Below are positions 1 through 64,000 of a DNA stretch of 64,000 bases, one piece after another. Position 1 is the first letter of the stretch. Each line of letters begins with the position of its first letter. Below the pieces are notes generated by a model. It had not been told where the DNA came from. It was given only the letters and a program-made list of their open reading frames with translations, and ran no database searches. Where the stretch lies: IMG/VR virus record IMGVR_UViG_3300025646_005470; one strand, given 5' to 3'. Both the position numbers and the translations under genes were made by a program. This DNA comes from a virus.

Positions 1-275
1 TTTCCTACTGTACTTTCTTTTTTTACACATTTTAAACATATTTCGCTATGTGGTAATCCTTGTTCCCAAGATTTGCGAAGTTCAACAGCAACAGGAGAAT
101 TCCATAAATCAGTTAGTGTGCTTTTATAAACACTTCCATAAGGCTTTGATGCTACAGCATCAGCATACACATTACCGTTCCAATCAATTGTAAGACTATG
201 CCATGGCGCTATACACTTTTTATCAATTGTTTTGTGCCAATCCCAATCTCTTTTTTTCCACTCTTGATTATCCAT
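1..275 (-). CDS. Radical SAM/SPASM(twitch)-type protein, N-terminal part (runs off window)
   Basis: Translated by hand: MDNQEWKKRDWDWHKTIDKKCIAPWHSLTIDWNGNVYADA...ICLKC. The CxxPW motif resembles the N-terminal twitch domain of 1901..3370. ATG overlaps the upstream TAA (TAATG). Confidence 0.6.
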   Translation of the reverse strand, partial: MDNQEWKKRDWDWHKTIDKKCIAPWHSLTIDWNGNVYADAVASKPYGSVYKSTLTDLWNSPVAVELRKSWEQGLPHSEICLKCVKKESTVG

Positions 276-1360
276 TAAAAATAGTTTTCTTGTTTGCCTT
301 TACGTCTTACATCTGATGTTAAGCAATGTACACCACCGTCCCAAAAATATTGATGTCTGAATTTCCAATATATAGGTGTAACACCATGTTTTTCTAATTG
401 TGCAAATACTTCTTTATCTGCACCTGTACAAATAACCTTGTCTTCTGATATACTTAGAACATTTACATCAAACACTGTTTCATCTACATATCCAATCCAA
501 TGCGATAACCAACGTTCAATATAGTCTTTGTAGAATCTTTGTTTACGTGTGTTTTTAAAATCTTCAGGAAACTTTGTACCTTTGCCACCAACAACAATAC
601 AATCCCATGATTTAAGTTTTTTTGGCAACCAATCTTTTTTCCATGTCATTAGTAGTCCTGGTTTAAGCAGTGCAATCTTGCCATCAACATGCCCGCCCAC
701 AGGAACTTCATTGAATGTAAATTCAGGTAATTGTTGCTTGTACCACTCTAACCCCTGTTCTGTGCCTTTGCCTTTTTCTGGATCTTTTTGATTTGACTGT
801 GAATGAAATATATCTTTACCACATTTAATTAAATTAGCAGAATGAAACAGTACTTCTCCGTTGCGATAATAGTCTTCATAGGTTTTTCGATTTAACTGTG
901 GCTGTGGCATAGATATCCATTCTGCACCATGCATGTAATATTCTTTTAGTATGTCTCTTGAACATAGTGTTTCTAAGTATCTTGATGTGTCTTTTGTATA
1001 TGCTTCTATGATTTTATTACCAAAGAAGCCAATTAAATCTCTTGGTTGTAGAGGTTGATTAATATACTCTATTTCAAACTCACCCACTGTGTATTTCTGT
1101 AAAGGATTGTGTAGAGGTTTTGGTCTTTGTACAACAATATTTTCTTTTTTAAGAATATCAACCAGCACTTCTAAATCTTCTGCTGTTTCTGTTAGTACTC
1201 TTTTTAATAAATCTTTTGCTTCTTGATTAAATCTATCACTTGAATCAAAAGTGTTTGGATCGTAAGGTGTGCCAACAACAACTTCTTCCAAAGGTTGGAA
1301 TTCTGTGTATGAACTTACCAACGGTTTATTGCCAAAAAATTTACTATAATCATTTACCAT
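275..1360 (-). CDS. Amidinotransferase (glycine/inosamine-phosphate amidinotransferase family)
   Basis: SYTEFQPLEEVVVG start, PRD, GGHVDG (His/Asp), C-terminal GGVHCLT (catalytic Cys). Confidence 0.85.
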   Translation of the reverse strand: MVNDYSKFFGNKPLVSSYTEFQPLEEVVVGTPYDPNTFDSSDRFNQEAKDLLKRVLTETAEDLEVLVDILKKENIVVQRPKPLHNPLQKYTVGEFEIEYINQPLQPRDLIGFFGNKIIEAYTKDTSRYLETLCSRDILKEYYMHGAEWISMPQPQLNRKTYEDYYRNGEVLFHSANLIKCGKDIFHSQSNQKDPEKGKGTEQGLEWYKQQLPEFTFNEVPVGGHVDGKIALLKPGLLMTWKKDWLPKKLKSWDCIVVGGKGTKFPEDFKNTRKQRFYKDYIERWLSHWIGYVDETVFDVNVLSISEDKVICTGADKEVFAQLEKHGVTPIYWKFRHQYFWDGGVHCLTSDVRRKGKQENYF

Positions 1361-1950
1361 TATTTTTCAAACTCTTTACTATCGTAATTACTGTCGCGAT
1401 ATCTTCTTTTAACAATAGCATCGTAGTATTTTTTATCCCAATTTTCATAGTACTTTGTATGTTTGTGTAGCCATTTAGATTTTTTGTTTAAATCATCTAG
1501 TGTTTGAATTAAAATAATTGCTAGACCTTGATTTCCAGAATCTAATCCAACTACAGGTCCTTGTTCAGCACCAGTTGATTTTTGTTTTTCTTCTGACATG
1601 TATGATGAAAAAATATATAAATTTTTTTCTACTGCTTTACTTTGATTTTGATCTTCCCACTGTTCTAACTGTTCTAGTGTATAGTTTTTTGGATCTCCAA
1701 TACACACCACAAGTTTTTTATCTGTTGGGTAATTTTTTATTACTTTATCTGCTTTGTCAAACATATCTTGCTTGACCCAATGAACTGCTATTTCATTTTT
1801 GGCAAACCCAGCACCAGCAAATGGACAAATAGGCATCCCGTTTAATTCTTTGCGAGTTTTAGTAACATGATCTTTCATATCATGCCACTTGCGTTCTAAA
1901 TTAGATTGTTCCGCCATCTGCAAGTTCTCTTTCAAGTTTTTCATCAACAC
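1360..1950 (-). CDS. Hypothetical protein, DUF1415-like
   Basis: PICPFA motif; real start probably MAEQS. Confidence 0.45.
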   Translation of the reverse strand: MLMKNLKENLQMAEQSNLERKWHDMKDHVTKTRKELNGMPICPFAGAGFAKNEIAVHWVKQDMFDKADKVIKNYPTDKKLVVCIGDPKNYTLEQLEQWEDQNQSKAVEKNLYIFSSYMSEEKQKSTGAEQGPVVGLDSGNQGLAIILIQTLDDLNKKSKWLHKHTKYYENWDKKYYDAIVKRRYRDSNYDSKEFEK

Positions 1951-3370
1951 TTTCAGTTGCTTGTGCTTTTACTAGGTTATCTTTTGACTCATCAAGTAAT
2001 TCAGCCATTTCAGGAAATGTTTCAGCAAAGTTAGTGTTTCGTTGTTTGTCAAATTTTGTTATGTACTCTCTAAACTGAGGCATACGCTGTGACCAATCTT
2101 CACTCATCATAAATTTCACCATGCCTTGTAATCTTTTAATACCGTAATCTGCTTTCATAAATTCTTCTTTAGATGGTGCTCCTGATATCTGCCAATTTTG
2201 TTCTAACCAAGGATAAAAGTTTTCATACTTTTGTTTGACTTGATCTTTAAACCATTGCGGTAATATTTTTACATTTAAATGCCCAGGCCAATACACAAAA
2301 TGATAGTTGATCATACCTGCACCAAATGGCCATATGTTTATCTTTTTGAAATTTTGTTCTAGTTTCCATTTGATAAAATCTGGTATATAATAAATGTTTA
2401 GTGCCTGCACTGCACAGGCCACAGTGACTTCAACTTTATCTTCTGTGTTGTCCAACAAATGAAACTGTTTAACTGTGTGATCCCATTTTGAAGGAAAACG
2501 TATATAGTCATTCATTTCTCCTATTGAGTCTACACTATAATGAAATCTTACTCTTTTAAAATGACTCCATAAATCAAATAATCTTTGTGGCATTTCTAAA
2601 CCATTTGAATTATAACGTAACTCAATCTTTGGAGCATATCCACGTTTGATAACTTCTTCTAACAGTGTATAGTGTTCTTCGATGATAGTTGATTCACCAC
2701 CTGCAAAGTATAATTGATACATGTGTGGAATTTGTTCATATAGTTGATCCCAAAACTTTGGATTATCTTTGTGCCAATTGTAGTTTGCACCATGCATTTT
2801 ACCTTTGTTATCCCAACCCATGGTTTGTTTTAGATCTAGATTTTCAATAGTAGGATATACATCTAACCAATCTTTTACCCACAGTGAACTATCATGTGGT
2901 GAACACATGATACATTTTAGATTACATTTAGATCCCATACGCAGATCTAAGTATCTAATTTTAGGTGGAATAGATCCGTCTTCTGCTGTTTCACCTATGA
3001 TTTCATCAATGTCATATCTGTTTAACCAGTAGTCTGTTTCCCATTGTCGTTTACTTAAATGTCCTGCTGATTCTTCTTTATAACATTTTAAACAACTTGC
3101 TGGCATTTCTCCATTTAGCATCTGCTTACGAACATTTTTCATATAGTCATTGTTCCAAGCAGTCATTAGATCTGAATTGTTTAGATTTGCTGGTACACCT
3201 TCTGCTGTTTTAAGCACACCAACTTGCCCACCATGTTTTTTATCATTAGTAGCACCTACTGAACTTGCATTAGCAGTACAACATACTCGCATGTTACCGT
3301 CTGGTCTCGTTGAAAGATGCATCCACGGTAATGCACAAAAAGTCTTAGATGGTAGTTTTTTATTGTTCAT
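1901..3370 (-). CDS. Radical SAM protein with N-terminal twitch/SPASM domain
   Basis: CNLKCIMC (CxxxCxxC), FCALPW...CC, CLKC, AGGE motif. Confidence 0.9.
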   Translation of the reverse strand: MNNKKLPSKTFCALPWMHLSTRPDGNMRVCCTANASSVGATNDKKHGGQVGVLKTAEGVPANLNNSDLMTAWNNDYMKNVRKQMLNGEMPASCLKCYKEESAGHLSKRQWETDYWLNRYDIDEIIGETAEDGSIPPKIRYLDLRMGSKCNLKCIMCSPHDSSLWVKDWLDVYPTIENLDLKQTMGWDNKGKMHGANYNWHKDNPKFWDQLYEQIPHMYQLYFAGGESTIIEEHYTLLEEVIKRGYAPKIELRYNSNGLEMPQRLFDLWSHFKRVRFHYSVDSIGEMNDYIRFPSKWDHTVKQFHLLDNTEDKVEVTVACAVQALNIYYIPDFIKWKLEQNFKKINIWPFGAGMINYHFVYWPGHLNVKILPQWFKDQVKQKYENFYPWLEQNWQISGAPSKEEFMKADYGIKRLQGMVKFMMSEDWSQRMPQFREYITKFDKQRNTNFAETFPEMAELLDESKDNLVKAQATESVDEKLERELADGGTI

Positions 3371-3372
3371 TT

Positions 3373-4470
3373 TTATATATTTACCTTTTCAAATTGACTG
3401 CCAAAAGGATCAAATTCTGTTCCACATTTTACAGCACACACTTTTAGTTTACCATCTGCACCTGTACAAGATGTTTTTGACCAACTGTCCATTATGTTTT
3501 TAAAGAAGTCACCTTGCATGACTTTTTCAAATCCATGATTTAAAACTGATAAAGAATCTAATCCGCCTACGCCTTCAATAAATCTCCATATTTGATTTTG
3601 TCCTGGTTTTTCCCACCATTTGTATATTTGTCCTGCTGTCCAACAACAAGGAAATAAATGACCAGATGCACTAACATAAATGTTGTTATCTTTTAACACT
3701 TTACAATTTATTTTTGCTTGGTCATAATAGTTGTTCATAGAACCATATTTTTCTACCAGTGTTGATTCTTTTTTAAGTGCAGGATTTAGATATTTTTCAT
3801 CTGGCTTTGTGAGTTTTTGTGTTTGTTCACCTTTGCGATTTACACCTTGATGTTCATCTTTGCCTTTAGCTTTTGTATTACTAAAAAATCTACCTGTTTT
3901 TTTACTCATAAATTTTTCAAAACCCATGCGTTTAGACAGTGCTTCTGCTTGTTCTACTTGATGTTCATTGTGACCAAATATCAAATAATCCCATCTTGCC
4001 CTACCACCAGCATCTATAAATGCTTGTGCAGAATCCATGCATATATCCCAATTAACATTTTGTCTATACAAATGATTTGTATCTTTTAATCCATCTAAAC
4101 TAAAAATCACATGACCTTTTTGTCCAATTGTTTTTGCGAGTTCACGCCACCATTCTGGTTTTTTAGCACCAGCATTTGTGTTCATACTCAACCATATGTT
4201 TGGATTTTCACTGCGTAGATACTGCATAACTTCTAGTGATTCTTTTGCAATCACAGGATCACCTAGGTTACCACACATAAACAAACTGTTGAGTTGTTTT
4301 ACAAACTCTGGTTGGAATATACGTTTACAGTCTTCTAAAGATAATTCGTTTAATTCTATATTAGGATTTATTTCGCCACCGTTGATATTTCTATCACATT
4401 GTAAACAAGCGGCTTGACACTTGGCTGTGATTTCTAAATGAACTGTTTTAATATCATGGTATGCGTACAT
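3373..4470 (-). CDS. Radical SAM protein with C-terminal SPASM-like cysteines
   Basis: CQAACLQC, CGNLGDP, C-terminal PCCW...C..C. Confidence 0.9.
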   Translation of the reverse strand: MYAYHDIKTVHLEITAKCQAACLQCDRNINGGEINPNIELNELSLEDCKRIFQPEFVKQLNSLFMCGNLGDPVIAKESLEVMQYLRSENPNIWLSMNTNAGAKKPEWWRELAKTIGQKGHVIFSLDGLKDTNHLYRQNVNWDICMDSAQAFIDAGGRARWDYLIFGHNEHQVEQAEALSKRMGFEKFMSKKTGRFFSNTKAKGKDEHQGVNRKGEQTQKLTKPDEKYLNPALKKESTLVEKYGSMNNYYDQAKINCKVLKDNNIYVSASGHLFPCCWTAGQIYKWWEKPGQNQIWRFIEGVGGLDSLSVLNHGFEKVMQGDFFKNIMDSWSKTSCTGADGKLKVCAVKCGTEFDPFGSQFEKVNI

Positions 4471-4471
4471 T

Positions 4472-5359
4472 TTACTTTATTCCTATTAACATATACCTTG
4501 TATATTTTCCAAGTATTAAACTGCCTCCATAAAAGTATGTTGTCATAGGAGCAATTGTTTTAAAATGATCTACATCATCAACACAATTAATATGTTCTGG
4601 CAATGCTTTATAATCGTTTGATTGTAGAATACATAATTTACCTTTTGGAATACTAGCCCACCATTTATCCCAATTTTCTATATGTTCGCAACTTGTATTG
4701 ATAATTGTGTTTGGTTTATCAAATAATTCTCGCTCTGTACCGTTTGATCTTAGTGTTGTGTATGCATATTCATTGAAATTAATTTTGTGTATGTCTTGTG
4801 TTGTTGCTTTAAATTTCCAATCATCCATTACCCACGGCTTGTTAAATGTTTCAGCAATACGCCAACAATTTTCGTCAATGTCAAAACTTCTTATTTTATC
4901 TAAGTGTATTTTACTAGACTCAAACAACATAGTTGCTAGTGTACCATACCAACCTGCACATAAAAATACTGTACCTAAATGAAGACTTGTTTTTTCAAGT
5001 TCAGATACCAACCATTTTTTACTGTGCAATTGACCTCTACTGAAACAATCATTATCAATTTTTATATCATTTACAAAAAAATTTTTAAATGCTTTTACAA
5101 ACTGTGTTTGAGCATATTGATCCAGTACTGGCCAAACTCCCCATATATGATCATCCATTATAAAACGTAATAAATTTTCTTTATTATTATTATCAATTAT
5201 ACGTACTATACTAGATACATCTTTGTCAATATATGCTCGTCTAAGATCTTTTAATTCTTCTATATTATCATACAATAATTCAAATCTATCTAATAACTCG
5301 TGCGTTTCTAGACGAGACTTGAATTTTGTTGAACTGTTGCTCAAGCCAACCAAAGTCAT
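4472..5359 (-). CDS. Class I SAM-dependent methyltransferase-like protein
   Basis: VFLCAGWYG (motif I-like), RSFDID, IINTSCEH; start uncertain. Confidence 0.6.
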   Translation of the reverse strand: MTLVGLSNSSTKFKSRLETHELLDRFELLYDNIEELKDLRRAYIDKDVSSIVRIIDNNNKENLLRFIMDDHIWGVWPVLDQYAQTQFVKAFKNFFVNDIKIDNDCFSRGQLHSKKWLVSELEKTSLHLGTVFLCAGWYGTLATMLFESSKIHLDKIRSFDIDENCWRIAETFNKPWVMDDWKFKATTQDIHKINFNEYAYTTLRSNGTERELFDKPNTIINTSCEHIENWDKWWASIPKGKLCILQSNDYKALPEHINCVDDVDHFKTIAPMTTYFYGGSLILGKYTRYMLIGIK

Positions 5360-6017
5360 TTATCTTACTCAATGCCTCCATATTATTTTTATTTGTTTCG
5401 CCGTATTCTCTACCAGCAATAGCACCTGCAATAGCATACTCGCCAAAGCCTCGTTCACTGCCTACTGAACACCATATGTTTAATCTCTGTTCTGTTTCTG
5501 CATCTTTTTGTTTGTCAATCACTTTTGATGCTAGTTTTGTACATTCTCTAAATGCTGATTTAAATGTGTTGAAAGGATCTGTATTAAATGCCGTTGTGTT
5601 ACTGATAGTTGGCATTGCCTTAAATGCACCTTTTTTGCCTTCTTTGTTTGCAACTGATGTTGTAAAATCAATACGCCAATCTTTTGCATCACGTAGAGCC
5701 TGTGTTGGAAACAATTTAACACCACCATAGCCATACACTAGATCATTTATAGGATTTCTACATCTCCATACATGAACACAGTGTTCATCCCATTTGCTCG
5801 GTTTAAATGAAAAATCAAAATAATCTTCTAGATCAGCATCTGCATCTACTACATAAAAACTTTTTGTGTAGGCCAATTCAGCACAACGTTTGTGTGCTTC
5901 AAAAATTCCTTTTACTCCTTGTACTCTACGAGCATAAGGAAACTTACTCAAAAGTTTTTCCCATGTTTGATCAGCATAAGGTTCTTGATAACTCAAATGA
6001 AATATATCTAAAGCCAT
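5286..6017 (-). CDS. Glycosyltransferase-like protein (GT-A, DxD)
   Basis: FYVVDADA DxD motif; YGYGGVKLF. Confidence 0.55.
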   Translation of the reverse strand: MALDIFHLSYQEPYADQTWEKLLSKFPYARRVQGVKGIFEAHKRCAELAYTKSFYVVDADADLEDYFDFSFKPSKWDEHCVHVWRCRNPINDLVYGYGGVKLFPTQALRDAKDWRIDFTTSVANKEGKKGAFKAMPTISNTTAFNTDPFNTFKSAFRECTKLASKVIDKQKDAETEQRLNIWCSVGSERGFGEYAIAGAIAGREYGETNKNNMEALSKINDFGWLEQQFNKIQVSSRNARVIR

Positions 6018-6035
6018 GTCTATATTATACTTGGT

Positions 6036-6248
6036 TTACTGTTTAAAATCAAGAGGAAATGCACTAAGACTCAAAGTTTCTATATCTGGATATTTCAGTT
6101 TAATTAAAAAGTACTGTTCTTCTGTAACCAATATAATATCATTAGCAAAGAACTTAAAACTGGTTTTTTGAATGCTTGTATCATCTAATAGTTTTTGATG
6201 TTTTTTAATATCGCGATATCCAACTGATCTATAACTAACGTTTTTCAA
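6036..6248 (-). CDS. Hypothetical protein
   Basis: 70 aa ORF in operon, overlapping clpP stop. Confidence 0.45.
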
Positions 6249-6843
6249 CTATTTTGTCAATTAAGCCAAACTCCAGTGCCTGCTCAGGTGTCATAAAGTT
6301 ATCACGTTCCATAGCATTTTCAACTGTTGCTAGATCTTTACCGCAGTGTTTTACATACAATTCGTTTAGTCTTTTCTTTGTATCTAAAATATCTTTTGCA
6401 TGTATTTCAATATCAGTTGCTTGTCCGCTAAATCCTGCACTAGGTTGGTGAATCATAATTTTTGAATGTGGCAAACTAATTCTTTTTCCTGCCGTACCTG
6501 CCATTAATAACAGTGACCCTGCACTTGCTGATAGGCCAACACTTACTGTTGAAATATCCGGTTGAACATACTGCATGGTATCATACATGGCCAAACCTGC
6601 TGTTACACTTCCACCAGGTGAATTAATATACATGTAAATATCTTTGTCTTTAGCCTCTGATTCTAAAAACAATAACTGGGCACAGACCAAACTTGATACT
6701 GTGTCATTAATTGGGCCAGTTATAAAGATAATTCTTTCTTTTAATAAACGTGAAAAAATATCATAACTTCTTTCACCTCTTGACGATTGTTCAACAACCA
6801 TTGGTACTAGATTCATATTCATCTCCTTAGACATTAAATTCAA
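6235..6843 (-). CDS. clpP: ATP-dependent Clp protease proteolytic subunit
   Basis: [41 protein letters not shown] (Ser), MIHQP (His), ERD (Asp); real start likely MNLVP. Confidence 0.97.
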
Positions 6844-8323
6844 CTCCTTGTGCCAATGGCAAGTCTGTTGAGTAGTTTACAGTTACCGTGCTTCTACGCA
6901 TATATTGTTTCCATGCATCTGAACCACTTTCTCTACCTCCGCCAGTGTGTTTTTCACCGCCAAAGGCTCCGCCAATTTCAGCCCCACTAGGACCAATATT
7001 AACATTTACTATACCACAATCTGATCCATTTGCTCCAATAAACAATTCTGATTCTTGTAGATCTTTTGTAAAGATGCAACTACTTAAACCTTGTGGTACA
7101 TTGTTGTTAATTGCTATTGCTTCTGCTAGTTCATCATATGGTATAATGTATAGCAAAGGTGCAAATGTTTCTGTTTTTGTAATTTCTTCTGCTTTAGTTA
7201 ATTCAACTATTGCTGGTGTTACATAAACACCATCACGTTCTAATCTTATGCCACCTGTTACTGTGCCAACTCCTTGTTGTTCACATTGTGCAATTGTATC
7301 TTTCATGTTTTCATATGCTTGTTCACTTACAAGTGGACCTACCAATACATTTGGATCTAAAGGATCACCAACTGTAATTTTTGCATAATATTTTTTAAGC
7401 ATTTTTACCAGTTGTTCATGTATTGATCTATGCACAATAACTCTACGTAAAGTTGTACATCTTTGACCTGCTGTGCCTACAGCACTAAACAATATAGCTC
7501 TAATTGCCAATTTCATGTCTGCATTTGGTGTAACTATCATTGCATTGTTGCCACCAAGTTCCATCAACACTCTGCCAAATCTTTCAGTGACTCTTTTGCC
7601 CAATGCTTGACCCATTGCTGTTGATCCTGTTAAACTTACAAGATTAACGTGTTTATCATCTGCTAACCATTCTGCAGGTTCATTAGCACCTATAACTAAT
7701 TCTAAAATATTTTGTGCTTGTGGTATACCAGAACGTTCAACTGCTTTTTTAAATATTGCTTCACAGGCAAATGATACTAAAGGTGTTTTAGGTGATGGTT
7801 TCCAAAGTGTTGCATTGCCACATACTGTTGCAATAGCAAAATTCCAACTCCATACTGCTACAGGAAAATTAAATGCTGAAACAACTCCAACCACTCCTAG
7901 TGGATTCCATATTTCTTGCATACGATGTCCAGGTCGTTCGCTGGGCATTGTTAATCCGTATAACTGTCTTGATAGTCCAACTGCAAAGTCGCAGATGTCA
8001 ATCATTTCCTGAACTTCACCTAGACCTTCTTGTAGAATTTTACCATTTTCAATAGTAACCAATCTACCAAGTTCGTTTTTGTACTTACGAAGTTCTTCAC
8101 CAAATAGTCTAATAACTTCACCACGTTGTGGTGCTGGTACAGTTCGCCATTCTATTTGAGCTTGTTTTAAATTTAGTACTTTTGCTTCATATTCTTGTCT
8201 TGTAGAATATTTCACATTGGCAATTTTAGTAGCATCAATTGGTGATGTTACAGAATTACCATTTGGTACTGTATATAAATTTTTGTCTATGCCAATAGCA
8301 TCAAGTATCTGTTGTGCATTCAT
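6827..8323 (-). CDS. Aldehyde dehydrogenase, ALDH7/antiquitin-like (piperideine-6-carboxylate dehydrogenase family)
   Basis: [63 protein letters not shown]. Confidence 0.92.
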
Positions 8324-8326
8324 AAA

Positions 8327-8545
8327 TTATTTTTTAAAATATTTTTCAATAACTTCTAATTGATCATGATATTTTGCAATAACTTCTAGTTCTTTTTCTA
8401 CTGCTTCTAAAATATCTGGATGCTCACCAACACCCGCCGCATTTGAAAGATATACTTCAACGTTCATTGTGTGTTTAGCAATATGTCCTTTTGCATGTTC
8501 TACTATTGCGTCTAACATATTTTCTCTACTATATAATCCTGCCAT
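8327..8545 (-). CDS. Small conserved-looking hypothetical phage protein
   Basis: 72 aa; N..GVGEHPDI motif. Confidence 0.6.
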   Translation of the reverse strand: MAGLYSRENMLDAIVEHAKGHIAKHTMNVEVYLSNAAGVGEHPDILEAVEKELEVIAKYHDQLEVIEKYFKK

Positions 8546-8599
8546 TTTTCTTCTCCTAGGTTATGTGTTTATTATACACTATTTATTTGTAAAGTCAAT

Positions 8600-8905
8600 C
8601 TATATTCCTAGTGCCAATCTAACATCTTCACTCATCATTTCAGGACCAAATGGTGGATCAAATGTGGTTTCAATAAAACAGGAATCAACACCCTCTACTG
8701 ATGTAGCCGCATATTTGATATCTGCTACAATTTGATCTGCCGCTGGGCAAAATGCTGATGTTAGTGTGTGAGTAATTGATGCTCTTGGCAATTCAGATAA
8801 ATCAATATTGTATATCAATCCAAGATCATATATGTTTACTGAAATTTCTGGATCATATACTTGTCTTAGATTTTCAACAATCTTTTCTTTTATTTGTTCT
8901 GTCAT
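8600..8905 (-). CDS. sufT: Fe-S cluster assembly protein SufT/MIP18 (DUF59)
   Basis: LRQVYDPEISVNIYDLGLIY, TLTSAFCPAAD, FDPP. Confidence 0.9.
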   Translation of the reverse strand: MTEQIKEKIVENLRQVYDPEISVNIYDLGLIYNIDLSELPRASITHTLTSAFCPAADQIVADIKYAATSVEGVDSCFIETTFDPPFGPEMMSEDVRLALGI

Positions 8906-9462
8906 ACTGCCTCCACACTGTGTACTTCTGGTATGTAGTGTCGCAACATGTTTTCAATGCCCATTTTAAGAGTTGCTGTAGAACTTGGACAACCTGAACA
9001 AGCACCGTACATTTCCAAATACACTGTGCCATTTTCAAAACTGTGGAATATGATATCTCCACCGTCCATGGCCACTGCTGGTCTTACTCTGTCATCAAGC
9101 AATTGAATTATCTTTTTTGTAACCTTTGTTTCTCCTGCATCTGTGTTAATTGTTTCGCAGGCAGGTTTAACTTGCTCAATTATGTATGGCTTATCAACAT
9201 AACTTTGTATTTCTTGTATAATTGTTGATTTTATATTTTCCCATTCTACTATACTATCTTTACCTACTGTAATAAAATCAGATCCAAAAAACACATCTTG
9301 TATTCCTTGTATTTTAAAAAGATCACTTGCTAAAGGTGAATCTTCTTTGGGATTTCCTTGTGGATCTTTTTTATAAAACAAAGGTGATTTGTTTCCTCTT
9401 ACTTCTCTGTTTGGTAAAAATTTCAATGCATTTGGATTAGGTGTTGGTTCTGTTTGTATCAT
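8902..9462 (-). CDS. nfuA: NifU/Nfu family Fe-S scaffold/carrier
   Basis: IQTEPTPNPNALKF, VRPAVAMDGGDI, GACSGCPSS (CxxC). Confidence 0.93.
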   Translation of the reverse strand: MIQTEPTPNPNALKFLPNREVRGNKSPLFYKKDPQGNPKEDSPLASDLFKIQGIQDVFFGSDFITVGKDSIVEWENIKSTIIQEIQSYVDKPYIIEQVKPACETINTDAGETKVTKKIIQLLDDRVRPAVAMDGGDIIFHSFENGTVYLEMYGACSGCPSSTATLKMGIENMLRHYIPEVHSVEAV

Positions 9463-10097
9463 TAGTGTTTATCTCCTATTAGTTCAATTAATTCATATGC
9501 TCCGTTGTATGCAAAATACACTGCCAAAGCACCTAGTAACCATTTGCTGATAGTAAAAAAAGTGCCAACGTTAATGCGAGCAATACCTTTTTTCATCAAC
9601 ATATAAATTAAAACCAAAACACCTGCACCAACTATGCCTCCCAACCAAATACTGTAGGTTTCAGCAATTGGTGAAGCAAATAGTCCTGCATAAAATAAAA
9701 CAATCTCAAATCCTTCTCTTAATATTGCAAAGAACACTGCCAATGATAGTGCTATTGCTGTGCCTTGAGATATTGCATGTTTTACATGACCTTCCACATG
9801 TTGTTTTGCATTGTGACACCAAAATGCCACATAGGCCAAAACACCTGCCGCAATCAACATGGTCACACCTTCAAATAATTCTTCATGTGCGTGTGTAAGT
9901 GATGTGACAAATGTGAACAGTATGGCTATAACTATCGAAGCAAGTACGCCATAACCTATACCTTGCCAAACATATTGTTTCTTGTCTTGTGCGTTGAGTT
10001 TTTCCAAGTAGGTAAAAATCAACATAGCAATTAGAATTGACTCAAATCCTTCTCTCAATATGATAAAGAAAGATCCTAAAAATGGTGCTATACTCAT
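9462..10097 (-). CDS. FTR1 family iron permease
   Basis: Two REGxE motifs (LREGFES, LREGFEI), multi-TM. Start moved to ATG 10097, which follows an AAGGAG SD. Confidence 0.9.
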   Translation of the reverse strand: MSIAPFLGSFFIILREGFESILIAMLIFTYLEKLNAQDKKQYVWQGIGYGVLASIVIAILFTFVTSLTHAHEELFEGVTMLIAAGVLAYVAFWCHNAKQHVEGHVKHAISQGTAIALSLAVFFAILREGFEIVLFYAGLFASPIAETYSIWLGGIVGAGVLVLIYMLMKKGIARINVGTFFTISKWLLGALAVYFAYNGAYELIELIGDKH

Positions 10098-10189
10098 ATA
10101 AACTCCTTTCAAGATGCTTATTACGACCCTTGCGGTGCCGTTTGTAACACACTGTTATTATATCTTATATTGATATTTATTGCAAGAGT

Positions 10190-11155
10190 TTATTTGAGTT
10201 TGGATTCAAATTCTCTTAGACGTTTGTACACACTGGCCAGTTCTATAATTGTTGGCCATGCTTTTAATAGATATTGCATTGATCCTTCTACTCTGCCAAA
10301 TGCTCTTATAATCTGTTGCATGACACCAAGTGTTACAATACCTGCCACAATGGCTGGGGCTAAAAACACATAAGCACTTAGAACGTTTGCTTGTAAGTAT
10401 GCCATACGTCCTACATTAAAATACAGATAACGCACATAACTTAAAAAATGTATTGAACGCACATCATCAAACAACTCGTCAATTTGTTTTGGTCTTACTG
10501 TGCCATCATCTTCTGCAATAACAAGAATTTTTCTATAGGCCGCTTCTTTTTTCTGTAGGTCATATTCAACACCTACAAGTCTTAGAACCCATCCTAAGCC
10601 AATTAAAAAAACAGTACCACCAAGTGTCCAAAGTAACGCACCTGTGATTAATCCATATTGCCAATCACCAAAAAAGAAAATTGGTATTCCTACACTTAAT
10701 CCAAGCAGTATTGGAACAAACTGTATTAATACCATTACTGATTCAATAAAACTTGTGCCTAGGCCTTCCATTATTCTTGTAAACTTAATAGTATCTTCTT
10801 GAACCCTTTGACTGGCACCTTCTATTTTACGAGCTTTATCATACACTGAATGATACCATTCTACCATTGCTGTACGCCATCTAAAAAGAAAGTGTGCTGT
10901 AAAAAAACTAATTGCAACGTATAGTGCAATGTACATACCAGCAAGTGTTATGAATGATAGTAAACTTGCCCAATACTCACTAATTGTGATTGCATTAGGA
11001 GTACCTAGTGCTTTTTGAATCATGTCATAGAATACACCAAACCATTCATTGATTTTGACATCTATTTGAACTTGCACCCACAGTGATGATAAAATTACAA
11101 TTGATCCTAACCAGGCCCAAAGTAACCATTTACGAGTTGTGAAAAATCTAAACAA
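10190..11155 (-). CDS. sbmA: SbmA/BacA family peptide transporter
   Basis: QIDVKINEWFGVFYDMIQ, FRWRTAM, IEGASQRVQEDT, EAAYRKILV. Confidence 0.88.
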   Translation of the reverse strand: MFRFFTTRKWLLWAWLGSIVILSSLWVQVQIDVKINEWFGVFYDMIQKALGTPNAITISEYWASLLSFITLAGMYIALYVAISFFTAHFLFRWRTAMVEWYHSVYDKARKIEGASQRVQEDTIKFTRIMEGLGTSFIESVMVLIQFVPILLGLSVGIPIFFFGDWQYGLITGALLWTLGGTVFLIGLGWVLRLVGVEYDLQKKEAAYRKILVIAEDDGTVRPKQIDELFDDVRSIHFLSYVRYLYFNVGRMAYLQANVLSAYVFLAPAIVAGIVTLGVMQQIIRAFGRVEGSMQYLLKAWPTIIELASVYKRLREFESKLK

Positions 11156-11158
11156 GGT

Positions 11159-11470
11159 TTACGCCTTTTCAACTGTACAGTTTAGCGGATGTCCTTGTGA
11201 TCTTGCTTGTGCTGTAGTTTCAATTGCTTTTTGTTCTGCAATTTCGTGTGCGTATGTTCCTGCAATGCCTTTGCCTTCTTCATGTACTTTCATCATTACT
11301 GCTTCAGCTTCTTGAGGTGATTTTCTAAAAATAGTTTTGAGAATTTCTGTAACAAAATCCATTGGTGTATAATCATCATTTAACAAATATACATGATAAA
11401 CTCCTGGTTCATCTATAGTAGTTTGTGTACTTGTTGATGCTTGTACGTTTGCATTGCCTTGTTCTTGCAT
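11159..11470 (-). CDS. clpS: N-end rule adaptor ClpS
   Basis: YHVYLLNDDYTPMDFV, MMKVHEEGKGIAG, HPL. Confidence 0.95.
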   Translation of the reverse strand: MQEQGNANVQASTSTQTTIDEPGVYHVYLLNDDYTPMDFVTEILKTIFRKSPQEAEAVMMKVHEEGKGIAGTYAHEIAEQKAIETTAQARSQGHPLNCTVEKA

Positions 11471-11487
11471 TCTTTATCCTTATTAAT

Positions 11488-12045
11488 TTATTTATTTATG
11501 ATAACAGAGTCTGGCAAAACATAATATTTGTATGTTTGTCTATTTTCATTTTCACCATCATTTGTTTCCATCATTTCTTCGCCTTGTTCTTCATTTACAA
11601 ATTGAATAGGAATTGGTTTTCCGTCTCTCATTTGTTCAAGTTTATTCAATTGTTCATGCATTTGTCTATTGTATTGTATAACATAAACGCGAGGTTGTCT
11701 ACCATTAATTACCGTTGACATCACGTCTATCCAAGATTTATTTGCTTTTTTTGGATTATTATCAATTAACCAAAGATAAATTGCTCCAGAATCTGGATTT
11801 TTTATTTCAGGTTCTTCTACATATGATCCAACCATAATATAATGTTCATTGTTTGGCCATGCATGATAAGGATAACCATATATAGTTTTTAGTCCAATCC
11901 AAGCACTAAGAATTGAAAACAACATAAGAGTTGTTAATCCTGCTTTAAATATCCATCTAGTATTTGTAGAAGATATAAAAATCCACAAAACTGTTGCTCC
12001 AATCATCATTAGTAGCAATACTAAAAACACATGACTTTGTATCAT
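11488..12045 (-). CDS. Membrane protein (2-3 TM), partner of MotA/TolQ-type module
   Basis: N-terminal hydrophobic helices, translationally coupled to upstream gene. Confidence 0.55.
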   Translation of the reverse strand: MIQSHVFLVLLLMMIGATVLWIFISSTNTRWIFKAGLTTLMLFSILSAWIGLKTIYGYPYHAWPNNEHYIMVGSYVEEPEIKNPDSGAIYLWLIDNNPKKANKSWIDVMSTVINGRQPRVYVIQYNRQMHEQLNKLEQMRDGKPIPIQFVNEEQGEEMMETNDGENENRQTYKYYVLPDSVIINK

Positions 12046-12737
12046 TATAAGCCTCCCATTCCTGTAAAACTATTATATGTAGGAATACTTGTACCACCGC
12101 TTTGTTTTCTTGCTTTATCAATTATTGGATAATCTAACTCATTAAAATTACCTATATTACCTTTTTCGTCTACAGTAAATCTTATAACTGTTACTTCGTG
12201 TCCTTGTCTTTGTAGCTCAACTTCTTTTGCAAAAACAATATTATATGGATTTATTTTTTCTATCTGTACCTGTACAGGCATAGGAACATAACTTTTTTCT
12301 CCTAATCGTTCTACCGCTACTTTTTTAGAATAATAATGAATGTTAACAACATATTCTCCAGGAACTATACCTCGTATAGTAACCATTTCTTCATTTCTAA
12401 ATACTGTTATAGGTTTACCTTTTGGATCATATACTGTATCATTGGCTGTACCTAAATCATCTCTATTTAGACTCATTAGTCCAACATCTTTTGATACAAA
12501 ACCTACATAATTACCTAGAGGATCTCTCATCCATAGATCAATATCATCCGGAGAGTCAGTTGGCCAATTAATTTTAACTATAAATTCTGCAACTATTTCA
12601 ACATTTGATTTTTTTGCAACTGGATTTATTAAAATAAATGCAAGAATAAAAAGAAACACAAAACCAACAAGTGTGTTAAACAATAAATCTATGAACGCTA
12701 CCTGTGAACCGTAACTACGATGACGTTTGCCTGCCAT
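12045..12737 (-). CDS. Single-TM ExbD/MotB-like partner with periplasmic domain
   Basis: AFIDLLFN (Asp in TM as in ExbD/TolR/MotB), DIDLW, LNRDDLG. Confidence 0.55.
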   Translation of the reverse strand: MAGKRHRSYGSQVAFIDLLFNTLVGFVFLFILAFILINPVAKKSNVEIVAEFIVKINWPTDSPDDIDLWMRDPLGNYVGFVSKDVGLMSLNRDDLGTANDTVYDPKGKPITVFRNEEMVTIRGIVPGEYVVNIHYYSKKVAVERLGEKSYVPMPVQVQIEKINPYNIVFAKEVELQRQGHEVTVIRFTVDEKGNIGNFNELDYPIIDKARKQSGGTSIPTYNSFTGMGGL

Positions 12738-12738
12738 T

Positions 12739-13302
12739 TTAATTACCTTTCTGTTCTACTACACGTTCAACTAATTTTTCTGCTTGTAAATTTCTATAAC
12801 GTTCTAGATCTTGATCTAATCTAAAATATTGAACTTTAAGAATTGTACTTGTAATTAGACCTGTTAGTGTTGTATACAATGCTGTTGACATACCAACTGC
12901 CATGTTTGCCAATGCTGTTTGCACTGAAGAAACATTTGCTATATTAAGGTTACCAAACGCTCCCGCTAACATCAAAATAAAACCACTTACTGTTCCAATC
13001 AACCCAAGTGTTAATAATACATCTGATGCAAACCAACCTGGTTCATGTCTTGTATCAATATTTTCTAATTTTCTAATATCACCATTAGCAAGTTGACTCA
13101 ACTTCCAACTTTCATATCCACAGTGAAATGTCATACCATAGAATATTACAAGAATTAAAAATGATAATTTTGTTTTATCTTGTGTCCATAAATCTTCATG
13201 AACTCCAAAACCTATCAAAACGATTGTTAACGATATGATTAATGTAAAAAACCACCACCACTTTAGAAATATACTGTGTCTTTTTAATGATGCAATACCC
13301 AT
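12739..13302 (-). CDS. MotA/TolQ/ExbB proton-channel family protein
   Basis: LGLIGTVSGF, GMSTALYTTLTGL. Start set at ATG 13302 because the track start lies inside the hsp20 terminator. Confidence 0.85.
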   Translation of the reverse strand: MGIASLKRHSIFLKWWWFFTLIISLTIVLIGFGVHEDLWTQDKTKLSFLILVIFYGMTFHCGYESWKLSQLANGDIRKLENIDTRHEPGWFASDVLLTLGLIGTVSGFILMLAGAFGNLNIANVSSVQTALANMAVGMSTALYTTLTGLITSTILKVQYFRLDQDLERYRNLQAEKLVERVVEQKGN

Positions 13303-13342
13303 GAGCCATAAATTCCTTTGTTCATAAGTATTTATCGTATTT

Positions 13343-13374
13343 AAGAGAAACCCCGGCATTGTATTACCGGGGTT
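13343..13374 (-). terminator. Rho-independent terminator after hsp20
   Basis: Minus strand AACCCCGG-TAATACAATG-CCGGGGTT followed by TCTCTT. Confidence 0.7.
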
Positions 13375-13395
13375 CCGCATAATTAAAGTATATTA

Positions 13396-13842
13396 TTACT
13401 TGATTTTGATAGTTCTTGGCTGTTTACCTTCTGGAATAATTCTTTCCATAGATACTTTTAACAAGCCATCTTTCAATTCAGCACCTTTGACTTCAACGTC
13501 ATCGGCTACTGTAAACACTTTTGAAAAGAATCTTTTAGAAATACCCTTGTGGATAACTCCGTTTGATTCACTATCATTTGCTTTATCTTCTTTTTTAGAC
13601 TTGATTGTAAGCATATTTTCTGCATATTCTACATCAATGTCATCTTTGCTAAAGCCAGCAAGTGCCACTTCAATATCATAGGTATTAGCACCTGTTTTAA
13701 CGATATTGTATGGTGGGTAATTTACAGTTGGAATTGCAAACATATCTTCGTCAAACATTCTTTCGAAGTGATCGAACATATTGTCAAAACCAATAGTTAC
13801 AGGACGTAACTGATTAAAAATAGATAGATGTTTATTTGTCAT
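13396..13842 (-). CDS. Small heat shock protein Hsp20
   Basis: NYPPYNIVK, IEVALAGF, GISKRFFSKVFTVAD, GAELKDGLL. Confidence 0.95.
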   Translation of the reverse strand: MTNKHLSIFNQLRPVTIGFDNMFDHFERMFDEDMFAIPTVNYPPYNIVKTGANTYDIEVALAGFSKDDIDVEYAENMLTIKSKKEDKANDSESNGVIHKGISKRFFSKVFTVADDVEVKGAELKDGLLKVSMERIIPEGKQPRTIKIK

Positions 13843-13905
13843 TTTAACTCCTCCTTTTAAGCAAGTTTAATTTAATGTAGACCCTATCTAAGCAATCTAC
13901 ACTGT

Positions 13906-13913
13906 TATTTATA
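13906..13913 (-). promoter_or_regulatory. T4-type late promoter TATAAATA (hsp20)
   Basis: Exact TATAAATA in the intergenic region upstream of the hsp20 leader. Confidence 0.7.
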
Positions 13914-13973
13914 CAGTTTTATACTGTATATGTATAATATAAGCATTATTTTTAAAAAGTCAAGAGCCAAATC

Positions 13974-14216
13974 CTATTTTTTTTCTATTTTTTCAGAAAA
14001 AAGTTGGATATTTTGGCCAGGGCCAGCAAGACTAGGTAAATTACCGTATGTTTCTGCATACTTTTTGATAACTTCTTTGTAGAATATTGTAGAATTGTGC
14101 TGACATTTTTTGTTGATTTCTGCTAGTCCGTTGTTTGTGCTGTCAACATAGGTGGCCAAAGCCCGAGCGGCTTCCTTTTGCAGTGTACGTAGATCTAATG
14201 TTTCTAAGTCAATCAT
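13974..14216 (-). CDS. Hypothetical protein
   Basis: 80 aa ORF downstream of rimK. Confidence 0.5.
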   Translation of the reverse strand: MIDLETLDLRTLQKEAARALATYVDSTNNGLAEINKKCQHNSTIFYKEVIKKYAETYGNLPSLAGPGQNIQLFSEKIEKK

Positions 14217-14229
14217 AACAATCTTTTAA

Positions 14230-15117
14230 CTATACAGCATTTATCTTAAATTTACAATACTGTACTATTTCTTTTGCAACATCTATTTTACAGTACTTTT
14301 CAAAGCCTTCAAATCCTGGTGCAGAATTGGCTTCACAGACTTTGTATCCATGTTCGTCAAATAATAAATCAATACCAGCAATATCAAGATTGAGTAATTT
14401 TGCTGTTTCTGTAGCAATGTAGGTTATTTCATCATCCAAAGGATAAAGTTCTCCTACTCCGCCTCTTGTGATATTGGCTTTGAAACTGCCATCTTGGCTG
14501 GATCGTTTCATTGCACCAATTGGTTTGTTTCCAATTACTAACACTCTTAAATCTGTGCCAGGTTGCTCACTGATGTATTCTTGAATAATAATGTTCAGTG
14601 GCGATTTTAAACTTTTGATAAATTCTGCTAGTTCATTTAATGCTGATTTGTTTGGTACCAAGTGTATGCCTTGTCCATAACTACCACTCAGCACTTTGAT
14701 CACACAAGGAAAGCCTATTTGTTTTTCAACCAGTTCTTCATCAACAGGAAAACGTACCAACATGGTTCTTGGAATTGGTATATTGTGTTGTGCAAGAATC
14801 TGTGTAGAATACATTTTGTCTTTGACTGCTTCAATACTGTCTCCTGTATTAATCACAGGCACATGCAGTCTTTCTAAATGTCTTAGCACACTGAGAGCAT
14901 AATAACCTGTGCCACTGCCAGTTCTAGGCAACACTAGTTTAGGCAAAGCAACAGGCTCGCTGTTAACACGAATACTGCGTCTATCACTTCTAGTTACAAT
15001 TAAATCAACTTCGTCAGGTGTCACAACTTTGATATCTAATTTTTGATTATTGGCTTCTTCAATAATTCTATTAGCTTCATAGTCTAATTCATGATCTTTT
15101 CTAAAATACCAAATCAT
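14230..15117 (-). CDS. rimK: RimK-family ATP-grasp alpha-L-glutamate ligase
   Basis: VLPRTGSG, DKMYS, VIKVLSGSYGQG, DLRVLVIG, FKANITRGG, AGIDLL, CEANSAPGF. Confidence 0.92.
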   Translation of the reverse strand: MIWYFRKDHELDYEANRIIEEANNQKLDIKVVTPDEVDLIVTRSDRRSIRVNSEPVALPKLVLPRTGSGTGYYALSVLRHLERLHVPVINTGDSIEAVKDKMYSTQILAQHNIPIPRTMLVRFPVDEELVEKQIGFPCVIKVLSGSYGQGIHLVPNKSALNELAEFIKSLKSPLNIIIQEYISEQPGTDLRVLVIGNKPIGAMKRSSQDGSFKANITRGGVGELYPLDDEITYIATETAKLLNLDIAGIDLLFDEHGYKVCEANSAPGFEGFEKYCKIDVAKEIVQYCKFKINAV

Positions 15118-15133
15118 AATTTCTCTTCAAAAC

Positions 15134-15210
15134 TGGCGGGAGCGAAGGGACTCGAACCCTCGACCTCCTGCGTGACAGGCAGGCGTTCTAACCAACTGAA
15201 CTACGCCCCC
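15134..15210 (-). tRNA. tRNA-Asp (GTC)
   Basis: GGGGGCGTAGTTCAGTTGGTTAGAACGCCTGCCT-GTC-ACGCAGG...GGTTCGAGTCC...CCA. Confidence 0.97.
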
Positions 15211-15212
15211 AG

Positions 15213-15288
15213 TGGTGGGTAATACAGGACTCGAACCTATGACCCCCTCGGTGTAAACGAGGTGCTCTACCAACTGAGCTAATCACCC
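15213..15288 (-). tRNA. tRNA-Val (TAC)
   Basis: GGGTGATTAGCTCAGTTGGTAGAGCACCTCGTT-TAC-ACCGAGG...GGTTCGAGTCC...CCA. Confidence 0.97.
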
Positions 15289-15659
15289 TAAATTTCAATC
15301 TCTGTTAATCCTCGTTCTCTATTTAAATACTTATACTCAACTTTGACAGGATCAAATTGTTTAATTTCTTCAAATATTATATCTGTTGGCAAATCGCCGC
15401 AGGTATATACATCTAACTGCAATAATCCCGGATCTGTTTCATCCCAACAATGTAATGCTATATGAGATGTTTCTATAATTACTAATCCAGTTAATCCTCT
15501 ATTACCAGGTATATCTAAATATGTTGTAATTGGTCCTTGACATATTTGCATACCAATCTTTGATACTAGCTCAGTTAACCATGTATGAGCCCATTTTTGA
15601 TTTGTTGGTGGTTTATTAACTTCTGCTCTAACTATTAAGTGTTTGTGTTGTACTGTCAT
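15288..15659 (-). CDS. speD: S-adenosylmethionine decarboxylase proenzyme
   Basis: KHLIV, GLTGLVIIETSHIALHCW (E-T/S self-cleavage region), LDVYTCG. Confidence 0.85.
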   Translation of the reverse strand: MTVQHKHLIVRAEVNKPPTNQKWAHTWLTELVSKIGMQICQGPITTYLDIPGNRGLTGLVIIETSHIALHCWDETDPGLLQLDVYTCGDLPTDIIFEEIKQFDPVKVEYKYLNRERGLTEIEI

Positions 15660-16405
15660 ATTTTTTTATATATTGGTATTGGTTTCATTTTATGTAAGTT
15701 TAGTTTTCTTATCTGACGATATTTATCTAATAAACTAATATCATTACCAGTTGCTATTGCCCCAAGTTCATCAAGTGCCATAGCTCGTTCCATTTGTTCG
15801 TATGTTAACCCACCTAACTGATCTAAATCAGTTCTACCATCTTCCCATAGTCCATCTGTAGGTGGTGCATCTATGATTTCTTGTAGTATGTTTAAGTCTT
15901 TACCTAACTGCCATACTTCTGATTTCATTAGATCTGCAATGGGTGATATGTCTACTCCCCCATCTCCGTATTTGGTATAAAAACCAACACCAAAGTCTTC
16001 TACTTTGTTGCCTGTGCCCACAACTAATCCTTGTGTAGCACCTGCAATATGATGCAATGCTACCATTCTTATTCTTGATTTGGAATTAGCAAAAGCATGT
16101 TGGTTGTTAAAGTCTATCTGCATTTCAAATTTAAATGCATTATAGGTTGTGTCTAGTTCAGTTATAATGTGTTTGACATTTGTGAATTTGTTAACCAACC
16201 ATTCACCGTGTTTGATACTTAGGTCATGTTGTGACTGTATCTGTTTGATTGGCATTGACACTGCATACACGGGTAATCCTGTCATTGCACACAAAGTACT
16301 TACTACAGATGAATCAATACCACCTGATATGCCTACAACTAGAGTTTTGCGATTGTTATCGTTTGCGTATTCTTTAATCCAATTTGTGATTTGGTTTTGT
16401 AACAC
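15656..16405 (-). CDS. nadE: NH3-dependent NAD+ synthetase
   Basis: VGISGGIDSSV, ANSKSRIRM, GTGNKVE, FYTKYGDGGVD, PPTDGLW. Confidence 0.95.
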   Translation of the reverse strand: MLQNQITNWIKEYANDNNRKTLVVGISGGIDSSVVSTLCAMTGLPVYAVSMPIKQIQSQHDLSIKHGEWLVNKFTNVKHIITELDTTYNAFKFEMQIDFNNQHAFANSKSRIRMVALHHIAGATQGLVVGTGNKVEDFGVGFYTKYGDGGVDISPIADLMKSEVWQLGKDLNILQEIIDAPPTDGLWEDGRTDLDQLGGLTYEQMERAMALDELGAIATGNDISLLDKYRQIRKLNLHKMKPIPIYKKI

Positions 16406-16411
16406 GAAGGA

Positions 16412-16756
16412 TTAACCCCTTCTTGTTTTCTTTTTTGGAGAAATACCAAATTCTTCCATATCACGTTCACGTCTTAGTTTTGCCGCTCTACGTATTGCAC
16501 GTTTTTTATCTTCACGTTTTACAAAAGAAGGTTTTGAATAGTATCTTCTATCACGAAGTTCTTGCATTACTCCTTCTTTTAATAACATTTTTTTAAGTTT
16601 ACGCATGGCACGTTCAACATTGTTATCTACAACTGCTACTGCCATTCCTGGTAACTTTGGAGGACGTGGTTTTCTATTATCTTTTCCATCACGTTTTGTA
16701 TAGCCAATATCAAATGACTTTACATCATATTTTTGTCTAGGTTTTGAAGTTTTCAT
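16412..16756 (-). CDS. rpsU: Ribosomal protein bS21 with N-terminal extension
   Basis: VVDNNVERAMRKLKK...EGVMQELRDRRYYSKPS. Confidence 0.9.
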   Translation of the reverse strand: MKTSKPRQKYDVKSFDIGYTKRDGKDNRKPRPPKLPGMAVAVVDNNVERAMRKLKKMLLKEGVMQELRDRRYYSKPSFVKREDKKRAIRRAAKLRRERDMEEFGISPKKKTRRG

Positions 16757-16788
16757 AATAGTTTATAATAGCATCATTAAAATATTTG

Positions 16789-17343
16789 TCAACTCTTTTT
16801 TACATCACTATCTTTAGTGATAACTGCAAGGATTTTATTTCCTAGTTGTTTTGGAGAAGAATCAAACTTAGTATTATTCAGTTTTTTCATAATCATATTT
16901 ACTTGATCAATAAACATTTGACCATTTGGTATTTCTCTACCTTTTAGTTTCATTACTAATTTAACTTTATCTCCATCATCAATAAACTCTTGAGCTTTTT
17001 TAAGTTTTACATTAAGATCATGAACATCAATATTTGGCCTAAACTGTAGTTCACGTAATTCTACTCTATTTTGTCTTTCAAGTTTTTTCTTTTGCTTTTC
17101 TTTCTTTTGTTGTTCATAGTTCCATTTACTAAATTCTTGAATTTTACAAACAGGTGGATCTGCCTTAACTGTTGTACAAATTAAATCTAAACCTAATTCT
17201 TTGGCTTTTATTAGAGCAGTTCTACTATCAACTATTCCAATAAAAGCACCATTAGGGTCAATTAATCTAACTTGAGGGAATGTTATTGCTGAATTCAACA
17301 ACACACTTGGCTGAGCAAACTTATTGCGGAATGGTTTTTTCAC
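16789..17343 (-). CDS. infC: Translation initiation factor IF-3
   Basis: VRLIDPNG, GLDL, DPPVCKI, ELQFRPNIDVHD, GDKVKL, KGRE. Confidence 0.92.
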   Translation of the reverse strand: MKKPFRNKFAQPSVLLNSAITFPQVRLIDPNGAFIGIVDSRTALIKAKELGLDLICTTVKADPPVCKIQEFSKWNYEQQKKEKQKKKLERQNRVELRELQFRPNIDVHDLNVKLKKAQEFIDDGDKVKLVMKLKGREIPNGQMFIDQVNMIMKKLNNTKFDSSPKQLGNKILAVITKDSDVKKS

Positions 17344-18605
17344 TATGCTCCGTTTTTCTCCGCTTTGGTTTTATAAATTAGCATTGGTTGTTTTTCTTCT
17401 GAAATAACTTTATCACTAATTATAATTCGTTCAACACCTTGTGATTTAAGTGTTGGTAACTCATATTGTAATTGCAATAATATCTTTTCAAGCACAGAAC
17501 GTAAACCTCTTGCACCAATTTCTTTTTTAAGTGCTTCGCTGGCTACACAATCAATTGCTTCATCTGTAAACTCTAATTTAACACCATCTAATTTAAACAT
17601 TTTTTCAAACTGTTTTAGCACTGCATTTTTTGGCTTGACTAAAACTTGTTTTAAATCATCGTGTGTTAGATTATGACAAGCAACCACAACAGGTAATCTA
17701 CCTACCATTTCAGGTATTAAACCAAACTTAACAACATCATCTGGTTGTACTTTAGCAAGTATTTGATCTGTTTCTTCTTTGTTTTCAAAGTTTGACATAA
17801 ATCCCATAGATGAGTTTACATTTAATCTACGTTTGACAATTTCATCTAATCCAACAAATGCTCCGCCGCATACAAATAATATATTTGTAGTATCAACTTC
17901 AATCATTTCTTGTTGTGGATGTTTTCTACCGCCTTGTGGTGGAACTCTCACTACTGTACCTTCAAGTAACTTTAAAAGTGCTTGTTGCACACCCTCACCT
18001 GATACATCTCTTGTGATTGATGTATTTTCTGATTTTCTAGATTTTTTATCTATTTCATCAATGTACACAATACCTCTTTCAGCACGTTCAACATCAAAGT
18101 CACAACTTTGTAAAAGTCTTAGAATAATATTTTCTACATCATCACCAACATAACCACTTTCAGTCAGTGTTGTTGCATCCGCCTGGGCAAATGGCACATC
18201 TAAATAATCTGCAATTTTTTTAGCAAGTAATGTTTTACCGCAACCTGAAGGCCCAACTAGTAACACATTTGATTTTTCTAATTCAACACCATCTACAACA
18301 GGATGATTTAATCTTTTATAGTGATTATATACAGCAACACTTAGAACTTTTTTTGCTTGATCTTGACCAATAACATGGTCGTCTAAATGTAATTTTAATT
18401 CATCTGGTACAATTGTTTTTAGTGCTGTATTTACTTCACCTGTTTTCTTTTGATTAATATCATTTTCTTCTAAAATTGAATAACACAAATCTACGCACTC
18501 ATTACAAATATAAACTTTAGGTCCTGCAATAAGTTTCCTTACTTTAGCTCTTTCTTTTCCACAAAAAGAACAAGAGTATGAATCATCTTTTTTCTTGGTT
18601 GCCAT
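17343..18605 (-). CDS. clpX: ATP-dependent Clp protease ATPase subunit ClpX
   Basis: CSFCGK...CNEC zinc domain, [41 protein letters not shown]. Confidence 0.97.
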
Positions 18606-18809
18606 TTAATCCTTCTTATCTATTTTATTAACATAAGGTTTAATCCAACCAACTGATTTTGGTTTTTCTTTTGATTGCTTTAAACTTTCGTTTTTCATTG
18701 TTTTATTTATAATAACACGATTTGCGTCAATGTCAATCTCTTTTTTGAATTCTTTCATATTTACTTTAATATCTTCTCGAAACTTCATTATAACTTCTGG
18801 CCTTCCCAT
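18606..18809 (-). CDS. Hypothetical; probably the C-terminal part of 18953..20314 in the -1 frame
   Basis: Frame stays open without ATG up to the A9 run at ~18959-18967. Confidence 0.45.
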   Translation of the reverse strand: MGRPEVIMKFREDIKVNMKEFKKEIDIDANRVIINKTMKNESLKQSKEKPKSVGWIKPYVNKIDKKD

Positions 18810-18952
18810 AAGTTGATTTAATTCAACTTTGTCTTTTGGTTTAATATTAATTTCTTCAACTTTTATTTGTTTGTGGGCTATCTCTTGAGGCTTTTCATAT
18901 TTTGGAAGTTTAATATTGTCTTGAATAGATAGATTTATACTATCCTTATTCT

Positions 18953-20314
18953 CTAGTCTTTTTTTTTCTTAACTTGATCGTTTGATTTAACCTTAACTGT
19001 TTCATCAATATTAATCACAGTTTTTTCTGGTTTATCTTCTAGACTTTTTTGATAATCTAATTGTTCTTGTAGTTCTTGTTCTGCTTGTGATAGTTTTTCA
19101 CGAAATTCATCTAATTCTTTTTCATGTCTTTTTTTTAAATTATCAACTTCTTTTTGATTATCATCTGTTTTAGAATATTTTTTTACTAGTTCTGGATCAT
19201 ATTGTTTTTCAAACCCTCTACCAAAACGTCTAATAAATGACATATTAGCCGCAATTAAAAGCAACACAGCAAGTGGATCAAACACAAATATAATAATGAT
19301 AATGACCCAACGCACTGCTTTTTCTAATAGATCTTTATCAGCTTCTTGACCATAAACAAACTCTGCGATGTATTTTAATGGGCCTACTTCGACTTCTAGT
19401 TTTTGCTGTTCCATTACTAACACAAGTTTGTCTTCATTTACTATGTTCATTTTTTCTTGTTCTTCTTCAATAAAAGTTTCTAATTCAATAATTTTAGTAT
19501 CGATGTTTTCTGTTTTAACATTTGCTTCTGACCTTAATGATGTAATTGTTGCATTTATATCTGCTATTTGATCTGCATATTTTGTATCAACACCAGCAAG
19601 ATTAATTTTAAGTTGATCTTGTATTTCTACTATAATTTTTTGTGCCGCTGATGCTACAGCAAGTTCATTTGCTGTGGCTTTTGCTATTGCTTCGTCTAAA
19701 CCTTTTTTACTAAATGCACCTTTGTAGCGTTCTTGTGCCGCGGCTATGTCGGCATCTTTACGTTCTTTTGCTTGTTGAATTCTATCCTGTTGTAGTTGAA
19801 TTTCTTTGTCTGCTTGTTGTGTTAGTGTATCTTTTTCTTCTTTTATTCTAGCATATATGTTTGCTAGTTCTTCATTCTGTTTATCAATAAGTATATCAAC
19901 ACGAACATTTTCACCACTGTTAAGTCTTGCAATTTCATTTGACCATCTTTCAATTTTATTTTGAGAACGTAAAAGTTTTTCTTCAATTTGATTGAGTTGT
20001 AGTGTTTGTGTTGAGCCTAGCGATGACTGTTCAACGTGTGCTTTTGATAAGAAACCAAAAATACCCATTGATGTAATAAACATCAATACAACCACCGCCG
20101 CACTTAAATATGACCTAATTAGTTTAGGTGCTATTTTCCAGTTTTGATATAACCATGAGGCTGTAACTAATTTACCTACTTCAAGTACAGTTCCCATAAT
20201 CATAATAGGAATTGCCGCCGCGGCGAAGATAGCCGCCAAGCCTGCAATTGAATAGTAAATTGCTACCGCTGAAATGCTTAATGCAGTCAGCAATGTTATT
20301 ATTGCCATGAACAT
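18953..20314 (-). CDS. Membrane-anchored coiled-coil protein
   Basis: N-terminal TMs, LEVGKLV, long coiled coil, GPLKYIAE, IIFVFDPLAVLLLIAA. Confidence 0.7.
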   Translation of the reverse strand: MFMAIITLLTALSISAVAIYYSIAGLAAIFAAAAIPIMIMGTVLEVGKLVTASWLYQNWKIAPKLIRSYLSAAVVVLMFITSMGIFGFLSKAHVEQSSLGSTQTLQLNQIEEKLLRSQNKIERWSNEIARLNSGENVRVDILIDKQNEELANIYARIKEEKDTLTQQADKEIQLQQDRIQQAKERKDADIAAAQERYKGAFSKKGLDEAIAKATANELAVASAAQKIIVEIQDQLKINLAGVDTKYADQIADINATITSLRSEANVKTENIDTKIIELETFIEEEQEKMNIVNEDKLVLVMEQQKLEVEVGPLKYIAEFVYGQEADKDLLEKAVRWVIIIIIFVFDPLAVLLLIAANMSFIRRFGRGFEKQYDPELVKKYSKTDDNQKEVDNLKKRHEKELDEFREKLSQAEQELQEQLDYQKSLEDKPEKTVINIDETVKVKSNDQVKKKKD

Positions 20315-20338
20315 ACTATTATTTATGTGAAAAAATTG

Positions 20339-20965
20339 TTATTTTGATATCCAAATATATCCTTGTCCCCAAGGTTTAGATTTAAAAGTTTTACTGACTT
20401 TTTCGTGTAGTTGTTGTTGAGTGCCGTATGTACTAACACACAATACCCCATCATCGTTAATATATTTCATCCAATAATTAATTTGCTCAAGATTTAAATC
20501 AACTTTATAGGTTATATTAATTACTCCTAGATCATATTTTATTGGCCAATCAAAATTTAACGGTGAATGACACAATATAGGAATTGCTTTTTTATTTTCT
20601 TTTATTGCTTCTGCTAATATATTAAAATCATATTTGCCATGATACTTTTCAGGTATTCTTTTCTTAACACTTGATTTCCAGTCTGGATTCGGTTTATCAC
20701 CTTGTGCCCAACAATTTGTGTCTAATTTTAATGTATCTGCAACTTCTTGAGGGAGTATATCATGTTGATCTGTTTGAGAAGATTCTAAATGTGTTAAATC
20801 GTGTGGAGATTGAAAAGTAAAAATTCGTGCATCTTCATTGGTGTTATCAGAAATATATTTTGTCCAGCCAGCATAGTACGTTCCAATTTCAATTATTGTT
20901 TTTGGATTTCGCTTTAACAGTTCATCAAGCATATCCCATTTTGGAAATACAGCAATACTAGACAT
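20339..20965 (-). CDS. Class I SAM-dependent methyltransferase-like protein
   Basis: IIEIGTYYAGW motif I-like. Confidence 0.55.
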   Translation of the reverse strand: MSSIAVFPKWDMLDELLKRNPKTIIEIGTYYAGWTKYISDNTNEDARIFTFQSPHDLTHLESSQTDQHDILPQEVADTLKLDTNCWAQGDKPNPDWKSSVKKRIPEKYHGKYDFNILAEAIKENKKAIPILCHSPLNFDWPIKYDLGVINITYKVDLNLEQINYWMKYINDDGVLCVSTYGTQQQLHEKVSKTFKSKPWGQGYIWISK

Positions 20966-20968
20966 AAA

Positions 20969-21421
20969 TTACTCAATACTGTAAATGGCTGAGTTGGCTC
21001 CGTGTTCTGCACATTCAACACTTACACAATAGCAACGATTGTTTGTTGCTTCTCTGATCAATCCATCTGCATAGTTAAAAGCATGTTCGGCAAATTTCTC
21101 TGCGCCAACACCATCAAAAATTCTAATTTCTGCTAGATCTAATTTTTCTAATTCTCTAAACTTTTCAAGATGTGGATCGTTTTTATCGAGTGCAAGTTTA
21201 TGATCAAAGTGATCTTCTAACCATTTTTTTAGTGGTTTAAGTCCACCAAAATCTACTGCCCAGTTTTTGTTGTCTAAATGATCACAACCAAAAGTAAATT
21301 TAAATTGTAAACTGTATCCATGTAACAAGTGGCAGTGCGAATGGTCTGCGTTTGGTTGTCTAAACACTGCTGACAGTCCTATGTTGTGTCCATAGGTTTT
21401 TGTACTATAATGTTTTGCCAT
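20969..21421 (-). CDS. queD: 6-carboxytetrahydropterin synthase / PTPS family
   Basis: HCHLLHGY, WAVDFGGLKPLKKWLED.FDH, GAEKFAE, ECAEH. Confidence 0.9.
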   Translation of the reverse strand: MAKHYSTKTYGHNIGLSAVFRQPNADHSHCHLLHGYSLQFKFTFGCDHLDNKNWAVDFGGLKPLKKWLEDHFDHKLALDKNDPHLEKFRELEKLDLAEIRIFDGVGAEKFAEHAFNYADGLIREATNNRCYCVSVECAEHGANSAIYSIE

Positions 21422-21436
21422 AAAGGTCTCCTGTTT

Positions 21437-21479
21437 CTAACGGCAGAGTGTTTAGTGAGGGTTGACGTTTAGTCCTCAT
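21437..21479 (-). promoter_or_regulatory. Candidate preQ1-I-like riboswitch/pseudoknot in queD leader
   Basis: UGAGG-ACUAAACGUCAAC-CCUCA stem-loop; loop AACG can pair with downstream CGUU just before SD AGGAG. Confidence 0.4.
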
Positions 21480-21507
21480 ATGCAAAGTGCGTTGTAGCAT
21501 AGTGTTT

Positions 21508-21536
21508 ATAATACACTAAACAACGCACCTTGTCAA
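21508..21536 (-). promoter_or_regulatory. Sigma70-type promoter of queD
   Basis: TTGACA-17 nt-TATTAT, overlaid by an inverted repeat GTGCGTTG...CAACGCAC. Confidence 0.65.
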
Positions 21537-21541
21537 GAAGA

Positions 21542-21745
21542 TTACTTATGTGGGTTAAAATCCTTTGATATTTGGGATTCAGAACCCTTAAAGTAGTGTT
21601 TTGATGGTTCGTAGGATAACCATCTTTTAAATCGCTTCACACGATCCGACTGGCCGGCCGGATTTTTTAATGACCGTTGCTGTTTGTTAAAAACAGCATT
21701 AAGCATTAGGATCCCGTCGCCCATGGATCTAAAAATCTTTTCCAT
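21542..21745 (-). CDS. Small hypothetical protein
   Basis: MEKIFRSMGDGILMLNAVF...; GGAGA SD before ATG. Confidence 0.5.
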   Translation of the reverse strand: MEKIFRSMGDGILMLNAVFNKQQRSLKNPAGQSDRVKRFKRWLSYEPSKHYFKGSESQISKDFNPHK

Positions 21746-21842
21746 AGACTTCTCCAAATTGTTAAGTTAGGATCGCTTACCGTCTTTTGATGTAATCTGA
21801 GGCGTTAGGCTTTCTACCAATTGTACTTATATTTTTAGTGGT

Positions 21843-21870
21843 AAAAGAAGCCCGTTATAGGCTTCTTTTT
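21843..21870. terminator. Bidirectional-looking terminator
   Basis: AAAAGAAGCC-CGTTATA-GGCTTCTTTT. Confidence 0.7.
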
Positions 21871-22042
21871 AATTATAAAATTTTTGATATAATGAACGAT
21901 ATCTTCCACCGTTGAACTGACCTCTGTCAAGCTCACGTTGGCGTCTTTCAAGATCATAATGATCTTGAGATTGTGCTAGATACTGCTCTTGCCAGTTTGT
22001 TGCTGACTTACCAAATAATGCGTTTAAAATTTGTCTAATCAT
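21869..22042 (-). CDS. Small protein, DUF3563-like (57 aa; not in ORF track)
   Basis: MIRQILNALFGKSATNWQEQYLAQSQDHYDLERRQRELDRGQFNGGRYRSLYQKFYN. Confidence 0.65.
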   Translation of the reverse strand: MIRQILNALFGKSATNWQEQYLAQSQDHYDLERRQRELDRGQFNGGRYRSLYQKFYN

Positions 22043-22188
22043 TATGGTCTAAGTCCTTTCTTTAGTTGCTCATATGCGTACTGTGGATTGTTTCTATATT
22101 CTGTTGTTGCTAGTATCCATAAAGGATCACTACCTTTTTCTTCACTAGGTGCAAAAAATATATCAAACACTCTTTTTAGTTTTTTCAT
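22042..22188 (-). CDS. Small hypothetical protein (48 aa; not in track)
   Basis: MKKLKRVFDIFFAPSEEKGSDPLWILATTEYRNNPQYAYEQLKKGLRP; TAATG coupling to next gene. Confidence 0.6.
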   Translation of the reverse strand: MKKLKRVFDIFFAPSEEKGSDPLWILATTEYRNNPQYAYEQLKKGLRP

Positions 22189-22254
22189 CTACTTCTTTCC
22201 TTGCTTTTTGGGTTTACTAAGTTCTACCCATTCTTCGTATGTGTAAGGCCACAT
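22189..22254 (-). CDS. 21-aa peptide MWPYTYEEW... (not in track)
   Basis: AAGGAG SD upstream, TATAAATA at 22309..22316; TAG followed directly by the next ATG. Confidence 0.55.
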   Translation of the reverse strand: MWPYTYEEWVELSKPKKQGKK

Positions 22255-22386
22255 GTTAATTCTCCTTAATGTTAAGTTAAATATCTTTTGGAATTTTATT
22301 ACCGCAGATATTTATATCTATTATACAGCAAAAAATGTAAATTTTAAGTGTTTTTACAGCAGGTTAGATATGCAGTTTTGCTACAA

Positions 22387-22809
22387 CTACTCTTGAACTT
22401 TTATGCCCATAGAACGACATGATCCTTCTACCTGTGCCATTGCTTGTTCTACAGTAAAAGCATTCATGTCTTCCATTTTGTCTTCAGCAATTTTTCTAAT
22501 CTGATCTTTAGTAATTTGTTTGATAGTAGATCTACCTGGAGTTCTACCACCTTTTGATAACCCAACTGCTTTTAATATATAATATGTAACAGGTGGTTTC
22601 TTAAGAACAAAAGAAAAACTTTTGTCTTTATAAACACTAATCAAACATGGAATAGGACCTTCCATGCCTTTTGTTTTATCGTTGAACTGTTTACAGAATT
22701 CCATGATCTGTATACCACGTTGTCCAAGAGCTGGTCCTACAGGTGGAGCAGGTTTTGCCTGTCCGGCTTCTATTACTAATTTTAAAGTCCCAATGACTTC
22801 TTTAGCCAT
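22387..22809 (-). CDS. rplK: Ribosomal protein uL11
   Basis: [41 protein letters not shown]...EGSCRSMGI; start set at ATG 22809. Confidence 0.96.
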
Positions 22810-22822
22810 AAACCTCCGTTTG

Positions 22823-23062
22823 TTATGCTGATTCGTTATTTGATTCAGTAGTTGCTTCACCTAAAACTTTTAAGTGTGTTGCAACAGGCTTGCCTTTGTG
22901 TTCAGCAACAGTATATTCCATTGCTTGACCTTGATCAATTTTTGTTATGCCAGCATCTTTAAATGCAGAAACATGAACAAACACATCATTGCCGCCTTCA
23001 TCTGGTACTATGAAGCCAAATCCTTTTGCCGCATTATACCATTTTAATTTACCTGTACTCAT
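22823..23062 (-). CDS. Cold-shock protein (CspA family)
   Basis: [15 protein letters not shown] (RNP1), DVFVHVSAF (RNP2). Confidence 0.95.
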
Positions 23063-23292
23063 CTGTACTCCTTGTTGTAGTATACTTTGTAAGCACCATT
23101 TGTAGGCAGTAGCTCACATTCTTTTAAACTATCGTTACCTTCAACCCATAGTTCAAATTCTTCTTTGATCTTACCTTGTCCTGTAATTACAGTAACATAC
23201 TTAAGACCTTGATGCTTGTGTTCATGTACAAACTTTGTAAACTCTCTCCAAGCATCTTGTACATAATAACCATGTAAATCTAAACTAGCCAT
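23059..23292 (-). CDS. Stand-alone Smr domain protein
   Basis: LDLHGY, VTVITGQG, NGAY. Confidence 0.88.
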   Translation of the reverse strand: MASLDLHGYYVQDAWREFTKFVHEHKHQGLKYVTVITGQGKIKEEFELWVEGNDSLKECELLPTNGAYKVYYNKEYR

Positions 23293-23318
23293 TATATACT
23301 AACTTTATTTATAGTTTC

Positions 23319-23729
23319 CTATATCTTTCCAGCTTCCGTTAACTTTGTACGGTTTTTAAGATGTTGTTCTTGAACATCATCTTTGCTTTGTCCATTATAT
23401 AATACTGCGTAGCCTTCGTCAACCATTTTTTTATTAATGGTTGTATTTTCCCAGACTAGTTCTCCTAGTATACGGCCAAATTTTCCTGTTGCATCTTTGT
23501 GTGTTCTAAGTACTGCCATACTACCGGTTGGATAATGGTCTTTTAAATATTTTTTAGATAATAGTCCAAAACGTTTTTCTTCTAGATCTCTAGTTCTTGA
23601 TTCGGGAGTATCTATTCCTAATAATCGTACACGTTCTTTGTGTCTCCATATTCCAAATCCTAAATCAATATCTACATCAACAGTATCACCGTCTATTACT
23701 CTTAATATTTTACAACTATATTCGTGCAT
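23319..23729 (-). CDS. Thermonuclease (SNase-like) protein
   Basis: RVIDGDTVDVDIDLGF, RLLGIDTPESRT, GKFGRILG. Confidence 0.88.
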   Translation of the reverse strand: MHEYSCKILRVIDGDTVDVDIDLGFGIWRHKERVRLLGIDTPESRTRDLEEKRFGLLSKKYLKDHYPTGSMAVLRTHKDATGKFGRILGELVWENTTINKKMVDEGYAVLYNGQSKDDVQEQHLKNRTKLTEAGKI

Positions 23730-24453
23730 TTCTTTTTATGTTTCCTATTGTTTTTTTTATACTTTTGTTATATTCATGTTTTGCTTTTTTTAAATCAACT
23801 GTATTTAGTTGAGCTACAATATAATATACTGTTTGATCGCTCAAATTACGTGCTGTAAAATAATTTCCTGAATCAAGTTGAATTGCTGATCCAGATTCAG
23901 TTGGAATTTTACCAATGTAATCTTTATCTTTTAGTTTAGTTTTGTCCATTGGGTTTGGATTAAACATAACAACATCATAGTACTGTGGACTATTAAGTAA
24001 AAACTTTATTACATTAAAACTATGATGGTCAGTTTCTTTATTTTTATGAAGCTCAATATGTCCTTGAGGCTCTAGTGCCATTATCTCTATTTTTTCTTTT
24101 GACCCAAAATTATAATCTTTTGAAAAAACTTCTCTAAACCATTTTGTCATAGCAGGGCAACACTCTATTACTTTTTCATTCCATTCGCCATCATATGCTA
24201 TAATACTTTTCCAACCATGGCTGTATTCATTTTTATGTGGTTGAAAAAGATTAAATTTATCTAATCCTTTTATTTCATTTTCCCAAGTTTGCCAACTGTA
24301 GCCAATATCTAATTCAATCCAAGGAAAATTTTTAATTAAATTTTCATAATCATCTGATTCATTTATTTCGATAATTTTTTGAATCTTATAATGCTCTCTA
24401 TTAATTAATGGAAGAGACCAGATATCATTTCCTAGATAATCAGGGATAAACAT
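23716..24453 (-). CDS. Asp/Asn beta-hydroxylase-like (2OG-Fe) fold protein, metal ligands look degenerate
   Basis: GWKS, CPAMTKW, IMALEPQGHIELH; HxD reads HKN. Confidence 0.45.
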   Translation of the reverse strand: MFIPDYLGNDIWSLPLINREHYKIQKIIEINESDDYENLIKNFPWIELDIGYSWQTWENEIKGLDKFNLFQPHKNEYSHGWKSIIAYDGEWNEKVIECCPAMTKWFREVFSKDYNFGSKEKIEIMALEPQGHIELHKNKETDHHSFNVIKFLLNSPQYYDVVMFNPNPMDKTKLKDKDYIGKIPTESGSAIQLDSGNYFTARNLSDQTVYYIVAQLNTVDLKKAKHEYNKSIKKTIGNIKRNARI

Positions 24454-24455
24454 TT

Positions 24456-24668
24456 TTATGTGTTTTGGAGTTCTGTTGTTGTTTCGATATCAGTAATTTT
24501 ATCTTTTAACCAGAGTTTGTGTTTTTTCATTACTGTAAGTTTATTGTCATCTACTTGATTTGTATCTAACATTTTTTCAATTGCTGTATGCAACTTTGCG
24601 TGTTGTTCTTTTAATTTCTCTAATTCAGAATTAGACATATTATTCTGTATCCTCATCTTTGGATTCAT
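24456..24668 (-). CDS. DUF465/YdcH-like coiled-coil protein
   Basis: LEKLKEQHAKL...LTVMKKHKLWLKDKI. Confidence 0.7.
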   Translation of the reverse strand: MNPKMRIQNNMSNSELEKLKEQHAKLHTAIEKMLDTNQVDDNKLTVMKKHKLWLKDKITDIETTTELQNT

Positions 24669-24837
24669 TAATTGTTAATACAACTGTTGCACCATTGTTT
24701 TCAGATAACTCATAAACTAACTCTCCAGTTAATTCACCATTACCTAATTCACCAATATCATAGAGATATTGTGCAAATGCATCTACTACTTGTTGATTAG
24801 TTAAATTAAAAGTTTTTTTATTTTTATTTTTTGCCAT
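24640..24837 (-). CDS. Hypothetical protein
   Basis: 65 aa ORF with SD and TAAATA upstream. Confidence 0.55.
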   Translation of the reverse strand: MAKNKNKKTFNLTNQQVVDAFAQYLYDIGELGNGELTGELVYELSENNGATVVLTINESKDEDTE

Positions 24838-24869
24838 TTTTGTACATCCTGCTCATTGTTATTTATCAA

Positions 24870-25361
24870 TTACAAATAATTTCTTATTTGAATTAACCTC
24901 AATAACATTTTTGTGTCCTCGTTAATATATAATGTTTGTAGTTTTTCAGCATATCGACATTTATCCATATACTCTTTATACTCACTATCTTTATCTTCTG
25001 TTGTATGCAACCATTCTTCTTTAAACTTACTATAAGTTGTATCTATATCTTTCCATGGATCAGTACGTTGTGTTCTAAGATCAACCCACCAATTATATAA
25101 TATTTTAATCTCTTGTAGTGCAGATTGATAATGTGGATCTTTAGATTTCTGTGCATATAGCCAATCTATACCTAATAAACCTTTTTCTTTACTTCTATAA
25201 GAAATATCGGGGCTACTAGTATATATTTGTGCAACATAGTATTCAACAAAATTTTGTAAGTGAGTAAAATTGTCATATAATATTTGATCACCTGTAGAAA
25301 TTGTTTCATCTTTATTAGGAACGGTATGAAACCACTGGCGAAGTATATTTACTAATGACAT
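24870..25361 (-). CDS. Hypothetical protein
   Basis: 163 aa ORF. Confidence 0.55.
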   Translation of the reverse strand: MSLVNILRQWFHTVPNKDETISTGDQILYDNFTHLQNFVEYYVAQIYTSSPDISYRSKEKGLLGIDWLYAQKSKDPHYQSALQEIKILYNWWVDLRTQRTDPWKDIDTTYSKFKEEWLHTTEDKDSEYKEYMDKCRYAEKLQTLYINEDTKMLLRLIQIRNYL

Positions 25362-25391
25362 GATTTATTATAGCATATTAATTGATTTAAA

Positions 25392-26246
25392 TCAATCGTC
25401 TTTTTTGACCAAAGTAAACTGTTCTGAAATATTACCTTGGAAAGCATAAGATCCATAGTGATCTAAATTAATTGACGGATCCATCCAAATTTCACCACCC
25501 ATTTTTTGCCAACGTCTACAGAATGTATAATCTTCTGAAAGATACCTTCTTGATTCTGGTTCAATCATTGTGTCAAATAATGCATAAAAATATGGTTGTA
25601 AACTTGGATCCGTATTTAGATCATTATTGTATCTTGTATCAGCATATTCTTTAGTCATTTTATCTATGACTTCTCGTTTGATCATCATAAATCCTGTACC
25701 AGCATCTAACACAGGAATTAATCCTTTTATCAATGGAATTTCTTTTGTGTCGCTGTGTTCACGTTTGATATTTAACACGTATGATGCTTGAAACTTTGCT
25801 AGTTCAAATGGATCAGTTGTTTTTTGATCTGTGGCTACTCCATGTACTGCTGGCCAATTAATTGATTTTTTAGGATAAGCACCTGTAACAATCTCTTTGT
25901 CTCTGTGTAATAGTTTAATAATATCTTGAGGTATAAATCCAATATCAGCATCAATAAACATCAAATGAGTAAATTGTGGATCTTTTAAAAACATTGCTGT
26001 AAGGGTGTTGCGAGCTCGTGTAACTAAACTTTCATTTGAAAGAGTTGCTAGTGTAAAATTTAACCCATAGTGTTTGAAAAGAATAGCAAGACCTGTCATT
26101 GCTTTTAGATACGGTTCACCTATCATACCACCATAACAAGGTGTTGCAATCATTACATGATGTTTTCTTAATGTTTCTATGTCAACATCAATACGATCAT
26201 TCATGTTTTTACTTAATGGTTGATTTAATTTTGTTTCGTCGCTCAT
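25392..26246 (-). CDS. Glycosyltransferase-like protein (GT-A)
   Basis: IATPCYGG, SLVTRARN, MFIDADI, AGTGFMMIKR, LSEDYTFCRRW. Confidence 0.75.
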   Translation of the reverse strand: MSDETKLNQPLSKNMNDRIDVDIETLRKHHVMIATPCYGGMIGEPYLKAMTGLAILFKHYGLNFTLATLSNESLVTRARNTLTAMFLKDPQFTHLMFIDADIGFIPQDIIKLLHRDKEIVTGAYPKKSINWPAVHGVATDQKTTDPFELAKFQASYVLNIKREHSDTKEIPLIKGLIPVLDAGTGFMMIKREVIDKMTKEYADTRYNNDLNTDPSLQPYFYALFDTMIEPESRRYLSEDYTFCRRWQKMGGEIWMDPSINLDHYGSYAFQGNISEQFTLVKKDD

Positions 26247-26249
26247 TTA

Positions 26250-26609
26250 TTAATCTCCTGTTCCAGGTTTTTCAGACAGAAGACCTTTTTTTGATTTGCC
26301 GTAATTTTTTGGATCATATTCATCTGCTTCTGGTAATGCATCTTTTTTCTTTGTGATATTTGGCCATTGTTTAGCATACTCAGTATTTATGTGAACCCAA
26401 TAGTCTAATTCTGATTTAGCAATATTTGGATCAGTATCTGCCACAATTGCATCAACTGGACATTCTGGCTCACATACGCCACAGTCGATACATTCGTCTG
26501 GATTAATGGCTAGAAAATTTTCTCCTTCATAGAAACAATCTACTGGACAAACTTCAACACAGTCTGTATGTTTACATTTAATACAGTTTTCATTTACTAC
26601 GTAGGTCAT
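26250..26609 (-). CDS. fdxA: 7Fe ferredoxin FdxA type
   Basis: [29 protein letters not shown]...[12 protein letters not shown]. Confidence 0.95.
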
Positions 26610-26648
26610 AGTTGTATAATACTATAGATAGTTAAAAAAGTCAAGTAA

Positions 26649-27275
26649 TTAACTAATAATATTATCCCAAGATGGTCTTGGTTTGTCAGGATGTTTTTCT
26701 TTGTTTGATTCTTTCTCACTTGCAAAACCAAACCCTACCATCACTATAGGTAAACCTTCTATGTCTAAAAATTCTTTTAAACATTCATTATCAAAACAAC
26801 CACAAAAGCCACTCTGCACTCCAAGAGATTCTGCTGTTATAATTGAATTCCAACAAGACAATCCAATATCAAGATAATCGTTATCTATTGGATCTCCGTC
26901 TGCAAAATACCATACTAAAAGTAATGGAGCAAGTGCTTGTCCGTTTATTTGTGTTCTTAATATTCTTTGATTATTCCACTCATATGCTTCTTTAACTGAT
27001 CTTGGTGATCTTAAAACCATTAAATCATTATCGTCACTATAACGAACTTCTTTGTTTGATACTGTACAGATATATTCATATAGTCCTACTTTGGCACGTC
27101 TATGTTCTAAACTTTGCCCTAATACTTTTACTTTAAAGTTGTATCTATTATTACAAGAAGGCGTTTGTGCTACTGATTTTTTAATCAAATCAACAATATG
27201 TTGTGGAATTGGGTTACCATCAAAATACTTAACTGTTGTTCTTTGTTCTAATATCTTTTCTAATTGATCTAACAT
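26649..27275 (-). CDS. Nitroreductase-family protein
   Basis: RTTVKYF, TPSCNN, DIGLS...AESLGVQSGFCGC. Confidence 0.75.
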   Translation of the reverse strand: MLDQLEKILEQRTTVKYFDGNPIPQHIVDLIKKSVAQTPSCNNRYNFKVKVLGQSLEHRRAKVGLYEYICTVSNKEVRYSDDNDLMVLRSPRSVKEAYEWNNQRILRTQINGQALAPLLLVWYFADGDPIDNDYLDIGLSCWNSIITAESLGVQSGFCGCFDNECLKEFLDIEGLPIVMVGFGFASEKESNKEKHPDKPRPSWDNIIS

Positions 27276-27306
27276 AACTTTATTTATAATAGTAGTTAAT
27301 TATATA

Positions 27307-27396
27307 TGGCGGAAGGGGAGAGATTCGAACTCTCGATAGACTTGCGCCTATGCCGGTTTTCAAGACCGGTGCATTCAACCGCTCTGCCACCCTTCC
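27307..27396 (-). tRNA. tRNA-Ser (TGA)
   Basis: GGAAGGGTGGCAGAGCGGTTGAATGCACCGGTCT-TGA-AAACCGG, long variable arm, GTTCGAATC, CCA. Confidence 0.97.
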
Positions 27397-27407
27397 TTTT
27401 AAATTAT

Positions 27408-28232
27408 TTATTGCTTTTCGATTTCAACATATTTTTCATAAATTTTTAAATTAGGAATAATATCTAGATGTTCACAAACACGTAAATATTCATCTTTATT
27501 ACTAATTAAATTTTCAATATCTAGACAATAAATATTTTTATTTTTTAAATCTTTAAACTTACTGTTCCAATTTTCTAATAATGTTATAAAACTATTTCTA
27601 TAATGAATACGTATTGAATCTCTATTAATATTTTTGTTCCACTGTTGTTCATGATGAACTCTTTCTAAAATATTATTTTTGTATCTATTATAACTCTTTG
27701 TATCTAAAATTTCTTTCCTAAAAACAATTTTATCAGTCTCATTTTTTAATGTATACTCTTCCATGCAATTTTCAAATGCAAGTATAAGTGTATTAACCAT
27801 TTTATCAATATAATTCATATTACTATTAACTAAAAGAACTTTAGACTCTTTAAACAAATTATTGTAATCAACATAATGTTGATGACCTTTCATTAACAAC
27901 TTTTTATCTTTAAATTTTTTATAAAATCTATCATTCCATTCTTGTTGCCATTGTTTCATATACTCAGTATCTTGATCATAAAACAACCAAAAAGGATCAT
28001 GTTGATAAAGATTAATTCTTTCTCCTTCGACCACAACACTTGTATAATCTACTTTTGTTTGATCTCTATGCCATTTACTAATTTTATAAAAAGGATTTGT
28101 AATTGTACTTTCTGTTGGATACTCGTTAAATACATTTTTTGATTTTAAAAATAATTCCCATAAAAAATGACCTTTGTGTCCAAATGGAAACCCAATATAT
28201 ATTACATTATCTGAATTAAAAAAATTCTTCAT
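27408..28232 (-). CDS. Very AT-rich hypothetical protein (possibly sulfotransferase-like fold)
   Basis: N-terminal FPFGHKGHFL loop, C-terminal YLRVCEHLDI. Confidence 0.45.
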   Translation of the reverse strand: MKNFFNSDNVIYIGFPFGHKGHFLWELFLKSKNVFNEYPTESTITNPFYKISKWHRDQTKVDYTSVVVEGERINLYQHDPFWLFYDQDTEYMKQWQQEWNDRFYKKFKDKKLLMKGHQHYVDYNNLFKESKVLLVNSNMNYIDKMVNTLILAFENCMEEYTLKNETDKIVFRKEILDTKSYNRYKNNILERVHHEQQWNKNINRDSIRIHYRNSFITLLENWNSKFKDLKNKNIYCLDIENLISNKDEYLRVCEHLDIIPNLKIYEKYVEIEKQ

Positions 28233-28809
28233 ACTTTTTAATATTATCTATTACCTGTTCTTTAAACAATTTACAACCTTTGGCTACATTTTCTGCCCAA
28301 TTATCCGGAGCATCACTATCTGCAGAATCAGAAATGTATTTGTAACATAAAAATTTAACTTTGTATTTTTTACAAATTTTTGCTATTGCATAGGCTTCCA
28401 TGTCTACAATATCACATTCTATTTTTGGTTTAGAGATAGCAAATGTATCTCCTGTTCCGCACACTACTTTTGATGTTCCTAACATAATGTCTTTTTCAAA
28501 AGGTGTTTGACCTAATTTAAAACCTTGTGGTGTTGCATCCATGTCACGATCAACAAAACCTGTTACTTGTACTAATCCACTAATTTCTTTTTTTAATGTG
28601 CCTGCTGTGCCGTAGTTAACAATTAACTTTGGTTTATAATCTTTGATAATTTGTTCTGTAGTAGAGGCGGCATTAATTTTGCCTACACCTGTAAAGAATA
28701 TTTCTGTATTATAGAGACCTTCTACTTCTTGTGGTAAAGCACACAATATTTTTATATTATTCATTTTATGTAAATTTTTTAATTGTTTGTAACAATCCGT
28801 AACCAGCAA
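28216..28809 (-). CDS. mtnN: MTA/SAH nucleosidase (PNP/UDP superfamily)
   Basis: TGVGKINAA, NYGTAG, GTGDTF, VDMEAYAIA, KYISDSAD; real start likely MNNIK. Confidence 0.88.
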   Translation of the reverse strand: MLVTDCYKQLKNLHKMNNIKILCALPQEVEGLYNTEIFFTGVGKINAASTTEQIIKDYKPKLIVNYGTAGTLKKEISGLVQVTGFVDRDMDATPQGFKLGQTPFEKDIMLGTSKVVCGTGDTFAISKPKIECDIVDMEAYAIAKICKKYKVKFLCYKYISDSADSDAPDNWAENVAKGCKLFKEQVIDNIKKYEEFF

Positions 28810-29665
28810 TGCCTGCCGTAATTAAATGTCTCATACAAGGATCACTCATTAATCCATCTAACAATCCTGCTATAGCGGCATTGGTAATTCTTGCAATTGC
28901 TCCTGCTAGATTTGCCAAGTCTGCTAGTATCATTTGTGCAAGTTGAACTATATATCCAATTATACCTGCAATTAAATTTAAAAGTCCTATTGCTTGTCCG
29001 ATAAAAGCAAGTATTTGATTTAGTATTCCGGCACCTTTTGACAATGCACCAAAAATATCATCTATAAATGCACAAGGTCCTGTGCCCACTGCGGCCGCGG
29101 CTCCTAATGATGTATTAAGTGCATTTATACCTTGTCCTATTGATAACATCTGTCCAATTGGTCTTGGCAAATGACCTGTAGGTAAAGTAAAACTTGGTCC
29201 GCCACTTACACCTAAAAACGAAAAAGGATTTGATTGTCCATAGTCTGTTTGATCAACACCACTTTGTATATTAGTATGTCTATTAAAATCATTTAATATT
29301 CCATCAACTTTTTGCAAATCTAAAACTTCAGCATCTGTCATTGGACGACCAAGTTCTGTTACTGTTGCTCTTGTTGATAAATTTGGATCATCCCAACCAG
29401 AGGGCAAACTGTTTATGCCATTCCAACCAACACCATTTCCATCATATAATCCTGATCTAATTTGCGATATTGTTTGAGTATGTGGATTTTGAAATGCTGG
29501 CATTGTCTTAATATCGTTACCCCATAAATCTTTAGCATCAGTAACATCAAATAATCCATTTTGTAAACTTTCTTTTGCAATTGGTCCAAGGCTTTGACTA
29601 ATTGCTGTGCCTTCAAAATCTTTAAACAGTCCTTGGTCTTCACCTGGTAATATTGTTTGTGTCAT
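28766..29665 (-). CDS. Hypothetical protein next to PAAR (possible baseplate-associated)
   Basis: 299 aa, hydrophobic Ala/Gly/Leu C-terminus. Confidence 0.5.
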   Translation of the reverse strand: MTQTILPGEDQGLFKDFEGTAISQSLGPIAKESLQNGLFDVTDAKDLWGNDIKTMPAFQNPHTQTISQIRSGLYDGNGVGWNGINSLPSGWDDPNLSTRATVTELGRPMTDAEVLDLQKVDGILNDFNRHTNIQSGVDQTDYGQSNPFSFLGVSGGPSFTLPTGHLPRPIGQMLSIGQGINALNTSLGAAAAVGTGPCAFIDDIFGALSKGAGILNQILAFIGQAIGLLNLIAGIIGYIVQLAQMILADLANLAGAIARITNAAIAGLLDGLMSDPCMRHLITAGIAGYGLLQTIKKFT

Positions 29666-29674
29666 TTTTTATTC

Positions 29675-29965
29675 CTAACCATTTGCAATCACATTTGGTG
29701 ATCCTGCATTAACTTTTATCCCACAACCATAAGAATCACCAATTCTTCCAATTGGTTGATTATTTGCATACACATTTGGAGATCCTGATGCCAATGCTGT
29801 TGAATGTGGTACACACAATATAAATCCATGCGGTGTATTTGAGTCACCTACTCTGTGTACAGCAATATTATTTGCTAAAACATTTGGTGACCCGGTTGCA
29901 CACGATCCCGGGGAACATGGTGCATGATTTGTGTCTGCATCTCCAACTCTTGCTACTTGTGGCAT
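29675..29965 (-). CDS. PAAR domain spike-tip protein (gp5.4-like)
   Basis: VARVGD, GSPNV..N...HRVGD, GRIGD repeats with His/Cys. Confidence 0.88.
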   Translation of the reverse strand: MPQVARVGDADTNHAPCSPGSCATGSPNVLANNIAVHRVGDSNTPHGFILCVPHSTALASGSPNVYANNQPIGRIGDSYGCGIKVNAGSPNVIANG

Positions 29966-29992
29966 TTGTTTCTCCTATTATAATAGTATTTA

Positions 29993-30301
29993 TTATACAA
30001 CTATAGAAGGTGTACTAGGTGTAACAAGTTTAGATGTACTTTGTGTGTATGCATCTTTGGCCTGTTTATTGGCTAAAACTGCGGTGATCACTGTGCTTTT
30101 TAAAAACTCAAAAGTTGCTTCAGGATCAGCCATAATCATATATGCTGTCATTCCAACACCTTGTTGAGTCATTGCAAGTGCTAGTGGTTTTGATACTTTG
30201 TAAGATGTATCGGTTTCTTCAACTAATTTTGCAATTACTTCATCACTACCAACAGTACGAAATACCACAATGTCATCTTTGTTTAGTTTTTGTTTTAACA
30301 T
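29993..30301 (-). CDS. Small conserved phage protein (Sm-like fold possible)
   Basis: DIVVFRTVGSDEVIAKLVEE...VSKPL. Confidence 0.6.
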   Translation of the reverse strand: MLKQKLNKDDIVVFRTVGSDEVIAKLVEETDTSYKVSKPLALAMTQQGVGMTAYMIMADPEATFEFLKSTVITAVLANKQAKDAYTQSTSKLVTPSTPSIVV

Positions 30302-30342
30302 GTTTTACTTTCTACTTTCAAAATATGGAATAAAAACATCAT
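30241..30342. repeat. Direct repeat A, copy 1 (copy 2 at 31248..31349)
   Basis: 102 nt aligned by eye, 6 mismatches, offset 1007 nt. Confidence 0.9.
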
Positions 30343-31198
30343 TAACAAGCATTCTCCAGTATTTGCTGTCTAAATGCATTCCATCTGCTAGAAACCCTGT
30401 TTCTAAATTTGGTTTATAGTTTTTAACAACATAATCATTTAATGTTTTATTATTAATTATTTCATTAACACATTTAACATTATAATGTCTAAATAGATTT
30501 ATGTCAAACTCAAAATCAGTTTTACTATTAGAATTGATATTAATATTAGGTTGAAAATTATAATTAAACCATGCATAATTAATTTTATTGTATTCTAAAT
30601 AATTAGATATCATAATCACTTGAGAAAAAATAAAATCAATATAATATTCTTTATTTAGATATACATTTAATGATGTTAGACTTTTTATTGACTTTGAGCT
30701 AAGACCTTTCATTTTTACTATATCTAAATTTTTAAATTTTTCAAAATTCATCGGGTCTAATCCTGTATCGCCTGGACCATAACTATATAAATATTTTTCA
30801 AGTTGTTTTTTATTATCTAAGTGCCAATAATTATTAGTAAATGCATCTTTATGTTTGTATAAAGTTGTATCAAGTGCTACCTCAAATCTACCATAACATG
30901 GAATTTCTAAAAGTAACATATCTGGATTTATATTCTTAACTATCTCTATTACTCTTAATGAGTATGTGTTTATTCCATACCCTCCTAACCCTTTATTAAA
31001 ATAATTTTGATATCCTAACTTGTCTGAAAGTACATTTGACCAAGTTTTTTCTTTAGCACAATCAATGTAGTAATCAAGTTTGTTTATTCTTTGATTACTA
31101 TATTCGTTAATACAAAAATTATCTTCTTTGTTAAGTGAATTTGAATTTGCAAAATTTTCATGAACGTTGCTTGTTCCAATTGCCACAAAGTTTTTCAT
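30305..31198 (-). CDS. Hypothetical protein, SGNH-like; paralog of 31312..32118
   Basis: FVAIGTS, NKGLGGYGI, ADGMHL. Confidence 0.6.
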   Translation of the reverse strand: MKNFVAIGTSNVHENFANSNSLNKEDNFCINEYSNQRINKLDYYIDCAKEKTWSNVLSDKLGYQNYFNKGLGGYGINTYSLRVIEIVKNINPDMLLLEIPCYGRFEVALDTTLYKHKDAFTNNYWHLDNKKQLEKYLYSYGPGDTGLDPMNFEKFKNLDIVKMKGLSSKSIKSLTSLNVYLNKEYYIDFIFSQVIMISNYLEYNKINYAWFNYNFQPNININSNSKTDFEFDINLFRHYNVKCVNEIINNKTLNDYVVKNYKPNLETGFLADGMHLDSKYWRMLVNDVFIPYFESRK

Positions 31199-31200
31199 AA

Positions 31201-31308
31201 TTAATAATTAAAGTTCAAAATCTTCAAAAGTTTTATCATCAACATCTCGTCACTGCCCACAGTACGAAATACTACAACGTCATCTTTGTTTAGTTTTTGT
31301 TTTAACAT
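31201..31308 (-). pseudogene. Chimeric remnant: 5' fragment of the 29993..30301 gene fused to the nrdB 3' end
   Basis: MLKQKLNKDDVVVFRTVGSDE followed by 43 nt identical to 32118..32160. Confidence 0.85.
31205..31247. repeat. Direct repeat B, copy 1 (copy 2 at 32118..32160, nrdB 3' end)
   Basis: 43 nt identical: taattaaagttcaaaatcttcaaaagttttatcatcaacatct. Confidence 0.9.
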
Positions 31309-31311
31309 GTT

Positions 31312-32118
31312 TTACTTTCTACTTTCAAAATATGGAATAAAAACGTCATCAACTATTTGTTTCCAGTGCTTACTATTTAAATGTACGCTGTCTGCATAAT
31401 AATCTTTATCATCAAAATTTTTGTTTATATAATCATATATGCTTTTATATCCTATTTGTTTATTCACATAGTTTATATTATACTTACTTATAATTGATTT
31501 GTCAACTTCACAATTAAAATTAAAAAAGGCATGATCAATCTTTTGATTGTCTAGGTATCCGGATATTATTAAACACATGCTAATTATTTGATCTTCATAG
31601 TACAATTTATTTCTATAAACATTTAATCTTGTTGATTGTTGTAAAATTGATGCAGGAATTTTAGTTGATAGATTTTGAAATTTTTCTAAGTTAGAAGGAT
31701 TAATATCAGTGTCACCGTTATTTATTTTATACAAATATGTAGAAGGTTTATATTTCCCGTTTCCTACATATCCAAGTTCGTTAGGTTCTAACCAGTGCTC
31801 GTCAAGTAATATATCCCCAGAACAATATTCATCATGGTGAATTGCAACTTCGTATCTGTCATATGACGGTATTTCTATCAATACAAAGTCTGGAGATAAA
31901 TCAGTTACTACAGAAACAAATCTAGCAGGATACGTTTCTATTCCATAAGATCCTATTGCACGATTATAATAGTTTTGGTAGTCTAGTTTTTTAGAAAGGT
32001 ACTCTGACCATCTTTGTTCATTTTTCCAATCAACATAATAAGCAGAATAGTCATTACTACCTTGATGAGTATGCATTTCTTGAGTATGACTTGTTCCAAT
32101 TGCCACAAAATTTTTCAT
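31312..32118 (-). CDS. Hypothetical protein, SGNH-like; paralog of 30305..31198
   Basis: FVAIGTS, NRAIGSYGI, ADSVHL; identical ends MKNFVAIGTS / DVFIPYFESRK. Confidence 0.6.
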   Translation of the reverse strand: MKNFVAIGTSHTQEMHTHQGSNDYSAYYVDWKNEQRWSEYLSKKLDYQNYYNRAIGSYGIETYPARFVSVVTDLSPDFVLIEIPSYDRYEVAIHHDEYCSGDILLDEHWLEPNELGYVGNGKYKPSTYLYKINNGDTDINPSNLEKFQNLSTKIPASILQQSTRLNVYRNKLYYEDQIISMCLIISGYLDNQKIDHAFFNFNCEVDKSIISKYNINYVNKQIGYKSIYDYINKNFDDKDYYADSVHLNSKHWKQIVDDVFIPYFESRK

Positions 32119-32120
32119 AA

Positions 32121-33221
32121 TTAAAGTTCAAAATCTTCAAAAGTTTTATCATCAACATCTTGTTTTAACCCGCCAATAATATAACTTTCAACTTCTGTTT
32201 CTTGTGGAGCAACCTGCATACCAGCACTTGATAACCAATTTGCTGTCCACGGTAAAGGATTAGCATTTGCTGGCTGATCATAAATTGGATCATAGCCAAT
32301 TGCTTTTAATCTTTTGTTTGCAATCCATTCTACATAATTGCCTAGTAATTTTTCATTTAATCCAATGATTGATCCATCTTTGAATAAATGCTGTGCCCAT
32401 GCTTTTTCTTCTTCTACACATTTTTTAAACATGTTAATTACTGTATTATCTAAACCTTTAATTGCTTTGGTCATCCCAGCATCATCACCTTTGTGCCAGT
32501 TTTTGATAACCTGTGTTGACAAGTTTAAGTGTGTTGCTTCATCACGTGCAATAAGTGAAATGATCTTTGCTGATCCTTCCATTAACTTTAATTCGCCAAA
32601 AGCAAACGTACAAGCAAATGAAACATAAAATCTTAGTCCTTCTAAAATATTTACGTTAATCATTGCAAGATACAATTGACGTTTAACATCAAGTATATCG
32701 CCTTCGCCTTTAACAAAATAATCTTCTGCCATTTTAGAAAACGTATCATAATTTTCTGTAACTGATACTGCTCTCTTTAATATTTCTTCATCATTTAAAA
32801 TTGTGTCAAATACTTCAGTTGGGTCAGCATACACATTTTTCATAATGTGTGTATATGAACGTGAGTGAATTGTTTCAAAGAAATCCCAAGTAACAATACA
32901 ACCTTCTAGTTCTGGATTTGATACATACGGTAAAAAAGCCAAACTAGGACCTCTACCTTGAACTGAATCAAGCAGTGTTTGATATTTCAAATTTGATGTA
33001 AAAATATGTTTTTGTTCAGGACGAAAATTTTGATAATCAGCACGATCTTTTTGTAGACTTACTTCTTCTGGTCTCCAAAAATAACCAAGCATGGTTTGGT
33101 TAAGTTTATCCAATGCAGGATATTTAAAAACATCATATCTCTGCACACTCTGATCTTCTCCAAAGAACATTGGCTCTTTTGTAAAATCAACTTCATTTCT
33201 ATTAAATACTGTTTTTGCCAT
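32121..33221 (-). CDS. nrdB: Ribonucleotide reductase class Ia beta subunit
   Basis: FWRPEEV, LDSVQGR, ETIHSRSY, LEGLRFYVSF, RDEATH, VAPQETE. Confidence 0.97.
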   Translation of the reverse strand: MAKTVFNRNEVDFTKEPMFFGEDQSVQRYDVFKYPALDKLNQTMLGYFWRPEEVSLQKDRADYQNFRPEQKHIFTSNLKYQTLLDSVQGRGPSLAFLPYVSNPELEGCIVTWDFFETIHSRSYTHIMKNVYADPTEVFDTILNDEEILKRAVSVTENYDTFSKMAEDYFVKGEGDILDVKRQLYLAMINVNILEGLRFYVSFACTFAFGELKLMEGSAKIISLIARDEATHLNLSTQVIKNWHKGDDAGMTKAIKGLDNTVINMFKKCVEEEKAWAQHLFKDGSIIGLNEKLLGNYVEWIANKRLKAIGYDPIYDQPANANPLPWTANWLSSAGMQVAPQETEVESYIIGGLKQDVDDKTFEDFEL

Positions 33222-33262
33222 AGTTATATTATATATTCTTTCTTACGTGTGTCAATATTTAT

Positions 33263-35605
33263 TTAAATTGTACAAGAATCACACGCTTCATCTTCTTGAT
33301 GTGCTTGATGTTCTTCTGCACTAGCAATTGCTTCATCTAGTGTGCTTACGTTTTCTTGATCTGTTATGTTTGGTTCTTCACCTTTAAAGTCATAGGTGTT
33401 TTGATAGTAACTTGTTTTCCAACCAAGTTTATATGTTGTTAAAAAGTCTTTGGTTAACACACTCATAGGAACTTCATTGTTTTCAAATTTTGTTGGATTG
33501 TATGACCAGTTACCTGAAATTGCTTGATCAAAGTATTTTTGCATTGCCGCAACAATATTAATATATCCTTCGTTGCTTGGCATATCCCATAATAGTGTGT
33601 AGTATTTTTTGTATGTTTCATACTGTGGAACTATTTGTTTTAGTGGACCTTTTTTACTTTTCTTAATACTCAAATATGCTCTTGGTGGCTCAATACCGTT
33701 AGTTGCATTGCCAACCACACTTGATGATTCACTTGGCATTTGTGCTGACAGAGTTGAATGTCTTAGTCCATGTTCAACAATGTCTTTTCTCAATGCTTCC
33801 CAATCCATGGTTAACTTTGCAGATACAATAGTATCAACATCTCTTTTGTAAGTGTCAATTGGTAATAAACCTTTTGAATATTTTGTTTTCTTAAAGTAAT
33901 CACACGCACCTTTTTCTTTGGCAATTTCATTTGATGCTTTTAACAGATAATACTGGAACGCTTCTGTTAGTTCGTTGACCATTTGCCATGCTTCTTTGTC
34001 ACTGTACATCACTTTGTTTTTAGCCAAATAGTGTGCAAGACCAATATAACCAATACCTAGAGATCTTCTTGCTTTGGTTGAAATTTCTGCCGCTTTAACT
34101 GGATATTTTTGATAGTCAATAATTTGTTCTAATCCACGCACAGCAAGATCACACAGTGATTCTAACTCTTTGGTATCTTTAAGTGTGCCAACATTGATAG
34201 CACTTAAAATACACAGTGCAATTTCACCTTTGCCATCAATGTGCTGTAGTGGATCAGTTGGTAGTGTAATTTCTTGACATAAATTACTCATACGCACAGG
34301 ATCAATAAATGAGCTGTGATCATTTGCGTGGTCAACATTCATAATGTAAATACGACCTGTTTCTGCACGTTCTTTTAGTATGTCTCCAATTAGTGTGCGA
34401 GCCTGAATAGTTTTTTTTGGTATTTTTTTGTCTTGTTCATATTTTTTATATAGTGCATCAAATTTTGGTGTACCAAATGCTTCATACAAGCCAGGTACTT
34501 CATGTGGTGAAAACAGTGTAATGTCTCCACCTTTGATAAATCTTTCATAGAATATTTTTGACATTTGAATTGAATAGTCTAGTTTTCTAACTCTATTATC
34601 TTCTGTGCCTTTGTTGTTTTTTAATACAATAATATCTTCAATCTCTTGGTGCCAAATTGGGAAGTGAACTGTTGCACTACCACCACGCACACCATTTTGT
34701 GTACAACATCTCACAGTTGCTTCAAACTTTTTTAGAAACGGGACAACACCAGTGTGGGCTACTTCGCCTCCTCTGATACGTGAGTTGATTCCACGTATTC
34801 TACCTGCGTTGATTCCAATACCAGCTCTTTGAGCAATGTATCTGCCTATGGCCATGTCACTTGCAAAAATACTATCTAGTGTGTCATCTACATCAACAAG
34901 CACACACGAAGCAAACTGTCTTAGTGGTGTACGCACACCTGCCATAACAGGTGTAGGAATATTAATTTTAAATTTTGAAACTGCATCATAATATCTTTTG
35001 ATGTATCCCATTCTTGTTTCTTTTGGATAGTTAGCAAACAGTGTAGCCGCAATCAGCATGTACATATATTGAGGTGTTTCAAATACTTTACCTGTGCTTC
35101 TGTCTTGTACAAGATATTTGTCAACCACTTGTCTTAGACCTGCATAGGTAAAATCATAATCTCTATCATGTTTAATATATGAATCTAGTGTTTTAAATTC
35201 TTCATCTGTGTACTGTTTCATGATTGCTGAATCATATAAACCTTTTTCAACATTTCTACCAACTAAAAATTGTAGTGGTACTTGATATTGGTGATCAATG
35301 TGTTTACCAAAAACTTCTTTTCTAATTGTAAACAATAATAGACGTGCCGCAACATATTGGTAGTTAGGATTTTCTAGTGTTATTAAATCGTTTGCTGATT
35401 TGATTAAAATTTCTTGAATTTGTTGTGTGGTCATTCCATTTGAAAACTGTAGACCAGAATTCATTTCTACCAATGATGAAGATACTCCTGACAGGCCATC
35501 ACATGCGGCTTCTGTCATTTTGTGTACTTTGTTGATATCTAAAGGTTCCTGTTGTCCGTCTCTTTTTATAATGAAAATGTCTGTTTGATTTTTTACTGCG
35601 TTCAT
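33263..35605 (-). CDS. nrdA: Ribonucleotide reductase class Ia alpha subunit with ATP cone
   Basis: IKRDG ATP cone, QFASCVL, SNLCQEI, MPSESSS, KTSYY, C-terminal CDSC. Confidence 0.97.
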   Translation of the reverse strand: MNAVKNQTDIFIIKRDGQQEPLDINKVHKMTEAACDGLSGVSSSLVEMNSGLQFSNGMTTQQIQEILIKSANDLITLENPNYQYVAARLLLFTIRKEVFGKHIDHQYQVPLQFLVGRNVEKGLYDSAIMKQYTDEEFKTLDSYIKHDRDYDFTYAGLRQVVDKYLVQDRSTGKVFETPQYMYMLIAATLFANYPKETRMGYIKRYYDAVSKFKINIPTPVMAGVRTPLRQFASCVLVDVDDTLDSIFASDMAIGRYIAQRAGIGINAGRIRGINSRIRGGEVAHTGVVPFLKKFEATVRCCTQNGVRGGSATVHFPIWHQEIEDIIVLKNNKGTEDNRVRKLDYSIQMSKIFYERFIKGGDITLFSPHEVPGLYEAFGTPKFDALYKKYEQDKKIPKKTIQARTLIGDILKERAETGRIYIMNVDHANDHSSFIDPVRMSNLCQEITLPTDPLQHIDGKGEIALCILSAINVGTLKDTKELESLCDLAVRGLEQIIDYQKYPVKAAEISTKARRSLGIGYIGLAHYLAKNKVMYSDKEAWQMVNELTEAFQYYLLKASNEIAKEKGACDYFKKTKYSKGLLPIDTYKRDVDTIVSAKLTMDWEALRKDIVEHGLRHSTLSAQMPSESSSVVGNATNGIEPPRAYLSIKKSKKGPLKQIVPQYETYKKYYTLLWDMPSNEGYINIVAAMQKYFDQAISGNWSYNPTKFENNEVPMSVLTKDFLTTYKLGWKTSYYQNTYDFKGEEPNITDQENVSTLDEAIASAEEHQAHQEDEACDSCTI

Positions 35606-35731
35606 TTTTTACTTAATTTTAATACCTTGTTGTGTTTTTATTCAGCACAATAATTAATTATACTATCATACAATTGATAAAAGCAATAGTTAAATCCAAA
35701 ATAACAGAAAAAATCTGTTAACAACCTACGG

Positions 35732-37003
35732 TTAGGCTTGTAACCAACGTTCTATCTTGTATGACAAATTGGCATCAGAAGCATTAGCATTTTGATAATT
35801 TAATTGCAATTTAGAACTGCTAACGGCCGCTGAAAAAGTTACATCAGATGTACTTGCAGTTTCAACATGTGTGTCGTTAATTACTGTTGTTGTTCCATCT
35901 GTTGTAATATGAATTGTTCCTGTTCTAAAGTTAGAACCTAACTTTAAACTGTAATCAATTTTATAAACATTTGATTCTGTTATTGAGTATTCAAATACTA
36001 AAGTATCTACTAGTGTAGTATTAGTTAATGTTTTTGTTTGCATACTACCAATATATTGATTAGTCTGATAACGTGGATAACTTGCTTCAGTAAATATTTC
36101 AATGTTACTTGCTACTCTTGAAACACTGCCTCTTTTTTTGTTTATAAATCTTGAAATGTTATATGCTTGTTGTGGAGTATCTAAATCAATTTTTAAATTT
36201 GAATCTATTTCAACATCTCTTACAGGTGTATGTATTGCAGAATTTTCTCCTAAAAAACTATAAGTGCTAGGCTCACCAATTGTATTAATACAATCATTTA
36301 CGTTTGCTGTTAATAAATCTGTTTTTTCAGACGCTGTTACAAATTGTACAAAACCTGTTCCTGTTGTTACATCAACAAATACTTGATTAGTTGACAAATT
36401 TCCTTCTTGCCATTTATCATATGAAGCAATAGAATTATCACTTGCTTCCCAACTAGCACGAGTTCTAATATGCTCTGTAATTTGTGCTTTGGTCCATTTT
36501 GATACTATAAGTGATGATCCAACTTCTGGAACATTTGCTCCTGTGAAATTAATGTAAGTTGTTGTTCCACTAAATGCTAACGTGTATTCTGAAGCATCAT
36601 ATGTTGTTGGAATACCGTTTACGTATTTTGTAACTACTAAATCGGATTCTTCTAATCCACCTGATATCTTTGGATGACCTGTTGGTAGCCCGTATTGTGA
36701 TGTATTAAAAGCAAGTGCAATATTTGCCCCTGGACTTAGAACTTCTGTACCTGTAATATTAAAATTTAAAATACCATTATTTGTAGTAGATGATGTTAAA
36801 TTTCCTAAGTCATCTGATATTGTTGATTGTGCATCTAAAAAAGGTGTTACTTGTACATCTGTGTTTAATAAATCTTGATTTCCAGCACCAATATATACTT
36901 CACGTGTGTCTAATGCTAGACCTATTTCGCCATCAGCCAACGGCTGTGGAAGATCTGCTTTATTACCACGTCTATTTTTAATTCTAGTATATGTTGTTGC
37001 CAC
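35732..37003 (-). CDS. Virion structural protein (tail fibre/baseplate type, Mtd_N-like N-terminus)
   Basis: RIKNRRG...LADGEIGLALDTREVYIG; Thr/Ser-rich beta content. Confidence 0.6.
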   Translation of the reverse strand: MATTYTRIKNRRGNKADLPQPLADGEIGLALDTREVYIGAGNQDLLNTDVQVTPFLDAQSTISDDLGNLTSSTTNNGILNFNITGTEVLSPGANIALAFNTSQYGLPTGHPKISGGLEESDLVVTKYVNGIPTTYDASEYTLAFSGTTTYINFTGANVPEVGSSLIVSKWTKAQITEHIRTRASWEASDNSIASYDKWQEGNLSTNQVFVDVTTGTGFVQFVTASEKTDLLTANVNDCINTIGEPSTYSFLGENSAIHTPVRDVEIDSNLKIDLDTPQQAYNISRFINKKRGSVSRVASNIEIFTEASYPRYQTNQYIGSMQTKTLTNTTLVDTLVFEYSITESNVYKIDYSLKLGSNFRTGTIHITTDGTTTVINDTHVETASTSDVTFSAAVSSSKLQLNYQNANASDANLSYKIERWLQA

Positions 37004-37024
37004 TTGATTTACTCCAATATACTA

Positions 37025-37732
37025 CTATTTATTCATTTTGTAGTAAGTTTCAACTCTATCTAACCACTTATTTGTAAATGATTTAAATTCTTCACCTTCT
37101 ACAACAAATTGCTGGTATTGATTGTCATGTGTAACCATAAAAATCACACTTTTTTGTATGTTTGTACCATATACTTCGTTATGAGCTAGTGCATAAGCAG
37201 ATGCCTGCATAAAATAGTCTTCAATCCATTCTTTTTTCTTAAACTTGCGTGATGTTTTAAAGTCACCTATACTAGGCACTCCTTCATGCACACAAATTAA
37301 ATCTGCTGTTCCGCCGTACAATCCTGGAAATGCTAGATGTGTTTCTATACCCCAAACTTCATCAACGTTTTTAAGCCCATGCTCAATCACAGTTTCACTT
37401 AGATTCTTTGCTTGTACATATACTTGATTTGTACCGCTGGGTCTTTCTATACCTTCAATATAACATTCTAAATGTTTGTGCATGATTGTACCTAGATTTG
37501 CTGATTCAGTTACAATACGTTGTGCTTCAGAGGCGCCTACTCGTTTTTTCCACTCATTAAGAGCTGTCATATCTTTGGTTTTAGAAAGTATAGAGGTTAC
37601 TGACGGCACCGGATCGCCGTCAGCATTTACATAATATCGTTGCCCATCAACATTTTTTCTTTTGAATTGTTGATATTGGAATTTTTCTACTAATAAAGAT
37701 TTATTGTCTACTTTTTGGTTTTCTTCCAACAT
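37025..37732 (-). CDS. PD-(D/E)XK exonuclease
   Basis: PSVTSILS, GTIMH, GTADL, IGDFKTS, QASAYA. Confidence 0.85.
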   Translation of the reverse strand: MLEENQKVDNKSLLVEKFQYQQFKRKNVDGQRYYVNADGDPVPSVTSILSKTKDMTALNEWKKRVGASEAQRIVTESANLGTIMHKHLECYIEGIERPSGTNQVYVQAKNLSETVIEHGLKNVDEVWGIETHLAFPGLYGGTADLICVHEGVPSIGDFKTSRKFKKKEWIEDYFMQASAYALAHNEVYGTNIQKSVIFMVTHDNQYQQFVVEGEEFKSFTNKWLDRVETYYKMNK

Positions 37733-37889
37733 AATTTTTAATCACATTCTTCTTTTTTGCAGTTGCTTTTATTTTAGCAACTTTTTTTGTAGAAGAAGCC
37801 TTTTTTACTGTTGGAGATTCATTAGGTGTTTTTTCTTTTGGTTTATCCAAATAAAACAATCCCAATAACCAATTTACTGCGTTTGTCAT
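37701..37889 (-). CDS. Small basic hypothetical protein
   Basis: Lys-rich 62 aa with SD and upstream sigma70-like promoter. Confidence 0.5.
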   Translation of the reverse strand: MTNAVNWLLGLFYLDKPKEKTPNESPTVKKASSTKKVAKIKATAKKKNVIKNYVGRKPKSRQ

Positions 37890-38020
37890 TTTTGTACTCC
37901 TTAACTGTGTTTAGTATAGCACAAAAACAGAATCTGTCAATCACAGATTTTTGTCAGCATAATTAGTAATATCTCCAATTATTTTATAACTATTATAGCA
38001 ACTTAATAATCAAATGTCAA

Positions 38021-38350
38021 TTAATTATCTATACTAGATTTAGCAGATTGAGTGGCCATTTTGGAAACTGTATCTGCTGTATCATCTTGTTTACTGAAAC
38101 TTGAATTACTAGCAGGTGTATCTAGTATAATTTTGTTACCGGTTATTGATTTTATTTTTCCGTTATTAAGTAAATGTGATCTTAATGCTTGACTGTCAAT
38201 ATCTGAACCTAGACCTTGTAGTTGTTTTTGAAATTCTTCTAGAGAAATCTCATTAACATTATTAGCCATCATTGTTATGATTACTGTATTAATGTCAGCA
38301 TCTAACTGATCAATATATTTGTCTTCGCCAATAACTTCTAGGATTTTCAT
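38021..38350 (-). CDS. Hypothetical protein with MKILE leader
   Basis: 109 aa ORF. Confidence 0.55.
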   Translation of the reverse strand: MKILEVIGEDKYIDQLDADINTVIITMMANNVNEISLEEFQKQLQGLGSDIDSQALRSHLLNNGKIKSITGNKIILDTPASNSSFSKQDDTADTVSKMATQSAKSSIDN

Positions 38351-38353
38351 TAG

Positions 38354-39397
38354 TTAAGCCTTTTTGGCTCTACCTAATGGATTTTCTTCTGGGCCACTTG
38401 CTGAATCATCTCCACCAGTTAAATCATCTGCTGGTGCTTCCAAATCAGTACCTGCATCTGCGTCAGTTTCCATGTCGCCTAGATCTGAATCTGCTGGAGC
38501 CATATCTGACTGTGCTGGTGCTTCACCAGTTAAAACTAATACTTCATTATTGACTGCTTCTTTGGCTGACTTTAATGAATCAAGTAATGTCTCTAATTGT
38601 GATGCAACTGATTGATTAAATGATGATGCCTTGTCTGCGCCATATTGATATGACATTTGATCAACTACTGCACCTAATTCGTCATTTTGCATTTTACCAA
38701 GTTGCTCAATCATATCTTGTAATTCGTCTACAAGACTTTTTGCCGCAATAACTATTTCTGCTTTTTCAACTTCTTGTTCTAATAGTGCTTTTAATGATGC
38801 CACTTTTTCTTCTACCTTGTCTTTTGGTTTGTTGCCTTGCTTTTTAGCAATTGCTTTTTGTAATCCTGCTGGTAATTTTTTTTGTTTTGCAGTAAGCTCT
38901 TCATTAGTACGTGGATCGCCTTTCATGTCTTTTTGAACTCTGTCCCAGATGTAAGCATAACGTTGGCCATGTGTTTTAATGAATTCTGCTTTGCTCATAT
39001 GTTCAGCATCTTCTTCCATTTCAAGTTTCATGTTTCCAACACCGCCTTCTTTAACTTTTTTGCCCATTGCTTTTTTAATAGCCTTGTCTTTGGCCGCCAT
39101 ATAATCATCAGAGTCAATATCACCATCTTTATCATGATCTTTTTTCTTTGCTTCAATCATTTGTTCAATTGCTTCTGCTAATAGTAAATGTTTCATATAC
39201 TTTGCATTTGTTGAATATGCATTAAAAGGCATTGATGATTCAAGTTCTTTTAACTTTGTTTTAAGATCTTTTTTAACATCATACAATTTTTTAATGTCAA
39301 TAGTGTCATACACTTTAAATCCGTATAACGAATCAAGTGTTTCATTAATTTTTGCTAACTTTTCACTAGCTGGTTTTTCGAACTCTGATATATTCAT
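38354..39397 (-). CDS. Putative prohead core/internal head protein
   Basis: MNISE leader, DKDGDIDSDDY loop, coiled coil, acidic tail; TATAAATA at 39420..39427. Confidence 0.5.
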   Translation of the reverse strand: MNISEFEKPASEKLAKINETLDSLYGFKVYDTIDIKKLYDVKKDLKTKLKELESSMPFNAYSTNAKYMKHLLLAEAIEQMIEAKKKDHDKDGDIDSDDYMAAKDKAIKKAMGKKVKEGGVGNMKLEMEEDAEHMSKAEFIKTHGQRYAYIWDRVQKDMKGDPRTNEELTAKQKKLPAGLQKAIAKKQGNKPKDKVEEKVASLKALLEQEVEKAEIVIAAKSLVDELQDMIEQLGKMQNDELGAVVDQMSYQYGADKASSFNQSVASQLETLLDSLKSAKEAVNNEVLVLTGEAPAQSDMAPADSDLGDMETDADAGTDLEAPADDLTGGDDSASGPEENPLGRAKKA

Positions 39398-39440
39398 AAT
39401 GTTTCTACCTTACTTAACTTATTTATACTTTTCTTTATTT

Positions 39441-40169
39441 TTATCCAGTATTTTTTTTAAACAAATAGGTGATCTTTGCCTTACATTCTAGTGCTAAATC
39501 TCTATTTTTTTCAAAATCGGCTTGATTTTTAGCTTCTTTTGAAAAATCTTCTCTTTTTTTAGCTTCAAAATATAATTTTTTGTATTGTGATGCTGTATTT
39601 GAATACTGCACATAGTTGTTATATATATTGTGTAGTTCGATCATCATAGGATCAGTATACAATAGTTCATCATTTAGATAGTTTACTAAACAAAAGGCCA
39701 TTTCGTATAGTTTGATATCTTTTGATACTATTTCATTGTTGTTTAAATTAACTACATCATACATATATCTTTTTTTAAAAGGACGTATTTTAATTAGATA
39801 ATTCCCTACTTTTACACCATGATCTGTTCGCTGTGTAGTAAGTGCTTTTTTAAATTTTGGATCAATTACTGCAACTTCTACTACTTCTTTTAATACTGAA
39901 TCGTCTAACTTATTAAGATTGTCAGCTAACAATTTTGCAGTGTTTATATTTTTATTTTGGTTAACTACTGCTTCTGTACTAGTTATTTTATTGATCTTTT
40001 TTTCTACTGCACTTAAAAATTCTGCACTGCCTTTAACTGGACTTCCCCATGTATTCATTATACGCCAAAATCTATAGTGTTCTTGTAGAGTACGTGCAGT
40101 CATGCCATCTGTTAGCTCATCAACATAAGCGGCAACTTCATATCTTTGTTTTCTTTTTTGTCTAAACAT
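39441..40169 (-). CDS. Hypothetical protein
   Basis: 242 aa ORF. Confidence 0.55.
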   Translation of the reverse strand: MFRQKRKQRYEVAAYVDELTDGMTARTLQEHYRFWRIMNTWGSPVKGSAEFLSAVEKKINKITSTEAVVNQNKNINTAKLLADNLNKLDDSVLKEVVEVAVIDPKFKKALTTQRTDHGVKVGNYLIKIRPFKKRYMYDVVNLNNNEIVSKDIKLYEMAFCLVNYLNDELLYTDPMMIELHNIYNNYVQYSNTASQYKKLYFEAKKREDFSKEAKNQADFEKNRDLALECKAKITYLFKKNTG

Positions 40170-40184
40170 ATAACTTTTATTATA

Positions 40185-40685
40185 TTATTTTTTATTCTTT
40201 GCAATTATATCTGCAAACTGTACTATTTTAGCAAATTCTGGATCTTTTTGCAACTTTTTTATTGATCCTGAAATTTCTTTGTCAACATTTTTCATCATAT
40301 CTTTTGCTTGATCTTTAGATGCTTGTTGTGTACTTTGTGTTCCTTGAGTTTTTTCTGTACCTGTAGTTGTTTTTGGTGCAACTGTTGTATTACCTTTGGT
40401 ATTTCCTGCAGATGCTGTATTCTTTGATACTGTTTTACTTGTATATTCATCAAGCAAATCTTTAACCACATCGTCTAATTGATCATATCCAGATAACAAA
40501 ATACGTTTTGCACTTTCTGGATCTTCTTCGTCAACTGCTTTGGCTAGATTCATGTAATCTTTAAGTCCTAGTGGTTCTGTTAATGATTTAACAACACTTG
40601 CTGGCATATGAACTAGTTTACTAATTCGATTAGTAAATTGTTTTGGATCATCCATAGTGTTTAAAATATCATCTTTTAAGCTCAT
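40185..40685 (-). CDS. Hypothetical protein
   Basis: 166 aa ORF. Confidence 0.55.
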   Translation of the reverse strand: MSLKDDILNTMDDPKQFTNRISKLVHMPASVVKSLTEPLGLKDYMNLAKAVDEEDPESAKRILLSGYDQLDDVVKDLLDEYTSKTVSKNTASAGNTKGNTTVAPKTTTGTEKTQGTQSTQQASKDQAKDMMKNVDKEISGSIKKLQKDPEFAKIVQFADIIAKNKK

Positions 40686-40693
40686 GCTAATAT

Positions 40694-41011
40694 TTACCTT
40701 CTTCTTAGTGCTTTGTTCATTTGTTGTACACGTTTAGATGCTGGATTGAAACGTTTTGTACGCAGAGATTTTCTTATAATTCTCTGTCCCATACGTGCTC
40801 TTGTTTTTTTAAGTGTAAATCTTTTTTTAATGTCTAGTGGAGCAGAACATACACTAGGGTTAGTTACAATTCTGCCTTTTTTTCTGCCAAAAGTACAACG
40901 ATATTTTTTGACCACTTTGTTTCCTTTGCGGCCAAAAATCAATCTTGATTCTGGTAAACCAACGTTGTTATCAATTTCAGCAATAATCATCTTATCCTGC
41001 CCTATATACAA
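40694..41011 (-). CDS. Highly basic hypothetical protein
   Basis: Arg/Lys-rich, YRCTFGRKKGRIV. Confidence 0.55.
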   Translation of the reverse strand: MYIGQDKMIIAEIDNNVGLPESRLIFGRKGNKVVKKYRCTFGRKKGRIVTNPSVCSAPLDIKKRFTLKKTRARMGQRIIRKSLRTKRFNPASKRVQQMNKALRRR

Positions 41012-41255
41012 TTGTAAACAATGTAGTCAATAGCGTAATAAACAATGTACCCATTGACCATATAATAATTCTTTCAATTTTTGTAAACTGTCTATCTGTA
41101 TGTTCTTCCATCTTGTCCATACGTAGATCAACTTTATCAAATCTTTTTTGTATTTCTTCGTGTCTTTCATGTGACACAACCACATGAGTTTCTAAACTCT
41201 GAGATTCTAAACTTGCTAAATTACCATGTAATTTTTTATTTGGTTGATTATCCAT
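40992..41255 (-). CDS. Small coiled-coil protein with C-terminal TM (holin/hemolysin XhlA-like architecture)
   Basis: SLETHV..C/S..R..EI..R..K..., C-terminal IIIWSMGTLFITLL. Confidence 0.5.
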   Translation of the reverse strand: MDNQPNKKLHGNLASLESQSLETHVVVSHERHEEIQKRFDKVDLRMDKMEEHTDRQFTKIERIIIWSMGTLFITLLTTLFTIVYRAG

Positions 41256-41256
41256 T

Positions 41257-41661
41257 TTATAGTGTCTCCGACTGACTAAATTCTAAATTTTTTGATCCTG
41301 TAGTTGCAATAGTGCCACCATTTAGTACAACTCCATCCATAGAACTAATTAATTTACCAACAGGATCACTATTTTCTTTAAACACATCAGGATGTTCTAC
41401 TGCAAATTTAAATATCCATCCTGCACCTGTTAGTGTTGGAGCACCATTAACATTTAGATCAGCAACCTGTACAGGATCATTTGAAATAATTACCTGTGAA
41501 AACATTGCAATCATTTGTACAAGAGAATCAAAATCTTTTTGTGTAGCATCTTGATAACTGCCTGTTTGTGTTATATCAATATTTGTATACATTATATAAA
41601 ACTGTAGATTACTACTGATAAACTCGCCACCTCTTGCCGCTCCATTAATTCTAACTGCCAT
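41257..41661 (-). CDS. Putative virion structural protein
   Basis: MAVRINGAARGGEF..., late-gene neighbourhood. Confidence 0.45.
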   Translation of the reverse strand: MAVRINGAARGGEFISSNLQFYIMYTNIDITQTGSYQDATQKDFDSLVQMIAMFSQVIISNDPVQVADLNVNGAPTLTGAGWIFKFAVEHPDVFKENSDPVGKLISSMDGVVLNGGTIATTGSKNLEFSQSETL

Positions 41662-43649
41662 TATTTTTTCTTCCTTCTTAAATCTAAATTTTTAACCTTA
41701 TCAGCATATGACGGACCTTTGCCTCTGCCAAATTTATATCCAATGTATGCACCTGCCAATGCCGCACCCACAGCCATTGCTTTTGATGGTTTTACTTGTT
41801 CGCCATCTGCATAATCACGCTCACGTGATAGTTGTTGTAGTGTAGACATCATTGATGATTTAGGTGCGTTAGCTCTAAAGTAATTGAATAAACTTGAAAC
41901 CAATGTTCTTTTTTCTCTTGTTTTTAGATTTTCCCAATCACCTGCTAATCTTTTCATTGATTTTAAACTGCTGTCACTTACAAAAAGCATAGATTGTAAC
42001 TGTTGTAGCATTCTTTTTTCTGCATCAGCATTTGCACCAGATGATGATATGTGATTTAAATAATCTTTAATCTGAGCCATGTTTGGACGCATTCTTTTTA
42101 ATAATATTTCACTGTTTTTTTCGTCTGCAAATTTTGTAATTGATCCTTTACCAAACAAGGCGTGTAACATTGCATACATATCTGTGCCATTTGATCTAAA
42201 ATAATCAAAGTTTCCATAACTCATTGTTTTACCAGCATAGTTACTTGCTACAGAAGAATACTTAAACTCTCTATTTAAAACCTGTAGTGCAATTGCATGT
42301 GCAAAAATGTTATTTGCCATATCTTGTGCTGAATAATTTGATAATCCGTGACGTGATCTAAACATTCTTGCTTCTGTCATTAAATCGTTTACAAAATCTA
42401 TTTCTATTTTTTCGCTTTTCATAAAATTTTTTCTACTAAAGTCTAGTCTATCCACAACTTTTACTGCATTTCCAATATGGTCAACTGCAACAAAGCCTTC
42501 TGGATCTCTTACTTTTAGTTCTCCATTAACTTCTTCAAAACTATCAATTGCTTTGATATTTGATAGTTTCTTATATAATATGTCTTTTATAGCACCTAAT
42601 TTAAGCCACAGTGCATAAAAGTTCATCATATTACTCTTATTAGTATTTAAGTAATTTAGCCCAATTTGTAGGGCATTTAAACGGCGCTGTCCTGCAGGTC
42701 CTTCTTTGCCTGTTTTTAGTGCCGCAATTTTTTCTTCTGCTCTACGTGTGTAGTCAGCAACAAACTGATTGAAAAACTGTTCAGGATCTTGCTGTATAGA
42801 ATTCTGTTTAATATTAGCATTCATGTTAGCCGCAATATTGATTTTTAAATCATTGCCTGCATCTGATCCATCTAAAAATTCAAATGCATTACCAATTGAC
42901 GTTAAATGTTGTTGTGCATCAGCAATTGCTTTTTCAACTGCATTTGATTCTTGTGCTGTCATTGTTGCCATACCTGAAAAATCTTTTATATATGCATCGT
43001 CAAACCAAACATCAGATGTAGGTGTTAGATCAGATAAATCAACTTTGAATGATGCTGACATTTTATCTAAACTTTCTCCACTATATGATGTATGAAAAAC
43101 AATACCAACTTTTGCTTGTTGTATCTTTTTACCTAATTCTGAATCTGTTGGCACTGCGTATGTGATTGTGTTTGGTTTAAATGTTATATAAGACTTGCCT
43201 TCAAATCCTCTTGTTTTTAAATCACCTTGTGTGAACATTAAATCACCTTGTAGTACACCTTTAATGTTTAACTTTGATAGGTTTTGTAAAACTAAATTTA
43301 ACTTGTCACGCAATCCACTTTTGTCTTGCTCACCAACATCTGCATGATTGGCTTCAATATCTTTTGATGATTTATTTAATTTTGGATTTTTAGCAAATAC
43401 ACCTTTTGTACCTACAAAAAATTTACCATCACTTGGATCTGTTCCGCAAACTATTGCAGGAGATCCATCCCACTTTGTGGTAATATTAAACTTTTTAGGT
43501 GAATGACCTTTTACTATAGTTGATAAATTTTTTAAAAAACGAATGGCTTCTACAGCACCTTTTTTACCTTTAAAAAGAGATAGATCTTCTAAATGCGTTA
43601 GATGTGTGTTTACATCTTCGTGTAGGATATTAATTTCCGTCAGTTTCAT
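41661..43649 (-). CDS. Nucleotidyltransferase/ligase-fold protein (DUF6267-like) plus C-terminal domain
   Basis: TKWDGSPA (KxDG), LQGDLMF, EGFV, VKVVDR. Confidence 0.6.
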   Translation of the reverse strand: MKLTEINILHEDVNTHLTHLEDLSLFKGKKGAVEAIRFLKNLSTIVKGHSPKKFNITTKWDGSPAIVCGTDPSDGKFFVGTKGVFAKNPKLNKSSKDIEANHADVGEQDKSGLRDKLNLVLQNLSKLNIKGVLQGDLMFTQGDLKTRGFEGKSYITFKPNTITYAVPTDSELGKKIQQAKVGIVFHTSYSGESLDKMSASFKVDLSDLTPTSDVWFDDAYIKDFSGMATMTAQESNAVEKAIADAQQHLTSIGNAFEFLDGSDAGNDLKINIAANMNANIKQNSIQQDPEQFFNQFVADYTRRAEEKIAALKTGKEGPAGQRRLNALQIGLNYLNTNKSNMMNFYALWLKLGAIKDILYKKLSNIKAIDSFEEVNGELKVRDPEGFVAVDHIGNAVKVVDRLDFSRKNFMKSEKIEIDFVNDLMTEARMFRSRHGLSNYSAQDMANNIFAHAIALQVLNREFKYSSVASNYAGKTMSYGNFDYFRSNGTDMYAMLHALFGKGSITKFADEKNSEILLKRMRPNMAQIKDYLNHISSSGANADAEKRMLQQLQSMLFVSDSSLKSMKRLAGDWENLKTREKRTLVSSLFNYFRANAPKSSMMSTLQQLSRERDYADGEQVKPSKAMAVGAALAGAYIGYKFGRGKGPSYADKVKNLDLRRKKK

Positions 43650-43899
43650 TTGTGCTGTTTAACCTTCTGATTCCACGTTCAAATTTTGCAGGATCTGAAC
43701 TTTTAATGCTGTTGATTAATCTTCTAGATAATTCACCAGCAGTGTTTTCATCATATGATTCATACAGCATATCGATTAGATTGAGAGCAGATGATATAAC
43801 ATGACTAGCACGTGATTCTATCAGTGCCTCTCTATTGCTTTGAGGTACTGATTGACTAATTTCTTCTAATATTGATCTAGTATGTCTTTTCATTGTCAT
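43630..43899 (-). CDS. Hypothetical protein
   Basis: 89 aa; TATAAATA at 43924..43931. Confidence 0.6.
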   Translation of the reverse strand: MTMKRHTRSILEEISQSVPQSNREALIESRASHVISSALNLIDMLYESYDENTAGELSRRLINSIKSSDPAKFERGIRRLNSTNETDGN

Positions 43900-43958
43900 C
43901 AGCTCTTTAATTTCCTATACTTTTATTTATACTAAAAAGAAGCCTATAAACACTCATA

Positions 43959-45383
43959 CTATAGATCACCTTCACTAGAATATTGATGACGCTTTGATTT
44001 TAATATACTACGTAGGTTTGATATTTGTTCAACCTTTTCAGCCACCTGTGCGCCTTGATTTTCAGGGTTTTTTGGGGTGATTACAGTGGTTCTTTTCTTA
44101 ATAGAACTTGCTACATTGGCTGTAGTCATGCTTTCATCTTCAGCCATTTGTTCTTCTGTTAGATCTGTGATTCTTAAGGTATCTATATTAAATGCCAAGT
44201 TAATCTTAGTTCCTACGCCGCCACTTGATCTTGTTTTCATAAGTTGAATTAGATATCTGCCACGCTCACGCATAGCTCTGCTTGTTTGAATACCAATAAC
44301 ATTATCTGCTGTTTGTATTTTTGATAAACCACCAGCAATATGCGAATGGTCAAATTCATTTGATTCAACACTTGATCTATTTAACTGTGATGCCGTGGCT
44401 AGTACAATCTGATGTTCAACTGCTAGATTACGCAGTTCTTCAGATACATATTTGTCTTTGATAAACAAGTCACTTGGCGAAACTCTTTTTGAAATTGGCA
44501 TTAATAAGTCTAAATAGTCAACACAAATACAATCAGGCTTAACACCTGTTTGCACTTCATACTCTTTCAAATAACTACGCAGGTCATTTACAGTTGCACC
44601 ACTGCTGATGTATTTCAATTGAAATTTACCAGACTTTTGCCCTTGCATTCTAACCATCAAATCAATATCATCAATTTTCTTAAATATTTCATTTGATGCA
44701 ACACCAGTTGACATACTATCAACTCTCATAGAACTTAATTCTTCGCTCAATTCAAAAGTAAAATAAATTACGTTCATACCAACGTTGGCCCAGTTGAGTG
44801 CAAGATTTTGTAAAAATAAACTTTTACCAGCACCTGACTGTCCTGCAAATATGTTTAACTCGCCTTTGTTAAATCCACCATACAATTTATGATCCAGTGC
44901 TGTCCAACCTGTGCTTACTGTACCGTTGTTATTTTTGAGTGATAACAGTCTTGCTTTAGGATCTAAAAAATAATCTGTACCTAGATCTTTTGTGAGTCCA
45001 ATTCTCACTGCATTTTTGATCTTGTCTTCTACTTGACCATAATCGCCTTTTTCTAACAAATCTGCTGATTGAATAATTGCAAGTTCTAGTGCTTTGTGTC
45101 TGCAAAAAGTTTCAAACTCATCAAAGAACCAATTTTTATGTCTTTCATCAATATCAACTTTTTTAAGTTCAACTCCACAAGTTGCTTGTATCTGTTCTAT
45201 GGTTGGAAGTGCATTGTATTCTTCTGAATGTTCTAACATGAATTTAGCCACGTTGGCCAACTTACGTGAAAAATATTCTACTTTTACAATGTTTTTTACT
45301 CGCACAAACAGTTCAGGATCTGTTGCACAAAACTCTAAAAACAGTTTTTGTAAATCTTCATTATAATCTTTTAGATCATTCAT
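43959..45383 (-). CDS. Replicative DNA helicase (gp41/DnaB-like)
   Basis: AGQSGAGKS Walker A, CVDYLDL, TASQLNR, LMKTR. Confidence 0.93.
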   Translation of the reverse strand: MNDLKDYNEDLQKLFLEFCATDPELFVRVKNIVKVEYFSRKLANVAKFMLEHSEEYNALPTIEQIQATCGVELKKVDIDERHKNWFFDEFETFCRHKALELAIIQSADLLEKGDYGQVEDKIKNAVRIGLTKDLGTDYFLDPKARLLSLKNNNGTVSTGWTALDHKLYGGFNKGELNIFAGQSGAGKSLFLQNLALNWANVGMNVIYFTFELSEELSSMRVDSMSTGVASNEIFKKIDDIDLMVRMQGQKSGKFQLKYISSGATVNDLRSYLKEYEVQTGVKPDCICVDYLDLLMPISKRVSPSDLFIKDKYVSEELRNLAVEHQIVLATASQLNRSSVESNEFDHSHIAGGLSKIQTADNVIGIQTSRAMRERGRYLIQLMKTRSSGGVGTKINLAFNIDTLRITDLTEEQMAEDESMTTANVASSIKKRTTVITPKNPENQGAQVAEKVEQISNLRSILKSKRHQYSSEGDL

Positions 45384-45392
45384 TGTTTTATA

Positions 45393-46025
45393 CTACACGT
45401 TTTCTTTTGATTTTTCAAGTCTTAAATATTTCCAACTGTATGGAAATTCTTCATTGCAGAATTGGTCAATAGCATCTGCTACAATTCTAGTTTCTTCTTG
45501 TGTATCTTCAGCACATCTTAGATCACACACTCTAGCAAATGCGTATAAACTTCCTGTCCAATACCATTCAGTCATCATGTTTTGTGGCAGTACCATTCTT
45601 GCTAATTCAGGAGCGATACCTTTGGCCAGCATGTCATTGTATGTTGTATTAGCATTTTTTATTGTATTAGCGATATCATATTCAACTGTTTCGTTGCTAC
45701 TGCCTTGCTTTTTATCTTCTGCTCGCAGTCTCCAGTTTTTAGGAATATAATATTCTGGCTCATAATCAACGTAGCGTCTTGAAATTTCGTTCCAACTTAA
45801 ACCTACTTGATGTTTAACCAACTGCCTAGCAACAAATATAGGTGCTTTGATTCTAAACTGCACACTGCAATGAGCAAACGGTGACCAATGATTATGCCTT
45901 GCTAAAAATGAAATTAAACGTTCATCTGATGCTTCAAATACTTCTTTGTTTTTGCCAAAACTCACTCTAGCCGCATTGACCACTGTGAGGTCACTGCCCA
46001 TTTTATCAATTAGTTCTACTTTCAA
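45393..46025 (-). CDS. thyX: Flavin-dependent thymidylate synthase
   Basis: HWSPF, FVARQLVKHQ, WNEISRRY, ARMVLP. Confidence 0.95.
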   Translation of the reverse strand: MKVELIDKMGSDLTVVNAARVSFGKNKEVFEASDERLISFLARHNHWSPFAHCSVQFRIKAPIFVARQLVKHQVGLSWNEISRRYVDYEPEYYIPKNWRLRAEDKKQGSSNETVEYDIANTIKNANTTYNDMLAKGIAPELARMVLPQNMMTEWYWTGSLYAFARVCDLRCAEDTQEETRIVADAIDQFCNEEFPYSWKYLRLEKSKENV

Positions 46026-46034
46026 TTTTTGCTC

Positions 46035-46637
46035 CTAATAGGTTGAAACAATTTTATCAGCAATGCCATACTTAACTGCTTCTTTGGCACTTAACCAAAC
46101 ATCTTCTGCAGGTAATAGTATTTCTCTAATTTTCTTTTCTGATAGACCTGTACATTTTTTGTAATGGTCCATCATACGTGCTGTGCTTAGTTCAAATTCT
46201 TTTACACGAGCAAATAGTTCATGTTCTTTACCAACACTGCCCCAACTGTACTGATGTGACAGTATAGATGTGTTTGGTGTAATAAACCTACGACCTTTTG
46301 TACCAGCCATAAATGTTAGTATACCACATGATGCAATCATACCAAGTCCAATTGTTTTTACAGGAATTGCTGATCCTTTGATTGTATCAATAAGTGCAAA
46401 TGCTGAATGGACTTCTCCACCTGGAGAGTTAATTACCAATGTGATTTCTTTTGGTCTTTCACGTTGTGGCAAAAGATTTTTTTCAATGATTGTGTTAATC
46501 ACTGGTTTAGTAGTGCTACTATCAAAGTGATCACTAAAATAAATTATTCCGCTTTCGTACATCAACATACCAGGTTGTAGTGGTTGTTTTTGTGGTTGTA
46601 TTTGTTTCTTTTTATTCTCTATTTCTAAGTTTGCCAT
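46035..46637 (-). CDS. Second, divergent ClpP-family protease
   Basis: INSPGG, IASCG (Ser), LSHQY (His), EDVWL (Asp). Confidence 0.85.
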   Translation of the reverse strand: MANLEIENKKKQIQPQKQPLQPGMLMYESGIIYFSDHFDSSTTKPVINTIIEKNLLPQRERPKEITLVINSPGGEVHSAFALIDTIKGSAIPVKTIGLGMIASCGILTFMAGTKGRRFITPNTSILSHQYSWGSVGKEHELFARVKEFELSTARMMDHYKKCTGLSEKKIREILLPAEDVWLSAKEAVKYGIADKIVSTY

Positions 46638-46645
46638 TTGTTCTC

Positions 46646-47635
46646 CTACGCAATTTTTCTTAATACTTGTATCTTTGTCTTATTATTTACCCTACTGTCT
46701 ATGATGCTTTTTACTGTGAACAATTGTCCATAGTGCTTTACTGCATCTGCACAGTCTTTGATGTGGTCTTGCCACGGCGGAAAACTCACAGCCCATCCGT
46801 TGTCAACTGCTTGATCAATCAACGTTGATCCTGCGGCATCTCTATCTGGACATACAATAACTTCTCCATCAAACTGTTTTATTAAATCAATTTGCATTTG
46901 ATTTAATTTATTATGTAGCACTGCTAGGCCGTCAATGCTTAATGCATCTAACACACCTTCTACTACTATCAAATATTTTCTTTGCTTACTCAACACATCC
47001 ATGTTGTACATATAATTAGGTTGCGAATTTGTAAAATACTTTGGCTTGTCTTTGTTGTTGTCAATTATTCTTGATGTATAACCAACTGTACTGCCATTGT
47101 AATAAAATGGTACAATAAATCTTCTATTCAAATCTAAATATGTATCATTGCACCAATAAAAATCACCAAAGTGATCTAGACCTCTGTCAATAATATGTTT
47201 GTACACCCATACTGCATCTTCAGGTGGTGTGTCTTGTTTTATAATTTCTATCAAAGGTTTTGAACCTTTTGGTAATTGAATTTCTCTCCAACTGATCTTT
47301 GGTTTTGGCTTTTCTTCTACGTTTGGATTTTCTTCTTTTTCACGTATTGCCAAAAGTTGCAGTCTTCTTATTTCATTATCAGGAACTCCAATGCCACGCA
47401 ACAATCCAACCATTTTTTTACCAAACGTTTTGCCTGGTTTGTAACTTGTGCTAAAGCCACAATTAAAACAATGATACACAACTCCATCAATAAACTTAAA
47501 TCCACCTCTTGAACGTGTATCTGGTCTTGACTGGCCATTGGTTGTACACATTGGACAATTTATGGTTGTCCACCCACTAGGCGTCTTTTTTCTTTTGCCT
47601 GGCATGTGTGTAACGATTGTGTTTTGTAGTTCCAT
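46646..47635 (-). CDS. DNA primase (gp61-like, Zn-binding + TOPRIM)
   Basis: CPMC...HCFNC, VVEGVLDA, DRDAAG, KDCAD. Confidence 0.88.
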   Translation of the reverse strand: MELQNTIVTHMPGKRKKTPSGWTTINCPMCTTNGQSRPDTRSRGGFKFIDGVVYHCFNCGFSTSYKPGKTFGKKMVGLLRGIGVPDNEIRRLQLLAIREKEENPNVEEKPKPKISWREIQLPKGSKPLIEIIKQDTPPEDAVWVYKHIIDRGLDHFGDFYWCNDTYLDLNRRFIVPFYYNGSTVGYTSRIIDNNKDKPKYFTNSQPNYMYNMDVLSKQRKYLIVVEGVLDALSIDGLAVLHNKLNQMQIDLIKQFDGEVIVCPDRDAAGSTLIDQAVDNGWAVSFPPWQDHIKDCADAVKHYGQLFTVKSIIDSRVNNKTKIQVLRKIA

Positions 47636-47671
47636 GTGTTATATACTATAACACTTTTGCCAAAAAGTCAA

Positions 47672-48823
47672 TTAAATCCTGTAGGTATTATTTCCAGTGC
47701 GAACACCACTTATGCCATCCATGCTCATTTTAAACCTATTTGGCTTACCATCAATTGCTTGTCCTATTTCACTGCAAACATCTGCTGGAGAAATTCTGTT
47801 TTCGCTGGCAATATCTAGAATCTTTATGGTTCTGTCGTATATGGTTTCAATCAATTTAAATGATTCCTCTTCGTCTCTAGATTTAAGAATTACACCTGCT
47901 GATCTAAAAACTCCGCCTGCGTTTGCTAGAGTGTCTGGAACATAGGTAATTTTTTGATCTATCAGCAGTTGTTTTGCATGTTGTGGATCCACAGCATCCA
48001 ATTGATTGTTGGCCGCACCACAGATAATTTTACAATTCATTTCAGGAATAGTTGACGTTTTAATGTCATTACCTAAAGCACATGGAGAATATATATCAAC
48101 CTGCTGTTTATGAATTTCGTCAGTGCTCATTGGTTCAATCATAAAAGGATATTTTTCGTGGTAATCTTTAAGGTTTGATAACTTTGCAGAGTCAACATCT
48201 GCAACAAATACTTTTGCACCATCTTCAAGCAAATAGTTTATCAACTGAAATCCAACTTTGCCAACTCCTTTTACTGCAACAGATAATCCTTCAAATGAAT
48301 CTTTTTCAAACTTATATTTGACTGCACCTCGCATGGCATTGTAAACTCCATAGGCAGTACAAGCACCACCAATATCAGGATGTGAATATGTGGTTGTATA
48401 GTCTGTGTATCTTCTTAGTTTTTCAAGCATGTTAAAATCAAAGCCAGCATCTAGGCCGCCATAATAGTCACCTTTGAGATAGTTTATAAGTTCGCCTAGA
48501 TAAGGATAAATTCTTTTTTCTTCTACACCGCAGGCACCAATATCTTTATAGTAGGTTTTTTGAATTACTGTTTTTCCGCCACTTAATTTTATTCCTGCTA
48601 CCATACACTTTTCTGTCATTGCACGAGAAAGACTCAAAACATCAAGCATTGGGATACAATTGTCTTTGTATTTCCAATAACGAATACCGCCAAATGCAGG
48701 TCCATTTTTTAATGTGTGAATTGCTATGTAGGCACTGAAGTTACTTGCTTCATGATACCCGTGAACTACTCTTTCAAAACCTTGTGTTTTGATTTCCTTA
48801 ATCTCCATTGGAAGGATTGGCAT
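47672..48823 (-). CDS. Glu/Leu/Phe/Val dehydrogenase (Leu/Phe/Val type)
   Basis: GPAFGGIR, GGKTVI, GVGKVG, PCALG, GAANNQL, NAGG. Confidence 0.9.
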   Translation of the reverse strand: MPILPMEIKEIKTQGFERVVHGYHEASNFSAYIAIHTLKNGPAFGGIRYWKYKDNCIPMLDVLSLSRAMTEKCMVAGIKLSGGKTVIQKTYYKDIGACGVEEKRIYPYLGELINYLKGDYYGGLDAGFDFNMLEKLRRYTDYTTTYSHPDIGGACTAYGVYNAMRGAVKYKFEKDSFEGLSVAVKGVGKVGFQLINYLLEDGAKVFVADVDSAKLSNLKDYHEKYPFMIEPMSTDEIHKQQVDIYSPCALGNDIKTSTIPEMNCKIICGAANNQLDAVDPQHAKQLLIDQKITYVPDTLANAGGVFRSAGVILKSRDEEESFKLIETIYDRTIKILDIASENRISPADVCSEIGQAIDGKPNRFKMSMDGISGVRTGNNTYRI

Positions 48824-48825
48824 TT

Positions 48826-49614
48826 TTAATTCCTTAACAAGACTTTATCAAAGGTGCCACTGTTGCCTGTATCTGGATCATATGCTATTCTAATCCATTT
48901 TGCTTGAGTAGTAAAGTTATACGACTCTATTGCAGTTGCATTTGTAACTGTAACTGATGTGTTACCGTTATCAAGTGTTACATCAAACCAATCTGCATCA
49001 TTTGTACTTGCTGTTGCATTCATACAACCTTGCACTTTGTATACTCCATCAAAAGAGGAAGTATAGGTTGCAATCGTATGTTTGGCGGTAACTAAATTTC
49101 TTTCACTTGCTCCTGATACTGCATTTGAGTTATACCATTGTGCATTATCGTATATAAATGTTGACATTTCTTGAGTTGCTTTTGAACTTGCAACAACTCC
49201 TTCAACCACTTCTAAAGTGCCTTTTGCCGCTTCATTGAGGTCTGTATACACCACTTGTTGCTCTGAACTAGTGTTTGTAGTGTATAAAGAATAGTTGTAA
49301 AATCCTCCAGAAACATTGTCTAGATCTGATGCTGGTAAATTGATCTGAGCAAGGCCTTGCACAGCATTTGATACTGTTAATGGTCTTGCAAGAATTAATT
49401 CACTGGTTGTTACATCTAATACATTAAAAGTCACAGTTAAATTGGTTAAATCTACTGCTTTTCTATCATTGTCTTTTAACGCAAACTTAACAGTGTTATC
49501 AATACCTTGATACAATTTTATAGTTTTATCATACATTGTTGTACTACCTTGACTTGCACTTGTATTTACTATCACTGTATGAGTATCGTCATATACATAT
49601 AGCGTTACTGTCAT
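48826..49614 (-). CDS. Virion protein, BppU-like baseplate upper domain
   Basis: IKLYQGIDNTVKF..KDNDRKAVDL, GFYNYSL. Confidence 0.55.
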   Translation of the reverse strand: MTVTLYVYDDTHTVIVNTSASQGSTTMYDKTIKLYQGIDNTVKFALKDNDRKAVDLTNLTVTFNVLDVTTSELILARPLTVSNAVQGLAQINLPASDLDNVSGGFYNYSLYTTNTSSEQQVVYTDLNEAAKGTLEVVEGVVASSKATQEMSTFIYDNAQWYNSNAVSGASERNLVTAKHTIATYTSSFDGVYKVQGCMNATASTNDADWFDVTLDNGNTSVTVTNATAIESYNFTTQAKWIRIAYDPDTGNSGTFDKVLLRN

Positions 49615-49696
49615 ACTATGGTTTCCTTAAACTTCATATATATTTATGTTGCTAAATAGAAGTACTGAAAGTATAATATAAAGAAATTATAAACAC

Positions 49697-50071
49697 ATGG
49701 ATTATAACGAACTAGCAGAGAAATTTCCTTTTTTATCATGCGTAAAGCATGGATTAAACGAATACGTAGGTATTGTACAAAATCAAGATGACTTTGTTAC
49801 CAGCATTTATGTATATGATGAAATTCCCACTGAATTATTACGCGGTGAATTCTTACGTCTAGGTGATGTATGGTGGTGGGAGTCAAATAGAATCATTCCT
49901 ATCAACATATTTTTAGCCGGTGATTTTAATGTATTTCAAAACTATCTCAAAACATTTACTACCAAAGATACAAAGATGGTGTTTGGCCCAACTACTAGTT
50001 TAAACAATATCGTAAAGAAAAGAATAAAAAGGCGTCAAATACAATTGGTTAAAAAAACTACCGATCGATAG
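49697..50071 (+). CDS. Hypothetical protein (divergent, plus strand)
   Basis: Own promoter TTGCTA-17-TATAAT at 49649..49677; EYVGIVQN, WWWESNR.IPINIFL. Confidence 0.7.
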   Translation: MDYNELAEKFPFLSCVKHGLNEYVGIVQNQDDFVTSIYVYDEIPTELLRGEFLRLGDVWWWESNRIIPINIFLAGDFNVFQNYLKTFTTKDTKMVFGPTTSLNNIVKKRIKRRQIQLVKKTTDR

Positions 50072-50624
50072 ACATTTTGTATTTTATGTCCTGATAAAAT
50101 GCTTCAATTAACATATCAACAGCACTTTGTTCATCTATTCCCCTACTTCTAAGATAGAATATTTGATCTTTATCAATTGGCCCTGTCGTACTACCGTGTG
50201 TACAAACCGTATCATCATTGTTTATATCTAACTCTGGTTTTGAGAATGCTGTCGAGTCCGTGTCTAATAAAAGATTTTTATTAAGCATGTTGCTTTCACA
50301 ACCTGTTATGTTTTTAGGTATGGTTATTTTTCCTTGGAATGAACTATTGGATTGTTTATTGATAAATCTAAAATCTTGATCGCATTTAGACTTTTTGCCA
50401 TTGTGTGTTACTGTTGTTACTACGTTTGCATTTTTACCATTGCTCTTAAAAAAGCCATACATTTCACAGGTAGCATTTTCATGTAAATTTACATTAATGT
50501 TTAGGTCAAATCCTTCGTGGTCACAAAAAAATAATCTAGCAGATGCATTAGATTTTATGTCATAATTTAATACTGCATTGTCTTTCAAATTCACAGTTTC
50601 TTTATAATGGTCGGTTACTTCCAT
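50058..50624 (-). CDS. sufD: SufD-like protein (C-terminal half only)
   Basis: KPELDINNDDTVCTHGST.G..DKDQIFYLRSRGI. Confidence 0.8.
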   Translation of the reverse strand: MEVTDHYKETVNLKDNAVLNYDIKSNASARLFFCDHEGFDLNINVNLHENATCEMYGFFKSNGKNANVVTTVTHNGKKSKCDQDFRFINKQSNSSFQGKITIPKNITGCESNMLNKNLLLDTDSTAFSKPELDINNDDTVCTHGSTTGPIDKDQIFYLRSRGIDEQSAVDMLIEAFYQDIKYKMSIDR

Positions 50625-52072
50625 TATCCCACTGACCCTTCCATACTGACTTCTAAAAGTTTATTTGCCTCTACTGCAAACTCCATAGGAAGTTGTTGAA
50701 AAACTTGTTTGCAGAAACCAGATATCAACATATTGGTTGCATCTTCTTCTCCAAGTCCTCGCTGTCTCAAATAAAATAACTGATCATCGTTTATTTTAGA
50801 TGTTGTTGCTTCATGATTGCAGTAACTATTTTTATTTTCATTTTTTATGTAAGGAATAGTTATTGCAGAACATTTGCTACCCATCATCAATGAATCACAA
50901 GCAGTAAAATTTTTAGAATTAGTTGCTGACTTCATTACTTTTACTAATCCCCTATAAGTGTTGGTTGAATTTCCAGCACTAATACCTTTTGAAATGATCG
51001 TGCTTTTTGTATTTTTACCAATGTGTATCATTTTCGTTCCCGTGTCTGCCATTTGGTGACCATTTGTTAGTGCCACACTGTAAAACTCTCCTACACTATT
51101 ATCACCCTTTAAAACACAACTAGGATATTTCCAAGTTAATCTCGATCCTGTTTCAAATTGTGTCCAAGTAATCTTCGAGTTTGCACCTTTGCACAATCCC
51201 CTTTTGGTAACAAAATTATAAATACCACCTTTGCCTGTCACTGGGTCTCCAGGATACCAATTTTGTATTGTTGAATATTTTATTTCAGCATCTTTTAGTG
51301 CTACTAGTTCTACATTGGCCGCATGTAATTGATTTTCATCTCTCATAGGAGCAGTGCATCCTTCTAGATAACTAACGTAACTTCCTTCGTCAGCAACAAT
51401 CAAAGTTCTCTCAAACTGTCCCGTATTGGCTGTGTTTATCCTAAAGTATGTCGACAGCTCTAACGGACATCTTGTGTTCTTTGGAATGTAAACAAATGTA
51501 CCGTCCGAGAACACCGCTGAATTCAATGTGGCGAAATAGTTATCTGATTTTGGAATGACTGTACCAAGATATTTCTTAACAAGTTCAGGATGATTATGCA
51601 CTGCTTCTGAAAAAGAGCAAAATATAATTCCTTTATCTGCCAATTCTTTTTGGTATGTTGTTGCTACTGACACACTGTCAAAAACCGCATCGACGGCCAC
51701 ACCTGCTAGTTTGGCTCTTTCTCCTAGTGGTATGCCCAATTTCTCAAAGTCTTTTTTGATCGCTGGATCAACTTCATCATAACTCGCCGGGCCTTTTTTA
51801 GGTGCTGAATAATAACTGATTGATTGATAATCTATTGGTTCAATATCTAGTGTTGACCAATCTGGTTGTTTCATTGATTCCCAGATTCTGTATGCGTTGA
51901 GTCTAAAATCCAACAACCACTTTGGTTCTTTTTTGATCGCTGATAATTTGGTTATAACGTCTTCATTAATTCCTGGTGGAAATGTTTCGCTTTCAACATC
52001 AGTAACAAATCCTGCACTGTATTCTTTGGCGAGGGTGTTTTCAATTTTTTTTCTATCTTTGATTTCTGGCAT
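50624..52072 (-). CDS. sufB: Fe-S cluster assembly protein SufB
   Basis: [48 protein letters not shown]. Confidence 0.97.
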
Positions 52073-52080
52073 AACATTAT

Positions 52081-52668
52081 TTACTCTGATTTGGCCTGCT
52101 CAGTAAATAAATTCAATTGTACAACAATCGCTAGTGCATATCCAATAGCATGACTTTTCTTAAAATAATAGGAATCATCTGTTGGTTTTTTCCAAACATT
52201 TTCTTTTATATCACTCCAGTTTTGTTTGAGTAAATGCCTTTTTGCTGGACGTATTATTGCCAAAACTGCCGCTAGTTCTTCAACTGATTTTGGCTTCAGT
52301 TTATTAACAATATCAAAATGATTGTGTATATGAAACAGTTGCTCAACTATTTCTTTGTGTTCTAACAAACTCCAATTAGGTTCTTGATTAATTAATTCTT
52401 GTAGATGTTTTTCATTTTTAACCCCATCATACACACCAACATTAAGTATATCTAATTTAAAATATCCTCTATCTTCTGCTTCTTTGTAATCTATATTTGC
52501 AGAATTAGTAAACGGATGTGTAGGTATATCTGTAAAATAAACACCAGTGTTGTGTTTTTTGATTTCACCATCTTTTATAATACTAGCAGGTACGTGTTTT
52601 AGTTTTTCTAATAGCACATCTCTGTCTTTTACATCAATATCAATATCTGTTTTTGCTATGTTTATCAT
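52081..52668 (-). CDS. Miniature DNA polymerase III alpha (DnaE)-like protein
   Basis: [35 protein letters not shown]. Confidence 0.75.
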
Positions 52669-53195
52669 TGATTATGTTTTGGATCTTTTTGTTGTTTAAT
52701 TTTTTCTTTAGACCATTCTTCAATTGCTTCATATTCTGATAATGGTGTTGACAGTGTATTTTCTTCTATGTGCTTTATTTGTTCTTCAGTTAATCCTGCA
52801 TTTGCATATTCTTCTTCTTCAGTCATTGGAAAATTTATTTCCATTTGATCATCTTTATCATCATTATATACATCCCATGTCGTTGACATAGCCGTTGCAC
52901 CATTGTCAAGACTTAAACTTACACCGCCGCCTATAACACCATAGTCAACTCCAAAGTCATCAGGTTCTAAACCAACACCCCAAGATGACTGTTGTAATTT
53001 TGATAGTTTTCTATTAACATCACTCATACCACTTTTCCAATCATCAAGTTTTTTACGTTGTCGTAATACTTCATCTTTGTGTACTAGATGTACTAGTGTT
53101 TTTAATTCTTCCCATTTTTCTTTTACAGTTTCATTGTCACTTGAATCTGCAACTTTGGCTACTATTTCTGGAATACCCTCATTTATTTTTATCAT
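52665..53195 (-). CDS. Acidic hypothetical protein
   Basis: 176 aa ORF. Confidence 0.5.
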   Translation of the reverse strand: MIKINEGIPEIVAKVADSSDNETVKEKWEELKTLVHLVHKDEVLRQRKKLDDWKSGMSDVNRKLSKLQQSSWGVGLEPDDFGVDYGVIGGGVSLSLDNGATAMSTTWDVYNDDKDDQMEINFPMTEEEEYANAGLTEEQIKHIEENTLSTPLSEYEAIEEWSKEKIKQQKDPKHNQ

Positions 53196-53866
53196 AGTCC
53201 TGCCTTTTCTAGCACCTGTTCAACAAACTTTACATCCTGTTGTGCCATTTGGAATTTTGCTGTCCAGTAATCAGGATCAATATAATCATGTACCAGTCCA
53301 ACCTGTTCATTGTTTAGTTTTTCTAATAGTTTAACACCACTTTCACAATTATACAAGATCCAAGGTGATAGTTTTCCTGACCTAATAAAGTGTACTGCTC
53401 TATTTGGTGTTAGAGTTTCTAAGCAATCATTAAAATTGCAATTGTTATCTATACCCCAACGTTTCATTATAATAATTGCACGTTCTACTGCCTTTTGTGC
53501 AGTTTCTTTTTTTAAATGTTCTTTGATGTATTTTTCATATACAGAATCAAAGTGCCATCTATCAATTTTAATCATATTCTTTAACAAATAATCTATATAG
53601 TTACTAGGATCATCAACGTGAACATCATACAAGTATCTGCCAAATTTTGTAAATGCTGTGTAGTATTTGCTTTTTGCAAAATCGTCATAAGTTCTTTCAC
53701 GTGATGTTTGTGTCATAGTTTGTTTGTAAAAATATTGATATGCTCTAAATGCCAACTGAACAAAACGTTCATCTTTTTGTTGATAACGTCTTTTTGGTTC
53801 ACATAAATGAACTGCTAGTGTTGATTCTTTTGTAAATTTTGCTTTACAGTATTTGCATTCAAACAT
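53192..53866 (-). CDS. Hypothetical protein with N-terminal Zn-finger-like motif
   Basis: CKYC-x12-HLC. Confidence 0.6.
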   Translation of the reverse strand: MFECKYCKAKFTKESTLAVHLCEPKRRYQQKDERFVQLAFRAYQYFYKQTMTQTSRERTYDDFAKSKYYTAFTKFGRYLYDVHVDDPSNYIDYLLKNMIKIDRWHFDSVYEKYIKEHLKKETAQKAVERAIIIMKRWGIDNNCNFNDCLETLTPNRAVHFIRSGKLSPWILYNCESGVKLLEKLNNEQVGLVHDYIDPDYWTAKFQMAQQDVKFVEQVLEKAGL

Positions 53867-54348
53867 TAATCGTTTATCTCTTTTATTTCTTTATCTGTCC
53901 AGCCTTGCTGACGTGCTAGTTTTTTAAAACTATCTATGTTATTAATTGTTTTTAGTGCTTCTAGCTCATCTGTTTTTGCATGTGGAAAACACTCTGCTAG
54001 TAGTTTATCTAAACCAGTTTTTTTGCCTTTGCCTTTGGGTGCTTTTACCCAAGGATGAAACATTTTCTTTTTGATGCCTGCTAGTGATAGCAACTTCCAA
54101 AACAATTCAGAATCACCTTCATGCTTTTGTGTTGTGCTAAAATGTTTGTTAGCAAAATCATTTACAGATAAAATATAGTGTTCTTTAAATGCTTTTTGTC
54201 CTTGCACATTACTAGTAAATCTCATTGCTGTGTATGGCGAAAATGTTTTCTTTTCTTCTTCATCAAGTGTGTTATACCATCTTGAATTTGCCATATCAAT
54301 GTTATACAACATTTGATTTAGATTTATTTTTTTAGTAGTTATAGCCAC
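53866..54348 (-). CDS. Hypothetical protein (possibly clamp-loader small-subunit-like)
   Basis: GTG start overlapping upstream TAG; FSPYTAMRF, FHPWV. Confidence 0.5.
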   Translation of the reverse strand: MAITTKKINLNQMLYNIDMANSRWYNTLDEEEKKTFSPYTAMRFTSNVQGQKAFKEHYILSVNDFANKHFSTTQKHEGDSELFWKLLSLAGIKKKMFHPWVKAPKGKGKKTGLDKLLAECFPHAKTDELEALKTINNIDSFKKLARQQGWTDKEIKEIND

Positions 54349-54515
54349 TATACAATTTCCTCAACTATTCCTAATACTTCTGCTAGTATTAAAAGTACTC
54401 CGCACATAAAAACGTCACCAAGCAATAGCCAAACTCCAGCACCAATTCTTAAACCACTTTTAAACATTGATACCCAAAAATGTCCTTTACCTGGATCTTT
54501 ACTTGCTATCTTCAT
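54348..54515 (-). CDS. Small membrane protein (55 aa; not in track)
   Basis: MKIASKDPGKGHFWVSMFKSGLRIGAGVWLLLGDVFMCGVLLILAEVLGIVEEIV. Confidence 0.65.
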   Translation of the reverse strand: MKIASKDPGKGHFWVSMFKSGLRIGAGVWLLLGDVFMCGVLLILAEVLGIVEEIV

Positions 54516-55012
54516 ATTAAATCTCCTACTTGCATTACATCAGGAATTTGATTTAGTTCTTTTGCAAAATAAACGCACTGTGGCTTTTCACCCACAGTTA
54601 ATGGCATAGTTAAAATATGACCATTTTTTAATTTTGGAAAAAACCATTTTACTTCCTGAAACACATTTACTATTTTAATTTCTTTAAAGTCGTGTGTATA
54701 GCCTGAAAATGGATTATACACAAATGCTTCAAAACCTCTATCATTTAGACTTGTTAGTGGAACCATTTCGCACTGTCCCATTTCTTTTTCACCAATCATT
54801 ATACTCCAATCCATGGGCATTTCTAGTGTTTGTCCGCCAATATCAAGTATCACTGCTGGCGCATTAAACGACTCTAAAAATATAAGAGGTATATAAAAAT
54901 AATCTAATGATTTTGAATTTGAACAATCTAACACACAGTATTGCAAATCATCCACTTCATTTGGTACTGCATTTAGATTATATGTGTTGTTGTCAACTGT
55001 TAGTATGTTCAT
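54512..55012 (-). CDS. Hypothetical protein coupled to UvsW
   Basis: ATGA overlap with helicase. Confidence 0.6.
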   Translation of the reverse strand: MNILTVDNNTYNLNAVPNEVDDLQYCVLDCSNSKSLDYFYIPLIFLESFNAPAVILDIGGQTLEMPMDWSIMIGEKEMGQCEMVPLTSLNDRGFEAFVYNPFSGYTHDFKEIKIVNVFQEVKWFFPKLKNGHILTMPLTVGEKPQCVYFAKELNQIPDVMQVGDLI

Positions 55013-56466
55013 TCTATGTTTACTTTCTCTACTGTAAAAGGATAATTTGCTTCATTGTAAAACTTTTTTCTAGTTGTTAAATGTCGTTTAGAAAATTTAC
55101 AAGCACTTGTAATATCCCATATTTCTACGTGATCTTTATCTTCTGCTTTTCTTATACCTCTTCCAATTGACTGTATAACTCTTACAAAAGATTTACCTGG
55201 TTCTATCAATACCAAATTAAATATTCTTGGCAAATTAATCCCCACCGCCGCTACACCATATGTAGCAATAATGACTTTGTGCTGTTCTGTAGCAACTTCA
55301 TCATATTCTTCTTCTCTATCTTCTAGTTTGGTTCTACCTTGAATAAACACAGAATCAACAATGATACTTTCAAGTAATTCTCCTGTTTTAATTCTATCAA
55401 CTAGAATAAGAGTATTTCCTTCTGCTCTCATTGTATCAACCAAATCAGCAATAAAATTTAATCTTGTTTCATTGGTTACTAAAAATGTTTGTTCACTAGC
55501 ATAGTTTGAAAACGCATTTGTTTCTTGTGTTTGTACAACGTTCACATGACAATTTGCAAGTACACCTTTTCCTTGTAGTTCACTTGCTGACAATGTATTA
55601 ATAACTTCTCCTAGACTTGCTTGTAATGAAACACGTTCATAATCTTCTTTTGGTATTGTTCCTGTTAGTCCCCAACGTATAGGTACTCCAGCAAATGGGC
55701 CTGTTAATAGTGTTTTAAGCACGTCTGCTTTGGCTTGATGCACTTCATCTACCATAACACATACTACATCATGTAAAAAGTCACCTATGTCAACTTCCGC
55801 TTCAAACTTTTTGGTTTTCTTTAGCATATTATTTAAACTTTGCCATGTACAAATTGTGTGTTGCTTGTTAAATTCTTTACGTTCGCCATAGTATACACCA
55901 ACATCTAGTCCAAGTGTTTTGTAATCACCTTCTGTTTGTGTAACAAGTGATTTGTTAGGTACAATTACAATTGACCTTCCGTAGGGTTGTACCAGTTGTG
56001 AAAGTGTTGCAGTAATAATTGTTTTACCAGCACCTGTGGCAATTTCTTGTAAGCATTGTGGGTTTTCTAAAAATTTGTTTATAGTTTCTACTTGATAATC
56101 TCTAAGAACAATTGGTTGTCCTGCTTGTGGATGTTTTGGTCCCCATGTTTTTTCAAAATGCAAACTTTCATCTATTTGTGGAAAGTTAAACTCATGCTGT
56201 TGTCTAAGATCTTCTATTTCAATTTCATAATCTTGTTCTTCAATAATTGGCAGTATTCTGTCTAATAGATTTAGATATGTTCTTCCGCCTATATCACAAA
56301 ATCTAATATTACCATCCCATCTACCCAATTTATAAGCAGGAAGATGAAATGCATATGGTAAAAAGAATTTGAGTTTATCTGAAATTTTACGTCTTGTGAT
56401 TACATCAAGCCCTTCAAACTTCACATTAACTTCATCTCTAATAATTAGTTTCGCAATCTTTGACAT
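55009..56466 (-). CDS. uvsW: UvsW-like SF2 DNA helicase
   Basis: LRDYQ, IATGAGKT, VDEVHQ, GLTGT, QSIGRGIR. Confidence 0.92.
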   Translation of the reverse strand: MSKIAKLIIRDEVNVKFEGLDVITRRKISDKLKFFLPYAFHLPAYKLGRWDGNIRFCDIGGRTYLNLLDRILPIIEEQDYEIEIEDLRQQHEFNFPQIDESLHFEKTWGPKHPQAGQPIVLRDYQVETINKFLENPQCLQEIATGAGKTIITATLSQLVQPYGRSIVIVPNKSLVTQTEGDYKTLGLDVGVYYGERKEFNKQHTICTWQSLNNMLKKTKKFEAEVDIGDFLHDVVCVMVDEVHQAKADVLKTLLTGPFAGVPIRWGLTGTIPKEDYERVSLQASLGEVINTLSASELQGKGVLANCHVNVVQTQETNAFSNYASEQTFLVTNETRLNFIADLVDTMRAEGNTLILVDRIKTGELLESIIVDSVFIQGRTKLEDREEEYDEVATEQHKVIIATYGVAAVGINLPRIFNLVLIEPGKSFVRVIQSIGRGIRKAEDKDHVEIWDITSACKFSKRHLTTRKKFYNEANYPFTVEKVNIE

Positions 56467-56505
56467 AACACTATAATAACTTATTTAGAATAAAAATGCA
56501 AGAAA

Positions 56506-57150
56506 TTACTTGTTCTTATAGATAATTTGGCCTCTTATATCAACTGGCAAATCTTGATAGTAACCTTCTTTGTGAATTAACAAAATAATTTCACCTAATC
56601 GTTGTGTGTATATTTCTCCTAACTCACTCCAAGCAACTAAAAAACGAGCCAACGTTGTTGCATTGGTATATCCATACATTTGGATTTCCCATTTTCTAGC
56701 ATATCTAAATTCTTCATAGGCAGGATGATTGTTTAATATTTGAATATAATCTTTTATACAAGCACACATAGTAGGATACTTTTTTACTCCCCATGGAGCA
56801 TTAGGTTTTTTCCTTGCTTTCATATGCGGAACTGTATCTAAACTCCAAGTTCTAATTCCAAAGTAATTATTACCTTCACGTGCAAATCTAGATTGTCCCC
56901 ATGCACTTTCATAGGCCGCCATGGCCACAATTAGATCAAATGGTACTTGTCTTGCAATTGGATATTTTTTATAATCAGCATAAAGTTTTTCAACACAATA
57001 AAAAATTTGTTTTACAAACTGTTCATTACTTTCAATTGGTGTGTTAAAAAAATCTGCTTGATCGTTATTTGTAACTGACTTAGAATAAGCCATTACCATA
57101 CTAAAAGAAATAATTGCTGTTACTAAAAGTAACTTTAAACGTTTCATCAT
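56506..57150 (-). CDS. GH73 glucosaminidase-domain protein with signal/TM (Bax-like)
   Basis: AMAAYESAWGQSRFA..GNNYFGI. Confidence 0.8.
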   Translation of the reverse strand: MMKRLKLLLVTAIISFSMVMAYSKSVTNNDQADFFNTPIESNEQFVKQIFYCVEKLYADYKKYPIARQVPFDLIVAMAAYESAWGQSRFAREGNNYFGIRTWSLDTVPHMKARKKPNAPWGVKKYPTMCACIKDYIQILNNHPAYEEFRYARKWEIQMYGYTNATTLARFLVAWSELGEIYTQRLGEIILLIHKEGYYQDLPVDIRGQIIYKNK

Positions 57151-57174
57151 AATATAATAACATATTTACCTGTT

Positions 57175-57417
57175 TTGTCAATGAATATTTTGCTAAATAA
57201 TAGTATGAAAATCAACGAAATACTAGACGAATGGAAGGGCAAAGTACCAACTTCTGTGTGTAGAAGTGATAGAAAATTAGGTGCTTCAGATGAGTCTAGT
57301 TGTAGATCACAGGGTTTACGTTCTAGAGATAGTGGTAAAAAATACAAAGGCAAAACCCTAAGAGGAAAAAAAGTTCGTGGCCAAAAATATGGCGGTCCTC
57401 TTAAAGATTATTCTTAG
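57175..57417 (+). CDS. Small basic protein, likely late/internal head protein
   Basis: CTAAATA just upstream of MKINEILDEW; Lys/Arg/Gly-rich. Confidence 0.6.
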   Translation: MSMNILLNNSMKINEILDEWKGKVPTSVCRSDRKLGASDESSCRSQGLRSRDSGKKYKGKTLRGKKVRGQKYGGPLKDYS

Positions 57418-57637
57418 ACTTTTTTAACTTATATAACTCTTCGTTAAGTTCTTTTACTCTTTTGTATAAAGAATATTTTTCCTTAACTTCATCTGCTACA
57501 GTCTTTTTTAATTGCTGAATTTGATCATCTTTTGCAAGTAATGATCTACGCATTTGCTCCATAGGATCAAGTTCGTGATTTTTAAAACCGTATTGTTTTG
57601 TTTTATCTTGAGTTTTTGCTGTATAGTTCCGCGTCAT
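57401..57637 (-). CDS. Coiled-coil hypothetical protein
   Basis: 78 aa ORF. Confidence 0.5.
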   Translation of the reverse strand: MTRNYTAKTQDKTKQYGFKNHELDPMEQMRRSLLAKDDQIQQLKKTVADEVKEKYSLYKRVKELNEELYKLKKSKNNL

Positions 57638-58079
57638 CTAATCCTGCTACTCTTAATTTAACAATGTTGTTGATTTGAAATTGCTTGGCATCAATTGCTT
57701 TTAACAAGCCAAGATACTTGTTACGTACAAGAGCAAATTCATTTATAAGTTGGCTCATAGTAACAACTTCGTCTTCACCATCAATATACTTTTCAGCATC
57801 TCTTGATGTTAAAGCTCTTTGGTATGCTTCTAAAAACTTTTTATAATGCTTTGCTCTTGTTCTACGTAATTCTATATTAAGATGCTCTAGTATGGCTTCA
57901 ATTTCTTGTAATTGATTAAACCTATGTTCAACTACACCAGGTATTTGTGAAGCATTACGTTCAATATTACCTACTAGTCCTGCTTCTACTCTGGCTTCTT
58001 CTAGTTCCTTTAGATAATGATCAATACAATCAGGCAACTTGCCTAGATCTTTTGAAACCAAACCATACCAGTTAATCAT
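57603..58079 (-). CDS. UvsY-like recombination mediator
   Basis: Y..ALTSRDAEKYIDGEDE, helical; next to UvsX. Confidence 0.6.
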   Translation of the reverse strand: MINWYGLVSKDLGKLPDCIDHYLKELEEARVEAGLVGNIERNASQIPGVVEHRFNQLQEIEAILEHLNIELRRTRAKHYKKFLEAYQRALTSRDAEKYIDGEDEVVTMSQLINEFALVRNKYLGLLKAIDAKQFQINNIVKLRVAGLDDAELYSKNSR

Positions 58080-58327
58080 TAATAATCCTCATTATCATCA
58101 TAAGAATCATCATCATCTTCATCTTCTTCTATTTCCCCATAAACTTCATTGTATGCTTGATGTAGATGACTTGAGTGTGAAAATACTTCACGCCAATCTG
58201 AATCATCTGCACCATAATCATCAATCAAAGCCACATAGGCAATAGCCGCATCCAATCTATCTTTTGCTGGTACATAGTTTTTCAACTTATCCCATGCTTC
58301 AATTAACACTTGAATGTCTTCTGTCAT
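58079..58327 (-). CDS. Small acidic hypothetical protein
   Basis: 82 aa, D/E-rich tail. Confidence 0.6.
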   Translation of the reverse strand: MTEDIQVLIEAWDKLKNYVPAKDRLDAAIAYVALIDDYGADDSDWREVFSHSSHLHQAYNEVYGEIEEDEDDDDSYDDNEDY

Positions 58328-58329
58328 TT

Positions 58330-59397
58330 TTATGCCTCCACGTCAGCAGTTTCCTCTGCTTGTACATCAGACTTAGCAGTTCCCCACTCAGCCATAATTA
58401 AATCAAGATTTTCTCCTGTCCAATCTTTTCTGTAGTGTTTATGTTCTTTGCCAAATCTATCAACATATTTAAGTCTATTACCATCTTTGGTCAACAGTCC
58501 TTTTTTCTCACAAAGATCAACTAAACCACTGTATGGGTCCATTCCTGCTTCATATGGAATTTTTACCTGTACACTTTCAAACGGTTTATTAAATCTTGTT
58601 TTCATAACTTTAACTGCTGATCTAATACCAGTAACATCAGATATTTTGTTTCCACTTTCATCTTCTTTTAATTTAAGTTTTTTCATAGCAATCACAACTG
58701 AACTTGCATACACAAATCCTTGTCCGCCACTAATCTTATCATCTGGATCAAACATATCTTGTGATGCGTATGTGTGGTTAGTTGCTACTAAACCAATGTT
58801 TAGTTCTGCAAACATGTTCACACAATTTCTAATAAGTGCTGTAAGTGCCTTAGGTTTTCTACCCATGTCACCTTTTAAATCACCCTTATCAAATTGATCC
58901 TTGTCTGTTTGTGTTAACAACATACCTAAACTATCTATTACAAACATAACTTTTGGTCTTTCGTTGTGTTCTAAAGACCCATAGTCTGCTCTGTAATTTG
59001 TTACAAACTCAGAAATAGTTTTTGCTACATCATCAATCATTGCAACATTAATACGCATTAATTTATCCGGTGATGTGTCTACGTTAAGTGCTTGTAACCA
59101 TCTTTCATCTAATGCATTTTCAGAATCAAACACAATACAAAATATACCTTGATCCTGTGCATTTTTAATAATGTTACCTGATGCAATCAAACTCTTACCA
59201 GAACCTGATTCACCTGCTAACATTGTTACACGACCTAGCGGAACACCTTTGTTAAAGTCACCACTAATCAAATAGTTTAGAGTATAATTACCTGTTGATA
59301 TCCATGTGTCTGGATCAGATTCAAAGCCAACAGATATACCACCAATACTTTTTGTTACTGACTTTCTAAATTTACTTACGTCAAATGGTCTTACCAT
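58330..59397 (-). CDS. uvsX: UvsX/RecA recombinase
   Basis: WISTGNYTLN, AGESGSGKS, DSENALD, VIDSLG, ISGG, KTRF; start set at MVRPF. Confidence 0.93.
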   Translation of the reverse strand: MVRPFDVSKFRKSVTKSIGGISVGFESDPDTWISTGNYTLNYLISGDFNKGVPLGRVTMLAGESGSGKSLIASGNIIKNAQDQGIFCIVFDSENALDERWLQALNVDTSPDKLMRINVAMIDDVAKTISEFVTNYRADYGSLEHNERPKVMFVIDSLGMLLTQTDKDQFDKGDLKGDMGRKPKALTALIRNCVNMFAELNIGLVATNHTYASQDMFDPDDKISGGQGFVYASSVVIAMKKLKLKEDESGNKISDVTGIRSAVKVMKTRFNKPFESVQVKIPYEAGMDPYSGLVDLCEKKGLLTKDGNRLKYVDRFGKEHKHYRKDWTGENLDLIMAEWGTAKSDVQAEETADVEA

Positions 59398-59414
59398 AAT
59401 ATCTCCTTGTCTGC

Positions 59415-59442
59415 AATAGTGCATAGTTGCCTACGCACTATT
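59415..59442 (-). other. 12-bp GCAA-tetraloop hairpin between gp32 and uvsX
   Basis: AATAGTGCGTAG-GCAA-CTATGCACTATT, no U-tract. Confidence 0.6.
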
Positions 59443-59455
59443 ACTATATACGATT

Positions 59456-60457
59456 TTATTTGCTTTGTCTAGCTCTGATCATTGCCAAAATATCATCTGC
59501 TGATGGTTTTGACTTATCTTCAGTTGCTGTTGCTGTAGCAGTTGCCACTTCTGGCTGTGCCGCAGGTGCAGGTGTTTCTGTTACAGGAGCCGCAGTTACT
59601 GGTGCTTCTACTTTTGGAGCAGGAGCAGTTGTTGCCGCTGGTGCTGTTTCAGTTGCTGTACTTGGTGATGATGCCATACCAGCTGGTCTGTAATACTGAC
59701 CAAATCTGCTTTCATCATATAACTCACCGTCAACAGATGCTTTAAACATTTCTGCAATAACTTTTACTTCTTCTGCAGAAGGTTTCTTAGGAAGATAATC
59801 ACTTAGATTAAACAAACCATTTGAGTCAACTGCTGATCTTTCACTGTCACTGATTGATCTTTCTTTGAAAGACCAAGTTGAAGTTGAATAATCTGCATAA
59901 CCACCTTTTTGAGTTTTGGTTAATTTAAAGTCTCTACCTTTTTCAATATCAGTTGGCAGATCTTCCATGTCTGGATTCATCAATGCTGATCTGATAATGT
60001 TAAAGATTGACGGATTAATTACAAAACGTCTAATTGGATTTTCTGGTGTTGACTCTTCATCCAGTGGAGAGTTAACAACAAAACCTTGGAAGATATAACT
60101 TCTTTTCTTCCAATACTTACGACCCATGTCTTCTAAACTTGGATCTTTAAACCATGGACGTATTTCACTTAATACTGGGCATGGTTCACCCCACATTTCC
60201 ATACAAGGAACCTGTACTGATGTTGGTTTTGCTTCAGACTGACCTTTGATACCAGCAAATGGTAATCTAATCATTTGTCTTTCAACCCAAAAGAAAGTAT
60301 TGTTTGGATCTTTGTCTGCTAAAAATCTTAGTGTTGCTGTTGTGCCTTCAGGAATATTCCAGAACGGATAAATTGCGTTGTCGCCTCCTGAACTATTTGG
60401 TGAACGTTTTACTTCTTGTTCTTGAAGTTTTGCTCTTATTTCTGCTAGAGTTGCCAT
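59456..60457 (-). CDS. Single-stranded DNA-binding protein (gp32-like)
   Basis: LRFL.D, YWKKRSYIFQG, GRDFKL, GYADYS.S. Confidence 0.85.
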   Translation of the reverse strand: MATLAEIRAKLQEQEVKRSPNSSGGDNAIYPFWNIPEGTTATLRFLADKDPNNTFFWVERQMIRLPFAGIKGQSEAKPTSVQVPCMEMWGEPCPVLSEIRPWFKDPSLEDMGRKYWKKRSYIFQGFVVNSPLDEESTPENPIRRFVINPSIFNIIRSALMNPDMEDLPTDIEKGRDFKLTKTQKGGYADYSTSTWSFKERSISDSERSAVDSNGLFNLSDYLPKKPSAEEVKVIAEMFKASVDGELYDESRFGQYYRPAGMASSPSTATETAPAATTAPAPKVEAPVTAAPVTETPAPAAQPEVATATATATEDKSKPSADDILAMIRARQSK

Positions 60458-60467
60458 TTTATTTTCT

Positions 60468-60513
60468 CCTATATTAGCCTATATTAGCCTCTGTTAGTAT
60501 ATGTTAGCCTATA
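60468..60513 (-). repeat. AGGCTAA repeats in the gp32 leader
   Basis: TATAGGCTAACATATACTAACAGAGGCTAATATAGGCTAATATAGGAG. Confidence 0.75.
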
Positions 60514-60544
60514 ATTAAATAATGCTTTGCTTAACATTATCTAC

Positions 60545-60574
60545 TATTATATTTATTATCTTTTGATTTGTCAA
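60545..60574 (-). promoter_or_regulatory. Sigma70-type promoter with overlapping TAAATA (gp32)
   Basis: TTGACA-17 nt-TATAAT; ends approximate. Confidence 0.65.
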
Positions 60575-60615
60575 GCGATTTTTAGAAGAATTTTATCTAA
60601 ATTTTAAAAGGAGTA

Positions 60616-63600
60616 TTAAAGACCTGCTAGAGTTTTAATTCTTTGAATGTTTTCGTTGCTTTTTTCTAACTCATCAGCAATTGCATTTAACCATCCTGAT
60701 TCTTCTGGACGTCTATCGCCGTCTGATACATCAGCATAACCAATTGAGTCTGCTTCTTGTCTTAGCATTGCAACTATTTCTTTTGTGGATTTACCAGCAA
60801 ATTGACCTTTGCCTTGTTTACCATCTTCAATTTCACTCATAACAGCATCTTTGTATTCTTCCCACTCGCCTTGAGCGTCCATTCTCATGCTGTTCCATTC
60901 GTCTTTTGCAATTCTGTCCATGTCTGCTTGTGACATAGGCTCTTCTTTTACGCCTTTGATTTTCGCTGTTACGGCTTTGAATTGTTGATACAGTGTTTTG
61001 ATCTTTGATGCAAACTTTTTATCCACTAGCACAGCATCACCTTGTCCTGCAAACCCACCTGGTTGTGCTTGGCTGACTGCTGTGGACACAGTGTCAATAA
61101 AGTCCTCATAAAAATCGTAACCTGGAATACCGGACATATCCAAATATTGAAGAACATCACCATATGAGAACATATCGTCCTCTGAAACTTCTTCACCAGC
61201 CATTATGGTTTGATAAATGTCTTTCATGTTCCACAGTGCGGCATTTACCAATGCTGGATGATCTTCACCTTCGTTGTGATCATAAGGGTTGTCGTTGATT
61301 CCTGTGGCTCTTCTGGTTTTGCCTTTTTTGCCATATGCTACAGTGCCTGTGCTCATGTCATCTTCACCTAAAAAATTAACGCCCATGGATTTCAGCATTT
61401 GATAGACCATCTCCAGAGTGTCTTCACCACCTTGGCCAATGGTGCCAAACATCTCTTCAATTTCATCGTGCATGGCTTTGGTTATGGGCATGTACTTCAT
61501 TACTTGATCAATTTCCATTGAATCTGCTTTGTCCTCACCAAACTTATCAACCACTGCCGCCCATTCATTTTCTTCATAGGCATCTGTGAGTATGCCTGTG
61601 TCTGTCCATGCTTTGATCATTCCCCAAACAAGATTATCATAATTGTTTGATTGATACTTGCTGTATTTGTCATACCATGCCTTGAGTTTATTCTTGTCTA
61701 CTTTTTTTGCTCTTGCTCTTAATCTTGCTTCTGCATCTGCTACTTCTTTGTCTTGTGCTTGTATATTTCTTTTCAAGGCATCCATATCTTGCTCATCGTT
61801 CTCTGCTAGGCCAAAACCCACAACATCGTCGCCTAAAATCTTTGCCGCTTCTCTGCAGTTGTCTTCGTCAATTTCAGACACACCCATTATTTTCTTGTAG
61901 TCTTCTTGCATGGCGTGTGTGATGGGCAACATTTTGGCAAATTTTTCTGGATTAGCAAATAGATCTTGTTCAGCTTCGTATTTGTCACCGCCTATGGCTT
62001 TAACTGCTTTTGCGAATTCATTGGCTTCTACACCGTCTGTTAAAATGCCTGTATCTATGTAGGCCTTCAACATACCTGCTGGTAGCTCATCTGCATTGTT
62101 GCCTTTATATTTTTTGTATTTGTTGAACCAATCTTGGAGTGCTGACTTGTCTACTGCTTCATTAACATCTTCGCCCATACCACGATCTTGCATTTTAGCC
62201 TTTAGATTGTGCATGTCATCTTCAAGCTCTTGTTTTCGTTTCATTAACTCTTTTTTAAGTTCTGGATCTTTTGCTGTGTTTGGATTTAATTGAATATCTT
62301 GTAGTGCTTTTTTCTTTGCTAGAATATTCTGCATTTGTGCTTTGAAATCTTTTGTGTCTTGATATTGACCTAGTGTTTTTGCTACAGATTCATCTGCTTT
62401 AGAAAGTTTTTGAATTTCATGACAGTTACAGTGTTCGCAATCTGGACCGCATGAACATTCCATCACTGGTTTGCCACAACATGCTTCTGGACACATTAAT
62501 TCACCGTCTACTTTTCTTTCTATTAATGATTCATCTTCACCATATGGTGCAACCATTTCTTCTAATTCTTTTTCTGGATTAGGAATAACGTCTTCTGCTT
62601 TTGGTAATTTATCTAATTCAGGTTTAACAGTTTTCATTTTTACACCTTGGATAATTGCTTTTGCAGTTTCTTTTTCCCATGGTTGAATTTGATATGTTTC
62701 TGGATCTTGTTTGATCTTCATTTGAATGTTTGGATCAGTTGCATAACTTGTAAACTTGTCTGAAAGTCTTGCAAGGAACACACTCATTTCATCATCTTTG
62801 ATTTTAGCCGCTAAGTCTGAAAGTCTATATGCCACTTTTGCATCTTTGTTTGTGAATGAACCAACTTTTTCTGGATCATATTCTTGCTGTGTAGCATTTG
62901 GGGCATGCATGTCTACAGGATCACCTGCTTTGATCTTTGCCATAATTCTATCTGCTAATGCTTTTGATGAATTATCTTGCTCTGCTTTTGCTTCATCAAC
63001 AATTGATTGTAATAAAGGAAGTACTTCACCAATCTTTTCATCAAATTTTGTAACTGTAAATTTGTTTTTTAATTCTTCAAGTGCTTCAATTGTTGGTTGT
63101 ACCGTTTCACTTGCTTTGTAGTTTTCTTTAAAGTCAGCATAACCAGTTGCTGTGGTTAGTTTATGAACTGTATTTTTAATTTTTGCAATTTTGTCATTTA
63201 CTAATGGCAATATATCTGCCGCTTGTTCTTGCACTTGTTCAAAACGTCTTGCGAATTTTGTAACTTCTTTTAATTTTGCCAATTGATCTGATAGGTTAAC
63301 AATTGCTTCACCAACTTCATCATGTGGTTTACCACCAGCATGTACGTGACGTGCCATTGCTCTTGCACCATTTAAATGAATGTGTGGATATTTAAATCTT
63401 TCGCCTTCTGATGTTTCTACAAAAATACCTTGAATGTTTCTCGATCTAGCACCTCTGCTGTTTTCATCAACTGCTTTGTTGTGTCTTACAATCACTTTAA
63501 CACCTTCAAGTTTTTGTTCACTTGTTTTTGTTGATCCTTGTAATGGTGTATAACCTTCTGTTTGTAACTCGCTCATATCTATTTCATTCCTATTTTGATC

Positions 63601-63930
63601 AATTTTAAATGCATAGTTTTTTGGCTTTAGTTCTTTGCCAAATATTCTATGATCAAAATCAAGCATATAGCTCTTTGCAATATGCTTTATGTTATTTATA
63701 ACTCCTTTGACTTTTTCGTCTGTTTTTTCAGCACCTTGATGTAGTTTAATTTCGCTGTTATCTGCGTCTACATGCACCATATAATTGGGCATTTTCACAT
63801 AAAAGTAGCGAGAAAGCTCTGGATTCACTGTTTCGTTGCCTGTAGATGCGTCATACATCTTAACATCGTGTCCAGATCCTTTGATAATTTTAAAAATCTT
63901 GTTTGCTACTGTGTCAATATTAACTGCCAT
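60616..63930 (-). CDS. 1104-aa modular protein, putative internal head polyprotein
   Basis: Internal ~90-100 aa repeat; ends NENIQRIKTLAGL; CATAAATA upstream. Confidence 0.55.
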   Translation of the reverse strand: MAVNIDTVANKIFKIIKGSGHDVKMYDASTGNETVNPELSRYFYVKMPNYMVHVDADNSEIKLHQGAEKTDEKVKGVINNIKHIAKSYMLDFDHRIFGKELKPKNYAFKIDQNRNEIDMSELQTEGYTPLQGSTKTSEQKLEGVKVIVRHNKAVDENSRGARSRNIQGIFVETSEGERFKYPHIHLNGARAMARHVHAGGKPHDEVGEAIVNLSDQLAKLKEVTKFARRFEQVQEQAADILPLVNDKIAKIKNTVHKLTTATGYADFKENYKASETVQPTIEALEELKNKFTVTKFDEKIGEVLPLLQSIVDEAKAEQDNSSKALADRIMAKIKAGDPVDMHAPNATQQEYDPEKVGSFTNKDAKVAYRLSDLAAKIKDDEMSVFLARLSDKFTSYATDPNIQMKIKQDPETYQIQPWEKETAKAIIQGVKMKTVKPELDKLPKAEDVIPNPEKELEEMVAPYGEDESLIERKVDGELMCPEACCGKPVMECSCGPDCEHCNCHEIQKLSKADESVAKTLGQYQDTKDFKAQMQNILAKKKALQDIQLNPNTAKDPELKKELMKRKQELEDDMHNLKAKMQDRGMGEDVNEAVDKSALQDWFNKYKKYKGNNADELPAGMLKAYIDTGILTDGVEANEFAKAVKAIGGDKYEAEQDLFANPEKFAKMLPITHAMQEDYKKIMGVSEIDEDNCREAAKILGDDVVGFGLAENDEQDMDALKRNIQAQDKEVADAEARLRARAKKVDKNKLKAWYDKYSKYQSNNYDNLVWGMIKAWTDTGILTDAYEENEWAAVVDKFGEDKADSMEIDQVMKYMPITKAMHDEIEEMFGTIGQGGEDTLEMVYQMLKSMGVNFLGEDDMSTGTVAYGKKGKTRRATGINDNPYDHNEGEDHPALVNAALWNMKDIYQTIMAGEEVSEDDMFSYGDVLQYLDMSGIPGYDFYEDFIDTVSTAVSQAQPGGFAGQGDAVLVDKKFASKIKTLYQQFKAVTAKIKGVKEEPMSQADMDRIAKDEWNSMRMDAQGEWEEYKDAVMSEIEDGKQGKGQFAGKSTKEIVAMLRQEADSIGYADVSDGDRRPEESGWLNAIADELEKSNENIQRIKTLAGL

Positions 63931-63948
63931 ACTAGTATTTATGCTTTC

Positions 63949-64000
63949 CTATATAATTATTGGCATTGGTTCTTGATAATCATCGTCATCATCAAGAGTT
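63949..64000 (-). CDS. 3' end of an upstream gene (partial)
   Basis: ...TLDDDDDYQEPMPIII*. Confidence 0.4.
   Translation of the reverse strand, partial: TLDDDDDYQEPMPIII

Follow-up and report, generated by a model that had tools for sequence, protein, structure and literature searches.

Ribosomal genes have long been regarded as the dividing line between cells and viruses, and the ribosomal proteins known from viruses are mostly small and loosely bound (bS21, bL12, bL31 and bL33). Protein uL11 is a conserved part of the docking site for every translational GTPase and RelA. We analyzed a 64-kb stretch of the IMG/VR record IMGVR_UViG_3300025646_005470 (hereafter the window) in which a gene for this protein lies among viral genes, and asked whether it truly belongs to a phage, how long it has been kept there, and what use the phage may make of it.

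A complete uL11 gene in a giant marine phage

A preliminary description of this DNA had reported a full-length, orphan L11 without nusG or rplA, and the searches confirmed each part of that statement. The product scores 183.3 bits against TIGR01632, the L11_bact equivalog (cut-off 141.85), covering model positions 1-139 of 140, and both Pfam L11 domains are matched at full length with 89.8 and 84.7 bits (PF03946, 1-58/58; PF00298, 1-69/69), so that the N-terminal factor-facing domain and the C-terminal rRNA-binding domain are both present. Sequence matches extend to 48 distinct solved uL11 chains (best E = 3e-42), and an AlphaFold model of the protein (pLDDT 79.8) superimposes on solved L11 chains with TM scores of 0.86-0.91 over 130-141 columns, including 0.90 to 2nxn_B. 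Identity to uL11 of E. coli (b3983) is about 45%. A tblastn search with E. coli NusG, L1 and L10 found no match to nusG, rplA or rplJ anywhere in the 64 kb, while rplA adjoins rplK in all 80 cellular loci fetched. The mechanically called open reading frame is longer than the gene, reaching up to a GTG at 22860; we take the ATG at 22809 as the real start because it lies 3 nt downstream of a GGAGG and because all homologues begin with MAKE. The phage uL11 has a strong ribosome-binding site of its own, and a GGAG(G)-type element is placed identically in 8 of 8 loci compared.

An alignment of 80 cellular uL11 proteins has 53 columns conserved to 90% or more; the window protein keeps 49 of them, and its four substitutions are conservative. 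The proline-rich PxPPxGPxLG motif is present and Lys39 is retained. Mature residue 3 is Glu, and the preliminary description was correct on both this residue and the preserved motif; its treatment of Glu-3 as a meaningful departure from the PrmA-methylated Lys did not stand, as Glu is found in 28 of 80 named cellular uL11 proteins. For the same reason we rejected Glu-3 as a phage adaptation for avoiding PrmA. Four features are fixed in the phage clade and rare in cells (E. coli mature numbering): Asn18Lys, an N-domain loop one residue shorter, Gln127 and Cys132. The first of these adjoins the proline motif and occurs in 27 of 28 phage sequences compared with 2 of 80 cellular ones.

The surrounding genome is that of a virus. 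Nearly all genes of the window lie on one strand at 33% GC, and the GC and GC3 of the uL11 gene match those of its neighbors and of the remainder of the genome. Virion structural proteins related to those of PA5oct- and Rak2-like jumbo phages are encoded, among them a 1104-aa protein whose N-terminus matches both groups, together with an endolysin, UvsX, a gp32-type SSB, a primase, a DnaB-type helicase, RNR and three tRNAs. Judged by this gene content, the source is a genuine T4-like giant marine phage.

A search of 5.8 billion proteins returned 27 clusters at 71-94% identity to the window protein, which come from about 170 contigs in ENA, JGI, Tara and Logan assemblies; below this group there is a gap, with all other matches at or under 66%. 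Every locus examined has the order SNase - (EF-G or a 245-aa protein of unknown function) - Smr - CSD - uL11 ... QueD ... ClpX - IF-3 - S21, where CSD is a cold-shock-domain protein. One relative, IMGVR_UViG_3300020477_000990 (the record of locus L098), is complete at 328,149 bp, with direct terminal repeats and a CheckV rating of 100%. The shared synteny on some 170 contigs and the existence of this complete genome exclude chimerism and contamination for the lineage; the preliminary description had raised the possibility of a chimeric locus, and with the gene composition matching that of the phage we rejected it. The best explanation of the locus is that the phage has a functional ribosomal uL11 of its own.

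The Smr-CSD-uL11 unit and its promoter motif

The grouping of uL11 with Smr and CspA-like genes, also proposed from the first inspection, is real: uL11 is the last of three genes on the same strand, after Smr and CSD (Table 1). The Smr and CSD genes overlap by 4 nt (ATGA). The CSD protein carries KGFGFI and VFVHV motifs, and its gene is directly upstream of uL11 in every clade A locus examined, clade A being the phage lineage to which the window belongs. In the complete relative, two tandem CSD matches lie between Smr and uL11 (46% and 68% identical to the window CSD), where the window has one. The Smr gene is conserved in position in all clade A loci examined, and its product contains LDLHG and TGQG motifs, in keeping with the LDLHG and TGxG loops of Smr nucleases. 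Its scores against the SmrA, SmrB and MutS2 equivalogs are 16-20 bits, far under the cut-offs, and as a bare 77-aa domain it is without the SmrB-type N-terminal extension that docks on collided ribosomes. On these features it may work like an Smr nuclease, without being an SmrB orthologue.

Table 1. Positions of the features discussed, in the window and in related phage records.
Record	Feature	Coordinates	Strand	Support or remark
Window	RimK-family alpha-L-glutamate ligase, 295 aa	14230..15117	(-)	TIGR00768, 224 bits (cut-off 143.4)
Window	rpsU (bS21), N-terminally extended	16412-16756	(-)	TIGR00030, 56.7 bits
Window	infC (IF-3)	16789-17343	(-)	TIGR00168, 144.9 bits
Window	ClpX	17343-18605		
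Window	stretch between uL11 and queD, about 950 nt	21437-22386	(-)	ORFs of only 48, 57 and 71 aa
Window	conserved TATAAATA block 3' of uL11	22309-22316		
Window	rplK-like gene, bacterial-type uL11, 140 aa	22387..22809	(-)	TIGR01632, Pfam, predicted fold, dN/dS
Window	Shine-Dalgarno GGAGG, 3 nt before uL11 ATG	22813..22817	(-)	read from sequence
Window	cold-shock-domain protein (CspA/CspE-like), 79 aa	22823..23062	(-)	Pfam CSD, 72.2 bits; phrog_729 cold shock protein
Window	stand-alone Smr-domain protein, 77 aa	23059..23292	(-)	Pfam Smr PF01713, 38.5 bits (cut-off 25.7)
Window	T4-late-type promoter motif TATAAATA	23306..23313	(-)	13 nt before Smr ATG
Window	SNase-like endonuclease, 136 aa	23319..23729	(-)	Pfam SNase, 57.4 bits; phrog_452 endonuclease, 120.9 bits
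Window	245-aa gene	23716-24453	(-)	no Pfam or PHROG match; conserved in L005, L006
328-kb relative (G003)	MazG	40179-40388		
328-kb relative (G003)	bL12	141459-141824		
328-kb relative (G003)	EF-G	266013-268067		
328-kb relative (G003)	bS21	275498-275662		
L098	two tandem CSD matches	7474-7930		between Smr and uL11
L108	clade B uL11	7992-8426	(+)	orphan gene
L113	clade B uL11	7992-8420	(+)	orphan gene

A copy of TATAAATA ahead of the Smr gene presumably marks the start of the Smr-CSD-uL11 transcript. The motif stands at the head of the unit in 10 of 11 loci (in the remaining one, L012, it was not located), preceding Smr in the window, L005-L007, L010 and L011, and preceding EF-G in L001-L004, which belong to a sister sub-clade; the bases around the conserved motif have diverged between loci. 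Across the whole window its 10 copies equal the 10 expected, so there is no overall excess. Eight of the 10 are on the coding strand, and with five of those eight the intergenic DNA upstream of genes, 2.2 kb in total, is enriched about 20-fold; among these five, one copy precedes a virion protein gene. More generally, no 8-mer is more enriched in the intergenic DNA upstream of genes than NATAAATA (ATAAATAA 17-fold, TATAAATA 20-fold), which usually lies 5-26 nt ahead of a start codon, as at the genes starting at 43899, 39397, 27275, 23292 and 13842 on the minus strand. It probably represents the main promoter class of this phage, one that resembles T4 late promoters. In T4, TATAAATA is the late-promoter consensus, and late timing of the unit is thus an analogy. 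Downstream of uL11 no convincing intrinsic terminator was found (z-score 0.24).

The stretch that separates uL11 from queD has few coding features; its 57-aa ORF matches Pfam DUF3563 (32.7 bits), and no RNA family came up there in a permissive Rfam scan. On the other side, the SNase gene is a conserved upstream neighbor that is probably carried on a separate transcript; it is syntenic in most relatives, and one contig, L096/L011, gave no SNase match. Beyond it, the 245-aa gene sits where the sister sub-clade has EF-G, a position at which the window's own sub-clade has none. We rejected the idea that it is a decayed EF-G, as it has no similarity to EF-G. Further translation genes of the window are IF-3 and bS21, encoded about 5 kb from uL11 in an order identical in L002, and a RimK-family ligase, which scores far below the cut-off of the S6-specific equivalog NF007764 (151 bits against 331).

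Age, origin and relatives of the phage gene

Quick trees, FastTree trees and careful IQ-TREE trees were built. All phage sequences of the lineage form clade A, with support of 100/99, a stem of length 0.24 and no named cellular sequence inside. The nearest species-representative genomes encode uL11 that is 51-59% identical. Between the window and 12 relatives (13 loci), dN/dS is 0.04-0.16 at dS values from 0.4 to over 2, and several pairs show zero non-synonymous change at a dS of 0.13. By these ratios uL11 is under strong purifying selection across the phage clade, in which it has been passed on together with Smr and CSD, and the gene, as far as its sequence can tell, is functional and old in this lineage. 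Recent capture from a host was rejected on the identity to the nearest named genomes, the long stem and synonymous sites that are near saturation.

Clade A shares a poorly resolved part of the tree with Pelagibacteraceae and some unnamed marine lineages. The sister sub-clade has its EF-G, canonical in type (TIGR00484, 1071 bits), between SNase and Smr; this EF-G is 88-96% identical among the phages, after which identity drops to 66-69% for the best cellular matches, Pelagibacteraceae included. Tree and EF-G matches together point weakly to Pelagibacterales-like alphaproteobacteria as the host, and with such a placement and such a drop in identity both donor and host are only weakly indicated. 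One protein from a 946-bp ENA contig, P0032, is identical to the clade A sequence P0006 over its first 60 residues yet groups with Pelagibacteraceae; it is probably a phage/SAR11 assembly chimera, or a recombinant.

These results bear on the possibility that the gene is a mere passenger, either a recently acquired host gene useless to the phage or a product of chimeric assembly or cellular contamination. Databases do contain such material. The INPHARED matches (H1-H19) are mostly short fragments that carry no annotation and are labelled as phages of Listeria, Staphylococcus, Enterococcus or Salmonella, and most of the "phage" records there that match uL11 resemble short bacterial fragments. 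In IMG/VR, L013 and L115 carry uL11 of non-phage type (L115 is 46% identical to the window); nusG upstream of rplK was confirmed only in L013, which is probably cellular DNA or a prophage flank because nusG lies directly upstream. As instances of phage uL11, L013, L115 and the Listeria, Staphylococcus and Salmonella records were set aside as cellular-type or fragmentary. The sole published isolate case is itself disputed: "Microcystis phage PhiMa05 / MaAM05" (MW495066; PMC13157829), deposited as a jumbo phage, carries an rplK whose product is 49% identical to the window protein, and Chen 2026 (PMC13623518) argued that PhiMa05 is a bacterial fragment without a virion and packaging module. In PhiMa05 uL11 stands beside uL1, as in cells, whereas the window lineage bears the hallmarks of a phage and includes a complete genome with terminal repeats. 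Against a passenger also stand the phage synteny on about 170 contigs, the phage-like composition of the gene, a monophyletic clade no more than 59% identical to named genomes, and a dN/dS of about 0.1 at nearly saturated synonymous sites. We consider it extremely improbable that uL11 is a passenger in this lineage.

A second phage clade of uL11, clade B, is 56-61% identical to the window protein and comprises 40 sequences, 16 from IMG/VR contigs (L099-L114) and 24 metagenome proteins; in the careful tree it has support of 100/99 and contains no named cellular sequence. In the two clade B contexts that were read, L108 and L113, uL11 is flanked by an HNH endonuclease gene on one side and by the tail sheath and tube genes of a T4-like myovirus on the other. 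One of these two contigs, 242 kb long and rated 55% complete, also encodes bL12, bS21 and MazG. One common origin for the two clades was not rejected by an AU test (p = 0.446).

The companions of uL11 extend beyond the window. In the complete relative, a full-length bL12 together with uL11 and bS21 makes three ribosomal proteins in one phage genome, which also encodes EF-G and MazG. No EF-G was found in the rest of the window or in the partial contigs of its own sub-clade, records that are 8-24% complete. Neither uL10 nor bS6 was found in the relatives searched, including the 328-kb genome; these phages therefore do not encode a whole stalk, nor is there a phage-encoded S6 as a target for RimK. 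Thus uL11 is a recurrent gene in large T4-like phages of marine origin, usually accompanied by bL12 and bS21.

The preliminary description had seen in uL11, S21, IF-3, RimK, Smr and CspA a coordinated kit for remodeling ribosomes. The components are real, and the idea of a kit gains from the EF-G upstream in the sister sub-clade, the bL12 of the complete relative and the bL12 and bS21 of clade B. The word "coordinated" was not borne out: uL11, clpX-infC-rpsU and rimK occupy separate stretches several kb apart.

Predicted role at the ribosome and competing readings

EF-G, IF2, release factors and RelA all land on the GTPase-associated center. Within it uL11 is peripheral, and E. coli can lose the protein, so replacement of the host uL11 is plausible. 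The reading that we favor, and consider fairly probable, is an ordinary one: during infection the phage uL11 would bind helices H43/H44 of the host 23S rRNA and replace or supplement host uL11 at the GTPase-associated center, so that factor-dependent translation is kept or tuned for the phage. It would not be a machine on its own; it would act within a wider phage set, consisting of bS21, IF-3 and the RimK-family ligase in the window and of bL12 and EF-G in close relatives. The Smr nuclease and the cold-shock RNA chaperone encoded on the same transcript probably work on mRNA, either on the ribosome or close to it. This reading rests on the conservation of the protein, on the company of EF-G and bL12, and on the precedent of phage bS21 and bL12, the only two shown to be built into E. 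coli 70S ribosomes (Mizuno et al. 2019, Nat Commun 10:752, PMC6375957).

The main rival is an off-ribosome role, in which the protein would bind RNA or serve as a decoy. It might bind a phage RNA that mimics the GTPase center of 23S rRNA, titrate a host factor such as PrmA, RelA or a toxin directed at the center, or regulate phage mRNAs. The few surface changes specific to the phage clade could be read in this way, whereas the retention of both domains and of nearly all conserved columns fits ordinary ribosomal use. As a partner for such a role we looked for a phage RNA that imitates the part of 23S rRNA to which uL11 binds, and found none in the window or in two large relatives. Within the limited sensitivity of these searches, a permissive Rfam scan of the window returned 3 tRNAs only and no mimic RNA, the two conserved core motifs of the GTPase-associated center showed no excess over chance in the window, and neither the complete 328-kb genome nor the clade B record yielded such an RNA. 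Overall, an off-ribosome role appears unlikely.

Still less likely is the proposal, first raised in the preliminary description, that the phage protein damps the stringent response, replacing host uL11 specifically to stop RelA activation. The N-terminal domain of uL11 is needed for RelA activation, and the Asn18Lys change, next to the proline motif and nearly confined to the phage clade, together with the MazG of relatives, could be cited in its favor. Yet Pro21, Pro22 and the whole proline-rich motif are invariant throughout the phage clade, and Pro22 is the site of relC-type loss of RelA activation. The argument from Glu-3 fails on its frequency in cells, and MazG, as a separate gene, is uninformative on uL11. 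With the conserved columns kept as well, the sequence offers no support for a damped stringent response.

Ordinary use at the ribosome also agrees with what has been described for other viral ribosomal proteins. The bS21 of Pelagibacter phage HTVC008M and the phage bL12 of Mizuno et al. (2019) are, like the window gene, single cellular-type genes in lytic-looking marine phages, and the likeness extends to a location on a viral genome, purifying selection and a presumed replacement of the host protein. Supplementary Table 2 of that study records uL11 (Ribosomal_L11_N) for 3 uncultivated viral contigs, of which 2 are environmental, at a pN/pS of 0, against 1310 contigs for bS21, in agreement with the early remark that large-subunit core proteins such as L11 are much less common in phages than S21. 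In its text uL11 is undiscussed, and the protein is missing from its list of readily exchangeable ribosomal proteins. What goes beyond those cases is the fixed Smr-CSD-uL11 unit, the EF-G of the sister sub-clade, the bL12 elsewhere in the genome and the second uL11 lineage. Our search of the literature found no report of an Smr-CSD-uL11 phage clade, of an adjoining EF-G, of bL12 alongside or of a second uL11 lineage, and nothing usable on the exchangeability of uL11 in vivo.

The huge phages of Al-Shayeb et al. (2020, Nature 578:425, PMC7162821) encode IF-3, EF-G, S21, L7/L12, tRNAs and queuosine genes, which those authors read as interception of host translation. The main text names S4, S1, S21, L7/L12, IF-1, IF-3, EF-G, EF-Tu and EF-Ts; L11 is not among them. 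The cellular rplK, in the arrangement secE-nusG-rplKAJL-rpoBC, shares with the window gene its family, length, two-domain build and fold, and differs in its setting, since the phage gene is without nusG, rplA and rplJ and follows Smr and CSD behind a phage-type NATAAATA promoter motif. Surveys of pelagimyophages report S21 and L12 as the only ribosomal proteins, and the ALOHA virus database of Luo et al. (2020) retained "one population containing L11". The marine jumbo-phage pipeline of Weinheimer and Aylward dropped bins with more than one ribosomal protein; such a filter would remove phages with bS21 and uL11 as contamination, and the lineage is probably under-counted.

Viral uL11 had thus already been listed in the literature, and no new mechanism is demonstrated for the window gene. 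A bolder possibility, which we regard as doubtful though worth stating, is that two giant marine T4-like phage lineages refit the GTPase-associated center with uL11 and bL12, and in one sub-clade with an EF-G of their own. If this were true, infected cells would contain hybrid ribosomes with a phage-specified factor-binding stalk that favors phage protein synthesis or escapes a host shut-off or toxin, and uL11 would be no spare part, being one half of a matched, co-evolving pair of factor and landing pad. Because it has kept uL11 for so long, with EF-G and bL12 in close relatives, the clade offers a natural system for studying the factor-binding center. It raises the questions of whether a virus can re-specify that center of the ribosome, and of what it may gain by doing so.
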